Positions 1-64,000 of a stretch of 64,000 nucleotides of DNA are shown piece after piece. The DNA lies in NCBI GenBank assembly GCA_963697335.1, contig CAVONQ010000016.1:1-64000 (forward strand). Direction: 5' to 3'. The first letter of the stretch is position 1. Every line of letters begins with the position of its first letter. The position numbers and the translations under genes are program-made. This DNA comes from an uncultured cyanobacterium (GTDB lineage: Bacteria; Cyanobacteriota; Cyanobacteriia; PCC-6307; Cyanobiaceae). Below the pieces are notes generated by a model, which was not told where the DNA came from, did not search any database, and saw only the letters and a program-made list of their open reading frames with translations.

Positions 1-64
1 GTAGATCGGAGAGGCCTCCAGAGAATCCTTCGGCCTTGGTTGGAGTGGTTGATGGGATTGCTGT

Positions 65-707
65 TCATCGGGTTGGGCCGTAGAGGGTGGATATCCAGAT
101 GCGGCAGAGGCTCTGGTACACAAGTTCGGGATCTCCATGGCGAGGGGAGCCGAACTCCTTGATCAGCACAAACGCGTCCATGCGGTTGAGGGCAACGGCG
201 ATGGCACCGGCCGGCAGAGGAGCGATCAGGCCGCGGGCCTGCTGCGCCTCGATCCGTGACGCCACGGCCGCATCGAAGGTGCTGAGGAAGTCGTTCCAGA
301 CCTTCTCGAGAACAGCATCAAAAGGGGCGGCCTCGGCGGCGGCCCGCAGGATGGTCCCCTTCTGGCGGCCCACCTCGACCAGCCCCCTCAGGGATTGGCG
401 CGGCGCTGCTGCGGGTCCTCCTCCGTTGTGAACCACGGTGCGGCTGCTTCCAGGATCGCCTCCTGGCACTCCAAGAGCAGGGTGCGCATCAGGGCGTAGA
501 GGTCCTCGAAGTAGAGGTAAAAGGTGGGACGGCTGGCGCGACTTCCGCCATCAACAGGGCCACGGTGAGGTCGCGGAACGGCTGATGGCCGAGGAAGCGC
601 GCTGCGGCCTCGAGGATCGCCAGGCGGGTGCGTGCCGCCTTGCGCGGAACGGCGAGACGCTCAGGCGTCAGCCGTGGGCGATGGCTTGGGACCTGGGGAT
701 CTGACAA
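65..707 (-). pseudogene. TetR/AcrR (EthR-like) transcriptional regulator broken by two frameshifts
   Basis: Frame 1 gives the HTH start (RTRLAILEAAARFLGHQPFRDLTVALLMAEV). A shift near 540 continues ASRPTFYLYFEDLYALMRTLL. A second shift near 405 continues QSLRGLVEVGRQKG...CRIWISTLYG. May be indel sequencing errors. Confidence 0.75.
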
Positions 708-721
708 TGCGTCATCTTTGG

Positions 722-740
722 CTGACGTCGTGTCAGTCTA
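722..740 (-). promoter_or_regulatory. Candidate TetR operator (CTGAC-N5-GTCAG, 722-736) overlapping a TAGACT -10 (minus 740-735)
   Basis: Inverted repeat 15-30 bp upstream of the TetR start; function inferred from typical TetR autoregulation. Confidence 0.35.
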
Positions 741-1066
741 CACAGCCGGCTCGAAGGGTACGCCGATCTACGCGGCGGCCGGGCCGGCGCCATCGAGCGA
801 TCGATCAAATCCCTGCCGCGATGATCGATGGAATGGCGCAAGCAGGAGATGCCGCTGAGGGCTGGAGCCCCCGAAAGCCATGGGGCACCAGTGACCGTTA
901 TGGATCCCCAGAGAACGAAGGACCCAGCCTTTGCATCCGCCTGATCTCCGGTAGGCGATGCCATCGCGCTCGACCTTGCGGCTGCTCTGATCGGGAAGCA
1001 TCCGGAAGAACCACCCGCGAGAGTCCGCCAGCGCAGGCCAGGCCCTTCCCCTCCGATTCACCCCAG

Positions 1067-1169
1067 AGCGAACGCTGGCCATCACCTGCTCGCAGAGAGC
1101 TGAAGCGATAGCAGTGCGAAGGGATCTGTGAATCTACGGCGGCGGGTCAGGTGCATGGCCGTGTTAGAG
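1067..1169 (-). other. attC site closing the mazEF cassette (103 bp)
   Basis: Minus strand: R'' CTCTAAC (contains the mazF TAA), 5-nt spacer, L'' CATGCACC with extra G, variable loop, L' GGTGATG, 6-nt spacer, R' GTTCGCT. Second extrahelical A in CTGACCCGC/GCGAGCAG. Confidence 0.9.
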
Positions 1170-1523
1170 AGTGGCAGCATTGTCAGGAAGAAGCAGAGGC
1201 AAGATCCTTGTCGTAACCATCGCCAGAAGCTCAGTCGATGTTCTGTCAATCAGCTTCGCCTTCCTTGCTCGCCAGTCAAGGCTCTTGAGCTGATCTGCAA
1301 GAACGACACCAATCACCCCACTACCCTCTGGCAATGCGACTTCAAATGGATAACCCTTGACTCGAGACGTCACTGGACAGAACAAGGCTAGTCCAACTTT
1401 TGCGTTGTAGGCCTTCGGCGAGATCACCAAGGCAGGCCGCCTTCCAGCCTGTTCACTACCTGTCTGCGGTGTGAATTCAAGCCAGACCAAATCTCCTCGA
1501 TCAGGGACATAGGCAGCTGACAC
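1164..1523 (-). CDS. mazF: MazF/PemK endoribonuclease toxin
   Basis: YVPDRGDLVWLEFTPQTGSEQAGRRPALVISP...CPVTS...DQLKSLDWRAR; GTG start overlaps the mazE stop. Confidence 0.95.
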   Translation of the reverse strand: MSAAYVPDRGDLVWLEFTPQTGSEQAGRRPALVISPKAYNAKVGLALFCPVTSRVKGYPFEVALPEGSGVIGVVLADQLKSLDWRARKAKLIDRTSTELLAMVTTRILPLLLPDNAATL

Positions 1524-1765
1524 TAGAAGATCTCCGCACCGACAGCCGATCCCGTATCAATAGACGAATGAAGATTGCTTTCTGAAACCTCTGCCAAGAG
1601 ATCATCAAGACTGAGGCGAGTAGGGAGAGCTGGCTTCACGACCAGCTCGCCATCCTTGGCACTCAGGCTCACTTCAGTGCCAGCACCCAGGCCAACCTCC
1701 TCAGCCAGTCCACGCGGGATCCGAACCCCGAGACTGTTTCCCCATTTTTGGACCCGCGTCTGCAT
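1523..1765 (-). CDS. mazE: MazE/AbrB-type antitoxin
   Basis: MQTRVQKWGNSLGVRIP...SLDDLLAEV...GAEIF; start refined to the ATG at 1765. Confidence 0.93.
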   Translation of the reverse strand: MQTRVQKWGNSLGVRIPRGLAEEVGLGAGTEVSLSAKDGELVVKPALPTRLSLDDLLAEVSESNLHSSIDTGSAVGAEIF

Positions 1766-1871
1766 GGCAATCATGCGGCTATACGCGCGAAGTTGGTCAG
1801 TGACCAGCGCTTTGCGCTCACACTGGCGCGTGGAGTCGCTGGTCGCCACCCGAAGAGCATGTGAGCTAACC

Positions 1872-1958
1872 TTCTAACGATTAGCCGAGCCGCACCGCCG
1901 TTCTTGACGGAACGGCGTTCGGCTAGCAGGCGGTGTCGGCTCGAGCTTGCTGTTGCTT
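1872..1958 (-). other. attC site closing the ORF-less cassette (87 bp)
   Basis: Minus: AAGCAAC AGCAA GC(T)CGAGCCG(A)CACCGCC ... GGCGGTGCGGCTCGGC TAATC GTTAGAA; two extrahelical bases on the R'' arm. Confidence 0.88.
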
Positions 1959-2012
1959 AGCCGTGCAGGTATTCTAGACACCCACAACAACCGTAAAAAC
2001 ACGGTCTAGCAA
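1878..2012 (-). mobile_element. ORF-less integron cassette (135 bp)
   Basis: Starts (G)TTGCTA and ends in an attC whose R'' AAGCAAC complements it at 6/7; only 48 bp of internal sequence. Confidence 0.8.
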
Positions 2013-2060
2013 CGATTATGGATAGATCGTGCGCAGCCACGATCTTATCCGAAGTTGAAC
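2007..2060 (-). other. Short atypical attC-like hairpin (54 bp) closing cassette 1
   Basis: Minus: GTTCAAC TTC GGATA(A)GATCGTG GCTGCG CACGATCTATCC ATAATC GTTGCTA; one extrahelical A at the canonical L'' position, but an 8-nt L'-R' spacer. Confidence 0.7.
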
Positions 2061-2300
2061 AAGCCTGCAGCTCTGGGGCCCAGGGCTTACTGCAGAAACA
2101 TCCGGCGGTATTTCATAATGGCTTTATCTTCTGCCATGGGTAGAAACACCTGTCCTGCTCAAACCATTTCTGTGATGACTGGCTTCTGCTCAGTTTAGGG
2201 GCGCAGCCGAGCCTCCAGGCCAGTTCTCTCCTTCTGAACCAGCCTGGATGGGGCAAGTAGGGCTATGGGCAGGCTTATCTTCCGCTCCTTCCTTGAGCGT

Positions 2301-3359
2301 TTAGCTGAGCAGTGGTCTCATTCCTCGCACACGCACAGCAAGGATTTCCATCACGCCGCCGCACTGGGGACACAGCACCGCTGGCTTGTGGCTCGGCTCA
2401 GAGCGATCGGGTAGCACGACCCTCAGCAGGAGTTGCACCAACTGGATCAGGCGCTTGCCGTTGCCATGCAGCAGGCCAAAATCACGTACGCGCCGAAACC
2501 GTCTTGGCAGTACATGCCTCAGCAGCAACCAGAGGAAGTCAGCACCTGAGATGGTCTGGATGATCTCCTTTCCCGCATTGTCCTTGGTGCGGAATGTCAC
2601 CATCCCATCCTCGTCAGAGAGAATGTTCTTCTCTGGCAGGACTCCACGGTAGAGGTAGCGTCCAAGATAGATCAGTGCCTTCTCGCCACGGCCCACTGAT
2701 TTGCAGTGCACCACCCACTCTCGTGGGATCGTGCTTTTGACCTGCAGGCCTAACTGTCGCATCCCCTCAAACCATTTTGCACGGAATACCCTGGCAAGGT
2801 TGGCCTCAGGAAACAGATAGCCCTTGGCTTTGCTGCGCCATTCCCTTCTTTGCTCATGGATCGCACCTGCAGGCACAATCAGATGCACGTGAGGATGGTA
2901 GTCAAGTCGGCGGTTGTGCGTGTGCAGCACTGCGTGCGCTCCGATCTTGCCGCTGAGCTTTGGATCACGGCGAGCGAAGGAATCGATCGTTTGCCAGCAC
3001 GTTCTCAGCAGCAGATCATAGGTTGCTCTTTGATGCTGCCAGAACACCGGCCTCAGCTCAGCCGGCACCGTGAAGGTGATCAGGAAATACTCCACCGGCA
3101 GCAGCTTGGCTCGTTGTCGTTCAATCCACTGCTGGCTTTCATGATGCTGGCAATGGGGGCAACTGCGATGGCCACAGGAATGGGGGATCTTGGCGCTGTG
3201 CTCACAATTGGAACATTGCAGCACCATCAGGTCGCTGCCTTGTCGGCGGCAGCGCCGCATCGCTTGCAGGGCCTGGCGATGACTCGGCAGTAGCTGAGGA
3301 CCATGAAGCCGCTCCAAGTCGCCCTGGTAGCGCTCCACCAAGTGGGAGAGAAGAATCAT
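2301..3359 (-). CDS. IS91-family rolling-circle transposase (Zn-binding domain plus Y2 HUH domain)
   Basis: CSNC...SCGHRSCPHC Zn-binding N-terminus, TFTVP, HTH...YHPHVH (HUH), YLGRY (YxxxY), HVLP..F.RVR.FG, C-terminal CPQC. Confidence 0.93.
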   Translation of the reverse strand: MILLSHLVERYQGDLERLHGPQLLPSHRQALQAMRRCRRQGSDLMVLQCSNCEHSAKIPHSCGHRSCPHCQHHESQQWIERQRAKLLPVEYFLITFTVPAELRPVFWQHQRATYDLLLRTCWQTIDSFARRDPKLSGKIGAHAVLHTHNRRLDYHPHVHLIVPAGAIHEQRREWRSKAKGYLFPEANLARVFRAKWFEGMRQLGLQVKSTIPREWVVHCKSVGRGEKALIYLGRYLYRGVLPEKNILSDEDGMVTFRTKDNAGKEIIQTISGADFLWLLLRHVLPRRFRRVRDFGLLHGNGKRLIQLVQLLLRVVLPDRSEPSHKPAVLCPQCGGVMEILAVRVRGMRPLLS

Positions 3360-4264
3360 GATTCCTCCGCCCAGCGCAGCTGGAAGCCGTTCAGCAGCGT
3401 TTCAATGCGATCACCGGTGTGATCGCGCACCACCTGGGTGATGTGGGCGTAGCGGGCCGTGGTGTTGCTATGGCTGTGGCCGAGCAGGGATTGGATCAGG
3501 CGCAGGTCCATTCCCTGCTCCAGCAGGTGGGTGGCATAGGCATGGCGCAGCGAGTGCACCGTGAGTCGCTTCTCGATCCCACACTCCAGCCGGGCTGCTC
3601 TGAGGGCTGCCTGCACACCGCTGGCATCCATCGGTGCACTGGCGATCCGCACGATGAACTGGCTGCCGGCCGGACTGGGAAAGAGCAGCCGCGGATGGCG
3701 GTGGGTCGTCCAGAAGCGACGCATGGCCTGCAGCGTCAGCACCGGTATCGGCACGTAGCGATCCTTGCCTCCCTTGCCATCGCGGATGTGCACGCGCCGC
3801 TGGCTGCCATCAATGTCCGCCACCTCCAGCGCCAGGCCCTCGCCGATCCGCAGGCCAAGGCTGTAGACCACCAGCAGGAAAATCCGATAGCGCAACTTGC
3901 GCACCGTATTGATCAGCCGATGCACTTCCTCGCGGGTGGGAACATCTGGCAGACTGCGCACACGTGGCGGGCGGATGATCTTGATCCACTCCATCTCGCG
4001 ATCAAGCACATAGCGGTGGAAGAATTGCAGACTGCAGAGATCAATCTTAATCGTGCTCCACGAATACTGCTCCAGCAAAGCAGTGAAGTACCCTTTCAAG
4101 TCATCAGGGCTGAGATCATCGGGGCAACGATTGAAATGGCCAGCCACGCGCCGCAACGTTCGGCTGTAGCTGTCAATTGTCTTGCTGCGTAAGCCGTGCA
4201 GCCTCATCGCCTTTACGTTCGCGTCAAACAGGCGATCAAAGCGCTCCTGTTCAGTAGGATCCAT
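3356..4264 (-). CDS. Site-specific tyrosine recombinase (IntI/XerD-like)
   Basis: GLRIGE, GKGGKDR, HSLRH.YATHLLE.G.DLR.IQ.LLGH...TT.RY; its stop overlaps the transposase start (ATGA). Confidence 0.95.
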   Translation of the reverse strand: MDPTEQERFDRLFDANVKAMRLHGLRSKTIDSYSRTLRRVAGHFNRCPDDLSPDDLKGYFTALLEQYSWSTIKIDLCSLQFFHRYVLDREMEWIKIIRPPRVRSLPDVPTREEVHRLINTVRKLRYRIFLLVVYSLGLRIGEGLALEVADIDGSQRRVHIRDGKGGKDRYVPIPVLTLQAMRRFWTTHRHPRLLFPSPAGSQFIVRIASAPMDASGVQAALRAARLECGIEKRLTVHSLRHAYATHLLEQGMDLRLIQSLLGHSHSNTTARYAHITQVVRDHTGDRIETLLNGFQLRWAEES

Positions 4265-4480
4265 CGAAGTGGCTTCCCGTTGGGAAGATGAAGGGAATCA
4301 ACGCATCAGTCGATGCGCATCCCTCAGTGTCTTCCCGGAATCAGTCGCCAGCCACAACCCAGCGGGGGCTGCTCAGCTCTCGCCCTGAGCATCATTCTGC
4401 GACATGCCCTCAAGGCGCAGAGCCTTGAATTGACAAGAGTTTGCTATGATCGTTCTTGGAATCTGCCGCGCAGCGGCTTA

Positions 4481-4511
4481 GTTCAACGCTGATTAGGCGG
4501 GTCCGGTAACC
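4481..4511 (-). other. Putative attI site (crossover G|TT at 4487/4486)
   Basis: Minus ...GGTTACCGGACCCGCCTAATCAGC G|TTGAAC. It lies between the intI 3' end and cassette 1, with no attC hairpin in front of this GTT. Confidence 0.6.
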
Positions 4512-4641
4512 GTCCCCTTGGAGGTCCACCGACCAGAATAAGTTTGTCACCTGCTCCTCGCAACGGCTCAGAAGCTATGCCAACACTGCCTCTTGGGTTC
4601 AAGTCCTCAATCCCTCGGCAGTTTATGCGGACCCGTTAACC
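4493..4641. repeat. Two 19-bp imperfect direct repeats (4493-4511 and 4623-4641), each quasi-palindromic
   Basis: TTAGGCGGGTCCGGTAACC vs TTATGCGGACCCGTTAACC, 15/19 identical, 130 bp apart. Confidence 0.7.
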
Positions 4642-4655
4642 ATCTGTTCGTCTTG

Positions 4656-5627
4656 CTACAGAAGGTCTACTGGGCTGCTCACGCCCAGCGGTCCTTTGTT
4701 CAACACGTGGGTGTAGATCATCGTGGTTTTGACGTCACTGTGACCCAGCAGTTCCTGGATCGTACGGATGTCCTGGCCCCGCTCCAGCAGATGGGTGGCG
4801 AAGGAGTGGCGGAAGGTGTGGCAAGTGGCTGGTTTGGTGAGGCCAGCCGAGAGCACGGCTCGGCGCACTGCCTTCTGAATCAGGCTGGGGTCGAGATGAT
4901 GTCGCCCCTGTTCGCCGGTTGAGGCGTCGCACCACCGTTGATGCTGGGGAAACACCCACTGCCAGCCCCACTCCACACCGGCATTCGGATACTTCCGGCC
5001 CAGCGCATGCGGCAACAACACTCGCCCCCACCCCTGGGACAGATCCTGCCGATGGATCTGTCTGACTTCCTCAAGGTGCCCTCTGAGCTGGGCTCCAAGG
5101 CGCTCCGGCAACAGGGTGCGGCGATCCTTGCCCCCTTTGCCATCCCGCACCATCAGCTCGTGTCGGCCGAAGTCGAGGTCGTGCACCCGCAGCCGCAGCG
5201 CCTCGATCAGCCGCAGCCCGCTGCCGTACAGCAGCCCAGCCACCAGTGCCTCCACCCCATCCAGTCTTTGCAGCACAGCGCTTACTTCCTCCGGCGTCAG
5301 CACCACGGGTAGCCGTGGGCGCTTGCGGGCCCGCACCACCCCCTCCAGCTCCAGATCGCGATCCAGCAGTTCGCGGTACAGAAACAGCAGAGCCGCGAGG
5401 GCCTGGTTCTGGGTGGAGGCGCTTACTTGCCGTTCCACGGCCAGATGGCTGAGGAAGGCGTTCACCTCGGCGCTGCCCATCTCCCGGGGGTGGCGCAGGT
5501 GGTGGAACCGCAGAAAGCGCCTGAGCCACTGTTCGTAGGTGTTCACCGTTCGGCGGGCGTAGTGCCGCACCTGCAGTTCCTCCCGGTAGCGCTGGATCAG
5601 TCCTGGCGGGCGTGGGTTGGGCTCCAT
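4656..5627 (-). CDS. intI: Integron integrase
   Basis: [17 protein letters not shown]...[16 protein letters not shown], IntI-specific insertion [59 protein letters not shown]; start refined to ATG 5627. Confidence 0.97.
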
Positions 5628-5688
5628 CACGGTTGGCGCTGCTTCCTCTTCAGCATTCCCACGCCACAGGCCGCTTTCTACGCTGCCC

Positions 5689-6825
5689 ATGCTTCCTGCC
5701 GGCTTCTCCTTGATCCCTTGCCTGCCAGACGGCATCCAGGCCCGGCCAGAGGTGGAGAGCCTGCAGGCCTACAGCGCCCCACTGGAGGGCCGCCGCGGCT
5801 TGCTGCGCCTGGATTTCAATGAGAACACCGTGGGCCCCAGCCCCCGGGTGGTGGAGGCGCTGCGCGCCATCCCCGCAGACCACTACGCCATCTACCCCGA
5901 ATACGACGGCCTGCGCGAGGCGCTGCTGGCCAACCTCAGCGTTTCCCCCTCAGGCCTGGCCCGGCCCCTCGCCCCGGCCCAGGTCGGCCTGTTCAACGGG
6001 GTGGATGCGGCGATCCACGCCCTCTTTCACGCCTACGGCAACCGGGGCGACCGGCTGCTCACCACCAGCCCCACCTTCGGCTACTACAGCCCCTGTGCCC
6101 AGATGCAGGGCATGGCGATCACCGCCATCCCCTACGAGCTGCCCGATTTCGCCTTTCCGCTCGAGGCGATCCGCCAGGCCCTGCTCGCGCAGCCCTGCCC
6201 GCGCATCCTGCTGCTCTGCAACCCCAACAACCCCACCGGCACCCGCCTGGCGCCAGCAGCAATCCTGGAGCTGGCTGCCGCCGCGCCGGCCACGCTGGTG
6301 GTGGTGGATGAGCTCTACGAGGCCTTCACGGGCGACAGCGTGCTGCCCACGGCCGACTTCGCCGCCACGCCCAACCTGCTGGTGTTGCGCTCCCTGGCCA
6401 AGACGGCCGGCCTGGCCGGGCTGCGCATCGGCTTTGCGATCGGCGCTGAGGCGGTGGTGGATCGCCTCAGCCGCGTCACCGGCCCCTACGACATCAACAG
6501 CTTCGCGGTCACGGCGGCCCTGGCGGCCTTGGCCGATCAGCCCTACACCGATGCCTACGTGGCCGAGGTGCTGCGCGCCCGCCACTGGCTCGTGGGCCAG
6601 CTGCAGCAGCAGGGCGTGCGGCACCACGCCGCCGGCGGCAACTACCTGCTGCTCTGGCCCGAGAGCCCGGCTGAGGAGGTGGAGCGGCGCCTCAGGCAGG
6701 CCGGCATCCTGGTGCGCTCCATGGCGGGTAAGCCGCTGATCGGGGGCTCCTTGCGGGTGAGCCTCGGCACCACCGCCCAGATGCAGCAGTTCTGGGCCGC
6801 CTACACGGCCATCACTACCCCCTGA
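5689..6825 (+). CDS. hisC: Histidinol-phosphate aminotransferase family PLP enzyme
   Basis: [36 protein letters not shown]; start approximate. Confidence 0.85.
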
Positions 6826-6843
6826 AAGAGCAACGGTGCGGCC

Positions 6844-7608
6844 TCAGCGCATCACCTGGATCACCGGTCCGCCGCTGAGGCTGCCGGGCAGGTTGAGGCT
6901 GCGGCCGGGGCGCTTCACCGGCACCCCGCCCATGGCCTGCAGGAAGCCATCCACGCTGCCCTGATCGCAGTCGGCGGGCTGGCTGCCGGAGATGTACTGC
7001 ACGGGGATCACCACCGCCGGCTGCAGCTCGCGCACCACTTCCGCCGCCTCGCTGCCGTCGTACACCTTGGCGCCGCCCCCCACGCCGATGATCAGCACGT
7101 CGGGGCGGCCCAGCAGCACTTTGTCTGATGGGCTGAGGCGGGCCACGGTGCCGCCGAGGTGGGCGAAGGTGAGCCCCCCCTGCTGCCAGCGCCACAGCGT
7201 CGACTGCCCGAAGCGGCGGCCGCCGACCCGGTCGTGGGGGCCGCCGATGCCCTCGATCTTGAGGCCGCCCACCCGGTAGGAGCCCGGATCCACCAGGAAC
7301 TTGCCGCTGGCCACCGGCGCTCCCTCATCCAGCAGGCGGCTGCTGGCCAGGATCACCGTGGCGCCCACCCTGGGCTCAGGCAGCCCGGCGGCACAGGCCA
7401 CCGCCTTGAACGGATTCAGCAGCACGCTGGCGCCGCCGCCGCGGATCATCAGGGCACTGTGGCCGTAGCTGGTGATGCTCACGCCGCTGCCGGCCAGGGC
7501 CGCCGCCGGGCTGAGCCCCAGGCCGGCGCCGAGGGCCAGGGCCACCAGGGCGCTGCCGCTGCGGCTGGGCCGCGGCAGGCTCCGGCGGGTCTGGGTGGCG
7601 CTAACCAT
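6844..7608 (-). CDS. MBL-fold metallo-hydrolase-like secreted protein
   Basis: Signal-like N-terminus, YGHSALMI, HDRVGG, FAHLG, DVLIIGVGG, VIPVQY. Confidence 0.75.
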   Translation of the reverse strand: MVSATQTRRSLPRPSRSGSALVALALGAGLGLSPAAALAGSGVSITSYGHSALMIRGGGASVLLNPFKAVACAAGLPEPRVGATVILASSRLLDEGAPVASGKFLVDPGSYRVGGLKIEGIGGPHDRVGGRRFGQSTLWRWQQGGLTFAHLGGTVARLSPSDKVLLGRPDVLIIGVGGGAKVYDGSEAAEVVRELQPAVVIPVQYISGSQPADCDQGSVDGFLQAMGGVPVKRPGRSLNLPGSLSGGPVIQVMR

Positions 7609-7672
7609 CGGATCGGGCCGCTTGGGTGGCGCGAAACTAGCAGCGTTGCCTGGCCTGGCAGGCCGGCGGGGT

Positions 7673-8266
7673 TCAGCCTGCCGCCTGGTTGAGGAAGTTG
7701 GCCAGCAGGGCGTGGCCGCCCTGGGTGAGCACGCTCTCGGGGTGGAACTGCACCCCCTGCAGGTGGGGATGGCTGCGGTGCCGCAGGCCCATGATCGTGC
7801 CGTCCTCCAGCCAGGCGGTGATCTCCAGGCAGTCGGGCAGCGAGTCGCGCTCCGCGATCAGGCTGTGATAGCGCGTGGCCGTGAGCGGCATCGGCAGGCC
7901 CTCGAACACCCCGGCGCCCTCATGCAGCACCGGCGAGGTCTTGCCGTGCATCAGCTCCCGGGCCCGCACCACCCGGCCGCCGTACACCTGCGCCAGGGCC
8001 TGGTGCCCCAGGCACACCCCCAGGGTGGGCACCGTGGGGCTGAGCTCCCGCAGCACCTCCAGGCACACGCCCGACTGATCCGGATCCCCCGGCCCCGGCG
8101 AGATCAGGATCGCCGCCGGCTGCAGGGCTCGGATCTGCTCCAGGGTCAGGGCGTCGTTGCGCTCCACCCGCACCTCGGCGGCGAGGGGATGGTCGGCCGC
8201 CAGCTCGCCCAGGTACTGCACCAGGTTGAAGGTGAAGCTGTCGTAGTTGTCGAGAACGAGAAGCAT
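7673..8266 (-). CDS. trpG: Anthranilate/aminodeoxychorismate synthase component II (TrpG/PabA)
   Basis: [42 protein letters not shown]. Confidence 0.93.
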
Positions 8267-8306
8267 GGACGCTCGGGGCCTGGGCCCATTCAAAGGCCGA
8301 AGCGGC

Positions 8307-8777
8307 TCAGAGGCCGAGACGGGCCATCATCGGGGGCACCAGCAGCAGGGCGGCGATCAGCAGCGAGGCCATGGCCGCCACCAGCACCGCCGCCGCCGCG
8401 CAGTCCTTCGCCACCCGGGCCAGGGGGTGGAACTGGCGGCCGATGGCCAGGTCCACCACGGCCTCGGTGGCGGTGTTGAGCAGCTCCAGCACCAGCACGG
8501 CCGCCACCGTGAGCACCAGCAGGGCCATGCGGTCGGCGCTGAGCTGCAGCCACAGCCCCAGGCCGAACACCACAGCGCCGGTGGCCGTATGGATGCGGAA
8601 GTTGCGCTGGCTGCGCAGGCCGTAGGCCAGGCCCTGGGCGGCGTAGCGGAAGCTCGAGGGCAGATCGCCGGCCACCCGCCAGGCTCCGATCCGCTTGGGC
8701 ACCTTCCTGCGGGACACTGGCGGGGGCGCCTCCATCAGCAGGGGACGGGGTTCAGGTAGGGGGCGGGGACTGGTCAT
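8307..8777 (-). CDS. dgkA: Diacylglycerol kinase family protein
   Basis: SFRYAAQGL...[30 protein letters not shown]. Confidence 0.9.
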
Positions 8778-8803
8778 GGCAGAGCCGCACCATACCGCCG
8801 TTC

Positions 8804-9370
8804 TCAGGTCTGAACAGGGCTGTCGGCCAGCTGAGCGACCACCCCCGGCTCGGGCCCGCAGGCGCTCAGCAGGGCCTCCTGCCGGGCCAGCATCGCCGCC
8901 AGGGAGGCGTCGTCGGGATGGTCCCAGCCCAGCAGATGCAGCAGGCCGTGGCTGGCCAGGAACAGCAGTTCGCGCTCCAGGCTGTGGCCGTGCTCCGGGG
9001 CCTGGCGGGCGGCGGTGTCCAGGGAGATCACGATGTCGCCCAGCTCCAGCACGGCCGCTTCAGCGCCGGGGCCGGCCGGCAAGGCCGGCAGGCCGTCGAG
9101 GTCCGGATCCTGGGCGGCGAAGGCCAGCACGTCGGTGGGGCCGGTCAGGGCGCGCCAGTCCTGGTTGAGGGCGGCGATGGCGGCATCGTTCACCAGGCTC
9201 AGCCCCAGGCTGTAGGCCGGCGCCTGCAGGGCGGCGGGCAGCTCAGGCTGCAGCAGGGCCAGCCAGTGCTCCAGCTGCTGTTGCCACAGCGCCGCGCCGG
9301 CCTCGGGATCGGCCAGCTCAGCGGCACAGGCGGCCGAGGCGTCAAAGGCGAGATCGAGTTCGATGGCGAT
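8804..9370 (-). CDS. ybeY: rRNA maturation endoribonuclease YbeY (no canonical start codon at the expected 5' end)
   Basis: LNQDWR...PTDVLAF, LGDIVIS, HGLLHLLGWDH; frame stays open upstream as IAIELDLAFD to an in-frame TGA at 9376-9374. Confidence 0.85.
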   Translation of the reverse strand: MAIELDLAFDASAACAAELADPEAGAALWQQQLEHWLALLQPELPAALQAPAYSLGLSLVNDAAIAALNQDWRALTGPTDVLAFAAQDPDLDGLPALPAGPGAEAAVLELGDIVISLDTAARQAPEHGHSLERELLFLASHGLLHLLGWDHPDDASLAAMLARQEALLSACGPEPGVVAQLADSPVQT

Positions 9371-9373
9371 GGC

Positions 9374-9544
9374 TCAGCCCCCGGGCAGCTGGGGCCGGCC
9401 CAGCCAGGCCACCAGCACCAGAAACGCCATCAGCCCAACGGCGGTGAGCCCGAAATGCAGCAGGCTCTGGCGCCCCTTGCGCACCATGTTGCGCATCGCC
9501 AGCTTCACGAAGCTGGGGTTGGCCTCTGGTCTGGGCTCAGCCAT
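9374..9544 (-). CDS. DUF3285 family small membrane protein (56 aa, not in ORF track)
   Basis: [51 protein letters not shown]. Confidence 0.85.
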
Positions 9545-10671
9545 CGGTTTCGCCTTCGGCTACGCCCCCAGCCACGCCGGCGTGCAGCAGGCTCTGGATG
9601 AAGGGATCGAGGTCGCCGTCCATCACCCCCTGCACATCGGTGGTTTCGTACTGGGTGCGCAGGTCTTTCACCATCTGGTAGGGGTGGAACACGTAGTTGC
9701 GGATCTGGTTGCCCCAGGCGGCCTCCACGATGTCGCCGCGGATGTCGGCGATTTCCGAGGCCCGTTGTTCCTGGGCGATCACCAGCAGCTTGGCCATCAG
9801 CAGCGCCATCGCCTTCTCCTTGTTCTGGAGCTGGGAGCGCTCCTGGGTGCAGCGCACGAACAGGCCGGTGGGGATGTGCAGGATGCGCACCGCCGTTTCC
9901 ACCTTGTTGACATTCTGGCCGCCGGCACCACCGGAACGTGACGTGGTGATCTCGAGGTCCTTGTCCGGGATGTCGAGCTTCACCTCCTGATCCAGCTTGG
10001 GCATCACCTCCACCCCCGCGAAGCTGGTCTGGCGCTTGTCGTTGGCGTTGAACGGCGAGATGCGCACCAGCCGGTGGGTGCCCTTCTCATTGCGCAGGTA
10101 GCCGTAGGCGTAGCGGCCCTCGATCTCGATCGTGCAGCTCTTGATGCCCGCTTCCTCCCCTTCACTGAGCTCATCCACGCTCACCTTCATGCCGTGGTCT
10201 TCCGCCCAGCGGGTGTACATGCGCAGCAGCAGCTGGGTCCAGTCCTGGGCGTCGGTGCCGCCGGCGCCGGCGTTGATGGTGAGCACGGCCCCCTCCTTGT
10301 CGTAGGGGCCGGAGAGCAGCCGCTCCAGCTCCCAGCGATCCAGCTCGCTGCGCAGCTGGCCCAGGCCGCCGTGGGCCTCCTCCAGCAGCTCGGCGTCGGG
10401 CTCCAGTTCGTAGAGCTCCAGGGTGGCTTCGGCGTCGCCCACGGCGGCCTGCCAGCGCTCCAGCTGCTGCAGCTGGGCCTTCACGTCGTCGAGCTGGCGC
10501 ATCTGCTTCTGCGCCGCCAGCTGGTCGTTCCAGAAATCCGGCTGGGAGGCGAGCTGCTCGAGGTCCTGTTGCCGGGCGTTCAGGGCAGGAACGTCAAAGA
10601 CAGTCCTGGGCGTTGCCCAGGCGGTCAGTGAGCTCGGAGAGGTCGCGTTTGAAGTCGGTGAGATCGAGCAC
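9537..10671 (-). CDS. prfB: Peptide chain release factor 2 with programmed +1 frameshift
   Basis: GTG 10671 gives [25 protein letters not shown], then CTT-TGA-C at 10599-10593; the downstream frame has SPF and GGQ motifs. Confidence 0.97.
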
Positions 10672-10757
10672 CGGGCACGGGCGGACGCTGGATCGACCGT
10701 ACCAGCGAGGTGTCTCGGGCCGCTTTTAGGATCCCTTCATCAAGTCCGCGAGCGCCC

Positions 10758-11018
10758 ATGGCCCCCACCGTCGAGATCTACACGTGGCGGGCCTGCCCCT
10801 TCTGCGTGCGGGCCAAGGCCCTGCTCGATCGCAAGGGTGTGGCCTACACCGAATTCGCCATCGACGGCGATGAGCGGGCCCGTGCCGCCATGGCCGAGCT
10901 CAGCGGCGGCCGCCGCAGCGTGCCCCAGACCTTCATCAACGGTGCACACGTGGGCGGCTGCGACGACCTGCACGCCCTGGAACGCAGCGGCAGGCTCGAC
11001 GCCCTGCTGGCCTCCTGA
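10758..11018 (+). CDS. grxC: Glutaredoxin 3
   Basis: [21 protein letters not shown]. Confidence 0.93.
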
Positions 11019-11026
11019 CGGTGGCG

Positions 11027-12022
11027 ATGCCGTTCCAACAGGAGGGCGCCCAGCTGTTCGTGATCGATCCGATCGGTCGCATCAACCCCGCCAAGGACTC
11101 CACCGCCGCCCTGATGCAGGCCGCCCAGCGGGCCGGCCGGCCCGTGTGGGTGGCCACCCCGGCCGACCTCTCGGCCCGCCTCGCCGCCGCCCCTCCAGGC
11201 CATCAGGCCTGGGTGCGGGCCTGGCCGATTGCCCTGGAGCCGATGGCGCTGGGGCCCGAGGGCTGGATCGTGCCGGAGCCCTGGTATCGCCTGGCCGAGC
11301 CCCAGCTGCTGCCGCTCACGGCCTTTGCCCACGTGTGGATGCGCAAGGATCCGCCGGTGGACGAGGCCTACCTCTATGCCACCCACCTGCTCGATCTGGC
11401 GGAGCGTCAGGGGGTGGCGGTGATCAACCGGCCCGCCGCCCTGCGGGCCTGGAACGAAAAGCTCAGTGCCCTGCGCTGGAGCCACCTGATGGCCCCCACC
11501 CTGGTGGCCAGCCGGGTGGAGGCCCTGGCGGCCTTCACCGCCGAGCACGCCGAGGTGGTGCTCAAGCCCCTGGGCGGCCGGGCCGGCCAGGGGGTGGTGT
11601 TCGCCTCGGCCGCCAGCCCCGGCCTACGGGCCCTGCTGGAGCTGGTGACGGGCCAGGAACAGCTGCCGGTGATGGTGCAGGCCTTCCTGCCCGGGGTGAA
11701 GGCGGGCGACAAGCGCATCCTGCTGGTGGATGGGGAGCCCCTCGGGGCCGTGAACCGGGTGCCGAGCGGCGGTGAATTCCGCAGCAACCTCGCCGTGGGG
11801 GGAGCGCCCCAGGCCACCGAGCTCACCGATCAGGAGCGCCGCATCTGCGCCGAGCTGGCGCCGGCCCTGCGGGCTGAGGGGCTGTTCTTCGTGGGCATCG
11901 ACGTGATCGACGGCCGCCTCAGCGAGATCAACGTGACCAGCCCCACCGGCATCCGCGAGGTGGAGCGCCTCGGCGGGGTGCCCCTCGCTGACCTCACCGT
12001 GGCCCAACTCGGCCGGCCTTGA
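11027..12022 (+). CDS. gshB: Glutathione synthetase
   Basis: [42 protein letters not shown]. Confidence 0.95.
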
Positions 12023-12046
12023 TACCCTGTTGCCAGGGGCTATGCC

Positions 12047-12742
12047 ATGGCCGAGTTTCGACACCGCCACCAGATCAACTACCTGCGCACCCTCAGCGGC
12101 GTGGTGGGCATGATCCGCAACCCCGAGGCCACCGAATCCGTCTTCGACATCGAGGACGGCCTCAAGCGCAGCGGCGCCATGGACAGCTTCGAGGCGCGGG
12201 TGCGCTCCCTGCCCGGGGTGGAGGAGCTGATGCAGGAGCGCTACCTGGCCCAGCCCCTGAACGTGGCGGAGCTGGCCGCCATGCCCCCCGAAAGCCTCGG
12301 CCATGCCCTGGCCCGCCACCTCCAGGACCATGGCTTCGATCCCGACTACTACCGCAAGGTGGCCGTCAACACCGACCTCGACTGGATCCTGATGCGCATG
12401 CGCCAGAGCCACGACATCTGGCATGTGGTGAGCGGCATCGGCACCGACCGCATCGGTGAAATCGCCCTCAAGGCCTTTGAACTGGCCCAGACCTGGCGGC
12501 CCATGGCGGCGGTGATCACCTGCGGTGGGCTGCTGCGCTATCTGCTCAAGGACCCGGAACAGATGGGCGCGGTGCTGGGGGGCATCGGCCACGGCTACCA
12601 GCTGGGCTACAAGGCCCAGCCGCTGCTGGCCCAGCGCTGGGAACTCGACTGGACGCGGCCCCTGGCCAGCTGGCGCCAGGCGGTGGGCCTGCCGGAAGCG
12701 CCGGTGCTGCCACAGCCGGCAGGCCTGCCGCCGCAGCCCTAG
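12047..12742 (+). CDS. Coq4 family protein
   Basis: LAAMPPESLG, RMRQSHDIWHVVSG..TD..GEIAL.AF (HDxxH...E motif), RWE. Confidence 0.85.
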   Translation: MAEFRHRHQINYLRTLSGVVGMIRNPEATESVFDIEDGLKRSGAMDSFEARVRSLPGVEELMQERYLAQPLNVAELAAMPPESLGHALARHLQDHGFDPDYYRKVAVNTDLDWILMRMRQSHDIWHVVSGIGTDRIGEIALKAFELAQTWRPMAAVITCGGLLRYLLKDPEQMGAVLGGIGHGYQLGYKAQPLLAQRWELDWTRPLASWRQAVGLPEAPVLPQPAGLPPQP

Positions 12743-12745
12743 CCC

Positions 12746-14476
12746 TCAGCCGCTCTCCGGCCAGCCAGCTTGGAGCTGCTGGCGGGCCTCCTCGTAGCCC
12801 ACCGCGTGGATCTCCTGGTAGCGCTTCCAGTCGAGGAAGGGAAAGCTGCCGATGTCGGGCCGAAGAATCACATCGGCCAGCCGCTCCTGGGCCCGGGTGG
12901 TGGCGTGGGAGCCACACATCATGGCGTCGATGATGGTGCGCCCCAGGGAGGGCGGCTGGCGCTCGCTGCTGGGCTTCATGGCGGGATCAGCCCCAGCTTC
13001 GGTGCTGCGTTCGGGATCGGGATCGAGCGACATGGCCACGACCCGGCCGTTGCTGCGCCGGCGCGCCTCAGCCACCGGCAGGTTGTTGAGGATGCCGCCA
13101 TCCACGTTCAGCTGGCCCTGCCCGTCTGCCACGGGGGGAAAGATCCCCGGCACCGACATGCTGGCGATCACCGCCGTGGCGATGTCGCCGCTGCCCCAGC
13201 CCTGCAGCTGGTTGGTGGAGAGGTTGGTGGAGAAGGTGCGCAGCGGCAGCCAGCTGTCCTGCAGCCGGGCACTGCCGAAGAAGCGCTCCAGTTCCAGCCG
13301 GGAGTTGCGCAGGGTGAACAGGGAGCCCCGCGGCAGGGTGAAGGAGTAGGGCCGCGCCTTGATGATCACCCGCTCCAGGTTGCTGAGGATCTCGCTGGCG
13401 GGCAGCTCAAAGGCCACCAGGGAGGCCACCAGCGCGCCGATGCTTACGCCCATCACCATGTCGAAGTCGCGCAGGCCCAGCTCTTCCATGGCCGCCAGCG
13501 CGCCGACATGGGCGAAGCCCCTGGCGCCGCCGCCCCCCAGCACCAGCACCCGCTGGCGCCGCAGGGTGGCCCGGGCCAGCCGCTCCAGGTGATCGGGGCG
13601 CTCGGGCTTGAGGTTCAGCACCTGGGCGAAGGGCTGGGCCGTGGCCCAGTCCCGCGAGCGGGGGGTCTGCTCCTGGGCTGGCCAGAGCCGCACCAGCAGG
13701 GCATCGCCGACCTCGGCCTGGGGCAGGCGGATGCTGCGGGCCTCCCCCTCGCTGAGGATCAGCAGTCGATCCACCAACAGCCTGTTGCGGTGGCTGAGGG
13801 CGCCGGGATCGTCGCTCACGATCACCTCGGGCCGGCCGGTGCGGGTGGCCTCCACCAGCCGGGCGTGCAGGGCGGCCTCGGGGTCGGCAACGGCTTCGGA
13901 GGGTGCGCTGATGCTGAGGTCGTTCAGGCCGTTGAGGCCCTGGCTGAGCCGCCGCAGCTGCTCCGGCAGCAGGCGCCGCACCGCCGTGGTCAGGGCCGAG
14001 CCGGGGCAGGCGTCGTGGATCACGATCGTCTGCAGCGGCATGCGGCCGGGGTCACGGCCCACGGAGGCCGCCTCGGCCAGGGCCGTGATGAAGCGGGACG
14101 GCACGCCGGGCTCGCACTCCAGCAGCTGTTTGAGCTGGTCGCTGTTGAACCGCAGCACCTGAACTGCCGTGAGGGCCAGGGCCGAGGCGGAGCGGGGCTC
14201 TCCGCTGAGGGGGCCGTAGTCCCCCACCAGCTCCCCGGGCACCACCTTGCGGAAAAAGCCATCCGGCTGACCCGGCGGCCCGGTGTGCAGCCCCACCACC
14301 CCCGTGAGCACCAGATAGGCGTGGTCGCCGGGATCGCCCTGGCGGAACAGCAGCTCTCCCTCCTCAATGGCCATCTGGGTTGGGCCCAGGGCGGTGATGC
14401 GGCTGGGATCAAGGCCTGCCAGCACCCCTGAGCCGGCGAGAGCCCTGGCCAGCAGGGCATGAAGCGCTTGTGTCAT
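12746..14476 (-). CDS. cNMP-binding domain plus patatin-like phospholipase (NTE-like)
   Basis: LFRQGDPGD..Y...GELVG...PRSASA; GGGGARG, GVSIG, ASMSVPGIFPP, DGG. Confidence 0.88.
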   Translation of the reverse strand: MTQALHALLARALAGSGVLAGLDPSRITALGPTQMAIEEGELLFRQGDPGDHAYLVLTGVVGLHTGPPGQPDGFFRKVVPGELVGDYGPLSGEPRSASALALTAVQVLRFNSDQLKQLLECEPGVPSRFITALAEAASVGRDPGRMPLQTIVIHDACPGSALTTAVRRLLPEQLRRLSQGLNGLNDLSISAPSEAVADPEAALHARLVEATRTGRPEVIVSDDPGALSHRNRLLVDRLLILSEGEARSIRLPQAEVGDALLVRLWPAQEQTPRSRDWATAQPFAQVLNLKPERPDHLERLARATLRRQRVLVLGGGGARGFAHVGALAAMEELGLRDFDMVMGVSIGALVASLVAFELPASEILSNLERVIIKARPYSFTLPRGSLFTLRNSRLELERFFGSARLQDSWLPLRTFSTNLSTNQLQGWGSGDIATAVIASMSVPGIFPPVADGQGQLNVDGGILNNLPVAEARRRSNGRVVAMSLDPDPERSTEAGADPAMKPSSERQPPSLGRTIIDAMMCGSHATTRAQERLADVILRPDIGSFPFLDWKRYQEIHAVGYEEARQQLQAGWPESG

Positions 14477-14488
14477 GGAGGGTGTCGA

Positions 14489-15913
14489 TCAGGCTGGCCC
14501 GGCCAGCCGCGTGGGTTGGGGCAGGTTGAGCTGCTGTTGCAGCACCCCCAGCTTCAGGGCCACCTCCTGCAGCTCCCGATCCACCGCCGAACCCGGCACA
14601 AGCCCGGCGCCGGCGGTGAGCTCCAGCTGGCGGCCCTCCACCGTGCCGCTGCGGATCGCCACCCGCAGGTCGAGGTCGCCGGCGCTGTCGATCCAGCCGA
14701 TCGGGGCGGCGTAGTGGCCCCGCTCAAAGGGCTCCAGGTTGCGCAGCCATGCCATGGCCTCGCGGCGCGGCAGGCCCGCCACCGCCGGGGTGGGGTGCAG
14801 GGCGGCGGCGATGGCCAGGGGCTGCTGCCGTCCCAGGCAGGCGCTGATCGGGCTGTGCAGGTGCACCAGCTGGCCGTGGCGGGCCAGGCGGGGATGGCGG
14901 GGCCGCCGTGGGTTCAGGCCGGCCCGGCTGAGCACGGCGGTGATCGTGTCCACCACCAGCTCGTGTTCCAGGCGGTCCTTGGTGGAGTGCAGCAGGTTCG
15001 CGGCCCGCTCATCGGCGGGGGCGGTGCCGGCCAGGGCATCGCTGCGCAGCTGGCCCTGGCGCACGGTGAGCAGCCGCTCCGGCGAGGCTCCGATCAGGGC
15101 CGATCCGGCGCAGCGCTGCCAGAGCAGCCGGCAGCTGCCGCCCTGGTGGCGGCGCAGGGGGGCGAGCAGGCCCAGGGGATCGGGCTGGGCGCTGAGGGTG
15201 AGCTGCTGGCGCACGGCCAGCACCAGCTTCTGCAGGGCTCCACCCTCCACCAGCTCGAGGGCCTGGGCCGCCGCCTGGCGGTAGTCCTCCTGCCAGGGCG
15301 TGCGCAGGGCCACCGCCACCGTGGCGGTGGCCGCCGAGGCGTGGCTGTGGCGCTCCAGCTGGCGGGCCTTCTCCCAGAGTTCCTCGGCCAGGCTGCGGGC
15401 CGTGACGCCACCGCCCAGGGGCCGCTGCAGCCGCAGCCAGCAGTGCTGGCCATGGCGGCTCAGCTGCCAGCGGGGCAGCACCGCCTGCACCCCCGGGATT
15501 GCGGCGGTGCTGGTTTCCAGGGGGGCGTCGAAGAAGCCGAAGGCCAGCAGCACCCTGGGCCTGGCCAGGGGCGGACAGGGAACCTGGGCCCCGGCCAGCC
15601 GGTTGAGGCTGGCGCTGGCGAAGCGCTGGGCCAGCTCGAAGCGCCGCGGACCGCTCAGCTCCAGGCTGTTGGTGCGGCCGCTGGCGGCGATGCAGAGCCC
15701 CGGGGCCCCGTCCCAGAGGAAGCGGAAGCTGTCGCCGCCCTCCAGGTGGGGCAGCAGGGCCATGGGGTCCCCCGGGGCGATCGCCAGGGCCAGGCTGAGC
15801 ACGCCCTCCTCGTCCGCCTGGCGGGCGCCCTCGCTGGCCAGGGCCAGCAGATCGGTGAAGGAATCAGGAGCCGGCAACGGCTGGGGCCCGGGGCGCCGCG
15901 AAGAGCTGCTCAA
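14489..15913 (-). CDS. menF: Isochorismate synthase
   Basis: KLVLA, GASPERL, ALAGT, KDRLEH, LHPTPAVAG, AIRS, AGAGLV; start approximate. Confidence 0.9.
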   Translation of the reverse strand: MSSSSRRPGPQPLPAPDSFTDLLALASEGARQADEEGVLSLALAIAPGDPMALLPHLEGGDSFRFLWDGAPGLCIAASGRTNSLELSGPRRFELAQRFASASLNRLAGAQVPCPPLARPRVLLAFGFFDAPLETSTAAIPGVQAVLPRWQLSRHGQHCWLRLQRPLGGGVTARSLAEELWEKARQLERHSHASAATATVAVALRTPWQEDYRQAAAQALELVEGGALQKLVLAVRQQLTLSAQPDPLGLLAPLRRHQGGSCRLLWQRCAGSALIGASPERLLTVRQGQLRSDALAGTAPADERAANLLHSTKDRLEHELVVDTITAVLSRAGLNPRRPRHPRLARHGQLVHLHSPISACLGRQQPLAIAAALHPTPAVAGLPRREAMAWLRNLEPFERGHYAAPIGWIDSAGDLDLRVAIRSGTVEGRQLELTAGAGLVPGSAVDRELQEVALKLGVLQQQLNLPQPTRLAGPA

Positions 15914-15951
15914 ATGTATGGGTGCTGTCGCGGTTGCCGCCCCCGGTCCCC

Positions 15952-16917
15952 ATGCCTGAGCCCGAGGTCGTCGCAAGCCGTTACGCCGCCGGTTCCGTGC
16001 AGGTGGCGGGCGCGGCCGAGCAGCGGCGGCGCCTCTGGCGCTCGGCGATCAAGTGGCCCATGTATGCCGTGGCGGTGATGCCGGCGCTGCTGGCGGCCGG
16101 CTGGCGCTGGGGGCAGGGCGAGGTGCTGCGCCTCGACCAGCTGCTGCTGTTCCTGCTGGCGGCCGTGCTGCTGCTGGCCTGGGAGAACCTCGCCAATGAC
16201 GTCCATGACGCCGACACCGGCGTGGACACCCACGGCAAGCCCCACTCCCTGGTGAACCTCACCGGCCGCCGCGCCACGGTGGCCCGCTGGGCCCGGACTG
16301 CCCTGCTGGCCGGTCTGCTGCTGATGGCCCTGGTGGCCTGGCGCAGCACGCCGCTGGTGCTGGCGCTGGTGCTGGCCTGCTGCGCCCTCGGCTACCTCTA
16401 CCAGGGTCCGCCCTTCCGCCTCGGCTACCGCGGTCTGGGGGAGCCCCTGTGCTGGCTGGCCTTCGGGCCCCTGGCCACGGCGGCGGCGCTGCTGGCCCTG
16501 GGCCCCGCCGCCAGCACCATCCCCTGGCGGACTGCCCTGCTGCTGGGCAGCGGAGCGGCCGTGGCCACCACCCTGGTGCTGTTCTGCTCCCACTTCCACC
16601 AGGTGGAGGAGGATGCGGGCCACGGCAAGCGCTCCCCGGTGGTGCAGCTGGGCACGGCCACCGCTGCGGGCCTGGTGCCCTGGTTCGTGGCCCTCACCCT
16701 GGCGCTGCAGTGGGCGCCGGTGCTGCTGGGCCACTGGCCCCTCACCGCCCTGCTCGGCGGGCTGGCCCTGGCTCCCGGCCGCCAGCTGATCGGCCTGCTG
16801 CAGCAGTGGCACGACGCCCCCAGCGCGGTTGCGGGCAGCAAGTTTCTGGCGCTCCGCTTCCAGACCTTCAACGGCCTCGGCCTGGCCCTGGGCCTGGCCC
16901 TCGGGCGCTGGCTCTGA
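15952..16917 (+). CDS. menA: 1,4-dihydroxy-2-naphthoate phytyltransferase
   Basis: AIKWPMYAVA, NDVHDADTGVD, YQGPPFRLGY.GLGE, EED..HGKRS. Confidence 0.92.
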   Translation: MPEPEVVASRYAAGSVQVAGAAEQRRRLWRSAIKWPMYAVAVMPALLAAGWRWGQGEVLRLDQLLLFLLAAVLLLAWENLANDVHDADTGVDTHGKPHSLVNLTGRRATVARWARTALLAGLLLMALVAWRSTPLVLALVLACCALGYLYQGPPFRLGYRGLGEPLCWLAFGPLATAAALLALGPAASTIPWRTALLLGSGAAVATTLVLFCSHFHQVEEDAGHGKRSPVVQLGTATAAGLVPWFVALTLALQWAPVLLGHWPLTALLGGLALAPGRQLIGLLQQWHDAPSAVAGSKFLALRFQTFNGLGLALGLALGRWL

Positions 16918-16922
16918 AGGCC

Positions 16923-17924
16923 ATGGCCCAGCCCCCTCTCCTGCCTGAAGAGTCGGCGGCCCAGGTGCTCCACCTGGCGTGGCGGCCGTTCCGCACCCGG
17001 CTGCCCCGGCCGCTGCGCACCGCCCGCGGTTGCATCGACGCCAAGCAGGGCTGGCTGCTGCGGCTCGAATCCCCCCGCGACGCTGCCGTGGGCTGGGGAG
17101 AGGCGGCCCTGCTGGAGGGGGACTCCCGCAGTCTCCAGCTGGCGATCGAAGCCCTCCCCGGCGCCTGTGACCGCGACGCCCTGGAGGACCTGCTGGCCCA
17201 GCCCGGCTGCCCGCGCTGCCTGGCCTTTGCCCTGGGCGCGGCCCTGGCGGAGCTCGACGGTCTGCCCGAGGGGCGCTGGCTGGCGGCTCCCGCCGGAGCG
17301 GCGCTGCTGCCGGCTGGGGAGGCGGCCCTGGCTGAACTGGAGCGGCTGCTGGCTCAGGACTGCTTCCCTGGCCCGCTGGTACTGAAGTGGAAGGTGGCCA
17401 CCGAGCCCGATGGCCTGGAGCGCCGCGTGCTGGAGCAGCTGCTGGAGCGCCTGCCCACCACGGCCCGCCTGCGCCTCGATGCCAACGGGGGCTGGACCCG
17501 CGCCACCGCCTGGACCTGGGCGGAGCGGCTGCGGCAGGAGCCGCGGCTGGAGTGGCTGGAGCAGCCCCTGCCCCCGGCCGATCGGCAGGGGCTGGAGCTG
17601 CTGGTTCGGCAGCTTCCCGTGGCCCTGGATGAATCGCTGGGCTGCCACCCGGAGCTGGCGGATCAGTGGCCCTCCTGGCAGGTGCGACGTCCCAGCCAGG
17701 AGGGGGATCCGAGGCCCTTGCTGGCTGCGCTGGAGCGGGGCAGCTCCTTCCTGATGCTCAGCAGCGGCTTTGAAACCGGCATCGGTCGCCGCTGGCTGGA
17801 GCACCTCGCCGCCCTGCAGTGGCGCGGCCCCACCCCGGTGGCTCCCGGCCTGGCGACGGCCTGGCAGCCCCTGGGCAGCCTGGGCTCCACCAGCCCGGAG
17901 GCGGTGTGGCGGGCGGCCCAGTGA
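16923..17924 (+). CDS. menC: o-succinylbenzoate synthase
   Basis: GWGEAA, KWKV, LRLDANGG, WLEQP, ALDES; position in the men cluster. Confidence 0.88.
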   Translation: MAQPPLLPEESAAQVLHLAWRPFRTRLPRPLRTARGCIDAKQGWLLRLESPRDAAVGWGEAALLEGDSRSLQLAIEALPGACDRDALEDLLAQPGCPRCLAFALGAALAELDGLPEGRWLAAPAGAALLPAGEAALAELERLLAQDCFPGPLVLKWKVATEPDGLERRVLEQLLERLPTTARLRLDANGGWTRATAWTWAERLRQEPRLEWLEQPLPPADRQGLELLVRQLPVALDESLGCHPELADQWPSWQVRRPSQEGDPRPLLAALERGSSFLMLSSGFETGIGRRWLEHLAALQWRGPTPVAPGLATAWQPLGSLGSTSPEAVWRAAQ

Positions 17925-19183
17925 GGCCTGGCCCACCCGTGGGGCCAGACCAGCTGGAGGCGGCCTGGCGCCGCGGCGAGCTGGTGGCCCTGGCTGGCCC
18001 CCAGGAGCAGCCCGCCCTTGCCCAGGCGCTCGGTGCGGGGGGAGTGGGGCAGCTGCAGCAGCTGGCGGAGCGCTGGGGCCCGGGCGTGGTGCTGGGCAGC
18101 GGCGGCAGCAGTGGCCGGCGGCGCTGGTGCCTGCAACCCCTCGCCCACCTGGAGGCCTCGGCCGCAGCTACGGGCCTCTGGCTGCAGGCGATCGGCCTCG
18201 ATCCCGCCGCCTGCGTGCACCTCAACCCCCTGCCCACGCACCACGTGAGTGGCCTGCTGCCCTGGCTGCGCTCGCGCCGCTGGGGCTGCGCCCACCGGCC
18301 GATTCCCCCGGCGCTGATGCGCGAACCCCAGGCCCTGGCCGCCCAGCTGCCGATCGCGCCGCAGTCGCTGGTCCTGTTGTCGCTGGTGCCCACCCAGCTG
18401 GCCCGTCTGCTGGCTGACCCCGCCGGGCTGGCCTGGCTGCAGCGCCTGGCGCTGATCTGGGTGGGGGGCGCTCCGCTGCCGCCGGCCCTGGCCCAGCAGG
18501 CCCGCCAGGCCGGCCTGCGGCTGGCCCCCTGCTACGGCACCACCGAGACCGCCGCCATGGTCACCGCCCTCGATCCCGAGGCCTTCCTGGCCGGGATTCC
18601 TGGCTGTGGCCCGCCCCTGGAGGGGGTGGAGCTGCGCCTGGCGGCGGAGGGCGGCGCCCTGGAGGTGCTCTGCGCCAGGCTCAGCCCGGGTTATGTGGGC
18701 GACGGCGCCCTGCAGCCGCTGCCGCTGGCGCCGGGGGGCTGGTGGCCCAGCGGCGATGCCGCTCGGCTCAGTGGGGATGGGCTGCAGCTGCTTGGGCGGC
18801 TGGATGGCGCCATTCACAGCGGCGGCGAAACGGTGTTTCCCGAACAGCTGGAGGGGAGGTTGCGGGCCCTCGCCGCCAGCCAGGGCCTGCCGCTGGGGGA
18901 GGTGCTGCTGCTGGGGGTGGACGATCCGCTCTGGGGCCAGCGCCTGGTGGCCCTGGTGCGGGCTCAGCCCACCGCCAAGGACGAGGAGCTGGTGGCCCAG
19001 CTGCAGGCCGCCGTGGCCGACTGGCCCCCCGCCGAGCGGCCCCGAACCTGGCTGCCCTGCCCCACGCTGGCACCAACAGCCCTGGGGAAGTGGCCCCGGG
19101 CCCGTTGGCAGCGTTGGCTCGAATCGCTAGAAGCAGGGGACGACCCCATCACCTGCCCACCACGCAATGACCACCCTGAGTGA
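17921..19183 (+). CDS. menE: o-succinylbenzoate-CoA ligase
   Basis: SGGSSG, LSLVPTQL, YGTTET, SGD, GRLD..IHSGGE.VFPE; GTG overlaps the menC stop. Confidence 0.85.
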   Translation: MRPGPPVGPDQLEAAWRRGELVALAGPQEQPALAQALGAGGVGQLQQLAERWGPGVVLGSGGSSGRRRWCLQPLAHLEASAAATGLWLQAIGLDPAACVHLNPLPTHHVSGLLPWLRSRRWGCAHRPIPPALMREPQALAAQLPIAPQSLVLLSLVPTQLARLLADPAGLAWLQRLALIWVGGAPLPPALAQQARQAGLRLAPCYGTTETAAMVTALDPEAFLAGIPGCGPPLEGVELRLAAEGGALEVLCARLSPGYVGDGALQPLPLAPGGWWPSGDAARLSGDGLQLLGRLDGAIHSGGETVFPEQLEGRLRALAASQGLPLGEVLLLGVDDPLWGQRLVALVRAQPTAKDEELVAQLQAAVADWPPAERPRTWLPCPTLAPTALGKWPRARWQRWLESLEAGDDPITCPPRNDHPE

Positions 19184-19445
19184 CACCGAACTGAGCAACA
19201 AGAAACTGGCTGCGGGCCTCACCGGAATCTTCCTGGGGGCCTTTGGCGTGCATAAGTTCATCCTGGGCTACACCAAAGCCGGCATCATCATGCTCGTGGT
19301 GTCGCTGGCCGGCGGTGTGGTCACCTGTGGCATCGCCAGCTTCGTGATGGGGGTGATTGGCCTGATCGAGGGGATCCTCTATCTCACCAAGACCAACGAG
19401 GAGTTCCAGGTCACCTACATCGATGCCGTCAAGGACTGGTTCTGA
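19167..19445 (+). CDS. TM2 domain membrane protein
   Basis: KKLAAGLTGIFLGAFGVHKFILGY. Confidence 0.9.
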   Translation: MTTLSDTELSNKKLAAGLTGIFLGAFGVHKFILGYTKAGIIMLVVSLAGGVVTCGIASFVMGVIGLIEGILYLTKTNEEFQVTYIDAVKDWF

Positions 19446-19660
19446 TGGTGGCCCCAGGCAACCCCGCAAGACGCTTGCCCGGGCTGATCCTGCTCGCAGC
19501 GGCTGGCATCAGCGTTGGGGCCTTTGGCTCCATTCCCCAGGACGGCTCCCTGCACCTCTTGGCGCTGCTGGCCAGCCTGCTGCCCCTGCAGCTTGCCGCC
19601 CTGTACTGGGCTACAGCGGCTGCACCCCCCCCAGGCTCGAGGCCTCCAGCCAGCGGTTGA
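19445..19660 (+). CDS. Small hypothetical membrane protein
   Basis: Start overlaps the TM2 stop (TGATG); two hydrophobic segments. Confidence 0.45.
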   Translation: MVAPGNPARRLPGLILLAAAGISVGAFGSIPQDGSLHLLALLASLLPLQLAALYWATAAAPPPGSRPPASG

Positions 19661-20057
19661 GCGCCGCCGGCAGGGTGCAGCGCCGTCGGCTGCTGGCCTC
19701 GATCGCCAGGTGGCGGGTGAGGGCCTCGGCCACGGCGGCGCCCTCGCAACTGAAGCCGTAGTGCACGCTGAAGCTGCTCGGATCGAGGCGCTGGGGCTTC
19801 AAGTTCAGGCTCAGCCCATCACCGCACGCCAGGGGCCGCAGGAAATCGGCCCGGCAGTGCACAATCGGCAGAGCGACCGCCAGGTTGCTCCCTGGAGTGG
19901 GGAAAACCTCCTTCGCCGCCACCCCGAAGCGCTCCAGACTTTCCTCATAGGCCTCGTGGCACCAGCCCAGCAGGCGGTGGAAGTGCATCACCCCGGCGGC
20001 GTCGGTGTCCCCGAAGCGCACGCTGCGGCTGAGCTGCAACCAATGGGAAGGATCCAT
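19611..20057 (-). CDS. Hotdog-fold thioesterase, probably DHNA-CoA thioesterase
   Basis: VRFGDTDAAGVMHF...HEAYE, LPIVHC.ADF..PL; next to the men genes. Confidence 0.85.
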   Translation of the reverse strand: MDPSHWLQLSRSVRFGDTDAAGVMHFHRLLGWCHEAYEESLERFGVAAKEVFPTPGSNLAVALPIVHCRADFLRPLACGDGLSLNLKPQRLDPSSFSVHYGFSCEGAAVAEALTRHLAIEASSRRRCTLPAALNRWLEASSLGGVQPL

Positions 20058-20128
20058 GACGCCGGGCGCTGGTCACACCTGCGTTTTAGTCCCGCCTGGG
20101 GTTCGTACAGTCCCCCCAGTGCGCCCCC

Positions 20129-20822
20129 ATGTCCTTGGCCTCCCCCGCCGCCACCGAACAGCCCACCCTGAACCGGGCCTGGCAAGCCTTCCTGGCCCAT
20201 GTGCCCACCATGCTGCTGATCTGGGTCACCACGGCGGTGATCAGCGCAGTGGGGCTGGCGATCTACCTCGGGGTCAACCTGATCGTGTTCGCGGTGGCCG
20301 GTGGCGAGAACATGTCCGATGCCGCTTCTGTGACGGCGCTGGCCGTGGGCCAGCTGGGTCAGCTGCCCTTCTCGATCCTCTCCAGCCTGGTGGGGGTGCT
20401 GTTCACCGCCGTACCGGCCCTCCACTACGCCACTGGAGAGACCATCGGCATCGAGGCGGCGTTCCGGGCCCTGTGGGCCCGCCCCTGGCGCTATCTGCTG
20501 GCGGGGTTGCTCTTCAGCCTCGCCGTGGTGATCGGCTTGCTGCTGTGCGTGTTGCCCGGAATTGCGGTGGCGCTCGTGATGCCCGTGTACGTCAACAAGG
20601 TGTTCAACACCGATCTGCCGGTGCCCGATGCTCTGCGGGACTTCGTTTCAGGCGGTCTACCGCTGCCAGCGGGGCTGGGAGTTTGTCGGGATCGAAATCC
20701 TCACGGGCCTGGTCGTCGGCGTCGTGTCAGTGGCCACCTGTGGCCTGGGTGCCCTGGTGGCGGTTCCCGTGTCCAGCTTCTACATCCAGAACGTGGCCTA
20801 CCACCGGGGTGTGCTGAGCTGA
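20129..20822 (+). pseudogene. Integral membrane protein with a +1 frameshift (or sequencing indel) at the GGG run 20636-20638
   Basis: Removing one G from CTGCGGGACTTCG joins ...PDALR to TSFQAVYR...VATCGLGALVAVPVSSFY...GVLS. Confidence 0.65.
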
Positions 20823-20832
20823 GCGGCGCCCT

Positions 20833-21228
20833 TCATGGAGAGGGGAAGGCCGCGATCCCCAGGCGGTAGTGCAGTGCCATCCGCACCCCCCAGTAGCCCA
20901 GCAGCAGGGCGATGCCGGTGGCGCCCTGCCAGGGTCTGAGCCGGAAACCTCCAGGCCAGAGCCGCCTGCGGCGGATCGCCTGCACGGACCACACCACCAG
21001 GGCTCCTGCCAAGAGCGGTCCGAAGGCGTGCTGCGCCAGGGCCCCGGACCAGTCCCCCTGCAGGCTGGAGCTGGTGGCGCGGGTGAGGAAGCAGGTGGGG
21101 CAGGGGAGGCCGGTGAGGGCGCGCAGCGGGCAGGGCCAGCCGGGCAGGGCGGAATGGAGGCCCTTGAACCAGAGGTAGCCGGTGAGCCCGGCTGGCAGGA
21201 GAAAACCGGCCCGTTGCAGTTGCCTCAG
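20833..21228 (-). CDS. DUF2752 family membrane protein (not in ORF track; no ATG/GTG/TTG at the 5' end, CTG start assumed)
   Basis: YLWFKGLH..LPGWPCPLRALTGLPCPTCFLTRAT...HAFGP. Confidence 0.8.
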   Translation of the reverse strand: MRQLQRAGFLLPAGLTGYLWFKGLHSALPGWPCPLRALTGLPCPTCFLTRATSSSLQGDWSGALAQHAFGPLLAGALVVWSVQAIRRRRLWPGGFRLRPWQGATGIALLLGYWGVRMALHYRLGIAAFPSP

Positions 21229-21262
21229 GAAGCCGCGGCGTGGGCTTCGGGGAGCTCCGAGC

Positions 21263-22447
21263 TCAGCGATCGACCGATCCCATGATCACGTCGATCGAGC
21301 CGAGGATGGCCATGATGTCGGCCACCTTGGCGCCCTTGAGGATGTGGGGCAGGATCTGCAGGTTGTTCTGGTCGGCGGCACGGATCTTGAAGCGCCAGGG
21401 GGTGACATCGTCGTTGCCCTGGATGAACACGCCGATCTCACCTTTGCCGGATTCCAGCCGGGTGTAGAGCTCGCCGGAGGGGATCTTGAAGGTTGGGGCC
21501 ACCTTCTTGGCCACGTACTGGTAGTCGAAGCCGCTGGCCTCGCCGCCCTTGCCCTCGGCCATGCGCTTGGCCTCCAGGTTTTCGGTGGGGCCGCCGGGGA
21601 TCATGGTGCAGGCCTGGCGCAGGATCTTCAGCGACTCGCGCATCTCCTGCACGCGCACCCGGTAGCGCGCGAAGCAGTCACCCTCCTGGGCCGTCACCAC
21701 GGACCAGTCGAAGTCGTCGTAGCACTCGTAGTGATCCACCTTGCGCAGGTCCCAGGGCACGCCGGAGGCCCGCAGCATCGGCCCCGAGAGGCTCCAGTTG
21801 ATGGCCTGGTCACGGGTGATCGTGCCCAGCCCCTCGATCCGCTTGCGGAAGATCGGGTTGTTGGTGATCAGCTTCTCGTATTCGTCGATCTTGGGGCCGA
21901 ACCAGTCGCAGAAGTCGAGGCACTTCTCCAACCAGCCGTAGGGCAGATCGGCGGCCACTCCGCCGATGCGGAAGTAGTTGTTGTTGATCAGCCGCTGGCC
22001 GGTAGCCGCTTCCCAGAGGTCGTAGATCATCTCCCGCTCGCGGAAGATGTAGAAGAACGGCGTCTGGGCGCCCACGTCCGCCAGGAACGGGCCAAGCCAG
22101 AGCAGGTGGTTGGCGATGCGGTTGAGCTCCAGCATCAGCACCCGGATGTAGCTGGCGCGCCGGGGCACCGGCACATTGGCCAGCCGTTCAGGGGCATTGA
22201 CCACGATCGCCTCGTAGAACATGCCGGCCGCATAGTCCATGCGGCTCACATAGGGCACGAACATCACGTTCGTGCGGTTCTCGGCGATCTTCTCCATGCC
22301 GCGGTGCAGGTAGCCGATCACCGGCTCGCAGTCCACCACGTCCTCGCCGTCGAGGGTCACCACCAGCCGCAACACCCCGTGCATCGAAGGGTGATGGGGG
22401 CCGAAGTTGACCACCATCGGCTCCGTGCGCGTTTCCAGCTGCGTCAT
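21263..22447 (-). CDS. ndhH: NAD(P)H-quinone oxidoreductase subunit H
   Basis: [29 protein letters not shown]. Confidence 0.98.
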
Positions 22448-22490
22448 GGGGCCGGGGGGCTGAGGAAGAGTGTTGGGATCTTAGGAAGGT

Positions 22491-23435
22491 TTGGCGCCCC
22501 GCTTTGTTCCCCTGCCACCTGATCTGCCCGCCGATCCGCCCGGTTTCGAGCACCGGCCCGTGCTGGCCGCAGAGGTGCTGGCGGGCTTCGAGCCCCTGGG
22601 GGAGCTGCTGCTGCAGCACTCCGGTGGCGGCCTGCTGATCGACTGCACCCTCGGCGGCGGTGGCCACAGCGCCCTGCTGCTGGAGGCCCATCCCGGCCTG
22701 CGCCTGATCGGGCTGGACCAGGACCCGAGCGCCCGTGCCGCCGCCGCCGAGCGCCTCGCCCCCTACGGATCCCGGGTGGAGATCGTGGCCACCAACTTCG
22801 CCGACTACCAGCCGCCCGAACCCGCCCTGGCGGTGCTCGCCGATCTCGGCGTCAGCAGTCCCCAGCTGGACGTGGCTGAGCGGGGCTTCAGCTTCCGCGC
22901 TGAGGGTCCCCTCGACATGCGCATGAACCCCGGCAGCGGTGAGACTGCCGCCGCCCTGCTGGATCGCCTGGAGGAGGGCGCCCTGGCGGACCTGATCTAC
23001 GACTACGGCGAGGAGCGGCTGTCGCGGCGCATCGCCCGCAGGATCAAAGAGCAGGGCCCCTGGGCTGATCCGGAGCAGCCCCGCACCACCGCCGAGCTGG
23101 CCTGGCTGGTGGGGGGCTGCTACCCGCCGGCGGCCCGCCGGGGCCGGCTGCATCCGGCGACCCGCACCTTTCAGGCCCTGCGCATCGCGGTGAATGATGA
23201 GCTCGGGGTGCTCGAGCGCTGGCTGGAGCAGGTGCCCCATTGGCTGCTGCCCGGAGGGCTGCTGGCGGTGATCAGTTTTCATTCCCTCGAAGACCGCCGG
23301 GTCAAGACGGCCTTCCGCAGTGATCCGCTGCTGGAGCGGATCAGCCGCAAGCCGCTGGTGGCCAGCGCCGAGGAGGCCGAGGCCAATCCCCGCAGCCGCT
23401 CGGCCAAGGCCCGCCTGGCGCGCCGGCGGCCATGA
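22491..23435 (+). CDS. rsmH: 16S rRNA m4C1402 methyltransferase
   Basis: [49 protein letters not shown]. Confidence 0.96.
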
Positions 23436-23998
23436 GCGGGATCACCCTGCCCGAGCTCACGCTCATCGATGGGCTCTGGTGGGCGGCGCTGCTGATCCAG
23501 CTGCTGGCCATTCCCGGCACCCTGCTGCCGCTGTTGCCGGGGCTGGCGCTGCTGCCCGTTGGGGCGGGGCTGTGGGTCTGGGCGGTGGGCTGGAGTGCCG
23601 CCTGGCCCGCCTTCGCCCTCGCCTGCGTGCTGCTGCTGCTGGGCTGGGGCGCCGATGCCCTGGGGCTGGTGCTGGGGCCGGCGCGGCTGAAGGCCACCCG
23701 CTGGGCCTACATCGGTGCCGGCCTCGGCCTGCTGGTGGGGCTGCTGGGCCTGCTGCCGGCCCTGCCCGTGGGCGGTCCGCTGCTGGGGGCCCTGCTGGGC
23801 CCGCTGCTGGGGGCCAGCCTCGGGGAGCTGATCACCGCTCCCACGGCCCTGGGGCCGATCGGGCTGCTGCGGCTGCGACGGTCCCTGGTGGTGGGCCTGG
23901 CGGTGGTGGCCGGGATGCTGGTGAGCAAGGTGGCCCAGGCCCTGCTGGCCCTGCTGGGTGCCGCCGGGTTTGTGCTGCTCACCACCCTGGGGCGCTGA
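23432..23998 (+). CDS. DUF456 family membrane protein
   Basis: [10 protein letters not shown], Gly/Leu-rich TM helices, [11 protein letters not shown]. Confidence 0.75.
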
Positions 23999-25130
23999 GG
24001 CGCAGCTGGGCCAGGGTCTCCGCCACCACGGTGATGGCCCGCCCGATCTCGGCCGTGTCGCTGCCGCGCCCCAGCCCGAAGCGCACCGAAGCCGCGGCGA
24101 GCTCACGGCTGTGGCCCAGGGCCTTGAGCACGTGGGAGGGAGCGCCCTGGCTGCAGGCCGAGCCGCTGCTCACCGCCAGCTCCCGTCGCAGCAGGCGGTG
24201 CAGGGCCGTGCCGTCCACGCCCTCCACGCTGATGCTGAGGTTGTGGGGCAGCCTGGGCGCCCCGGCGCCATTGCAGTGGATGCCACCCAGGGGTTCGAGC
24301 CCCTGCCAGAGCTGATCGCGCAGCCCCCGGAGCCGCTCGCCCCGTTCCTGCTGATCGGCGACGGCCCGGCTGAGGGCCTCCCCGAGGCCCACCACCAGCG
24401 GCACGGCCACGGTGCCGGCCCGCAGGCCCCCCTCCTGGCCGCCGCCGTGCAGCTGGGCCGCCAGCGCCACCCCCTCGCGCACCAGCAGGGCCCCCACCCC
24501 CTTGGGCCCGTAGCACTTGTGACCGCTGAGGCTGAGCAGATCCACCCCCAGCTCAGCCATCGCCAGGGGGCTGTGGCCCGCGGCCTGGGCGGCGTCCACA
24601 TGCAGCAGCACCCCGTGGCGGCGGCAGTGGGTGGCGATGGCGCTGATCGGCTGCAGCACGCCGATCTCGTTGTTGGCCGCCATCACGGAGGCCAGCAGCA
24701 CATCCGGGCCCAGGGCCGCCGCCAGCACCTCCTCCTGCACCAGGCCGTCGCCATCCACCGGCAGCACCGTGAGCGGGAAGCCATGGCGCTCCAGGTACCG
24801 CAGCGGATCCAGCACGGCCCGGTGTTCGGTGGCCAGGGTCAGCAGCCGCCGCCGCTTGTCGCCCCGGGCCAGGGCGGCCTCGCAGACGCCCTTGAGCGCC
24901 AGGTTGTTGGCCTCGGTGGCGCCGCTGGTGAACACCACACCGCTGGGCTCGGCCCCGAGGGCTGCGGCCACCTGGGCCCGGGCCCGCTCCACGGCCGCGG
25001 CCGCCGCCAGGGACTCGCGGTGCAGGCGGCTGGAGGGGTTGGCGCAGTGCTCCCGCCACCAGGGCTCCATGGCCTGCAGCACCGCCGGATCGCAGGGGGT
25101 GCTGGCGTGGTGGTCGAGATAGGCGAGCAT
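23979..25130 (-). CDS. Cysteine desulfurase (IscS/NifS family)
   Basis: YLDHHAST, FTSGATEANN, HVDAAQ, SGHK.YGPKG, SSGSAC. Confidence 0.93.
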   Translation of the reverse strand: MLAYLDHHASTPCDPAVLQAMEPWWREHCANPSSRLHRESLAAAAAVERARAQVAAALGAEPSGVVFTSGATEANNLALKGVCEAALARGDKRRRLLTLATEHRAVLDPLRYLERHGFPLTVLPVDGDGLVQEEVLAAALGPDVLLASVMAANNEIGVLQPISAIATHCRRHGVLLHVDAAQAAGHSPLAMAELGVDLLSLSGHKCYGPKGVGALLVREGVALAAQLHGGGQEGGLRAGTVAVPLVVGLGEALSRAVADQQERGERLRGLRDQLWQGLEPLGGIHCNGAGAPRLPHNLSISVEGVDGTALHRLLRRELAVSSGSACSQGAPSHVLKALGHSRELAAASVRFGLGRGSDTAEIGRAITVVAETLAQLRLSAPGW

Positions 25131-25150
25131 GGGGGGCCGAGCCGCCCACC

Positions 25151-25675
25151 ATGCTGCCAACGATGTGGGGGCCCTGGTGCCCGCGGGCCCGGGCCGTAGC
25201 CATCTCGCTCGGGGCTCTCCTGGGCAGCGTGGCGCCGGAGCCGGCCCAGGCCCAGACCACGGCGGTGGAGCGGCCGCCGGGCCTGGTGGTGCTGGATGAA
25301 CGGGCCAGGCCGGAGGGGAGGCTGGTGCTTGGGGTCTACGGCCCCAAGCCCGATCCCACCATTCCAGGCCTCTGGCGGATGCAGCTGTGGCGGCAGCTGG
25401 GGGTGGATGTGGCGATCCAGACGGACAGCGTGCGCTGCGGCAGAGACGAGCCGATGTGGATCACCCAGGACGGGGGCCGGCTGGTGATCCGCTCCCTCAA
25501 CCCCGGTGGTGTGATCACGCCTGCCAACCGGGTGGACCACCTGGTGTGGTGGGCTGTGTGCCATCCGGAGCAGGCGGGCCGCGACCCCTCCGAGCTCAAG
25601 GCCACTGCCCTGGAGCTGGGCTACAGCACCACGTTGCGGGAATCCGAGCAGGTGCTGCCTGGACGACCCCGCTGA
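25151..25675 (+). CDS. Conserved hypothetical secreted protein
   Basis: Signal-like N-terminus; LNPGG.IT.ANR.DHLVWWAVC.PE.AG.DP. Confidence 0.6.
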   Translation: MLPTMWGPWCPRARAVAISLGALLGSVAPEPAQAQTTAVERPPGLVVLDERARPEGRLVLGVYGPKPDPTIPGLWRMQLWRQLGVDVAIQTDSVRCGRDEPMWITQDGGRLVIRSLNPGGVITPANRVDHLVWWAVCHPEQAGRDPSELKATALELGYSTTLRESEQVLPGRPR

Positions 25676-25695
25676 GGCTCTGCAGACTGCACGGC

Positions 25696-26463
25696 ATGAG
25701 CACCGATCCCCTCGCCGCGCCCGCCTCTCCTGATGCCGGGCCCGACCCCAGCACCCCCGAGGCCCCGCCGGCCCCGGCACGCCTGCTGCTCGTCGACGAC
25801 GAGCCCGGCCTGCGCACCGCCGTGCAGGCCTACCTCGAGGACGAGGGCTTCGCCGTGACCACCGCCGCCGACGGCGTGGAGGGCTGGGAAAAGGCCCAGG
25901 AGCTGCTGCCCGATGTGGTGATCAGCGACGTGATGATGCCCCGCTGCGATGGCTACGGCCTGCTCAGCAAGCTGCGCGCCGATGAGCGCCTGGGCGGCAC
26001 CCCGGTGATCTTCCTCACCGCCAAGGGCATGACCGCCGATCGCATCGCCGGCTTCCAGGCCGGCTGCGACGACTACATCCCCAAGCCCTTCGATCCCGAC
26101 GAGCTGGTGGCCCGGGTGCGCAATGCCGTGCGCCGCCAGGAGCGGCTGCTGGCTGAGGCCGCCCGCTTCGCCGATGCCGACATCGGCCAGATGGCCAAGC
26201 AGATCACCGAGATCCGCTCGCTGCTGGCCAGCGGTGGCCAGGCGAAGCCATCCCCGGGCACCAGCGACCTGGTGTTCACCCCCCGGGAGGCCTCCGTGCT
26301 GCAGCTGGTGGCGGAGGGGCTGATGAACAAGCAGATCGCCCGGCGGCTGGAAACCTCGATCCGCAACGTGGAGAAGTACGTGAGCCGCCTGTTCATCAAG
26401 ACCGGCACCGCCAGCCGCACCGAGCTGGTGCGCTATGCCCTGGAACATGGCCTGGTGGAGTGA
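25696..26463 (+). CDS. NarL/LuxR-family response regulator (Ycf29-like)
   Basis: LLLVDDEPGLR, SDVMMP, FLTAKG, KPFDP; C-terminal TPRE..VL.LVAEGLMNK HTH. Confidence 0.92.
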   Translation: MSTDPLAAPASPDAGPDPSTPEAPPAPARLLLVDDEPGLRTAVQAYLEDEGFAVTTAADGVEGWEKAQELLPDVVISDVMMPRCDGYGLLSKLRADERLGGTPVIFLTAKGMTADRIAGFQAGCDDYIPKPFDPDELVARVRNAVRRQERLLAEAARFADADIGQMAKQITEIRSLLASGGQAKPSPGTSDLVFTPREASVLQLVAEGLMNKQIARRLETSIRNVEKYVSRLFIKTGTASRTELVRYALEHGLVE

Positions 26464-26484
26464 GGCCTGAAGCGCAGAGCAGCC

Positions 26485-27543
26485 TTGGAAACTAGGGCTG
26501 AACGGCAGACCGGAGAGTGGCTGCCTGCCGCCCTCAACCAGGGGCACGCCTATCGCGACCGGGTCCGACTGGCTGACCTGATCGACCCGTCCGGCCAACC
26601 CCGGGGCCAGCCCAGCCTCAGCTGCTTTTACGCCCGCCGTTACCCCCATTCCTCCCGGGAGGTGTGGCTGCAGCGGCTCGCCGCCGCTGAGATCTGCAGG
26701 AACGGCCAGCGCCTCCAGGCCGATGGGCCCCTTGCTCCGGGGGATCGGCTGGTGTGGCATCGGCCCCCCTGGCAGGAGGCCGCCGTGCCGGGGTTGCCCG
26801 ACCCCTTGTTCGATGACGGCGACCTGCTGGTGATCGACAAGCCCAGCGGTCTGCCGGTGCTGCCGGCCGGGGGCTTCCTGGAGCACACCGTGTTGCGCCT
26901 CCTGGAGCGGCGGGTGGCGGAGGGCCAGCTCGACGCCGCTGCCGGCATGCCCCGCCCGGTTCACCGGCTGGGTCGCTTCACCTCCGGTCTGCTGGCGTGC
27001 GCCCGCCGCCCCGCCACCCGGGCCTGGCTCAGTGCCCTGCTGCGCGACAGCACCGCGGCTGCAACGGGGGGGTGCCGCAAGCTCTACCGCGCCCTCACGG
27101 CTCCCCAGCCCGCCTCGCTGGCCGTGGGGGCCTGCCGGCGGGTCACCACCCCGATCGGTCGGCTTCCGCATCCCCTGCTGGGCCGGATCTGGGGCGCTGG
27201 CGGCAACGGGGCCCTGGCGGCCGAGAGCCGATTCACCCTGCTGGAGCGTCGCGCTGAGGGTTGTCTTGTGGCGGTGCTGATCGCCAGCGGCCGGCCCCAT
27301 CAGATCCGCATCCATGCCGCCGCCATCGCTGCCCCCCTGCTGGGCGATCCCCTCTACCTGCCGGGGGGCGGGGTCCGGCCCACGGTGCTGCCGGGGGAGG
27401 GCGGCTACCAGCTCCACGCCCACCGGCTGTGGCTGCCCCTGCCGGGCGGTGGGGTGCTGGAGCTGGAGGCGCCCCTGCCCCCGCCGCTGCGCTGTTCCGG
27501 TGGTGCGGCGCACCGCTGCGGTGTCGACCCCATGCCAGGGTGA
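26485..27543 (+). CDS. RluA-family pseudouridine synthase
   Basis: IDKPSGLPV, VHRLGRFTSG, GRPHQIRIH, GDPLY. Confidence 0.88.
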   Translation: METRAERQTGEWLPAALNQGHAYRDRVRLADLIDPSGQPRGQPSLSCFYARRYPHSSREVWLQRLAAAEICRNGQRLQADGPLAPGDRLVWHRPPWQEAAVPGLPDPLFDDGDLLVIDKPSGLPVLPAGGFLEHTVLRLLERRVAEGQLDAAAGMPRPVHRLGRFTSGLLACARRPATRAWLSALLRDSTAAATGGCRKLYRALTAPQPASLAVGACRRVTTPIGRLPHPLLGRIWGAGGNGALAAESRFTLLERRAEGCLVAVLIASGRPHQIRIHAAAIAAPLLGDPLYLPGGGVRPTVLPGEGGYQLHAHRLWLPLPGGGVLELEAPLPPPLRCSGGAAHRCGVDPMPG

Positions 27544-27570
27544 GCCCCCGGCTGTTCCCGACGCCAGGCC

Positions 27571-30060
27571 ATGCCCCAGAACCCCTCTGCCAGCCTTCAA
27601 CGGGACGCCTCCATCCAGTTGGAAATCGAGCCCACCGCCGCGCTGCTGGCCTGGGCCGAGGCGGTGGAGGCCGGCGAGGGCACCCTGTTCGAGAAGGCGC
27701 GGCTGCTGGCCACGCGGCTCGGGGCCCACGTGCGCCCCGACGGCCTGGTGGAGATCGGCTTCTGGACGCCAGAACTCTCTGGCGATGTGATCCAGCCGAA
27801 GAACATCCAGCTGGAAGTGTTCACCCCCCGCCAGACGATCGATCCCTCCCTGGCGGAGCAAACGGTGTGCTTCCACCGTGACTACGTGCAGCTCGAGAAA
27901 TGGGGTGACTACCACTGGGGCGTGCTCAGTGGCCTGCAGGCCGGCGATGCCACCACGATCGGTTCGCTCTACTGGCTGCGCTATCTCAGCCCCGACACCA
28001 ATGCCGTGACCGCCCTGGGGGATTGCCTCGGCAGCTCCTTCCCCTACGGCGTCTACGCCCCCGCCGAGATCTACGACCTGGAGGGTCTGCAGGCCCGTCG
28101 GGCCGATCGCGCCTACTACGACACCCTCATCGCCGATGAGCCCGTCACCATCCCGGCTCCCTGCAACATCCTGCAGCTGCATGTGCGCACGGCTTCACCC
28201 AACGGCTACCTCTCCGGGCTCACGGACCTCTACCGCAAGCTGGCCGCCAAACTGCGCTGTGGCGAGGAACTGACCCCCGCCGAAACCAACCTGATCGGCT
28301 ACGACGCGGTGCAGCTGTTGCCCACCGAGCCCACGGTGGAGGTGCGTTCCGGGCAAGGGGGTGACGACGACCACTTCAGCCTGCGGCCTGACGATGAGGA
28401 CGTGCTCGATCCCGAAACGGAGGGGATCGTGGTTGAGCCGGGGGATGTGCGGGTGCGGCTGCGGCGCCCTGACCTGCAGAACTGGGGCTACGACATCGTG
28501 ATCTTCGGCAGTGCCGCCACCAATCCGGCCCTGCTCGAAACCCTGCGGCCCGATGAGCTGGTGGCCTTCATCAGCGAACTGCACACCTTCCCCACCGGCC
28601 CGATCCGGGTGGTGTACGACCTGGTCTATGGCCACGCCGACAACCAGGCCATCGACCTGCTCAACGGCCGCTTTCTCAAGGGGCCGAACATGTATGGCCA
28701 GGATGTGAACCACCAGAACCCGGTGGTGCGGGCAATCCTGCTGGAGATGCAGCGCCGCAAGGTCAACACCGGCGCCGATGGCATCCGCATCGACGGTGGC
28801 CAGGATTTCAAGTACTTCGACCCGATCACCGGCCGGGTCGCCTACGACGATCCCTACCTGCTGAGCATGGGCGATCTGGTGCAGGAGATCGGCCCGGCGC
28901 GCTGGCGGCCCTTTGTGATCTATGAAGACGGCCGGCCCTGGCCGGCTGAGGGCTGGGAAGAGGTGTCCAGCTACCGCGACCTGGTGGAGCAGCGCCCCGA
29001 CGCCTTCCAGTGGGGCCCCATGATCTTTGCCCACAACACCCCGGCCCTGCATGGCTTCTGGGCCCGCAAGTGGCGGCGGGTCTGCGAAAAGATGCAGTTC
29101 GGGTCGCGCTGGGTCACCGGCTGCGGCAACCACGACACCCTGCGGCGCGGCACCCAGGTGGATCCCGGCGAGCCGATCAATCCCCACCTGGGCAGCACGC
29201 TGCCGGAGGTGCTGGCCAACGCCTACGACAACGGCGCGATCGGGGCCCTCACCTATGGCTTCGGTCCGGGCCTGCCCATGGATTTCATCCACTGCCTGAT
29301 GCGGGCGCCCTGGGGATTCTTCCGCAACACCGATGACCGCTTTGGCGTCAAGGTGGTGGCGGAGGAGGCCCCGGGTTTCCTTGACTGGCAGCTCACTGCC
29401 GAGCTTTACGCCACTGACGGGCTGTTCCAGGCGATCAAGCAGCTGGGCTTCGCTGAGCTGGCCCAGCTGCGCCAGTTCCTGGCCCTGCTGACGGACTCCA
29501 TCGCCGCCACCGACTACGACCTCGAGCAGATCGCCCTGGCCTGCCAGGCCGGGGTGCCCACCAGCGACGACGGCACCACGGCGGTGGTGGACGTGGCCTG
29601 GCTGAAGGGCTTTGCCCGTCACTTCATGGAAGACATGCATGCCGCCTGCAACATCTGGCTCCATGCCGATCGGGTGGATCCGGTGCAGGCCGGCTTCAAC
29701 CTGGCCCTGCGGCAATTCCGCCGTGCCCGGCCCTGGCTGGCCGAGAACCTGAGCAATGACGAGCGGCTGGACCTTCTCACCACGCCCTCCACCACGATCT
29801 TTTACGGGCTGCGGCGGGCGCCCGCCGGCGAACCCGCCGATGATGGTGAGGCGGCTCCTGAAGCTTCCACGGTGGCCCTGGTGGCCCATATGGGCGGTGC
29901 GGCGATGGCGCTGGGCCTGCCCGAGCTCTTCCCGGAGCAGCCTGGCCCCTGGCGGCTGCTGCTCGCCTCTCCCGGTCTGGAGCCGAGTGCCGTGCAGCTG
30001 GCCGGCCGGGAGCCGATCCTGTTCCAGGACAGCCAGGCGTTGCTCCTGGAACCCTGCTGA
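27571..30060 (+). CDS. gghA: Glucosylglycerol hydrolase (GH13-like)
   Basis: TRLGAH, NWGYD, DLVYGHADNQ, KGPNMYGQD, GIRIDGGQDF, EDGRPWP, NHDT.RRG. Confidence 0.85.
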   Translation: MPQNPSASLQRDASIQLEIEPTAALLAWAEAVEAGEGTLFEKARLLATRLGAHVRPDGLVEIGFWTPELSGDVIQPKNIQLEVFTPRQTIDPSLAEQTVCFHRDYVQLEKWGDYHWGVLSGLQAGDATTIGSLYWLRYLSPDTNAVTALGDCLGSSFPYGVYAPAEIYDLEGLQARRADRAYYDTLIADEPVTIPAPCNILQLHVRTASPNGYLSGLTDLYRKLAAKLRCGEELTPAETNLIGYDAVQLLPTEPTVEVRSGQGGDDDHFSLRPDDEDVLDPETEGIVVEPGDVRVRLRRPDLQNWGYDIVIFGSAATNPALLETLRPDELVAFISELHTFPTGPIRVVYDLVYGHADNQAIDLLNGRFLKGPNMYGQDVNHQNPVVRAILLEMQRRKVNTGADGIRIDGGQDFKYFDPITGRVAYDDPYLLSMGDLVQEIGPARWRPFVIYEDGRPWPAEGWEEVSSYRDLVEQRPDAFQWGPMIFAHNTPALHGFWARKWRRVCEKMQFGSRWVTGCGNHDTLRRGTQVDPGEPINPHLGSTLPEVLANAYDNGAIGALTYGFGPGLPMDFIHCLMRAPWGFFRNTDDRFGVKVVAEEAPGFLDWQLTAELYATDGLFQAIKQLGFAELAQLRQFLALLTDSIAATDYDLEQIALACQAGVPTSDDGTTAVVDVAWLKGFARHFMEDMHAACNIWLHADRVDPVQAGFNLALRQFRRARPWLAENLSNDERLDLLTTPSTTIFYGLRRAPAGEPADDGEAAPEASTVALVAHMGGAAMALGLPELFPEQPGPWRLLLASPGLEPSAVQLAGREPILFQDSQALLLEPC

Positions 30061-30069
30061 GCTAAGCCC

Positions 30070-30774
30070 TCAGGCGTGTTTCTCGAAGGCGATCAGCCGT
30101 GAGAAGTAGAAGGGGGCCTGGTTGAGGTTGCGGCGCACGGGGCTGAAGCCGGCTTCAGCGGCGGCCTTGACGATGCCCTCCTCCCTCAGGGTGTAGGCCC
30201 GGGTGGTCTTGCTGGGACCGGGAAACAGCTGGCCGATGCCCTTGAGCAGGGCCAGCAGGGGGGTGTAGGGGGCGAAGCTCACGATCAGGTGTTTCTCGGC
30301 CATGGCGGCCAGGTGGCGCACCATCGCCTCGGCGGCGGCCTGGGGGTAGTGGATGAACACATCCAGGCAGATCACCGTGTCGTAGCGCCCCGTGAGGCTC
30401 TCCAGGTCGGAGGCGTGGAACTGCAACTGGCTGGTGGTGAGGCCGGCGGCGGCGGCGCGGCGGGCGGCTTCGGCCACCATGGCCTCGGAGAGGTCGCTGG
30501 CGGCAATGCTGCCGGCACCGAGCCCGGCCAGGGGCAGGCTGAGGCTGCCCACGCCGCAGCCGGCATCGCAGAAGCTGCGGCTGGGCAGGTCGCCCTGCTC
30601 CTGCAGCCAGGCCAGCACGTTGTCCACCGTTTTCTGGTGCCCCAGGCGGATGTTCCGCTGCACCTTGTTGACCTCTTCGCTGTCGCTGTAGATCCGGTTC
30701 CAGCGCTCGAAGCCCGTGGTTTCGAAGTAGCCCTTCACCTCGTCCTTCTCAGCAGCCGTGGACTCAGCAGGCAT
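30070..30774 (-). CDS. chlM: Mg-protoporphyrin IX methyltransferase
   Basis: YFETTGFERW..IY, CDAGCGVGSL, CLDVFIHYP, FPGPSKTTRAY. Confidence 0.96.
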   Translation of the reverse strand: MPAESTAAEKDEVKGYFETTGFERWNRIYSDSEEVNKVQRNIRLGHQKTVDNVLAWLQEQGDLPSRSFCDAGCGVGSLSLPLAGLGAGSIAASDLSEAMVAEAARRAAAAGLTTSQLQFHASDLESLTGRYDTVICLDVFIHYPQAAAEAMVRHLAAMAEKHLIVSFAPYTPLLALLKGIGQLFPGPSKTTRAYTLREEGIVKAAAEAGFSPVRRNLNQAPFYFSRLIAFEKHA

Positions 30775-30839
30775 CGGGGCAGCAGAAAGGTGGCCTGGAT
30801 CCTAAGGAGCGGCCCCGGGCCCCGCCGCTGCCTGGCTGC

Positions 30840-31997
30840 TCAGGCGGAGCGCCGCCAGCCCAGGCTTCCCCCCTCCTCCCAGCTCCAGCGCAGGGTCTCT
30901 GCCAGGGGTGAGCCCACCAGCAGGGCGGCGACGTCGCGCCCCTCCCCGAGCACCCGCCGGGGCGAGACCGTGGCCGCGGCGATCGCCTGTTCCGCAGCCA
31001 CTCCCCAGCCCACCAGCCGCCGCACCCCTTCCAGCAGGGGCAGGGTCACCCCGGCGAGGGTGCCGTCCTCCAGGCGGCAGCAGCCGTTCTGCACCAGCAG
31101 CACCCGCTCATCCCAGCGGTGGCGACCCTCCTCCAGGCCGTAGGGGGCCAGGGCATCGCTCACCAGCACCAGTTGCTCGGGGGCCAGGCGCTGCAGCAGC
31201 AGCGCCATCGACGGGGCCACGTGCACCCCATCGGCGATCAGCCCCAGCGCCACGCCGCCATCGAGCACGGCGGCGGCGATCGGGCCAGGGTTGCGGTGCT
31301 GCAGGCCCGCCATGGCGTTGAAGGTGTGGGTCACCATGCCCACGCCGGCCTCAAACGCCTCGGCCGCCTGGCGTTCATCGGCGCTGCTGTGGCCCAGGCT
31401 CACGACGATCCCGGCCGCGCGCAGGGCCTCGATCACGGCGCCGGCGCCCTCCAGCTCCGGGGCCAGGGTCATCAGGTCGATCTGGTCCTCAAAGCCGCCG
31501 ATGCGCGCCGCCAGGGCCTCCAGGCTGGGGGCCACCAGGTGCTGCTGGGGGTGGGCGCCCCGCCGGGCCGGGTGCAGGAAGGGCCCCTCCAGATGGGCGC
31601 CGAGCAGCTGGCAGCGACCGTCACGGTGTTGCCGGCGGGCCCCATCCAGCACGGCCAGGGCCTGGCGCAGGGCGGCGGTGTCGCAGGTCACGATGGTGGG
31701 GCTGATCGCCTCCACCCCATCGCGCCACAGCAGCTCCAGCAGCTCCAGCAGCCGGGGCAGATCCGCAGGCGTGAGTTCAGGAAAGGCGAGGCCCAGGCCG
31801 CCGTTGATCTGCAGGTCCACCCCCGCCGGGCTCAGCCAGTCGCCCTGCCAGTCGTCGCCGGCCACGCTGCTGCCAGGGTCAATGGGCTCCAGCACCTCGA
31901 TCCAGCCGTCGGCGTCGAGCCCGAGGCGCCAGAGCTGGTCTCGGCCGTGGCTGCAGCGGCGAGCCCGGGGCAGGCGGACGTTGCGGATCCAGCGCAT
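30840..31997 (-). CDS. nagA: N-acetylglucosamine-6-phosphate deacetylase
   Basis: [39 protein letters not shown]. Confidence 0.92.
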
Positions 31998-32041
31998 CGC
32001 AGCGGCACAAGGGAGAATGCGCCCATCCTGCGCCCGCCCCC

Positions 32042-32578
32042 TTGAGCGACCGTTCCGGCTCCGAACCCCGCGTGGCCGTGGTGATGGGCAGCGACTCCGA
32101 TCTGCCCACCATGCAGCCCGCGGTGGCGATGCTGGAGCGCTTCGGCGTGGCGGCCGAGGTGCGGGTGCTCTCCGCCCACCGGACTCCCCTGGAGATGGTG
32201 TCCTTTGCGCAGCAGGCCGCAGGTCGCGGGCTCAAGGTGATCATCGCCGGCGCCGGAGGGGCGGCCCATCTGCCCGGCATGGTGGCGGCGCTCACCACCC
32301 TGCCGGTGATCGGCGTGCCGGTGCAGAGCCGTGCCCTCTCGGGGGTGGATTCGCTGCACTCCATCGTGCAGATGCCGGCCGGCATCCCGGTGGCCACCGT
32401 GGCGATCGGCAATGGCACCAACGCCGGCCTGCTGGCCGTGCAGATCCTGGCCACGGCCGATGGCCAGCTGGCTGAGGCCCTGCTGGCCTACCGCGCTGAA
32501 CTGCACGACCAGGTGCGGGCCAAGGATGAACGCCTCGGCCAGCTGGGCAGCGAGGCCTACCTGGCCCAGATGGATTGA
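32042..32578 (+). CDS. purE: N5-CAIR mutase
   Basis: [37 protein letters not shown]. Confidence 0.97.
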
Positions 32579-32611
32579 CGCGTTTCTCCCCCTCACCCCG
32601 ATCACCCCGCG

Positions 32612-33703
32612 ATGCTTGAGCGTCTGGAGCTGCCCCCCTGGTTGAAGGCCGGCCTGGTGCTGCCCCTGCTCGTGCTCAACCTCTGGGTGCTGCGCCAGTT
32701 GCTGGTGCCGCTGGCGCCGTTTCCAGCCCTGTTCCTCACGGCCGCCCTGATCGCGTTCCTGCTGGATATTCCCAGTCGCTGGCTACGCCAACGGGGCTTG
32801 CCTCGCCCCCTGGCCATGGTGCTGGTGCTTGGGCTGGCGCTGGGATTGCTGGCCCTGGCGCTCCTGTGGCTGGTGCCTCGACTGATCGATCAGCTGGCGG
32901 AACTGATCGCTGCGCTGCCGGGCTGGCTGGCCCAGGGGGAAGTGTGGCTCGATGCGCTGGAGGGCTGGGCTCAGGAGCAGGGGATCCCCACGGATTTCGG
33001 CAACCTCAGCAGTGAACTCCTGACCCGCTTCAGCAAGTTGGCCAGTCAACTGAGCCAACGGCTGCTTGGCCTGCTCGGGGCGACCGTTGGTCTCACCGTG
33101 AACACGGTGATCGTGCTGGTGCTGGCGGTGTTTCTGCTGCTCGGCGGCGGGCCGATCAGCGCTGGCCTGGCCCAGTGGCTGCCGGTGGGCGTCCGATCCC
33201 TGGTGGTGGACACGCTCAGCCGCACCTTCCGGGGCTATTTCGCCGGTCAGGTGGTGCTGGCGACGATCCTGAGCGTGCTGCAGATCGTGGTGTTCACCTT
33301 GTTGGCGATCCCCTACGGGGTGCTGTTCGCGGTGGCGATCGGCTTCACCACCCTGGTTCCCTATGCCAGCGCCCTCACGATCGTGCTGGTGAGCGGCCTG
33401 GTGGCGCTGAACGACCCCCGCACCGGCCTGGAGGTGCTGGCGGTGGCCATCGCCGTGGGCCAGGTGGTGGATCAGGTGATCCAGCCGCGCCTGATGGGCA
33501 GCATCGTGGGTCTGCAGCCCGCCTGGCTGCTGATCTGCCTGCCGTTGGGGGCGCGGCTGGGCAGCCTGTTGGGCCTGGGGGAGCTGCTCGGTCTGCTGCT
33601 GGCCGTGCCGGTGGCGAGTTGCACCAAGACGTTTCTCGACGTCAGCCTGGGCGGCAGCTCACGGAGAGCCGTGAACGCCAAGGCATCAGGCCTGGCGAGC
33701 TGA
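32612..33703 (+). CDS. AI-2E family transporter
   Basis: Multi-TM; RGYFAGQ, LVPY, DQVIQPRLMG. Confidence 0.85.
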   Translation: MLERLELPPWLKAGLVLPLLVLNLWVLRQLLVPLAPFPALFLTAALIAFLLDIPSRWLRQRGLPRPLAMVLVLGLALGLLALALLWLVPRLIDQLAELIAALPGWLAQGEVWLDALEGWAQEQGIPTDFGNLSSELLTRFSKLASQLSQRLLGLLGATVGLTVNTVIVLVLAVFLLLGGGPISAGLAQWLPVGVRSLVVDTLSRTFRGYFAGQVVLATILSVLQIVVFTLLAIPYGVLFAVAIGFTTLVPYASALTIVLVSGLVALNDPRTGLEVLAVAIAVGQVVDQVIQPRLMGSIVGLQPAWLLICLPLGARLGSLLGLGELLGLLLAVPVASCTKTFLDVSLGGSSRRAVNAKASGLAS

Positions 33704-33724
33704 ACGCCAGGCTCAGCTGTCTCG

Positions 33725-34020
33725 GCAATCTCGTCGAGACCGCGCCGAGCTTTCCAGCCCAGAACGGCCTCCGCTCGGCCAGGGTCTGCAATCGACACCG
33801 CCACGTCACCAGGGCGGCGGTTGGCGACTGTATGGGAAATGGGGCGGCACTCACCCGTTCCAGACAGCGGATCAGCTCGAAGACGGAACAGCCTCGGCCC
33901 GTACCGAGATTCAGCTGAAGCAGTCGTTCGTCGCCGCTCAGAAGGGCATTGATCGCCAAGGCATGACCCTCAGCGAGGTCCAGAACATGAATGAAATCGC
34001 GAACTCCCGATCCATCGTGG
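33725..34020 (-). pseudogene. galE: C-terminal remnant of UDP-glucose 4-epimerase, frameshifted
   Basis: DGSGVRDFIHVLDLAEGH...NLGTGRGCSVFEL, then a shifted frame RRPGDVAVSIADP..AEAVLGWKARRGLDEI; N-terminal Rossmann half absent. Confidence 0.85.
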
Positions 34021-34040
34021 GCAGTCGTGCCACTCCCTGC

Positions 34041-34700
34041 TCAGCTGGCGGCGGGAATGATGCCGTTGGCATCGAGGAAGCTGAGCACCTGGGCCACGCA
34101 GCCCTCCAGGTCCCCATGGCCCGTGTCCACCCTCAGCTCAGGGGATTCGGGGGCTTCGTAGGGGCTAGAGATCCCGGTGAACTCCTTGATCACACCGGCG
34201 CGGGCCTTGGCGTAGAGGCCCTTGGTGTCGCGTTCCTCGCAGACGCTGAGGTCTGCGGCGCAGTGAATTTCGATGAAATCACCATCGGGCACCAGGGCCC
34301 GCACCCGCTCGCGGTCGGCCTGGAAGGGAGACACGAAGGCGGTGAGTACCACCACGCCGGCATCGAGAAAGAGCTTGGCCACCTCGCCGATCCGGCGGAT
34401 GTTCTCCACCCGGTCGGCATCCGAGAAGCCGAGGTCGTTGCAGAGGCCATGGCGGATGTTGTCACCGTCGAGCACGTAGCAGGCCAGTCCCTGCTCAAAC
34501 AGGGCTGAGTTCACCGCATTGGCGAGGGTGCTCTTGCCGGAGCCGCTCAGCCCGGTGAACCAGAGGATGGCGCTGCGATGGCCGCGCTGGTGGGCCCTGG
34601 ACTCCCTCGTCACCGTGGAGTGATGCCACACGATGTTGGTCGACTTGCCCTGGTCGGTGAGGGTGCCGTAGGCGGGGTTGGGAGCGGGAGCAGCGGCCAT
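34041..34700 (-). CDS. cysC: Adenylyl-sulfate kinase
   Basis: [35 protein letters not shown]. Confidence 0.96.
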
Positions 34701-35099
34701 CGCGATCGAGAGGGGCATAGGGGGTGTTGGTGGCCATTCTTTCAGCTCCGCACCCGGGCCGCAGCGGGCCTGGGCCCACAAGGCGCAGTGACCTGAGGCC
34801 ATGGCGCCACCGAGGGAAGCGGCGATGCTGGGCAAGCTGTCGTCCCTGACCGCAGCCTGCTTTGGAACAGCGGCATGGGCTGATCATCGGGCCCTCTGCC
34901 CTGCGCTGGCGGCTCGGGCACTGACCCGATGGCTTCTCCCTGATCAGGTTCGGCTTGTTGTCATGCCGCTCGGCGTTGTGATGAGTGGTAGGGCAATGGA
35001 TCTGGCCCGCTCTGGTGCGCGCGATCACGTTTGGTTCTGCTGGCTTGATGCGAGCTTCTGGCATGCCTACGTTCAAGTCAGAAGATCCGGCAGTGAACC

Positions 35100-35471
35100 A
35101 TGTCCCCTAACCCCATCACCTGGTTCGAGCTCAATGTTTCCGACATGGAGCGCGCCAAGGCCTTCTACACGGCTGTGTTCCAGGTGAGCTTTGAAGACTT
35201 CTCCACGCCGGGGATGGCCTACTGGTGCTTCCCGATGCAGGACGACCAGGTGGGAGCCGGCGGAGCGTTGATGCAGATGCAGGGTTGCGAGCCCGGCAAG
35301 GGCGGCACCATGGTGTACTTCACCTGCCAGGACTGTGCCGTTGAAGAGGGTCGGGTAGGTCCAGCCGGTGGCACGGTCTTGCGTCCCAAAATGGCGATCG
35401 GAGCCTTCGGCTTCATCTCGGTGGTGATCGACACCGAAGGCAATCCGATCGGGCTGCATTCCCTGGCCTGA
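35100..35471 (+). CDS. VOC/glyoxalase family protein
   Basis: ITWFEL.V.DMERAKAFY..VF, GTMVYF, DTEGNPIGLHS. Confidence 0.9.
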   Translation: MSPNPITWFELNVSDMERAKAFYTAVFQVSFEDFSTPGMAYWCFPMQDDQVGAGGALMQMQGCEPGKGGTMVYFTCQDCAVEEGRVGPAGGTVLRPKMAIGAFGFISVVIDTEGNPIGLHSLA

Positions 35472-35489
35472 GCGGCTGCTCCAGAGGGC

Positions 35490-36476
35490 TCAGGTTTCCA
35501 GGCTGATCACCACATTGCCCCGCTTGTGGCCGGTGTCCACGTAACGATGCGCCTCGGGGAGCTGCTCGAAGGGGTAGCAGCGGCCGATCACGGGCCGAAA
35601 GGCCCCTGCTTCAGCCAGCTCCGCCAGATGCTCCAGGTCGCCTGGCTTGACGCTGGCCGGCCCGGCGATCACGCGCTTGTCCGTGGTGAGGTTCTGCCAG
35701 CTGCTCCGAAGCATGGCGGGGAGGCTCGCTACCACCAGCAGCAGGCGCCCACCTGGGCGCAACGAGGCCTGGCAGCGGGAGAAGGAAGCCGTGCCCACGG
35801 CATCGAGGATCACGTCGTAGGTCTGGCCGTTGCGGGCAAAGTCTTCGCGGCTGTAATCGATCACCTGGTGGGCCCCGAGGTGGCGCACCAGCTCCAGATT
35901 GGCGGTGCTGCACACGCCCGTGACCTCGGCACCCAGGTGGCAGGCAAGCTGGACGGCGGCGCTGCCGACCCCCCCGGAGGCGCCATGGATCAACACCCGC
36001 TCGCCTCGTTTCAGGTTGGCCCGGCGCAGGAAATCCAGGGCCGTGGTGCCGCCGAAGGAGAGGGCGGCGGCCTCCTCAAAGCTGAGGCCGCTGGGCTTGC
36101 GCACCACGCCACCGTCTTCCGGCAGGCAGCGATAGGCCGCATGGCATCCCAGGCCAAGATCGCTGAACGCGAACACCGCCTCACCCACCTGGAAGCGGGT
36201 CACGTCCTGACCGATCGCCGCCACCACTCCCGCCAGTTCCGACCCGAGGATCGGTTGGCGTGGACGCCTCAGCCCCGCCACCAGGCGGATGATCAGGCCA
36301 AACCCGGCCGGTACCTCCAGGCTGCGCATGCGCCAGTCCCCGGAGGTGACCGTGGTGGCATGGGTCTTGATCAGTACCTCATGGGCCCGGGGAACAGGCT
36401 GATCGATCTCCTCCAGCCGGAGCACATCGGCAGAGCCGTAGTGGTGATACAGGAAGGCTTTCATGGCTTGGCTCAA
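35490..36476 (-). CDS. NAD(P)-dependent MDR oxidoreductase (quinone oxidoreductase-like)
   Basis: YGSADVL, GSELAGVV, GASGGVGSAAVQLA, HKRGNVV. Confidence 0.9.
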   Translation of the reverse strand: MSQAMKAFLYHHYGSADVLRLEEIDQPVPRAHEVLIKTHATTVTSGDWRMRSLEVPAGFGLIIRLVAGLRRPRQPILGSELAGVVAAIGQDVTRFQVGEAVFAFSDLGLGCHAAYRCLPEDGGVVRKPSGLSFEEAAALSFGGTTALDFLRRANLKRGERVLIHGASGGVGSAAVQLACHLGAEVTGVCSTANLELVRHLGAHQVIDYSREDFARNGQTYDVILDAVGTASFSRCQASLRPGGRLLLVVASLPAMLRSSWQNLTTDKRVIAGPASVKPGDLEHLAELAEAGAFRPVIGRCYPFEQLPEAHRYVDTGHKRGNVVISLET

Positions 36477-37168
36477 GGGGTGGGGTGGCTGGGCACCTGG
36501 GTCGGCACGATCAGCACGCCGCTGCTGACCTCGCCATAGACACGGCAGGGCCCACCCCTGGCGGCCTGGTCGGCGGCGAGGGCGCAGAGGGCGGCATCGA
36601 TCCAGTCGATGCTGGAGAGCTGATCACAGGCCACCCCGCACAACGCCAGCAGGGCCCGCCGCTCGAGCCGCTTCCGCGACGCTGCAGCCGGCTCCAAGCC
36701 GAGGGTTCGATGCAGCTGGCACGTGATTGCATGGGGAAAGGTTTCGAAGCAGCAGCGCTGGCCTGGGCTGGGCAGGCCACTGGCCAGGGGATGGCTGGGC
36801 TCCAGGGCCCGGTAGAGGGCCTCGCCCCGCAGCATCCAGCCGTAGTAGTTGCTGGGGTGCTCCAGGGCCCGCTCGCGGCTGGGGCTGGCGAAGCACTGGA
36901 TGCCCTCGGCCATCAGCTCCCGTTCGGCCGGACGGGCGCGGCCATCGGTGCTCCAGCGGCAGGGGGCATCCACGCCGATCACCCCGGCGCCGAGGCAGCG
37001 GCACCACTGGGCCAGCTCGGTGGCGTCGGTGGTGGAGCGGCGGCCCTGCAGGGCACCGCCCCGCAGAGCCACGGCGTGGAAGCCCTTGCGCTCGCCGCCC
37101 ACGTCGACCCCCACCACGCAGAGGCTGCCGGTTTCTGAGGAGGTCTGCTGTGGATCCGGGGCTGCCAT
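36473..37168 (-). CDS. DUF429 family predicted RNase H-like nuclease
   Basis: VVGVDVG, IGVDAP, R.AEREL, FETFPH, DWIDAALCA. Confidence 0.8.
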   Translation of the reverse strand: MAAPDPQQTSSETGSLCVVGVDVGGERKGFHAVALRGGALQGRRSTTDATELAQWCRCLGAGVIGVDAPCRWSTDGRARPAERELMAEGIQCFASPSRERALEHPSNYYGWMLRGEALYRALEPSHPLASGLPSPGQRCCFETFPHAITCQLHRTLGLEPAAASRKRLERRALLALCGVACDQLSSIDWIDAALCALAADQAARGGPCRVYGEVSSGVLIVPTQVPSHPTP

Positions 37169-37300
37169 GGCCCAAGACTGCCAGCGCCATGGCAGTCCGC
37201 TGCCGCAGGCCCGTGTGTGCGGCGACACCGTGGCGCCGCCATCCAGGCAGCAGCCAGGGCGGAGCACCCCGCCCAGGGTGACTGGGCATGAGGCCTGCCC

Positions 37301-37486
37301 ATGGTCAACCTTGCTCCCGCGCCGCTTCCGGTGGTGCTCACCCCGCCGATCGACCTGCCCCCCTGGCCTGCCAGCGGGCCCTGCTGCAGCCTGGAAGCCC
37401 GCGCCTTTGCGCTCGAGTCGTTCACGATCCCCATCCCCGCCGGCGAGCCGTCCCCCAGCTGGCTGGAGTTGCTGGGTCAGCGCTGA
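37301..37486 (+). CDS. Small hypothetical protein
   Basis: 61-aa ORF with ATG; no recognisable motif. Confidence 0.25.
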   Translation: MVNLAPAPLPVVLTPPIDLPPWPASGPCCSLEARAFALESFTIPIPAGEPSPSWLELLGQR

Positions 37487-38561
37487 CGCCCCGGCACTGG
37501 CGGGCCACGAACGGGCTGGTCATGGCGCGCAACAGGGCGCTGTAGCTGGGGCGAAAGCCGATCTCCTCACCCACCCTCAGGGGACGATCGGCCTCCAGCA
37601 CGAGATGGTCGCTGCTGGCCCCCAGGATCGAGATACCGGGGGGAGGGTCCAGCCCGGCCGGATCGGCATCCTGGTGGCCGAGGGCCACCAGGGCGCGCTG
37701 CTGGGGGCCGCGGTCCGGGGGCAGGGGGGGCGGCTGGGTGCTGCCCTCGGGGCTGAAGCTGGTGAGGCCGCGGCGGCCCCAGGCCCGGCTGGGCTTGGTC
37801 TTCACTTCGATCAGCTCGCCCACCAGGCGGAAGGCGTCGGTGTGGAGGCCGGGGATGGGACGGCGCCCCAGGGGTTCCTGGCCCAGCAGCAGAGCCTCCC
37901 CCAGACGCAGATGGTTGATGCGGCCAGGATCACCGCCCCCGGCGAGCCAGGGAAGGTTGGCGGAGTTGCCCCCTGAGATCAGCTCCAGATGGATGTGGAA
38001 GCGGGCCTCCAGGGCCTCGGCCAGGGCCGAGAGCTCCGCCATGTTGGTGGCATCGGCAGCCACCCCGTGCTGGCAGCCCAGGTTGGCGCCGATCCCCACC
38101 AGCCGCAGCCAGGGCAGCCCCAGGGTGAGCGCCGCGATCCCCGGGAGGTCCTGGGGCAGGATCCCCTCGCGCAGATCGCCGAGTTCCACCATCAGCAGCA
38201 CGCCGTGCCGGCGCCCCTGGCGCTCGGCCGCCGCCGCCAGGGCCTCCAGCACCAACGCTTCGCTGTTGCAGCTGATGTTGACCACGGCCACCACCCGCTC
38301 CACCTGGCTGAGCATGGGCGTGCGCACCAGCAGCATCGGGGCCGTGATGCCGCTGCGCACCAGGCGTTCGATCGTGTCGAGGCGCGCGTCGCCGATCGAG
38401 CCCACCCCCGCGGCCAGCCAGGTGCTCACAATCTCAGGCAGTCCGAGCACGGCCTTGCCCACGGCTGTGATCGATATCCCCTGGCGGGCCAGGCGAGTCA
38501 CCAGGGTGGCGGCATTGTGGTGGAGGCGGCCGAGATCGATCTCGAGCCGCGGGACGCTCAC
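37422..38561 (-). CDS. Alanine/ornithine racemase family PLP-dependent enzyme
   Basis: PRLEIDL..L.HNA, AVGK (PLP Lys), MVELGDLREGI, ISGGNS, LRLGEALLLG, GASSDHL. Confidence 0.88.
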   Translation of the reverse strand: MSVPRLEIDLGRLHHNAATLVTRLARQGISITAVGKAVLGLPEIVSTWLAAGVGSIGDARLDTIERLVRSGITAPMLLVRTPMLSQVERVVAVVNISCNSEALVLEALAAAAERQGRRHGVLLMVELGDLREGILPQDLPGIAALTLGLPWLRLVGIGANLGCQHGVAADATNMAELSALAEALEARFHIHLELISGGNSANLPWLAGGGDPGRINHLRLGEALLLGQEPLGRRPIPGLHTDAFRLVGELIEVKTKPSRAWGRRGLTSFSPEGSTQPPPLPPDRGPQQRALVALGHQDADPAGLDPPPGISILGASSDHLVLEADRPLRVGEEIGFRPSYSALLRAMTSPFVARQCRGVSADPATPASWGTARRRGWGS

Positions 38562-39727
38562 GCCACCGCCGCCAGGGCTGCTCCCAGTTCGGGGAAGGCC
38601 CGCATCACCATGTGCACCAGCCGTTCGGGTGGGCAGGCCAGGGCATCGGTGACCGGAATGTGCAGATCGGCCTCGTACAGAGCGATGGCGGCGGGGATTT
38701 CGGCAACGTCCATGCCCTCGTGATTGAGGGTCATGCCGATCACGCGGGTGGGGGCGAAGGCCTCGATCAGGTCGATCTCGCTCTGGGGGGTGGGCATGGC
38801 CACCTGGGGGAAATCGCAGCGATGGCGCCGCATCGGTGCGTGCTGCAGGATCACGGCCTGGGGCTGGCTGCCCCGCAGGATGAACGTGGAGGAGAGGTAG
38901 GCGGGATGGCTGAGGGCGCCCTGACCCTCGATCACGATCACCTGGGGATGTTCGGTTTCGTAGGCCTGCACCACGGCCGCCTCCACCTCGCCGGAGCAGA
39001 ACTGGGAGGGGATGGCATCGAGCGGCAGCCCGTAACTGCCGCCCTGAATCATGCCGGTCTGGCCCGTGGACACCAGCACCGCAGGGATGCCGTGATCGTT
39101 GAGAGCCTGCACCAACACGGTGGCGGTGGTGCGCTTGCCGATGGCGCCGTCAGTGCCGAGCACGGCGATGCGCCGGCAGTGGGCCCGGGCGATCGCGCCG
39201 CTGAACAGGCGCAGATCCTTGAGGGCCGGCGGCCGCCGCACGTCCTCGATCGTCGCCTGGTGGCGCTTGGCGGTGGTGGCGAACTCGGCGTCATCGCCGA
39301 GGAACTCGCGCATGCCGCTCACCAGGCTGAGGCCGGCGCGCAGCGCGCCCAGCAGCACGAGTCGGTCGGCCGGGCTGAACAGGCCATCGGCGGGGGCCAT
39401 GCCATAGATCAGGGTCTGCGGGGGCGCCCCGCCGAGGGCACAGGCGTCCGCCAGGTCCGCCACCACGGGCACGCCATTGGCCACCCCATCGAGCAGCAGG
39501 CCTGCATCGCGGCCGGCGAGCAGGCTGTCGATCACCGCCACGATCCGGTAGCGCTCGCTGTGCCGCATCAGGCCGTGGGCCGTCTTGCCGTCGGCGACGC
39601 CGAACTGCCCCTCGCAGTAGATCACCGCTGGGATGGCGGCGGCAGGGGAGGCTGAAGCGAAGACCCTGGGGGCCGATGGGGCGTCCTGCACCATCGGTCG
39701 ACCCAGGGCCCTGAAAGGGGAGACCAC
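38558..39727 (-). CDS. DUF1611 domain P-loop protein
   Basis: GKTAHGL.R.S, GTDGAIGKRTT, TGQTG, IEGQGAL.HPAY; start uncertain; stop overlaps the racemase start. Confidence 0.9.
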   Translation of the reverse strand: MVSPFRALGRPMVQDAPSAPRVFASASPAAAIPAVIYCEGQFGVADGKTAHGLMRHSERYRIVAVIDSLLAGRDAGLLLDGVANGVPVVADLADACALGGAPPQTLIYGMAPADGLFSPADRLVLLGALRAGLSLVSGMREFLGDDAEFATTAKRHQATIEDVRRPPALKDLRLFSGAIARAHCRRIAVLGTDGAIGKRTTATVLVQALNDHGIPAVLVSTGQTGMIQGGSYGLPLDAIPSQFCSGEVEAAVVQAYETEHPQVIVIEGQGALSHPAYLSSTFILRGSQPQAVILQHAPMRRHRCDFPQVAMPTPQSEIDLIEAFAPTRVIGMTLNHEGMDVAEIPAAIALYEADLHIPVTDALACPPERLVHMVMRAFPELGAALAAVA

Positions 39728-39890
39728 GGATGTTGATTCGGTTCTGAAGACTCAGGGAGACGACCGAATGGTCTGCCGATCGCCAGAACCGGGCAGGGAT
39801 ACCAGTGGCCCCGCCAAGCGGGAGTGTATCTCTCGATACTAACTGTCCTTTGTGGCCGCTGTGGCCTCGTTCCCCCTGGCTGCCTGCTAG

Positions 39891-40493
39891 TCAGCCTTGC
39901 AGCATCGGCAGCACCAAGGAGCGCATCACCTCCACCAGCTCCCAGAGCACAAAGGCCCACACAAACCACATGGCATCGCCGATGCCGCGCAGCACCTTGG
40001 TGGTGTCCACCTCAAGTGTCCTGGGGGAGTGATAGAGCTTGAAGCTGGGAATCCAGCGGGGCACCTGGCTCAGGTAGGCGCTGTAGTTCTTGCCGAACGT
40101 CGAGAGCAGAAAACGCTCTTCTCCGCTGATCACGAAGTGGTAGTAGCCGATGAAGCCCAGCCCCAGAACAACGGCCAACAGAGGGTTTTCCACGGCCAGT
40201 CCGAAACCCACGGCCCCCAGCAGGCTGAACACGTAGAGAGGGTTGCGGACGATGGAGTAGGGGCCATCCCGCACCACCTGTTCATTCTTGCGGCCGGCCA
40301 CGAACAGCAGACACCAGAGCCTGCCGAAGGCGGCCGTGGCCAGCAGCATCAAGCCCACCACTTCGCCCAGTTCGAGCGCCCAGGCGGGCAGCAGCGGCGG
40401 CGGGGCCGCCACCAGCAGGTACACCACCACCAGGGCGGCCACCACCCTGCTCCAGACCATGCGATGGACGGTGGAAAAGGCCTGGTTCGCCAT
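39891..40493 (-). CDS. Isoprenylcysteine carboxyl methyltransferase (ICMT/PEMT) family membrane protein
   Basis: GRK...VV.DGPYSIVRNPLY, EERFL...FG..Y..Y...VPRW. Confidence 0.85.
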   Translation of the reverse strand: MANQAFSTVHRMVWSRVVAALVVVYLLVAAPPPLLPAWALELGEVVGLMLLATAAFGRLWCLLFVAGRKNEQVVRDGPYSIVRNPLYVFSLLGAVGFGLAVENPLLAVVLGLGFIGYYHFVISGEERFLLSTFGKNYSAYLSQVPRWIPSFKLYHSPRTLEVDTTKVLRGIGDAMWFVWAFVLWELVEVMRSLVLPMLQG

Positions 40494-40629
40494 CAGCAGC
40501 CGGGACTGACAAAGCCCTAGACGGTAAGCCTGGCTCCTCAGGCCTGCCCCCAGTCCGGGCCGCCCGTGGGCGTGGAGCATCCAGCCATGGGGCTGAGCGG
40601 TAGTTGTTCTGATCTCTGCCGATCTCCCT

Positions 40630-41124
40630 GTGTCCCTCTCCCCCCGTCCGGCTCTGTTGCTCACCCTCGCCCTGGCACTGGGTGGAGCGGGCTGTGCCAC
40701 CGCTTCCCAGAAGGAGGCCGCCGCTCCCGAGGCTGCCCCTGTGGTGGCCATGGCGGAGAAGCCCGCCAAGCCGCTCCACAGCGGATCGTTCCGCGAGGCG
40801 GAAAAGCCGGTGGAGGGCAGTTTCACCATCCGCCGGGAGGGCCAGCGCACCCTGCTGATGCTCAGCGAGGACTTCAGCACCAGCCGCACGGCGCCCGACC
40901 TCAAGGTCACCTTCGGCCGAGCCGCCAACCCGCTCTCAAACAGCAAGCCCCCGGCCTACCCGCTCCAGGAGGGCACCTACACCGTGATCGCGCCCCTGCG
41001 GGCCGTCTCTGGAGCCCAGACCTATGAGCTCCCGGCCGGCTTCGATCTGGCTGACTACGGCTCGCTGATCATCTGGTGCGAACAGTTCAACGCCACCATG
41101 GCCTGGTCCCCCCTGAACCAGTAA
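40630..41124 (+). CDS. DM13 domain lipoprotein
   Basis: Lipobox-like GAGC, APDLKV, GAQTY.LP, IIWCEQFNAT. Confidence 0.85.
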   Translation: MSLSPRPALLLTLALALGGAGCATASQKEAAAPEAAPVVAMAEKPAKPLHSGSFREAEKPVEGSFTIRREGQRTLLMLSEDFSTSRTAPDLKVTFGRAANPLSNSKPPAYPLQEGTYTVIAPLRAVSGAQTYELPAGFDLADYGSLIIWCEQFNATMAWSPLNQ

Positions 41125-41141
41125 AGGGCCGCCCGTGGGCC

Positions 41142-42041
41142 TCAGGTCACTGCCAGCGGGCAGGGCCGGGTGCGATCAAAGGCCGACCAGTCGATGCGGT
41201 GCAGGTCGCCCCCGTTCTCCACCTGCTCCACCTCCACCATGTCGATGAAGCAGAGGCCGAGGCCGATCCGGCTCATGGGCCAGCTGCAGCGGCTGTGAAT
41301 CGGCCGTTCGATCGTCTCGTCAACGCCGCTGAAGGCCACCACCAGTTCGGCGTGGCGATCGGCCAGCTCCGCCTGGGTGAGTCCGTGCAGGGGGCTGCTG
41401 GCATCGATGCGGTGCTGGGCCGTCCAGACGAGCAGGAAGGCGATGCCCTGGTCGCGCTCCAGGGGCAACGGCAGCAGCCGCCGCATCCGGTGGCCTTCCT
41501 GGCTGATCTCATCCACCGAGATGTAGGCCCGCACCCGCGCCTCGAGGATGTTGTTGCCGCGCTCGTTGGCCAGGCGGAAGCTGAGGGTGGGGAGGCCGTT
41601 GTAGAGGTGCACCACGGCCAGCTTGGAAAAGCGGATGCGGGCGGTGCTGCGGGAGAAGCGGGCAAACACCAGGCCGGTGCTGAGGGCGATGAACAGCACG
41701 CCGCTGAACGATTCCGCCACCACCAGCAGGTTCACGTACAGGCTCAGCGGATGGAGGGCGCCGTAGCCGATCGAGCCCAGCGTCTGCACACTGAAGAAGA
41801 AGGCCTCCGCAAAGCTGGTGCGGCCCGCGGTCGTGCCCGCCAGGCCGGCCGGGTCGGCGAGGTAGAGGCTGGCGAACAGCAGGTTGATCGCCAGGTACAC
41901 CAGCGCCAGCAGGCCCAGAAACAGGGGCCAGTTGAGGGAGAGGGCCAGCAGGTAGGGCTCGCGCCAGTGGCGCCACCAGCGCTGGCTCTCCTGGGCTGTG
42001 AGCAGGCCGTGCTGGCGCCGCAGGTGTTGGACCCTGGCCAT
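41142..42041 (-). CDS. KirBac-type inward rectifier potassium channel
   Basis: AFFFSVQTLGSIGYG, GLVFARFS, FRLANERGN.I.EA, HRID..SPL. Confidence 0.9.
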   Translation of the reverse strand: MARVQHLRRQHGLLTAQESQRWWRHWREPYLLALSLNWPLFLGLLALVYLAINLLFASLYLADPAGLAGTTAGRTSFAEAFFFSVQTLGSIGYGALHPLSLYVNLLVVAESFSGVLFIALSTGLVFARFSRSTARIRFSKLAVVHLYNGLPTLSFRLANERGNNILEARVRAYISVDEISQEGHRMRRLLPLPLERDQGIAFLLVWTAQHRIDASSPLHGLTQAELADRHAELVVAFSGVDETIERPIHSRCSWPMSRIGLGLCFIDMVEVEQVENGGDLHRIDWSAFDRTRPCPLAVT

Positions 42042-42117
42042 CGGTGGCGCTGCCCTGGGGAGCCGGCTGGAGCCCATCGTTAGCATCCCTGCCTTTGGGC
42101 CGCCAGCGGCCGCAGCC

Positions 42118-42948
42118 ATGGGCACCCAGTGGCAGAACTTTCTGCAGAACCTCGGCGAGTGGCACGGCAGCTTCGCCGACCTCGACGCCCACGGGGTGCT
42201 GCTGCGTTCCACCCCTTCAATCCTGAGCCTCGAGAGCCATGAGGGGGGGGCCTGCGTGCAGTTCCGCCTGCGCCGCTTCAGCAACGGCGACCCCAGCACC
42301 CCCCCCAGCTCCGACCACCAGCAGGAGTACCGCTCCCTGGGCAAGCAGGTGACCTTCTTCGACAACGGCAGCTTTTCGAAGGGCTCGCTGCAGATCGCCC
42401 CGGCGACCCGCTCCGGCGCCGAGTTCGGCTTTGTGGGCCAGGACCGGCGCTGGCGGCTGGTGCAGCTGCACGGCGAGTCCGGGGCCTTCGAGTCGCTGGT
42501 GCTGATCCGTGAAACCCGCGCCGGCAGCGCTGCCGGCGAGCTCCCGCCCCTCAGCCCGGAGCACCTGCTCGGCACCTGGCAGGGTCAGGCCGCCACCGTG
42601 GAGGCCGACTGGCCGGTGCCCAGCACCGCGGCCTGCACCACCCGCATCGAGCCTCTGCCGGGCGATGGCCTGCGCATCAGCACCGATCTCGGCGGCGAGC
42701 TGGGCAGCCTGGAAGGCACCCTGCAGGGCAGCGTGCTGGCCATCGAGGCGCCGCTGCCGCAGCGCCTCCATCTCCTCCCCGATGGCGGCTTCAGCCGGGT
42801 GCCGCTGCAGGTGAGCCATCGTCAGGCCTTTGAGGTCGAGGCTGGCTGGCTTTCGTCCCCCACGGAGCGCCAGCGCCTCATCCGCCGCTACGACGCCCGC
42901 GGGGCCTGGGTCTCCTCCACCCACCTGGTTGAAACCAAGCTGAGCTAG
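42118..42948 (+). CDS. DUF3598 family protein
   Basis: QWQNFLQNLGEWHGSF, GSFSKGS.Q, LIRE, LLGTWQG. Confidence 0.85.
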   Translation: MGTQWQNFLQNLGEWHGSFADLDAHGVLLRSTPSILSLESHEGGACVQFRLRRFSNGDPSTPPSSDHQQEYRSLGKQVTFFDNGSFSKGSLQIAPATRSGAEFGFVGQDRRWRLVQLHGESGAFESLVLIRETRAGSAAGELPPLSPEHLLGTWQGQAATVEADWPVPSTAACTTRIEPLPGDGLRISTDLGGELGSLEGTLQGSVLAIEAPLPQRLHLLPDGGFSRVPLQVSHRQAFEVEAGWLSSPTERQRLIRRYDARGAWVSSTHLVETKLS

Positions 42949-42966
42949 CGCCGGCGTTCCCCGGAG

Positions 42967-43296
42967 CTAGCCGCCAGCCTGCTTGGGCCGGTAGCCGGCC
43001 GCCGCCAGGGCCGTCAGGGCGGTGGCCACCTGGTCGCCCTGCAGTTCGATCACGCCGGCTTTGGCGCTGCCGCCCGTGCCCGCGGCAGCCTTGAGCTGCT
43101 TCAGCAGGGCCTTGAGTTCGGCCTCCGGCGCCTCCAGCCCGCTGATGGCGGTCACCAGCTTGCCGCCCTTGCCGGCCTTGGTGCGCTGCACCCGCACCCG
43201 CTGCTGGGCCCTGGGGGTGGGGGCCGCCGCCGGTCGCTCCAGGCTGGCCGGCCGCTCGAGGCTCTCGAACTCCTGCCAGCTGCCCTTGCTGCCCAT
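42967..43296 (-). CDS. SUI1/YciH translation initiation factor
   Basis: [13 protein letters not shown]...GTGG, IELQGD. Confidence 0.88.
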
Positions 43297-43425
43297 CGCC
43301 TCCTCCCGCTGGATCCCTGCAGTCCGGCCCTGCAGCCGGTATCTTCCATCCTCCCGCAGCCGGCGCTGGTTCGGTCTGCCTGTCTGCCTACGCTGGGGTC
43401 ACCGATTCGTTCCGGTGGCCCCAGC

Positions 43426-44679
43426 GTGACCAGCACCGTCCCTCCAGCCCTGGCCTCCTCCCTGGTGCCCGCCGTGCGTCCCGACCCGGCGGGCCGCTTC
43501 GGCCGCTTCGGCGGCCAGTACGTGCCGGAAACCCTGATGCCGGCCCTGGCGGAGCTGGAGGCCGCCGCGGCCGAGGCCTGGGCCGACCCTGCCTTCACCG
43601 GCCGGCTCAACCACCTGCTGCGCACCTACGTGGGCCGGCCGACACCGCTGTACGAGGCCGAGCGTCTCACCGCCCACTACGCCCGACCGGAGGGCGGTCC
43701 GCGCCTGTGGCTGAAGCGCGAGGACCTCAACCACACCGGTGCCCACAAGATCAACAACGCCCTTGGCCAGGCCCTGCTGGCCCTGCGCATGGGCAAGCAG
43801 CGGGTGATCGCCGAGACCGGCGCCGGCCAGCACGGCGTGGCCACCGCCACGGTGTGCGCCCGCTTCGGTCTCGAGTGTGTGGTGTACATGGGCGCCGAGG
43901 ACATGCGCCGCCAGGCCCTCAACGTGTTCCGCATGCGCCTGCTGGGGGCCACGGTGCAGCCGGTCACCGCCGGCAGCGCCACCCTCAAGGACGCCACCAG
44001 TGAGGCCATCCGCGACTGGGTGACCAACGTGGAGACCACCCACTACATCCTCGGCTCGGTGGCTGGCCCCCATCCCTACCCGATGCTGGTGCGCGACTTC
44101 CACGCCTGCATCGGCAAGGAGGCCAAGGCCCAGTGCCAGGAGGCCTTCGGGCGCCTGCCCGACGTGCTGGTGGCCTGCGTGGGCGGCGGCTCGAATGCCA
44201 TGGGCCTGTTCCATCCCTTCGTGCAGGACACCGCCGTGCGCCTGATCGGCGTGGAGGCGGCTGGCGAGGGGGTGGCCAGCGGCCGCCATGCCGCCACCAT
44301 CACCGAGGGCCGCATCGGCGTGCTGCACGGCGCCATGAGCCTGCTGCTCCAGGACGCCGAGGGCCAGGTGCAGGAGGCCCACTCGATCAGCGCCGGTCTC
44401 GACTACCCCGGCGTCGGCCCCGAGCACAGCTACCTGCGTGAGATCGGCCGGGCCGAATACCTGGCCGTCACCGACGACGACGCCCTCACGGCCCTGCGGC
44501 TGGTGAGCGAGCTGGAGGGGATCATCCCGGCCCTGGAAACCGCCCACGCCTTCGCGGCCCTCGACGCCCTCTGCCCCACCCTGGCCCCCGGCACCGAGGT
44601 GGTGCTCAACCTCTCCGGCCGCGGCGACAAGGATGTGAACACCGTGGCCGACCGGCTGGGCGATCAGCTGCGGGGCTGA
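43426..44679 (+). CDS. trpB: Tryptophan synthase beta chain
   Basis: [43 protein letters not shown]. Confidence 0.98.
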
Positions 44680-44692
44680 GCCCGCTGGGCGG

Positions 44693-45670
44693 CTACAGCG
44701 GCTGTTCTTCCCAGGCGAAGCGTGGCAGCCGCTGCAGGCCCTCCTGCATGCAGCCGGCCCACACCTCCATGGAGCGGCTGATCTCGGGGGCTCCCTTCTT
44801 GAGCTTGATGCGCCGCGAGATGCGCAGCTCGTTGGCGGGCATCAGCGCCAGCTCGAAGGGCGGGCCCACGGAGAGATTGGAGCGGCGCGTGATCACCTGG
44901 GAGATCAGGCAGAGCCGGGCGGCGTCCTCGAGGGAGAGGCCGCAGTGGCCCACGAAGTCGAGGGGCGGCTTGCCGTATTTGCTCTCCCCGATCTGCAGGA
45001 ACGGCGTTTCGCGGGTGGCCATCACCGCATTGCCCTGGGGGTAGATCAGATAGAGGCCATGGCGGTCCCCCTCGATCTGGCCTCCCAGGATGAAGGTGGC
45101 CTCGGCGCTGGCGCCTGATCGGTGCAGGGACGCCTTATGGCGGTCCTGCACCGCCACGCTGGTGCGCCCCACGTAGTCGGCCGCCTCGAAGAGATACCGG
45201 GCGGTGAGCAGATTGGGGCCTTCGCAGCGTGGCGGCGGCGGACTCTCCTTGTGCTCCAGGCTGGGCGCTTCGCAGCGCAGTGCTGCGGAATCCACCGGCT
45301 GGCCGGCCTCCTGCACCTTCGCCGTGGGCAGGCCCTGGCTGGCGGTGTCCAGTCCGGCGAACACCCTGGTCTGCAGAGGCGGATCGCCCGCTTCGCCGCT
45401 GAGCCCCGGTCCGCTGCCCACGGGCATCCCCGTCTGGGTGGCACCGATCGGCCCCACGCCCTGCTCCCTCAGCTCCCGCTGAATCTGGTTCAGCACCGCC
45501 TGGGTGGTGGCCAGGTTGCCGGCGGCCAGCAGCACGAACAGCCGGTCCGGCGAAGGCTGGAACACGTGCATCTTGCTGTAGGTCGAGATGTAATCGACCC
45601 CCGCATTGGTGCGGCAGTCCGAGGCGAACACCAGCCCGGAATCCAGCAGAAAGGCGACGCAATAGGTCAT
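44693..45670 (-). CDS. Anbu proteasome-type protease with an ~80-aa internal insertion
   Basis: (M)TYCV...SDCRTNAGVD, AGNLATTQAV, ILGGQI, YPQGN, QIGESKYGKP, SNLSVGPP. Confidence 0.9.
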   Translation of the reverse strand: MTYCVAFLLDSGLVFASDCRTNAGVDYISTYSKMHVFQPSPDRLFVLLAAGNLATTQAVLNQIQRELREQGVGPIGATQTGMPVGSGPGLSGEAGDPPLQTRVFAGLDTASQGLPTAKVQEAGQPVDSAALRCEAPSLEHKESPPPPRCEGPNLLTARYLFEAADYVGRTSVAVQDRHKASLHRSGASAEATFILGGQIEGDRHGLYLIYPQGNAVMATRETPFLQIGESKYGKPPLDFVGHCGLSLEDAARLCLISQVITRRSNLSVGPPFELALMPANELRISRRIKLKKGAPEISRSMEVWAGCMQEGLQRLPRFAWEEQPL

Positions 45671-45832
45671 GCCCGCACCCCGGGCGGGTGGGCGGAAGCC
45701 TCAACGCTCTGCCGGTGTGGGGTCTGCCGGTGTGCGGTCTGGCCTGCGGCAGGGACGGGGTCCATGGAATCGGGCGCTGGGGGTGAGGGGCTCAGCTGCT
45801 GCTCCTCTACAGCTTGGCAGCCCGCAAGCCGT

Positions 45833-46822
45833 TCAGCTCAGCAGCCGGGTCAGGGTGGCGGCCACGGACTGCACGGCGGCCCGGGCCGTGGCATAGGCCA
45901 TGCGCATCGGCCCCACCAGGGCCACATGGCCGCGGGCCCCGTCCAGGCTGCTGTAGGCGGACTGCACCACGGCGCAGGCCTTGAGGGCGCCATGGGGATG
46001 TTCCTGGCCGATCCAGATGGCGTCAGCCGGCGGACCCAGCACCTCGTGAGGGGTGGCCTCCACCAGCTGCAGCAGGGGCCGCAGGGAGGCGGTCTGGCTG
46101 AACTCGGGCTGGGCCAGCAGCCCCCCCATGCCGCTGGCCACGGCACTGGCGCCCGGCGCTGCCAGGGGCTGCTGTTGGTCGAGGGCCTGGCGGAGCAGGT
46201 GGCCGCTGCTGCGCAGCTCTTGGGGCAACTGCTGCCAGGGAATCGGCTGCTCGGGGTGGGCCCGCAGCTGCCGGTTGGTCCAGTCTTCCAGCCGCGCCAG
46301 CTCGGAGGTGGCCCTGGGCGGCAGGCGCAGGTTGAGGCTGCCGCCGGCCACCGACCCGCTCACCAGAAACACGATCAGCCGGTCGCCGCTGGCCACCAGC
46401 CTCAGCTCCTGCAGCCGCTGCTGAGTCTTCATCGGGCGGGTGATCAGGCTCAGCAGCCCGGTGAGGTCCGCCAGGCGCCGTCCGAGATGCACCAGCAGAT
46501 CGTCGAGGGCTGTCCAGTGCAGGCTGAGGCCGGCGAGTTCCCGGTCCAGCTGCTGGGCCGCGGCCCCCGGCGCCGGCAGCAACCTGTCCACATACTCTCT
46601 GTAACCCAGCTGGCTGGGGATGCGGCCCGCCGAGGTGTGGGGCTGGGTCAGCAGGCCCCGCTGCTCCAGCACCCCCATGGCCGAGCGCACCGTGGCGGAG
46701 CTGGCCGGCAGGGCGAAGCGGCGCACCAGGGTCTGGCTGCCCACCGGTTCCACGGTGTCCACGTAGTGGCGCACGGCCAGGCGCAGCACCTCCTGCTGTC
46801 GGGGAGAGAGGTTCTGCGCCAA
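45833..46822 (-). CDS. hrcA: Heat-inducible transcription repressor
   Basis: RQQEVL...V.HYV.T.EPVGS, SSATVRSAM..LE..GLL.QPHTSAGRIPS..GYR.YVD, GPMRMAY. Confidence 0.93.
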   Translation of the reverse strand: MAQNLSPRQQEVLRLAVRHYVDTVEPVGSQTLVRRFALPASSATVRSAMGVLEQRGLLTQPHTSAGRIPSQLGYREYVDRLLPAPGAAAQQLDRELAGLSLHWTALDDLLVHLGRRLADLTGLLSLITRPMKTQQRLQELRLVASGDRLIVFLVSGSVAGGSLNLRLPPRATSELARLEDWTNRQLRAHPEQPIPWQQLPQELRSSGHLLRQALDQQQPLAAPGASAVASGMGGLLAQPEFSQTASLRPLLQLVEATPHEVLGPPADAIWIGQEHPHGALKACAVVQSAYSSLDGARGHVALVGPMRMAYATARAAVQSVAATLTRLLS

Positions 46823-46891
46823 GACCAGCCCCCGATCCGGAGTGGCTGGATGGTAGGGAGGGCTGGCAAGGTTGCGCCGCTGCCGTGGGCG

Positions 46892-46961
46892 CTCGGTAAC
46901 GCAGGCCTGGGTAGCGCTCAGCAGCGCGGTGCTCAGTCGGGCAGAACTCAGTAGCGCGGTA
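46892..46961. repeat. Degenerate ~15-nt tandem repeat between the rhodanese gene and hrcA
   Basis: CTCAG at 46917, 46932 and 46947 (CTCAGCAGCGCGGTG / CTCAGTCGGGCAGAA / CTCAGTAGCGCGGTA); weaker units at 46892 and 46907. Confidence 0.55.
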
Positions 46962-47286
46962 TGGAGGGATCCACCTGGGTGCTCCAGGCATCGATGCCGC
47001 CCACCAGGTTCCACACCGCGCCATAGCCGTGTTCCTGCATCAGCCAGCAGCCGAACTGCCAGCTGCGCACCCCCGCGTGGCAGAGCACCGCCACCGGGGC
47101 GTCGCGCTGCAGTCGGGCGGGCAGCTCGCCCAGCCATTCCTGGGAGCGGCTGAGGGGCAGATGGATCACCGGCAGGGGCAGCCGAGCCAGCTCCAGCTCC
47201 TCGCTCTCGCGCACGTCCACCAGCTGGATGGCCTCCCCGGCGGCCAGGCGCTGCTGCAGGTCGCGGGCCTTGATGCTGATCGGCAT
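46948..47286 (-). CDS. Rhodanese-like domain protein
   Basis: LVDVRE..E, LCHAGVRS, NLVGGIDAWS..VDP.IPRY. Confidence 0.9.
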   Translation of the reverse strand: MPISIKARDLQQRLAAGEAIQLVDVRESEELELARLPLPVIHLPLSRSQEWLGELPARLQRDAPVAVLCHAGVRSWQFGCWLMQEHGYGAVWNLVGGIDAWSTQVDPSIPRY

Positions 47287-47356
47287 GTCCACGGGCTGGC
47301 GTTCGGTGCAGGATGGGCGCATCCTGCTGCGTCTGCATGACGGCCTGCCTGCGCGC

Positions 47357-49042
47357 ATGAACGCCCGTCGCTTCCTGGCGGTGGTGCTGGCGGTCACCCT
47401 GCTGCTGCTTGGGTTGGCTGGCGGTGCGGGCTGGCTGCTCTGGCAGCGGTCGCCCCTGCAGCTCCAGGTGCGCAGCCTGGTGGTGCCCAGCTCGGCCCGC
47501 TTCGTGCCGCGCACGGCCGCCCTGGGGCTGTTCCTGCTGAGCGATCCCCAGCAGCCCGTCGACTACGCCCGTGCCCTGGCGCCGATCCGCCAGCGCCGCC
47601 AGGCCGCTGAGGCGGTGGCCCGCCTGCGCGATGGGGCCTTCGCGGCCGCCGGCCTCGACTACCGGGGCGAGCTGGCTTCCTGGCTCGGCGACGAAACCGG
47701 CCTGGCCCTGGTGGCAAGCCAACCCGGTCAGCCCCCCGATGGCTGGCTGCTGGCCTTGCGCAGCCGGGATGGCGACGGCGCCCGCCGCTTTCTGCAGCGC
47801 TTCTGGCAGACCCGCAGCCTCGCCGGCACCGATCTCCAAGTGACGAGCTACCGCGGCATGGGCGTGATCAGCGGCCGGGGTGCCCTGCTGGGTAGCCAGC
47901 CCGTGCCGATCGCCACGGCCCTGATCGACGACGACCTCGTGCTGCTGGCCTCCGGGCGGGGCGTGCTGGAGCAGGCCCTCGACGTGTCGCAGATCGACGA
48001 ACTCAACCTGGCGGCCGACCCTTCCTTCCGCCAGGCCGTGCAGCGCCTGGGCCGGGGCAGCGTGCTCCTGCAGCTGCGGCCGGCGGGCCTGGAATCGTGG
48101 CTGGGTCTGCCGGCCGCCGGGGCCGCTGCCACGGCCTCTTCCCTGCCACTGCAGTCGGGCACGCTGGCCCTGCGCCCCAGCGGTCGGCGGCTGGAGCTGG
48201 AGGCGCTGCTGGCACTGACGCCCGACACGCTGCCCCAGGCCGAGGCCCAGGCCCAGCTGGAGCCCCAGGCCGATCCCGCAGAGCCGGTTCCGGCCGCTGC
48301 CCCAGGCCAGACCGCCTGGACATCCAGGCTCGATCCGGCCCGGGCCGCGGCACTCCTGGCAGGGCTGCGGGGCGACCCCGACAGCCTGGCCCTGCTCCAG
48401 GATCCGGCCCATTGGCCCGAAGCCTGGAACCAGCTGTTGCAGCGGCTGCTGCAGCAGCCTGAAGGAGGCCCCCTGCCGGATGCGGTGCTGGCGGCCGATG
48501 CGGGCCCGCTGCTCTGGAGCCAGGGACCCCAGGGCTGGCTGCTGGCCACCCCAGGCGATCAGCCTGAACCGGCAGCGCTGCAGCCTGCCCTGGACCAGCT
48601 GGGGTTGGTCACCGCCACGCTGCAGCGCCCGGATGGAGGCAGCCAGCAGGTATGGACCCGGCTCGACGCCCAAGAGGGATCCGGACGCCAGCGTCGCAGC
48701 GGCCCCCAGCTCAGCGTCAGCCTGGCGGGAGCCCGGGAGCTGGAGGCCGACCAGGCGTGGTGGGGGCAGACCCTGGCCGTGCTGGAGCAGCGGCGCCAGG
48801 GAGGCCCCGTTCCGCGGGATCGCTTGCGGGCCCTGGACGCCCTGGAGCTGCCCGAAGCGCCCCTGCAGTGGGCCAGCGGCCCTGAAACCGCCAGGACCCA
48901 GTTGCGTCGCTGGCCGGCCTGGCGGCTGCTCACCAGCCTCGCGGGTCAACCCCTCGATGGCGCCGTGGACGGGTTGGCGGTGGGGCTGGAGCCGGAGTCC
49001 GGCGATGGCCTGCACCTCAGGCTGGACCTGCGCTTTGGCTGA
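47357..49042 (+). CDS. DUF3352 family protein
   Basis: N-terminal TM, ARFVP, GLDY..EL.SWLG.E, FLQRFWQ, YRGMG.IS. Confidence 0.7.
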   Translation: MNARRFLAVVLAVTLLLLGLAGGAGWLLWQRSPLQLQVRSLVVPSSARFVPRTAALGLFLLSDPQQPVDYARALAPIRQRRQAAEAVARLRDGAFAAAGLDYRGELASWLGDETGLALVASQPGQPPDGWLLALRSRDGDGARRFLQRFWQTRSLAGTDLQVTSYRGMGVISGRGALLGSQPVPIATALIDDDLVLLASGRGVLEQALDVSQIDELNLAADPSFRQAVQRLGRGSVLLQLRPAGLESWLGLPAAGAAATASSLPLQSGTLALRPSGRRLELEALLALTPDTLPQAEAQAQLEPQADPAEPVPAAAPGQTAWTSRLDPARAAALLAGLRGDPDSLALLQDPAHWPEAWNQLLQRLLQQPEGGPLPDAVLAADAGPLLWSQGPQGWLLATPGDQPEPAALQPALDQLGLVTATLQRPDGGSQQVWTRLDAQEGSGRQRRSGPQLSVSLAGARELEADQAWWGQTLAVLEQRRQGGPVPRDRLRALDALELPEAPLQWASGPETARTQLRRWPAWRLLTSLAGQPLDGAVDGLAVGLEPESGDGLHLRLDLRFG

Positions 49043-49556
49043 GCTGCTGCTGCTCCGCCATGGCATCGCCGAGGAGCGTTGCCCCGATCGGGACGATGGG
49101 CTGCGCCAGCTCACCCCCGAGGGGCGGCGGCGCACCCGGGAGGTGGTGGGCCAGCTCAGTCGCCTCGGCCTGGGGGGGGATCGGCTCATCACCAGCCCCT
49201 TGGCCCGGGCCCGCCAGACTGCGGACATCGCCTTGGCGGCCGGGCTGGCACCCAGCCTGGAGGAAAGCGAGGCGCTGGTTCCGGGTGGGCAGGCCCTGGC
49301 CCTGCTGCAGGCTCGGCTGGAGGCCCAGGGAGAAGGCCGGCGCCTGCTGCTGGTGGGCCATGAGCCCGACCTCAGCGGCCTGGCGGCCCGGCTGATCGGT
49401 GCCGCCAGCGGCAGCATCGCGCTCAAGAAGGCCGGCGTGGCGCTGTTGGTGAGCTCCGACGCCGTGGCGCCAGGCTGTTGGCAGCTGCGGCTGCTGATCG
49501 CACCTCGGCAGTTGCTGTGTGAGCGGGCACGGCGCGGGGCCGCCCCCCAGCCGTAG
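49035..49556 (+). CDS. sixA: Phosphohistidine phosphatase
   Basis: LLRHGIAE, R.LT..G, TSPLARARQTA, VGHEPDL, LKKAG. Confidence 0.9.
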   Translation: MAELLLLRHGIAEERCPDRDDGLRQLTPEGRRRTREVVGQLSRLGLGGDRLITSPLARARQTADIALAAGLAPSLEESEALVPGGQALALLQARLEAQGEGRRLLLVGHEPDLSGLAARLIGAASGSIALKKAGVALLVSSDAVAPGCWQLRLLIAPRQLLCERARRGAAPQP

Positions 49557-49581
49557 GTTCTGGCCCACTGGACCTTGAGGC

Positions 49582-50766
49582 ATGGCTGAGCGCGTCACCA
49601 CCAACCTTTCCGCCGGCGTCAGGGAGACCCCTGCCGCGCCGGCGTTTCGCCCGGGCCTTGAGGGGGTGCCCGCCACTCAGTCAGCGATCTGCGACATCGA
49701 CGGCCAGCGCGGCCTGCTCACCTACCGGGGCTTCAACGCCGAGACCCTGGTGGCCCAGAGCTCCTTTCTGGAAACCACCTACCTGCTGATCTGGGGCGAG
49801 TTGCCCACCGCCGAACGCCTGCGCCACTTCGAGCAGGAGGTGCAGATGCACCGCCGGGTGAGCTTCCGCATCCGGGACATGATGAAGTGCTTCCCGGCCA
49901 CCGGCCACCCCATGGATGCGCTGCAGAGCAGCGCCGCCTCCCTCGGTCTGTTCTATTCCCGGCGCGCCCTCGACAACCCCGAGTACATCGCCGAGGCCGT
50001 GGTGCGGTTGATCGCCAAGATCCCCACGATGGTGGCGGCGTTCCAGCTGATCCGCAAAGGCCAGGATCCGATCCAGCCCCGCGATGACCTGGCCTTTGCC
50101 TCCAACATCCTCTACATGCTCATGGAGCGGGAGCCGGACCCGCTGGCGGCCCGCATCTTCGATGCCTGCCTGATCCTGCACGCTGAGCACAGCCTCAACG
50201 CCAGCACCTTCAGCGCCCGGGTCACGGCCAGCACCCTCACCGACCCCTATGCCGTGGTGGCTTCGGCGGTGGGCACCCTGGCCGGCCCCCTGCACGGCGG
50301 CGCCAACGAGGACGTGCTGGCCATGCTGGAAGCCATCGGCAGCGAAGACCAGGTGGGGCCCTGGCTCGACCGGGCCATTGCCGAGAAGCAGAAGATCATG
50401 GGCTTCGGCCACCGGGAATACAAGGTGAAGGATCCCCGCGCCGTGATCCTGCAGGGGCTGGCCGAACAGCTGTTCGACCGATTCGGCCACGATCCCCTCT
50501 ACGACCTGGCCCGCAAGGTGGAGGAAGAGGCCAGCACCCGGCTGGGCCCGAAGGGCATCTACCCCAACGTGGACTTCTATTCCGGCCTCGTGTACCGCAA
50601 GCTCGGCATCCCCCGCGACCTGTTCACCCCCGTGTTCGCGATCGCCCGCACGGCCGGTTGGCTGGCCCACTGGAAGGAGCAGCTTGGTGCAAACCGCATC
50701 TTCCGACCGTCGCAGATTTACACCGGGGCCCCACCGCGGGACTGGATCCCGCTGGAAGCCCGCTAA
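49582..50766 (+). CDS. gltA: Citrate synthase
   Basis: GLEGV, LHAEH..NASTF, GPLHGGANE, GFGHR.YK..DPR, PNVDFYSG. Confidence 0.97.
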   Translation: MAERVTTNLSAGVRETPAAPAFRPGLEGVPATQSAICDIDGQRGLLTYRGFNAETLVAQSSFLETTYLLIWGELPTAERLRHFEQEVQMHRRVSFRIRDMMKCFPATGHPMDALQSSAASLGLFYSRRALDNPEYIAEAVVRLIAKIPTMVAAFQLIRKGQDPIQPRDDLAFASNILYMLMEREPDPLAARIFDACLILHAEHSLNASTFSARVTASTLTDPYAVVASAVGTLAGPLHGGANEDVLAMLEAIGSEDQVGPWLDRAIAEKQKIMGFGHREYKVKDPRAVILQGLAEQLFDRFGHDPLYDLARKVEEEASTRLGPKGIYPNVDFYSGLVYRKLGIPRDLFTPVFAIARTAGWLAHWKEQLGANRIFRPSQIYTGAPPRDWIPLEAR

Positions 50767-50790
50767 GTTGCTGCGATCTGAGACGTCGTC

Positions 50791-51975
50791 ATGCTGAGCC
50801 CCTCAGGGTCAGGTTTGGCCTCGGTGCTGGGGCTCGTCCCGGCCACCGCCCTCCCACCTGGTCCTGGCCTTGATCTCGAGGCCAGTTTTGTCGCCCTGCT
50901 CCAGGGTCTGGGCCTCAGCCCGGGGGCCGCACGCCTGGTCTGGCTGCCCCTGCCCATGCTGCTGGTGCTGGTCGCCGCAGTGGTGGGGGTGCTGGTGAAC
51001 GTGTGGCTGGAGCGCAAGATCTCCGCCGCCGTGCAGCAGCGGATCGGCCCCGAATACGCCGGGGCCCTGGGGGTGCTGCAGCCCATGGCGGATGGCCTCA
51101 AGCTGCTGTTCAAGGAAGACATCATTCCCGCCCGGGCCGACGGCCTGCTGTTCACCCTCGGCCCGGTGCTGGTGCTGATCCCGGTGATCCTCAGTTGGCT
51201 GGTGGTGCCCTTCGGCGAGCACCTGGTGATCAGCAATGTGGGCATCGGCATCTTCCTCTGGATTGCCCTGAGTTCGATCCAGCCCATCGGCCTGCTGATG
51301 AGCGGCTATGCCTCCAACAACAAATACTCCCTGCTGGGTGGTCTGCGGGCGGCGGCCCAGTCGATCAGCTACGAGATTCCGCTGGCCCTGGCGGTGCTGG
51401 CCGTGGTGATGATGAGCAACTCGCTCAGCACCGTGGACATCGTGGCCCAGCAGACAGGGGCCGGCATCCTCAGCTGGAACATCTGGCGCCAGCCCGTGGG
51501 CTTCGTGATCTTCTGGATCTGCGTGCTGGCCGAATGCGAGCGGCTGCCCTTTGATCTCCCCGAGGCCGAGGAGGAGCTTGTGGCTGGCTACCAGACTGAG
51601 TATGCCGGCATGAAGTTCGCCCTCTTCTACCTCGGCAGCTACATCAACCTGGTGCTCTCGGCCCTGCTGGTGTCGGTGCTTTACCTGGGCGGCTGGGGCT
51701 TCCCGCTGCCGGTGGAGTGGTTGGCGGGTTGGCTTGGTCAGCCGATCGATGCGCCGCTGGTGCAGGTGATCACGGGGTCTGTGGGGATCGTGATGACTGT
51801 ATTGAAGGCCTACCTGCTGGTGTTCCTGGCGATCCTGCTGCGCTGGACCACTCCCCGGGTGCGCATCGACCAACTCCTTGACCTGGGCTGGAAGTTCCTG
51901 CTGCCGATCGCCCTGGTCAACCTGCTGGTCACGGCCGGTCTCAAGCTGGCTTTCCCCGCCTTCTTCGGCGGCTGA
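50791..51975 (+). CDS. ndhA: NDH-1 subunit A
   Basis: [38 protein letters not shown]. Confidence 0.97.
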
Positions 51976-52055
51976 ACCTTCAGCTTCGGCTCTCCTGAGT
52001 CATCATGGTCGGGCTTCGCCCAGGCCAGCCCCGTCGTCCAACCCCCTTAAAGCGC

Positions 52056-52685
52056 ATGTTCGGGTTTCTCAAAAAAGTCGGCGATTACAGCCGCGATGCG
52101 GTTGGTGCCGCCCAATACATGACCCAGGGGCTGGCCGTCACCTTTGATCACCTGCGCCGCAGGCCGGTCACGGTTCAGTATCCCTACGAAAAGCTGATCC
52201 CTTCGGAGCGCTACCGCGGCCGTATTCATTTCGAGTTTGATAAGTGCATCGCCTGTGAAGTGTGCGTGCGGGTGTGCCCTATCAATCTGCCGGTGGTGGA
52301 TTGGACCATGAACAAGGCCACCAAGAAAAAAGAGCTCAGCAATTACTCGATTGATTTCGGAGTTTGTATCTTCTGCGGCAACTGTGTGGAGTACTGCCCC
52401 ACCAACTGCCTCTCGATGACGGAGGAATACGAGCTCTCTGCCTTCGATCGCCACAGCCTCAACTACGACAACGTGGCACTGGGACGTCTTCCCACCAGCG
52501 TCACCAGCGATCCCGCTGTCGTGGCCCTGCGCGAACTCGTTTACCTGCCCAAGGGCGTGATGGATCCCCATGGGGTGCCCGACACCACGCCTCGAGCAGG
52601 GCAGCTGCCTGAGCAGGTGCTCGCCTCGATGCCAGCCTCTACCCCGCCCTCCAAGGACCAGCCCGCTTCGGAGACTGACAGCTGA
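52056..52685 (+). CDS. ndhI: NDH-1 subunit I
   Basis: Two 4Fe-4S motifs, [12 protein letters not shown] and [12 protein letters not shown]. Confidence 0.97.
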
Positions 52686-53287
52686 TGACCATCGCCTCCA
52701 CGACCCAGTTCATCTGCTTCGCCATCCTCTCCACCACCCTGGTGGCCGGAACCCTGGGCGTTGTGCTGCTGCCCAACATCGTCTATTCCGCCTTCCTTCT
52801 CGCTGGCGTCTTCCTCTCGGTGGCCGGGCTCTACCTGATGCTCAATGCCAGCTTCGTGGCCGCGGCCCAGGTGCTGGTCTACGTGGGCGCCGTGAACGTG
52901 TTGATCCTGTTCGCGATCATGCTGGTCAACAAGCGGGAGGACCTCTCCGTGATCAAGGGCCTGGCCCTGCGCCGGGTGCTGTCGGGTCTGGTCTGCGGCG
53001 GGCTGTTTGCCCTGCTCTTCCGGGTGGCCGTCACCACCCCCTGGAACCTGCCCGGTCCCACGCCGATCGGCGAAGAGGCCACCATCCGCATCGGGGAACA
53101 CCTCTTCTCCGACTATCTGCTGCCGTTTGAGCTCGCCTCTGTGCTGTTGCTGATGGCCATGATCGGTGCCATCGTCCTGGCCAGGCGCGATGTGTTCACT
53201 TCCGATATCGCCACGGGTGAGGCCGCCGATCAGGAGTTGATCGAGCAGTCCCGTTATCCCCTGCTGATCGACAAGTCGTCGTCGTGA
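52685..53287 (+). CDS. ndhG: NDH-1 subunit G
   Basis: [36 protein letters not shown]. Confidence 0.96.
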
Positions 53288-53384
53288 GCTGGGGCGGTCG
53301 ACCGTCTGGTGCCGCCCTCAGGGCTGCCCGGCCCCGCCCTCCCTTCCGCCTTACCTCCGCACCCTCCTTCACCACCAGACCACC

Positions 53385-53714
53385 ATGGAGCCCAGTCTTT
53401 CCGCCACGATTCCTCTCCAGGCCTACCTGGTGCTGGCGGCGCTGCTGTTCTGTGCCGGCGTCTGGGGGCTGATCAACAGCCGCAATGCCGTGCGGGTGCT
53501 GATGAGCATCGAGCTGATGCTGAATGCAGTGAACATCAACCTGATGGCCTTTTCCAGCTATCTCGATGGTGAGCTGATCCGTGGCCAGGTGTTTGCGATC
53601 TTCGTGATCACCGTGGCCGCTGCTGAGGCGGCGGTGGGTCTGGCGATCCTGCTGTCGCTCTATCGCAACCGCGAAACCGTGGATATGGAGCGGTTCAATC
53701 TGCTGCGCTGGTGA
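53385..53714 (+). CDS. ndhE: NDH-1 subunit E (4L)
   Basis: [27 protein letters not shown]. Confidence 0.96.
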
Positions 53715-53730
53715 TTCCTGAACTCTCCCC

Positions 53731-54684
53731 ATGCGGCTGGATCGCATCTGGCTGATCGCCAGGGCCGGTAGCCAGGCTGCCCAGCGCCAGGCCCAGCGCT
53801 GTGCCCTGGATCTTCGCAGCCAGGGCGCCACGGTGACCATGGCCACCAGTGGCCCCGTCAACAACCCCTTCCCTGGACTGCTGGCCACGGAGCCTGAGCT
53901 GCCTGATCTGGCCATTGTGCTGGGGGGTGATGGCACGGTGCTGGGAGCCGCCCGCCACCTGGCTCCCCTGGCCATTCCGATTCTCTGTTTCAACGTGGGC
54001 GGCCATCTGGGCTTTCTCACCCACAACCGCAACCTGCTGCGTCTCGATGGCCAGGCCCCCCGTCGTGGCAGCCCCTCCGACGACCCGCGCAGCCTCTGGA
54101 GCATCCTGCGCGAGGACGCCTTCGCTGTGGAGCAGCGCATGATGCTGGAGGCCCACATCGATCGCGGCGATGGCGTTGAGGCCGCGGCGGAGCTCACCCA
54201 TCTCGCCCTCAACGACGTTTACTTCCGTCCGGGCCTCGATGAACGCTCGCCCACCTGCGTGCTGGAGCTGGAGATCGATGGCGAGGTGGTGGATCAGTTC
54301 CGCGGCGATGGGCTGATCATCGCCACGCCCACCGGATCCACCGGCTATGCCATGGCGGCCGGTGGGCCGATCCTGCATCCGGGCATCGAGGCGATCGTGG
54401 TCACGCCGATCTGTCCGATCAGTCTGTCCAGCCGCGCCCTCGTGGTGCCTCCCCGGGCCCAGCTGTCGGTGTGGCCCCTGGGGGAGTCCAGCCGCCGGGT
54501 CAACCTCTGGCAGGACGGAGCCCATGCCACCACCCTGGAGCCGGGGGACCGGGCCCTGGTGCAGCGCTCTGGCCATCCGGCCCTGCTGCTGCTCCTGGAA
54601 CGCAGCCCGTCCTACTACCGCACCCTCACCCACAAGCTGCACTGGGCTGGCAGCCTGATTGCCGGCGAACCCTCCCACAACTGA
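53731..54684 (+). CDS. nadK: NAD kinase
   Basis: [35 protein letters not shown]. Confidence 0.93.
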
Positions 54685-54692
54685 CCCGAGCC

Positions 54693-55298
54693 ATGGCCCT
54701 GGAGATCGAGCGTCGGTTCCTGGTGCATGGTGAGCAGTGGCGCGAGCACATCGCTGGGCGGGCCCACCTGCTGCAGGGCTACCTGGTGAGCGGCCCAGGT
54801 GGGCTCACCCTGCGGGTGCGCTCCAGCAGGTCGGAGGCTCCGGTGTGGGGGGAGGCTGCCGCAGGGCCGGGGGCGGCCGAGGCCTGGCTCACCCTCAAGG
54901 CTCCGGTGGCGGCCGGCGAGGCCCCCATGCTGCCTGGGGAGGCCTCTGGGCAGCCGGATGGCCTGGTGCGGCAGGAGTTCGAATACGCCATCCCCGTCGC
55001 CGATGCCCAGGCCCTGCTGGCCCTGGCCCCCCACCAGCTCAGCAAGTGGCGCTACAACCTCACCCTGCCCGGTGGTGACTGGGTGGTGGATGTGTTCGAA
55101 GCGGCCAATGCCCCCCTGGTGCTGGCGGAGGTGGAGCTGGCTTCGGCTGACCAGTCGCCCCCCCTGCCGCCCTGGTGCGCCGAGGAAGTGACGGGGCGCC
55201 ACGAGCTCAGCAATGCCGCCCTGGCCCGCGAGCCCCTGCAGGGCTGGAGCCCTGAACAGCGCCGGACGCTGCCGGGATGGCTGAACGGGGGGCAGTGA
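54693..55298 (+). CDS. CYTH domain protein
   Basis: EIERRFLV, QGYL, LRVR, EFEY.IP, K.RY, LAEVEL. Confidence 0.9.
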   Translation: MALEIERRFLVHGEQWREHIAGRAHLLQGYLVSGPGGLTLRVRSSRSEAPVWGEAAAGPGAAEAWLTLKAPVAAGEAPMLPGEASGQPDGLVRQEFEYAIPVADAQALLALAPHQLSKWRYNLTLPGGDWVVDVFEAANAPLVLAEVELASADQSPPLPPWCAEEVTGRHELSNAALAREPLQGWSPEQRRTLPGWLNGGQ

Positions 55299-55337
55299 CA
55301 TCGGATACAATCAGCAGACTTTCTTAAGGAGCTGGGC

Positions 55338-55517
55338 GTGGTCGGTCTCTACGACAGCCAGGGGGTGTTGCGCTTTGCTGGCCGGGATCGCGACGATTGC
55401 CTCGCCTATGCAGAGCTGTTCTCGCTGCCCGAGGAGAGCTACAGCCTCGAGAGTGTGGCTGTGCTGGTGCGCGGTTCCTTGGCCAGCACCCCTGAAGTGG
55501 CCTTGGCGGGGGCCTGA
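55338..55517 (+). CDS. Small hypothetical protein (59 aa, not in ORF track)
   Basis: AAGGAG RBS, GTG start, MVGLYDSQGVLRFAGRDRDDCLAYAELFSL..., fills the intergenic gap. Confidence 0.7.
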   Translation: MVGLYDSQGVLRFAGRDRDDCLAYAELFSLPEESYSLESVAVLVRGSLASTPEVALAGA

Positions 55518-55531
55518 GACGGGGGGCCTGC

Positions 55532-55828
55532 TCAGCTGCCTTCTTCAGGCTGCTGCTCGAGCGAGCAGCAGTTGAAGCCATCCCGGCAGATCTTGCCCCG
55601 ATCCATGGCCCAGTTCAGCAGGGCGACGCGGTTCTTGGCCCCGGTCTTGGTGAAGATGTTGCTCACGTGGTTGTCCACGGTGCGCTTGCTGATCGTGAGC
55701 TGGCCCGCGATCTCCTGATTGGTGAGTCCTTCGGCCACCAGGGCGATGATTTCCAGCTCCCGCTCGGAGAGGTTGCGCTCCTGGGGCTGATGCTGCTGGA
55801 GCTCTCTGCCCATCTCCGCCAGGCCCAT
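55532..55828 (-). CDS. Small LuxR-type HTH regulator (PedR-like)
   Basis: LSERELEII.LVAEGLTNQEIA..L.ISKRTVDNHVSNI; C-terminal GKICRDGFNCC; start uncertain. Confidence 0.85.
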   Translation of the reverse strand: MGLAEMGRELQQHQPQERNLSERELEIIALVAEGLTNQEIAGQLTISKRTVDNHVSNIFTKTGAKNRVALLNWAMDRGKICRDGFNCCSLEQQPEEGS

Positions 55829-55891
55829 AGGCACTTATTCACTCTAGGCAGGCCTCTGCCGCATGATGGGGCCTGCGATGGGAAGCTTGGC

Positions 55892-56833
55892 TTGCTGCTC
55901 CAACAGGCCCTGGCCAGCGGGCAACCGGCGATCACGGCCGAGGTGACTCCGCCGCGGGGAGGGGATCCCAGCCGCACCCTGGCCGCTGCCGCAGCCCTGC
56001 GCCCCTGGGTGCATGCCATCAACGTCACCGACGGCAGCAGGGCGGTGATGCGGATGAGCAGCCTGGCCCTGTGCCGCCTGCTGCTGGACATTGGTCTGGA
56101 GCCGGTGCTGCAGATGGCCTGCCGCGACCGCAACCGCATTGCCCTGCAGGCCGACCTGCTGGGGGCCCATGCCCTCGGCCTGCGCAATCTCCTCTGCCTC
56201 ACGGGCGATCCGGTGGGGGCTGGTGACCAGCCCGGGGCCCGGCCCGTGAATGAGCTCGAATCGGTGCGGTTGCTGCAGCTGGTGGCCCAGCTGAACGGGG
56301 GTCGGGACCCCGTGAGCGGCCTGCTGCCGGATGGCGGCACCACCTTCTTCGCCGGAGCTGCCGCCGACCCCCAGAGCCCCAGCTGGAGCGGTCTTCAGAG
56401 CCGCATGCGCCGCAAGCAGCGCGCTGGTGCCCGCTTCGTGCAGACCCAGATGGTGACGGACGCCGCCGCCCTGCGCCGCTTCGTCGACGAGATCGCCGCC
56501 CCCCTGGGGCTGCCGGTGCTGGCCGGTGTGTTTCTGCTGAAATCGGCGAAAAACGCTCTGTTCATCAACCGGGTGGTGCCCGGGGCCAACATTCCCCAGT
56601 GCCTGATCGACCGGCTTGCCGCAGCGACCGACCCCGCGGCGGAGGGGGTGGCCATTGCGGCGGAACAGGTGGCCAGCTACCTGGAGATTGCCCAGGGGGT
56701 TCACGTGATGGCGATCAAAGCAGAAGCGCTCATCCCGCGGATCCTGGCCCAGGCGGGGATTGCCCCAGTGCTGCCCACCGCCGGGGTGGATCTGGGCAGG
56801 GCGCAGGCCGAGCTCTATCCCGGGGCCCGTTGA
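55892..56833 (+). CDS. metF: Methylenetetrahydrofolate reductase
   Basis: ITAEVTPPRG, NVTDGSRA, CRDRNRIALQ, LTGDP, FVQTQ; start approximate. Confidence 0.88.
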   Translation: MLLQQALASGQPAITAEVTPPRGGDPSRTLAAAAALRPWVHAINVTDGSRAVMRMSSLALCRLLLDIGLEPVLQMACRDRNRIALQADLLGAHALGLRNLLCLTGDPVGAGDQPGARPVNELESVRLLQLVAQLNGGRDPVSGLLPDGGTTFFAGAAADPQSPSWSGLQSRMRRKQRAGARFVQTQMVTDAAALRRFVDEIAAPLGLPVLAGVFLLKSAKNALFINRVVPGANIPQCLIDRLAAATDPAAEGVAIAAEQVASYLEIAQGVHVMAIKAEALIPRILAQAGIAPVLPTAGVDLGRAQAELYPGAR

Positions 56834-58020
56834 GGCTGAACCAGGTCCTGGTTGAGGTTGATGTCGCTGCCCAGCAGTTCCGCCAGCGCCTTCTGTTGCG
56901 GACTCGGCGAGACCACGTCGAGGCGGCGGGCGTCGGTGATCAGCCAGTCGAGGGCGGCCTCCTGGAGATCGAAGTGGTCGCCGTTGCGGTCCACGCAGTA
57001 GCGCCCGAACACCAGCTTCTCCACCAGGCGAACTCCAGGCCCGATGCGCGAGTAGTCGAAGATGATCGAGTTATCGATCACGGCCCCTTCACAGATCTGA
57101 CAGCTGGGGCCGATCATGGCCGGTCCGATGATCGTGGCTCCGTCTTCGATGCGGGTCATGCCGCCCACGTAAATGGGCCCCTCCACCCGGATGCGATCCC
57201 AGTTGGCAGCCACATTGAGGCCGGTGTACACCCCAGGTCGCACCTCTTTACCGGGAATCTGAACCTGCCGTACGTGGCCCTGGAGCACGCTGCGGATGGC
57301 CTGCCAATAATCTGGCACCTTGCCGATGTCCACCCACTCGAACTCCATCGGCAGGGCGTAGAAGGGGGCTCCAGCGGCCACCAGCTTCGGGAACAGATCT
57401 GAGCCGATGTCGAAGGGCTGGTTGCTGGGCACGAAATCCAGCACCTCCGGTTCGAAAATGTAGATGCCGGTGTTGATCATGTTGCTGGCGGCCTCCGCCA
57501 GCGGTGGCTTCTCCTGGAAGGAGAGCACCCGGCCATCGTCATCGGTCACCACCACCCCGTAGCTGCTCACCTGATCATTCGGTACCCGCTTGGTGACCAG
57601 GCTCGCCATCGCTCCCTTCTCGCGATGCAGGCGCACGGCCTCGGTGAGGTCGAGGTCGATCAGGGCGTCGCCGCAGAGCACCACGAAGGTGTCGTCGAAG
57701 AATGGCTGAAAATTCTGGATCTTCTTGAGGCCTCCGGCGGAGCCCAGGGCATCGCCGATCAGTTCACCGTCTTCGATGCGGCCTTCAAAGCTGTAGGCGA
57801 TCTCCACGCCGAAGCGCTGGCCGTCACGGAAGTAATTCTCAATTTCCTCAGCCAGGTGGGACACATTCACCATGACTTCGGTGAACCCGTGCTGCCGCAG
57901 CAGCTCCAGCAGAAACTCCATCACGGGCTTCTGCAGGATCGGGATCATCGGCTTGGGAATGGTGTGCGTGATCGGCCGCACCCTTGTTCCTTTGCCAGCC
58001 GCCAGGATCATCGCCTTCAT
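56815..58020 (-). CDS. cugP: NDP-sugar pyrophosphorylase, cyanobacterial CugP type
   Basis: MKAMILAAGKGTRVRPIT..IPKPMIPILQKPVMEFL; C-terminal hexapeptide repeats. Confidence 0.8.
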   Translation of the reverse strand: MKAMILAAGKGTRVRPITHTIPKPMIPILQKPVMEFLLELLRQHGFTEVMVNVSHLAEEIENYFRDGQRFGVEIAYSFEGRIEDGELIGDALGSAGGLKKIQNFQPFFDDTFVVLCGDALIDLDLTEAVRLHREKGAMASLVTKRVPNDQVSSYGVVVTDDDGRVLSFQEKPPLAEAASNMINTGIYIFEPEVLDFVPSNQPFDIGSDLFPKLVAAGAPFYALPMEFEWVDIGKVPDYWQAIRSVLQGHVRQVQIPGKEVRPGVYTGLNVAANWDRIRVEGPIYVGGMTRIEDGATIIGPAMIGPSCQICEGAVIDNSIIFDYSRIGPGVRLVEKLVFGRYCVDRNGDHFDLQEAALDWLITDARRLDVVSPSPQQKALAELLGSDINLNQDLVQPQRAPG

Positions 58021-58065
58021 CTGGGCGTACTCACTGAGGTCGGGGGCACCAGCTTACGCGCAGGA

Positions 58066-58971
58066 TCAGGCCACCAGCTGCTCCTCAGTCGGCGGGGCAG
58101 GCGGCACCGCGGCCGAAAGCTGGGCCACGGTGCCGCCAAGGGCCTCTGCCGCGCAGCGCCGCAGGCTCAGGCAGGCGCCCAGGCCGCCGGGCTGCTCCAG
58201 GTCCACCTTGCCCTGGTGGCAGAGGAAGAGCAGGGCCCAGAACACCCCCACCCGATCCCGGTCCAGGTCATCGTCCATCCCGGCCGGCTGGGGGGCTTCG
58301 GCCCAGGCGCCCACGAGTTCCTCGAAGTCGACCCAGTCATGGGCTGGGTCCCAGCTCAGCATGAACTGGCTGAGGGCGGCGGTGGTCTCCGGCAGCTTCT
58401 CCCGGTGGGCCAGGTTGGTCACCTGGGCGATCGCCGCCCGATCGCTGTAGCGATGGGGGCGGTGACGCTGACGGCTGGGGCCCGCAGGCTCCTGCTCCAG
58501 CCGCTCAGCGATCTCCTCGAGCTGGCGGATCAACTCGCCCAGCGTCACCGGGCGCTGCAGGGGTGGCGGCGCCACCGGGCGGCGCCAGAGGTGGCGCTCC
58601 GGCCGTCGCGGCAGTTGCAGGGCAGGATCACTGCCCCAGTCGGCCCCCTCGGCGTCGAAGGCGGCGTCGAAGCCGTCGTCCAGGGGCTCCTCCAGGGGCA
58701 GGGTGCTGGCCTCGAGCACCTCGGCCTTGAGGCTCACCAGCACCGAGGCGGCCAGGAAGGCCTCGCTGGCCTCCGCCAGGTCGTGCTCGTAGCTGCCTCC
58801 CCGGCTGGCTCCTGCCGCTGGCACCAGCCGGGGCACGGTGATCCTCTGGCGCAGCTGGTCCAGAAAGCCGTCGATCACGGCAATCACGTCCACGTCCCAG
58901 GGGTCGAGATCACCCTGTACGGCCGCATCCTGCAAGAGCCGGATGGCCAGTCTGGCGCCGCCGTCTGCCAA
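58066..58971 (-). CDS. scpA: Segregation/condensation protein A
   Basis: AIRLLQDAA..GDLDPWDVDVI, RPVTLGELI, DRVGVFWALLFL..QGKV.L.Q. Confidence 0.88.
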   Translation of the reverse strand: MADGGARLAIRLLQDAAVQGDLDPWDVDVIAVIDGFLDQLRQRITVPRLVPAAGASRGGSYEHDLAEASEAFLAASVLVSLKAEVLEASTLPLEEPLDDGFDAAFDAEGADWGSDPALQLPRRPERHLWRRPVAPPPLQRPVTLGELIRQLEEIAERLEQEPAGPSRQRHRPHRYSDRAAIAQVTNLAHREKLPETTAALSQFMLSWDPAHDWVDFEELVGAWAEAPQPAGMDDDLDRDRVGVFWALLFLCHQGKVDLEQPGGLGACLSLRRCAAEALGGTVAQLSAAVPPAPPTEEQLVA

Positions 58972-59054
58972 TCCCGTCCCGGTGGTCCAAAGGTCTGTGC
59001 CCGCACGCTACCGGCGTTGCCCAGGCTGAACCACCCCGGCGGCAGCCCTGCTGA

Positions 59055-59423
59055 TCAGGAGGCCGGGCTGGAGTCCTGCACGGAGGCCGTTTCGCCGGCA
59101 GCGGGCAGCAGGGCCAGCTGGGCGTCGACGGTGGCGCGGTAGCGCTGCAGGTCGTTCTCCAGCTCCTGGATGCGCACCTGCTGGGCCTCGTACTCGCCCT
59201 GGGTCTGCAGGGCTTCCACCTTGCGCACCACCCCGGTCCACACGGCGAACACCCAGGCAGCCGTGGCGCCGATGCCGCCCACCACCAGCAGCAACGCGGC
59301 CAGGGGCATGGTGGCATTGAGACCCGGCAGGAAGTGCACGGTGGTGGCGGCCGTGTTCTCCAGGGTGAACATCACCATGGCCAGACCGAAGCTGAAGATC
59401 AGCAGGAAGTTCAGCTGTTTCAT
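59055..59423 (-). CDS. LapA/DUF1049 family membrane protein
   Basis: MKQLNFLLIF..GL..V.F.LEN, PLA.LLL, C-terminal coiled coil. Confidence 0.75.
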   Translation of the reverse strand: MKQLNFLLIFSFGLAMVMFTLENTAATTVHFLPGLNATMPLAALLLVVGGIGATAAWVFAVWTGVVRKVEALQTQGEYEAQQVRIQELENDLQRYRATVDAQLALLPAAGETASVQDSSPAS

Positions 59424-59520
59424 GTCGCTCCCCCCAGGCGTGGGCGGCAGCTTAAGCACAATTCCGATGGCCGTCACGGTCGGAGGCGGGGCCCGCGCCC
59501 GGGCCATCGGCAGCCTGCGA

Positions 59521-61122
59521 TCAGGCCGGGGCTGCCGGAAGGGGCAGGGGCGGGGCCTGAAGCAGCTGCTGGCGGATCAGACGGCTGGCGGGGGGCGCGA
59601 TCACCCTGGCCATGGCGTTGTTCTCCCGCAGCACCAGGGCCTCGATCGAGGCGCGGTAGCTGTCGGTCATGATCCGGGGATAGAGACCGATGCCGATGAT
59701 GGGCACCAGCAGGCAGCTGATCACATAGATCTCGCGGGGCTCGGCATCCACCAGGTTGGTGTGGGAGGCCAGTTCGGCGTTCTCCTTGCCGAAGAAGATC
59801 TCGCGCAGCATCGACAGCAGGTAGATGGGAGTGAGAATCACGCCCACGGCCGCCAGGGCGGCGATCACCACCCGGAAGCTGAGCGTGTAGGCCTCGCTGG
59901 TGACGAAGCCCACGAACACCATCAGCTCCGAGACGAAACCACTCATGCCCGGCAGGGCCAGGGAGGCGAGGCTGCACACCGTCCAGAGGGCAAACATCTT
60001 GCGCATCTTCTGGCCCACGCCGCCCATTTCATCGAGTTGCAGGGTGTGGGTGCGGTCGTAGGTGGCGCCCACCAGGAAGAACAGGCTGGCGCCGATCAGG
60101 CCATGGCTGATCATCTGCAGCATGGCGCCGCTGGTGCCCAGGTCGCTGAAGCTGCCGATGCCGATCAGCACGAAGCCCATGTGGCTGATCGAGCTGTAGG
60201 CGATTTTGCGCTTGAGGTTCCTCTGGGCGAAGGAGGTGAGGGCGGCGTAGATGATGTTCACCACCCCGAGCACCACCAGCAGCGGCGCGAACTGGGCATG
60301 GCCCTCAGGCAGCAGCTGCACGTTGAAGCGGAGCAGCGCATAGCCCCCCATCTTGAGCAGGATGCCGGCCAGCAGCATGTGCACCGGCGCCGTCGCCTCG
60401 CCGTGGGCATCCGGCAGCCAGGTGTGCAGGGGCACGATCGGCAGCTTCACCCCGAAGGCGATCAACAGGCCCGCGTAGCAGAGCACCTGGAATTTGGTGC
60501 CGAACTCCTTGGCCATCAGGGTCGTGTACTCGAAGCTGATGTCCCCGCCGTAGAAGGCCATCGCCAGGCCCACGATCAGGATGAACAGGGAGCTGCCGGC
60601 GGTGTACAGAATGAACTTGGTGGCGGCGTACTGGCGCTTCTTGCCGCCCCAGATGGCCAGCAGCAGGTACACCGGCAGCAGCTCCAGCTCCCAGGCCAGG
60701 AAGAACAGCAGCATGTCCTGCACGGCAAACACCGCGATCTGGCCGCCGTCCATGGCCAGCAGCAGGAAGTAGAAGAGCTTCGGCTTGAACGTCACCGGCC
60801 AGGCGGCCAGGGCGGCCAGGGCGGTGATGAAGCTGGTGAGCAGGATCAGCGGCATCGAGAGGCCATCGGCTCCCACCGACCAGGCCAGCCCCAGATCCGG
60901 CAGCCACTCCACCCGCTGCACCAACTGCAGACCCTCCACGGAGGGGTCGTAGCCGTTGAGGTAGCCCGCCACCGTGATCAGGAAGGTGGTGAGGGCGATG
61001 CCGAGGGCGTACCAGCGCACCTGCTTGCCATCGCCCTTGTCGGGCACGAAGGGAATCAGCAGGGCCGCACCGATCGGGAACAGGATCGAGGTGCTGAGCC
61101 AGGGGAAAGGCACTGAAAGCAA
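59521..61122 (-). CDS. ndhD1: NDH-1 subunit D1
   Basis: [40 protein letters not shown]. Confidence 0.95.
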
Positions 61123-61237
61123 GGGTTCCGTTGGCCGGAGTGTAGAAATGCCCGCCAGGTGAACACTCCTACGGTGGGGGGAGGCACACAGTCCGTAGGG
61201 CTGGTGGGCTCAGATCCAAGGCCAGCAGGCCTTGGGA

Positions 61238-63247
61238 TCAGCCGAGGGAGCCGAACAGCACCACCAGGCCCACCACGCCCCCGAACACGATCAGGGCATA
61301 GAACTGGGCCCGGCCGGTCTCGAAGTACTTCAGCCCCTCGCCGCTGCCCAGGGTGACCAGGCCGGTGAGGTTCACCACCCCGTCCACCACCTTGGAGTCC
61401 ACCTCCAGCACGGAGCGCGCCAGCTTGCGGCTGCCCTTGACGAACAGCTTGTCGTTGATGGCATCGAGATACCACTTGTTGGCCAGGAAGGCGTTCACGG
61501 CCGGGAAGCGGCCGGCGACGGCCTTGCCCAGGTCGATCTTGTGCAGGGCATAGGCGAGCACCGCCAGGCCGATGCCGGCGCTGGAGATCGCCACCGAGGC
61601 CCCAGCCAGGGGCAGGAACTCGCCCCAGCTGAACTGCGCCGCCATCTCGGCGGCCTCCTCCGGCTCCAGCAGCGCCGCAAAGCGACTGTTCCAGGGGGTG
61701 CCGAGCAGGCCGATCAGCACCGAAGGCACCGCCAGCACGGCCAGGGGCAGGGCCATCTGCCAACCGGATTCGTGGGGATGCTCGGCGTGGGCGTGTCCAT
61801 GCTCCTCCCCCTCATTGGAGCCACCACCTGCGGCGCTCAGCAGCTGGGTCTGCAGGGCCGCGTCGTTGCCGCGGAAGCTGCCCTCGAAGGTGAGGAAGTA
61901 GAGCCGGAACATGTAGAAGGCGGTCATCCCGGCGGTGATGAAGCCCATGGCCCAGAGCAGCGGGAAGCTGTTGAAGGCCTGGCCCAGGATCTCGTCCTTG
62001 CTCCAGAAGCCGGCCAGGGGAGGAATGCCGCTGATGGCCACGCAGCCGATCAGAAAGGTGGTGCTGGTCACGGGCATGAACTTGCGCAGACCCCCCATCA
62101 GGCGCATGTCCTGGGCGAGCACGGGCTCATGGCCCACCACCTCCTCCATGGCATGGATCACCGAGCCGGAGCCCAGGAACAGCATCGCCTTGAAGAAGGC
62201 GTGGGTGACCAGGTGGAACATGCCGGCCACCGGGGCGCCGCAGCCCATCGCCAGCATCATGTAGCCGAGCTGGCTCACGGTGCTGTAGGCCAGCCCCTTC
62301 TTGAGATCCATCTGGGTGAGGGCGATGGAGGCCCCCAGAAACAGGGTGATGGTGCCCACCACGGCGATCACCAGGTTGACCAGCGGGAAGGCGTCGTAGA
62401 GCGGCTGGAGCCGCGCCACCAGAAACACCCCAGCCGCCACCATGGTGGCGGCATGGATCAGGGCCGAGATCGGCGTGGGGCCCTCCATCGCGTCGGGGAG
62501 CCACACGTGCAACGGGAACTGGGCCGACTTGGCCATTGGCCCCATGAACACCAGCAGGCACAGGATCACGGCCACGCCGGTGCTGATGGTGCCTGCGCCC
62601 ACGGCCTCGCTGAGGCGGACGCCGATCTCCTCAAAGCCGAAACTGCCGGTGGCCCAGAACAGCCCCAGGATCCCCAGCAGCAGGCCGAAGTCGCCCACCC
62701 GGTTCACCACGAAGGCCTTCTGGGCCGCGTTGGCGGCACCGTCGCGGTCGTACCAGAAGCCCACCAGCAGGTAGGAGCACATGCCCACCAGCTCCCAGAA
62801 CACGTAGATCTCGAGCAGGTTGGGGCTGATCACCAGCCCCAGCATCGAGCTGCTGAACAGGGCCAGATAGGTGAAAAAGCGCACATAGCCCTTGTCGTGG
62901 GCCATGTAGCCATCGGAATACACCATCACCAGCAGGGCGATGGTGGTGACCAGGGCCAGCATCACGGCGCCGAGGGGATCGACGCGGAAGCCCATCTGCA
63001 GGTTGAAGCTGCCGGCGCTGGCCCAGTTGAACAGGATTTCCGTGGGGCCTGCCCCGGAGAGCTGCTCCGCCAGCACGGCGAAGCTGAGCACGGCGGCGGC
63101 CCCCACGCAGCTGATCAGCAGCAGGGCGGCGGGCTTGCGCAGCCGGTTCACGGTGCGGTTGAAGCTGATCAGACCCAGGCCCACCAGGCAGGCTCCTGCC
63201 AGGGGCAACACCGGGATCAACCAGGCGAGTTCAGCGGTTGAAGGCAT
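61238..63247 (-). CDS. ndhF1: NDH-1 subunit F1
   Basis: YMAHDKGY.RFF, KSAQFPLHVWLPDAMEGPTPISALIHAATMV. Confidence 0.96.
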   Translation of the reverse strand: MPSTAELAWLIPVLPLAGACLVGLGLISFNRTVNRLRKPAALLLISCVGAAAVLSFAVLAEQLSGAGPTEILFNWASAGSFNLQMGFRVDPLGAVMLALVTTIALLVMVYSDGYMAHDKGYVRFFTYLALFSSSMLGLVISPNLLEIYVFWELVGMCSYLLVGFWYDRDGAANAAQKAFVVNRVGDFGLLLGILGLFWATGSFGFEEIGVRLSEAVGAGTISTGVAVILCLLVFMGPMAKSAQFPLHVWLPDAMEGPTPISALIHAATMVAAGVFLVARLQPLYDAFPLVNLVIAVVGTITLFLGASIALTQMDLKKGLAYSTVSQLGYMMLAMGCGAPVAGMFHLVTHAFFKAMLFLGSGSVIHAMEEVVGHEPVLAQDMRLMGGLRKFMPVTSTTFLIGCVAISGIPPLAGFWSKDEILGQAFNSFPLLWAMGFITAGMTAFYMFRLYFLTFEGSFRGNDAALQTQLLSAAGGGSNEGEEHGHAHAEHPHESGWQMALPLAVLAVPSVLIGLLGTPWNSRFAALLEPEEAAEMAAQFSWGEFLPLAGASVAISSAGIGLAVLAYALHKIDLGKAVAGRFPAVNAFLANKWYLDAINDKLFVKGSRKLARSVLEVDSKVVDGVVNLTGLVTLGSGEGLKYFETGRAQFYALIVFGGVVGLVVLFGSLG

Positions 63248-63340
63248 CCGGCGGGCACGGGCTGGGCCGAGTGTAGGCAGTGCTCCCGGCGGCGCCGGTT
63301 GCTGATGGGGGATTGCCAGCACGGCCTGCTGGTTTGGAGC

Positions 63341-64000
63341 TCAGGCCAGCCAGTGCCCCAGGGCTGTGCGGGAAAAGGCCGTAGCCCCCACCCCGATGAA
63401 GCGGTGCGACCACCAGAACAGGCCCACCGCGATCACGATGCCGAGCTGGGCCGGGCGCAGAAACTCTGATGCCACCAGGCGCTGGCGGCCGTCGAGCACG
63501 GCGCGGAAGGGCAGGATCGAGGTGCTGGCCCGCAGTTCCTCGAAGGCCACCCCGAAGCGGTTGTGCAGGCGACGGTCGCCATTCCACACCGCGAACAGGT
63601 GGTGGGCGATCAGGCCGGCGCAGGTCACCAGGGTGAAGCTGGTGCCGATCCAGAGCAGGTGGGTGGTGCACCAGAGCACCTGGCCCACGGCCTGGGGATG
63701 GCGGCTGACGCGGATGATCCCGGTGGCATACAGCCGCACCTGGGGCTTCAGCAGCGCCGGGATTTCCAGCAGGTTGTAGGTGGCGGGGTAGAGAAACAGG
63801 AAGCTGATGGCCGTTCCCACCCACACCACCGGCACGATCCAGGGCTGGGACTGCAGGTCCCAGAGCCGCACGCCGTCGTAGCGGTGGGCCAGGAAGTAGC
63901 CCACCACCACCACCGCGGCGGGGATGCTGAGGGCGGCGAAGATCAGGCGCCAGGCCCGCTCGCCGATGCGTGCCACGCCCCACTGGCGCAGGGAGGCTCC
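63341..64000 (-). CDS. NnrU-family protein, probably 15-cis-zeta-carotene isomerase (5' end outside window)
   Basis: IGERAWRLIFA, LYPATYNLLEI, GIIRVSRHPQ, GDRRL..RFG. Confidence 0.8.
   Translation of the reverse strand, partial: GASLRQWGVARIGERAWRLIFAALSIPAAVVVVGYFLAHRYDGVRLWDLQSQPWIVPVVWVGTAISFLFLYPATYNLLEIPALLKPQVRLYATGIIRVSRHPQAVGQVLWCTTHLLWIGTSFTLVTCAGLIAHHLFAVWNGDRRLHNRFGVAFEELRASTSILPFRAVLDGRQRLVASEFLRPAQLGIVIAVGLFWWSHRFIGVGATAFSRTALGHWLA

Follow-up and report, generated by a model that had tools for sequence, protein, structure and literature searches.

IS91-family insertion sequences with a tyrosine recombinase gene upstream of the transposase gene are catalogued in ISfinder, and the element described here shares with them the two-gene layout and a recombinase without the IntI-specific insertion. 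Recombinases of this IS91-associated type have been placed as the closest relatives of the integron integrase IntI, in an 'Integron-like' subgroup (accessible text of Smyshlyaev et al., bioRxiv 10.1101/542381). The accessible portions of the literature on IS91 members with an upstream recombinase gave them passing mention only, and no target rule, cassette-like ends or attI insertion was found there; ISShvi3 adjoins an attC in a Shewanella integron, which the available part of PMC9229058 notes in a passing remark as 'a new gene cassette structure'.

The IS91 family as a whole (IS91, IS801, IS1294) resembles the element in its NF033538/Y2_Tnp/Zn_Tnp_IS91 transposase, in the lack of target duplication and in having two ends that differ from each other, both with a subterminal palindrome and without terminal-inverted-repeat structure, as the family is defined in the accessible sections of PMC13181058. 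In the same sections, the terIS end of IS91 has a subterminal palindrome adjoining GTTC, the form also found at the 5' end of the element. In both cases the stop codon of an upstream gene overlaps the start of the transposase gene, this gene being orf121 in IS91 and rec here. However, the element has an R-box-like target, AA|C, and the GTTC/CTTG target abutting oriIS that is typical of IS91 was not found at its insertion site. It also differs from the IS91 family in an upstream gene predicted to encode a catalytically complete tyrosine recombinase, in a hairpin end with the architecture of an attC site and in a strong bias towards integron sites.

Integrons are thought to hold passive cassettes only. 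The element is similar to integron gene cassettes in its G|TT limits, its 5' TTGAAC complementary to R'', its imperfect hairpin with an unpaired base, its first position at attI and its cassette orientation, but it brings along genes for mobility enzymes, keeps its end sequences across phyla, has a conserved palindrome at the 5' end, multiplies in the absence of IntI and lands outside integrons too. The IS1111-attC group (IS110 family) and the group IIC-attC introns are likewise mobile elements that specialise in the recombination sites of integrons, although their enzymes and chemistry are different and they show no cassette mimicry; we know of no report of either at attI.

Limits and genomic context of the element

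The window analysed here is a stretch of 64,000 nucleotides from an uncultured cyanobacterium. Positions 2013-4486 (Table 1) are probably occupied by an autonomous IS91-family insertion sequence with an IntI-like recombinase (Rec) upstream of its transposase (Tnp) and with cassette-like ends, which lies at the attI crossover and is specialised on integron recombination sites. It is inserted, in cassette orientation, between the candidate attI of a true integron integrase and cas2, a cassette without an ORF, with rec preceding tnp. A second copy in the same genome (C2:1-2456) is 99.1% identical and aligns to window positions 2033-4488; the other end of this copy is missing, cut by the contig start.

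Sites without the element defined its limits. At a paralogous site (C7:221346-221508) both flanks are joined as ...CAGCG|TTGCTTAGACC, and the attI-cas2 junction was unbroken at six more sites in relatives. These paralogous and orthologous sites showed an exact join at G|TT and no target-site duplication, in agreement with the clean attI-cas2 join without direct duplication that had been claimed in the earlier note. The same note had described a two-gene unit with cassette-like ends, which was confirmed (open reading frames, ATGA overlap, both heptamers and exact element-free junctions), and the comparisons support its reading as a discrete mobile element. The only residues common to both junctions are AAC/GTT, so the crossover position is ambiguous by 3 nt, and an alternative cut of the IS91 type, after GTTC, may be compatible with this 3-nt AAC microhomology.

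The region between intI and the element is a candidate attI, so designated from its position and conservation. It contains a proximal repeat GGCGGGTCCGGTAAC (4496-4510, + strand), another direct repeat some 35 nt beyond it and an inverted copy (4621-4641) beside the intI stop, and the same attI-type module adjoins the element or cas2 in relatives. The start of cas2, GTTGCTAGACCGTG, complements the R'' region of the same cassette, CACGGCTAAGCAAC. This cassette is 78-97% conserved beside attI-type modules elsewhere (G106, G173, G132, G058 and C7), with different genes following each time. The attC of the mazEF cassette consists of an imperfect inverted repeat, GGCCATGCACCTG/CAGGTGATGGCC, flanked by CTCTAAC and G|TTCGCT. 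An Rfam scan of the window at the gathering threshold gave 0 matches, and a promoter and terminator scan of 1000-5800 gave none in cas2 and none at the element ends. A TAGAAT box in cas2, picked by eye, was therefore discarded, the promoter scan being blank at this position.

Table 1. Features of the integron and of the inserted element, in window positions.
Feature	Position	Strand	Description
Whole element	2013..4486	minus	Intact two-gene unit, 2.5 kb; limits backed by comparison
rec	3356..4264	minus	Tyrosine recombinase of the IntI-like group without the IntI-specific insertion; PF00589 (Phage_integrase) and PF13495 (SAM_4)
tnp	2301..3359	minus	IS91-family Y2 HUH transposase; start overlaps rec stop (ATGA)
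5' (ter-like) end	4459..4486	minus	TTGAAC-TAAGCC and palindrome GCCGC-GCA-GCGGC (4465-4477)
3' attC-like end	2013..2066	minus	GGCTT-GTTCAAC (R''), TTC, GGATAAGATCGTG, GCTGCG, CACGATCTATCC, ATAATC, G|; crossover 2013|2012
attI region (candidate)	4487..4655	minus	Between intI stop and first cassette; crossover C4487|A4486 (G|TT on minus strand)
intI	4656..5735	minus	Integron integrase, 'inverted' type, transcribed toward the cassettes; TIGR02249 465.8 bits (cut-off 265), PRK15417 345.9 bits
cas2	1878..2012	minus	135-bp cassette without ORF; attC ends at G1878; fold z -3.7
mazEF toxin-antitoxin cassette	1073..1877	minus	PemK/MazF and MazE matches; own attC about 1073-1160

The recombinase and the transposase

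Tnp has the Y2/HUH transposase domain and, at its N terminus, the zinc-binding domain expected for the IS91 family, with matches to NF033538 (351 bits, cut-off 125), PF04986 (Y2_Tnp, 138 bits) and PF14319 (Zn_Tnp_IS91, 91.5 bits), and its translation contains the motifs HPHVH and YLGRY. Rec scored 165.8 bits, in two stretches, against the integron integrase profile TIGR02249, under the cut-off of 265. It is 32% identical to the IntI of the window, which carries a segment that Rec is without (37 gap positions opposite IntI residues 205-290). The catalytic residues R139, K164, R240, H263 and Y272 of Rec were invariant in our alignment of these proteins (A1). A quick, midpoint-rooted tree of the recombinases (77 rows, 16 near-duplicates dropped, with a long branch for the single Xer-like row) grouped all 10 IntI sequences in one clade separate from the Recs; this tree is silent on ancestry.

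Conservation of the two ends

The heptamers GTTGAAC (4487-4481) and GTTCAAC (2060-2054) are both read on the minus strand, and the 5' TTGAAC of the element is complementary to its own R''. Both ends have a conserved structure a few nucleotides inside, the palindrome GCCGC-GCA-GCGGC (9 nt from the 5' end) and a hairpin at 2020-2050 (7 nt from the other end). The 5' end was nearly invariant in 20/20 right junctions and was kept in the elements of Nitrincola, Vibrio, Granulosicoccaceae, Victivallales, Chloroflexota and Gemmatimonadota, with the consensus G|TTGAAC-N-AAGCC, followed by the palindrome, across phyla. The 3' end was identical or nearly identical in every cyanobacterial copy, and across phyla its architecture was retained though the stems differ (GGCTT-GTYCAAC, then a hairpin whose changes are compensatory, a spacer and G|TT). 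Conservation of the ends spans cyanobacteria, Gammaproteobacteria, Chloroflexota, Gemmatimonadota and Planctomycetota.

The 3' end has the components of an attC cassette site, namely an R'' of the RYYYAAC form (GTTCAAC), an imperfect stem with an unpaired base and an R' with G|TT. The arms of the hairpin, GGATAGATCGTG/CACGATCTTATCC, leave one T unpaired (on the opposite strand, an A). In a 13-row alignment subset (A3), from which all pair counts were taken, 98.1% of cells were paired and both sides had changed in 5 of the 12 pairs, values that 0/500 shuffles equalled; a MAFFT alignment of 20 diverse 3' ends (A2) was out of structural register and was left uncounted. The DNA-fold z-score was only -1.7 to -1.9, an unremarkable energy when taken alone, and we therefore hold the hairpin to be real because it is conserved and covarying and not on account of its fold energy.

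The hairpin travelled with the element, as had been supposed, at 11/11 left junctions and at 9/9 further ones, and was not left behind. The left flank ended with AA at all of these junctions (cyanobacteria), the flanks beside the hairpin end finishing with NYAA, and the right flank started with C in 19 of 20 junctions, the sole exception being a tandem junction; the AA|C (G|TT) junctions are otherwise invariant.

Insertion sites of related elements

The relatives of the element favour attI and attC sites, with a strong bias, in at least five phyla. The loci of the survey are mutually related and their counts represent non-independent events; with this reservation, the 17 family copies were divided into 12 at attI-type sites, one at an attC (that of a HicB-like cassette), two ambiguous and two outside integrons (C2 and G146a). 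The attI-type copies comprised seven with intI, a pseudogene or a fragment adjoining and five at attI modules without intI. The flanks of these five were considered as a dif-like or other chromosomal site, a possibility that was rejected, since the whole module of about 170 bp is kept, down to the last intI codons. In the wider set, rec was followed by tnp in 73/80 loci, and an IntI-like gene or fragment was found at most 1.7 kb upstream in 11 of the 56 loci with at least 1 kb of upstream sequence, in both integron orientations. An inverted mode of insertion, on the R'' side of attC sites, was observed in one locus of the survey (L072) and in one metagenome contig. The expectation that homologues would sit at attI/attC crossover points was therefore borne out in several phyla, and they were not mostly outside integrons.

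Multiplication, derivatives and joined ends

A Nitrincola genome (G401) contained seven copies, 99.96-100% identical, at seven sites, with the target flank TAA in 7/7, and no IntI above the cut-off (best match 96 bits, versus 265). Derivatives of about 300 bp with both ends retained were identified in four genomes (G162, G207, G053 and G118). When joined, the two ends add up to a full attC-like site, with GTTCAAC as R'' and GTTGAAC as R', and such joined ends exist naturally in a tandem (G162) and in copy 2 of G022, which is circularly permuted and lies at attI, 174 bp from intI. The proposal that the junction of a circle would fold into an attC is thus consistent with these sequences. An alternative breakpoint of G022 copy 2 coincides with the boundary of the hairpin's other arm. 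The extra DNA in this copy (8.3 kb) and in G077 (1.4 kb) was considered as cargo and rejected, as it corresponds to nested IS5-, IS3- and IS630-like insertions. No public sequencing run contained as much as half of the sequence words searched for, and four runs yielded contigs of relatives (Logan) and 0 raw reads; neither the 4486|2013 circle joint nor a precise-excision joint was present in these contigs.

Proposed mechanism and alternatives

We tentatively suggest, as a mechanism that we regard as possible rather than probable, that the element is copied out as a single strand and then integrated by Rec or IntI. After a nick by Tnp at the end with the hairpin, the antisense strand of the two genes would be copied out as in IS91; that this strand is antisense to tnp is proposed by analogy, because of the rolling-circle model and the adjacency of terIS and orf121. 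Tnp would then join both ends into a single-stranded circle, in which GTTCAA|CGATT... would pair with ...GTTGAAC to give an attC-like fold whose 3' arm bears the unpaired T; the folded strand would match the bottom strand used in integron chemistry. Finally, this strand would be exchanged at AA|C with any R-box-like RYYYAA|C, either by Rec, to which IntI is most closely related, or by the host IntI if present, and such targets would be supplied chiefly by attI and attC. IS91 itself provides a precedent, with a single-stranded circle, formed from one strand only, a palindrome at terIS and, upstream, a gene that overlaps tnpA, according to the accessible text of PMC13181058. The same text reports that TnpA of IS91 alone inserts single-stranded circles, and the integrase may therefore be a protein other than Rec.

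This last point leads to the alternative that survives best, although we consider it rather unlikely, in which Tnp both excises and inserts the element by IS91-type transposition, integron sites are hit because their R boxes, of the form RYYYAA|C and often located in foldable DNA, resemble the joined ends GTTCAA|C, and Rec is accessory, for example as a termination regulator (like Orf121) or a resolvase. In addition to the insertion by TnpA alone, the targets of the IS91 family resemble the ter cleavage site (accessible text of PMC13181058), the ter-like palindrome is conserved and present in the mini-elements too, the seven Nitrincola sites are unrelated and have nothing in common but TAA| (transferred strand), and either strand of attC-type sites is used. 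However, a target of 3-4 nt cannot account for insertion at the exact crossover nucleotide in the 12 attI-type modules and several attC sites, with other YAA sites nearby. Furthermore, the 3' end has the two arms of a recombinase site and an unpaired base that is conserved, and the catalytic residues of Rec are all kept across wide divergence. The opposite alternative, that Rec excises and integrates the element via the attC-like site, as IntI does with cassettes, and that Tnp is an amplifier or a passenger, would explain why the junctions agree with the expectation for IntI-type recombination and why the breakpoint of G022 copy 2 falls where a tyrosine recombinase acting on the second hairpin arm would cut. 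Nevertheless, it appears very unlikely, given that rec and tnp are coupled and co-conserved, and that the 5' palindrome, needless for a cassette, is nearly invariant and kept in the mini-elements. Finally, an ordinary passive cassette, with rec and tnp as mere cargo moved only by the host IntI, would fit the cassette-like limits, the first position beside intI and the presence of intI somewhere in the genome of 10/10 element-bearing relatives tested, but is scarcely credible given the seven copies in a genome without IntI above the cut-off, the copies outside integrons, the conservation of the ends across phyla while the host IntIs differ, and the preservation of both ends in mini-elements.

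The designation 'cassette 1' of the earlier note was therefore retained in part: the element is a cassette-like unit at attI, but it is not simply an integron-dependent, passive cassette, because of the Nitrincola copies, those outside integrons and the inverted mode at R''.

Possible relationship to integrons

The element bears on the origin of attC sites and on the evolution of IntI-type single-strand recombination, and one-ended transposition is known for IS91. The IS91-recombinase elements could be a bridge between rolling-circle transposons and integrons, in that an attC arises ready-made when their ends are joined and IntI has its nearest kin in their recombinase. Read-through past the ter end could place an attC-like hairpin on neighbouring genes and so create new cassettes, and integrons could descend from a domesticated element of this type; we regard this reading as speculative and quite unlikely. 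The element is a concrete candidate source of attC sites and a simple system, of only two genes, in which folded-strand recombination could be tested in the absence of the IntI-specific domain. An attC-like site and an IntI-like enzyme are both part of it, it would produce its own single strand, and in several phyla it is found at the capture site of integrons. At attI, it may block or redirect the capture and expression of cassettes. One Chloroflexia integron contained three copies of the element within its array, and in G162 the mazEF cassette was found directly after the element.

Gene content and limits of the element

The analysis recovered both genes of the ATGA-coupled pair that the earlier note had described as a recombinase and an IS91-type protein, with matching domains; the ATGA is the overlap of the rec stop codon with the tnp start codon. 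The cassettes lie in the direction of intI transcription, the 'inverted' layout (intI read toward the cassettes) known from cyanobacteria. Rec shares 32% identity with the IntI of the window, lacks 37 aligned positions within IntI residues 205–290, including the IntI-specific insertion segment, and scored under the IntI cut-off. Its catalytic residues (R, K, H-x-x-R, H and Y) were invariant in 12 homologues with identity down to 59%. A TetR-type gene, apparently split, lies just past the last cassette.

Coordinates of the features in the window, in other contigs of the source genome (C) and in the loci collected for comparison (L)
Feature	Coordinates	Strand	Details
intI	5735–4656	minus	TIGR02249 465.8 bits (cut-off 265)
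Spacer, intI to element side		minus	169 bp
TATGAT/TATAAT-like box	4440–4456	plus	outward-facing
rec	4264–3356	minus	tyrosine recombinase, 302 aa
tnp	3359–2301	minus	IS91-family transposase, 352 aa; NF033538 351 bits; Y2_Tnp and Zn_Tnp_IS91 domains
Downstream of tnp	within first 5.7 kb	minus	hairpin, 135 bp without ORF, mazE-mazF
cas2 (the 135-bp unit)	1878–2012; C7:221373–221508; L052–L057
TetR-type gene	65–707	minus	EthR_C domain; ORFs 65–469 and 489–707
Second element copy	C2:1–2456		window 2033–4488
Joined flanks	C7:221346–221508
5.4-kb duplicate	C1:1–5363; C7:221508–226877		99.5%
Second intI-like gene	C15:5–710		contig start
attI repeats, Chloroflexota	L100:4150–4360
Mini-elements	L042:11923–12235; L156:1294–1596; L161:572–888; L151:2353–2654		non-coding
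Leader insertions	L040:10573–18859		IS5-, IS3- and IS630-like, nested
Leader insertion	L041:10846–12030		IS3-like

The source genome (18 contigs, 2.58 Mb, about 68% G+C) contains a second copy of the element with 99.1% identity, an identical Rec and a 98.9% identical Tnp. On contig C7, both flanks of the window copy are directly joined (...GGTTACCGGACCCGGATAATCAGCG|TTGCTTAGACCGTG...), and six further uninterrupted junctions of this kind were found in relatives (two each in G106 and G173, one each in G132 and G058). The insert therefore corresponds to 2013–4486 (give or take the shared AAC), with no duplication, in agreement with the limits first proposed.

Conserved ends

In cassette orientation, the 5' (palindrome) end reads G|TTGAAC-TAAGCC-GCTGCGCGGC..., followed by rec and then tnp, and the 3' (hairpin) end reads ...GGCTT-GTTCAAC-TTC-GGATAAGATCGTG-GCTGCG-CACGATCTATCC-ATAATC-G|TT. 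Apart from one additional A, the element begins with 12 nt that are complementary to GGCTTGTTCAAC at the opposite end, so that circularisation would assemble a full R''/L''/L'/R' site in which one base is unpaired.

Some part of 1850–4700 was matched in 110 of 401 genomes, and 13 other genomes contained copies whose alignment spanned 1.7 kb or more. As the earlier note had predicted, the ends are conserved and the hairpin travels with the element: the hairpin end was near-invariant at 11 of 11 left junctions, where AA always closes the flank (AA also precedes each of nine more left ends), and the palindrome end at 20 of 20 right junctions. C is the first base of the right flank in all but one of these 20, the sole exception being a tandem junction with a mini-element. 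The TATGAT/TATAAT-like box, located within the element some 30 nt from the palindrome end, is conserved in all right ends; the promoter scan made no call for it.

A profile search with Rec yielded 80 loci from many phyla, with rec followed by tnp in 73. Elements from Nitrincola, whose Rec and Tnp are 48% and 40% identical, share the ends of the window element, with GCGTCG/CGACGC in place of ATCGTG/CACGAT in the inner stem. Those from Chloroflexota, Gemmatimonadota, Planctomycetota, Thermodesulfobacteriota and others end in GGCTT(A)GTYCAAC, 2–5 nt, a hairpin, 5–8 nt and G|TT; the hairpin sequence is unrelated, and the order of the parts is kept. In a 13-row alignment of the 3'-end stem, 98.1% of cells were paired and 5 of 12 pairs had changed on both sides; none of 500 shuffles reached the observed values, and slid partners paired in at most 48% of cells. 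Two cyanobacterial-type copies in bins labelled Actinomycetota and Aquiluna (L061, L075) probably represent misbinned contigs.

Insertion sites and the integron platform

The proposed location at attI or attC was borne out for most of the 17 copies of the family. Twelve lay at attI-type sites, seven with intI, a pseudogene or a fragment alongside (window, G077, G074, G026, G155, G088 and G022 copy 2) and five at a complete attI-type module with no intI (G022a, G165, G146b, G377, G323); one copy (G258), 920 bp away from intI, occupied the attC of a HicB-like cassette. The proposal did not hold for two copies outside integrons (C2, at a pilin-like locus, and G146a, inside a gene), and two others had the proximal motif alone alongside (G162, G235). 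All 10 element-bearing relatives tested carry intI somewhere in the genome.

In a wider set of 56 loci with at least 1 kb of upstream sequence, rec was preceded by an IntI-like gene or fragment at a distance of up to 1.7 kb in 11. A random locus would be so near intI with a chance of about 1/1000; no significance test was applied, because the loci are not mutually independent. The intI orientation was inverted at the loci from Cyanobacteriota, Gemmatimonadota, Rokubacteria and Planctomycetota and canonical (divergent) at two from Chloroflexota, and G|TTGAAC adjoins attI-like repeats at every intI-associated locus. On one Chloroflexia contig, intI is followed by an array with three copies of the element. 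In one integron from Chloroflexota, the attI region has at least four TTATGCCGA / TCGGCATAA repeats upstream of G|TTGAAC.

The neighbours of the element behave as cassettes. The start of cas2 is complementary to its own R'' region, with an attC-like fold at its end (z −3.7), and mazEF carries an imperfect inverted repeat of its own, flanked by CTCTAAC and G|TTCGCT. The cas2 unit is 78–97% conserved across genera and is always directly beside an attI-type module, with different genes after it in each case. Rather than a cassette picked up by chance, it may be a permanent component of the integron platform. Complete modules without intI (flanks of L044, L046, L048, L049, L039 and L052) share a starting point and retain the last intI codons (..TGTAGC..), which suggests that the module itself was duplicated or moved as a unit. 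In the source genome, the 5.4-kb duplicate starts exactly at the crossover after cas2 and codes for two PAD-like fragments and for a protein of 968 aa that matched no Pfam family. The second intI-like gene (56–72% identical), whose attI side falls outside the assembly, is split into two frames and is thus probably frameshifted.

Autonomous copies and proposed mechanism

The element is no passive cassette: in the complete chromosome of Nitrincola, where no IntI scored above the cut-off (best TIGR02249 hit 96 bits versus 265), seven copies, 99.96–100% identical, occupy seven unrelated sites, with a TTA flank on the hairpin side of each. Derivatives of about 300 bp were found in G162, G207, G053 and G118; they retain both ends, which argues that the palindrome and hairpin ends are each required in cis. 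A full copy stands in tandem with one of them, and another is located at an attI-like flank.

Inverted insertions were also identified: in L072 the hairpin end adjoins ...TTCTAA|C on the coding strand of the array, and a metagenome contig shows the palindrome end continuing into a mazEF-type attC on its R'' side. All the insertions thus follow one rule: the strand 5'-CGATT...GTTCAA-3' enters at RYYYAA|C on either strand of an R box.

According to one source, IS91 circles join oriIS to terIS, only one strand is inserted and the duplex form is not, terIS is a palindrome beside the cleavage site, and an upstream orf121 overlaps tnpA (PMC13181058). IS91-associated recombinases are described in another as the closest relatives of IntI, without the IntI insertion (bioRxiv 10.1101/542381). 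We tentatively propose a relay in which Tnp would copy out the DNA strand that is antisense to rec and tnp. Once joined, the ends would form an attC-like fold with an unpaired T on the 3' arm, and Rec, or IntI where present, would exchange this fold at AA|C, the partner being attI, attC or a similar sequence. Insertion by the HUH enzyme alone, in which the R boxes of integrons would mimic the element's own junction, is rather unlikely; the AAC microhomology masks the position of the cut, after GTTC or after GTTCAA.

The second copy in G022 is circularly permuted, at an attI 174 bp from intI (+ orientation: flank-AA|CCGAAGTTGAAC ... GTTCAA|CGATTATGG-hairpin-CTTAT|C-attI), so the 4486|2013 joint is present in a genome. 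It was opened at the outer edge of the hairpin's other arm; this is where a recombinase bound to the second arm of a two-arm site would cut, but the HUH enzyme may instead have cut inaccurately there.

IS91 members that carry a recombinase gene upstream have been described before; no account of cassette-like ends or attI/attC targeting for them was found in the literature searched. New here are an insertion directly at attI, in an inverted integron from a cyanobacterium; an end architecture common across phyla, with covariation; copies in a genome where no IntI passed the cut-off; and the mini-elements and permuted copy. Between the palindrome end and rec lies an untranslated leader, which has received nested insertions in this permuted copy and a single one in G077.
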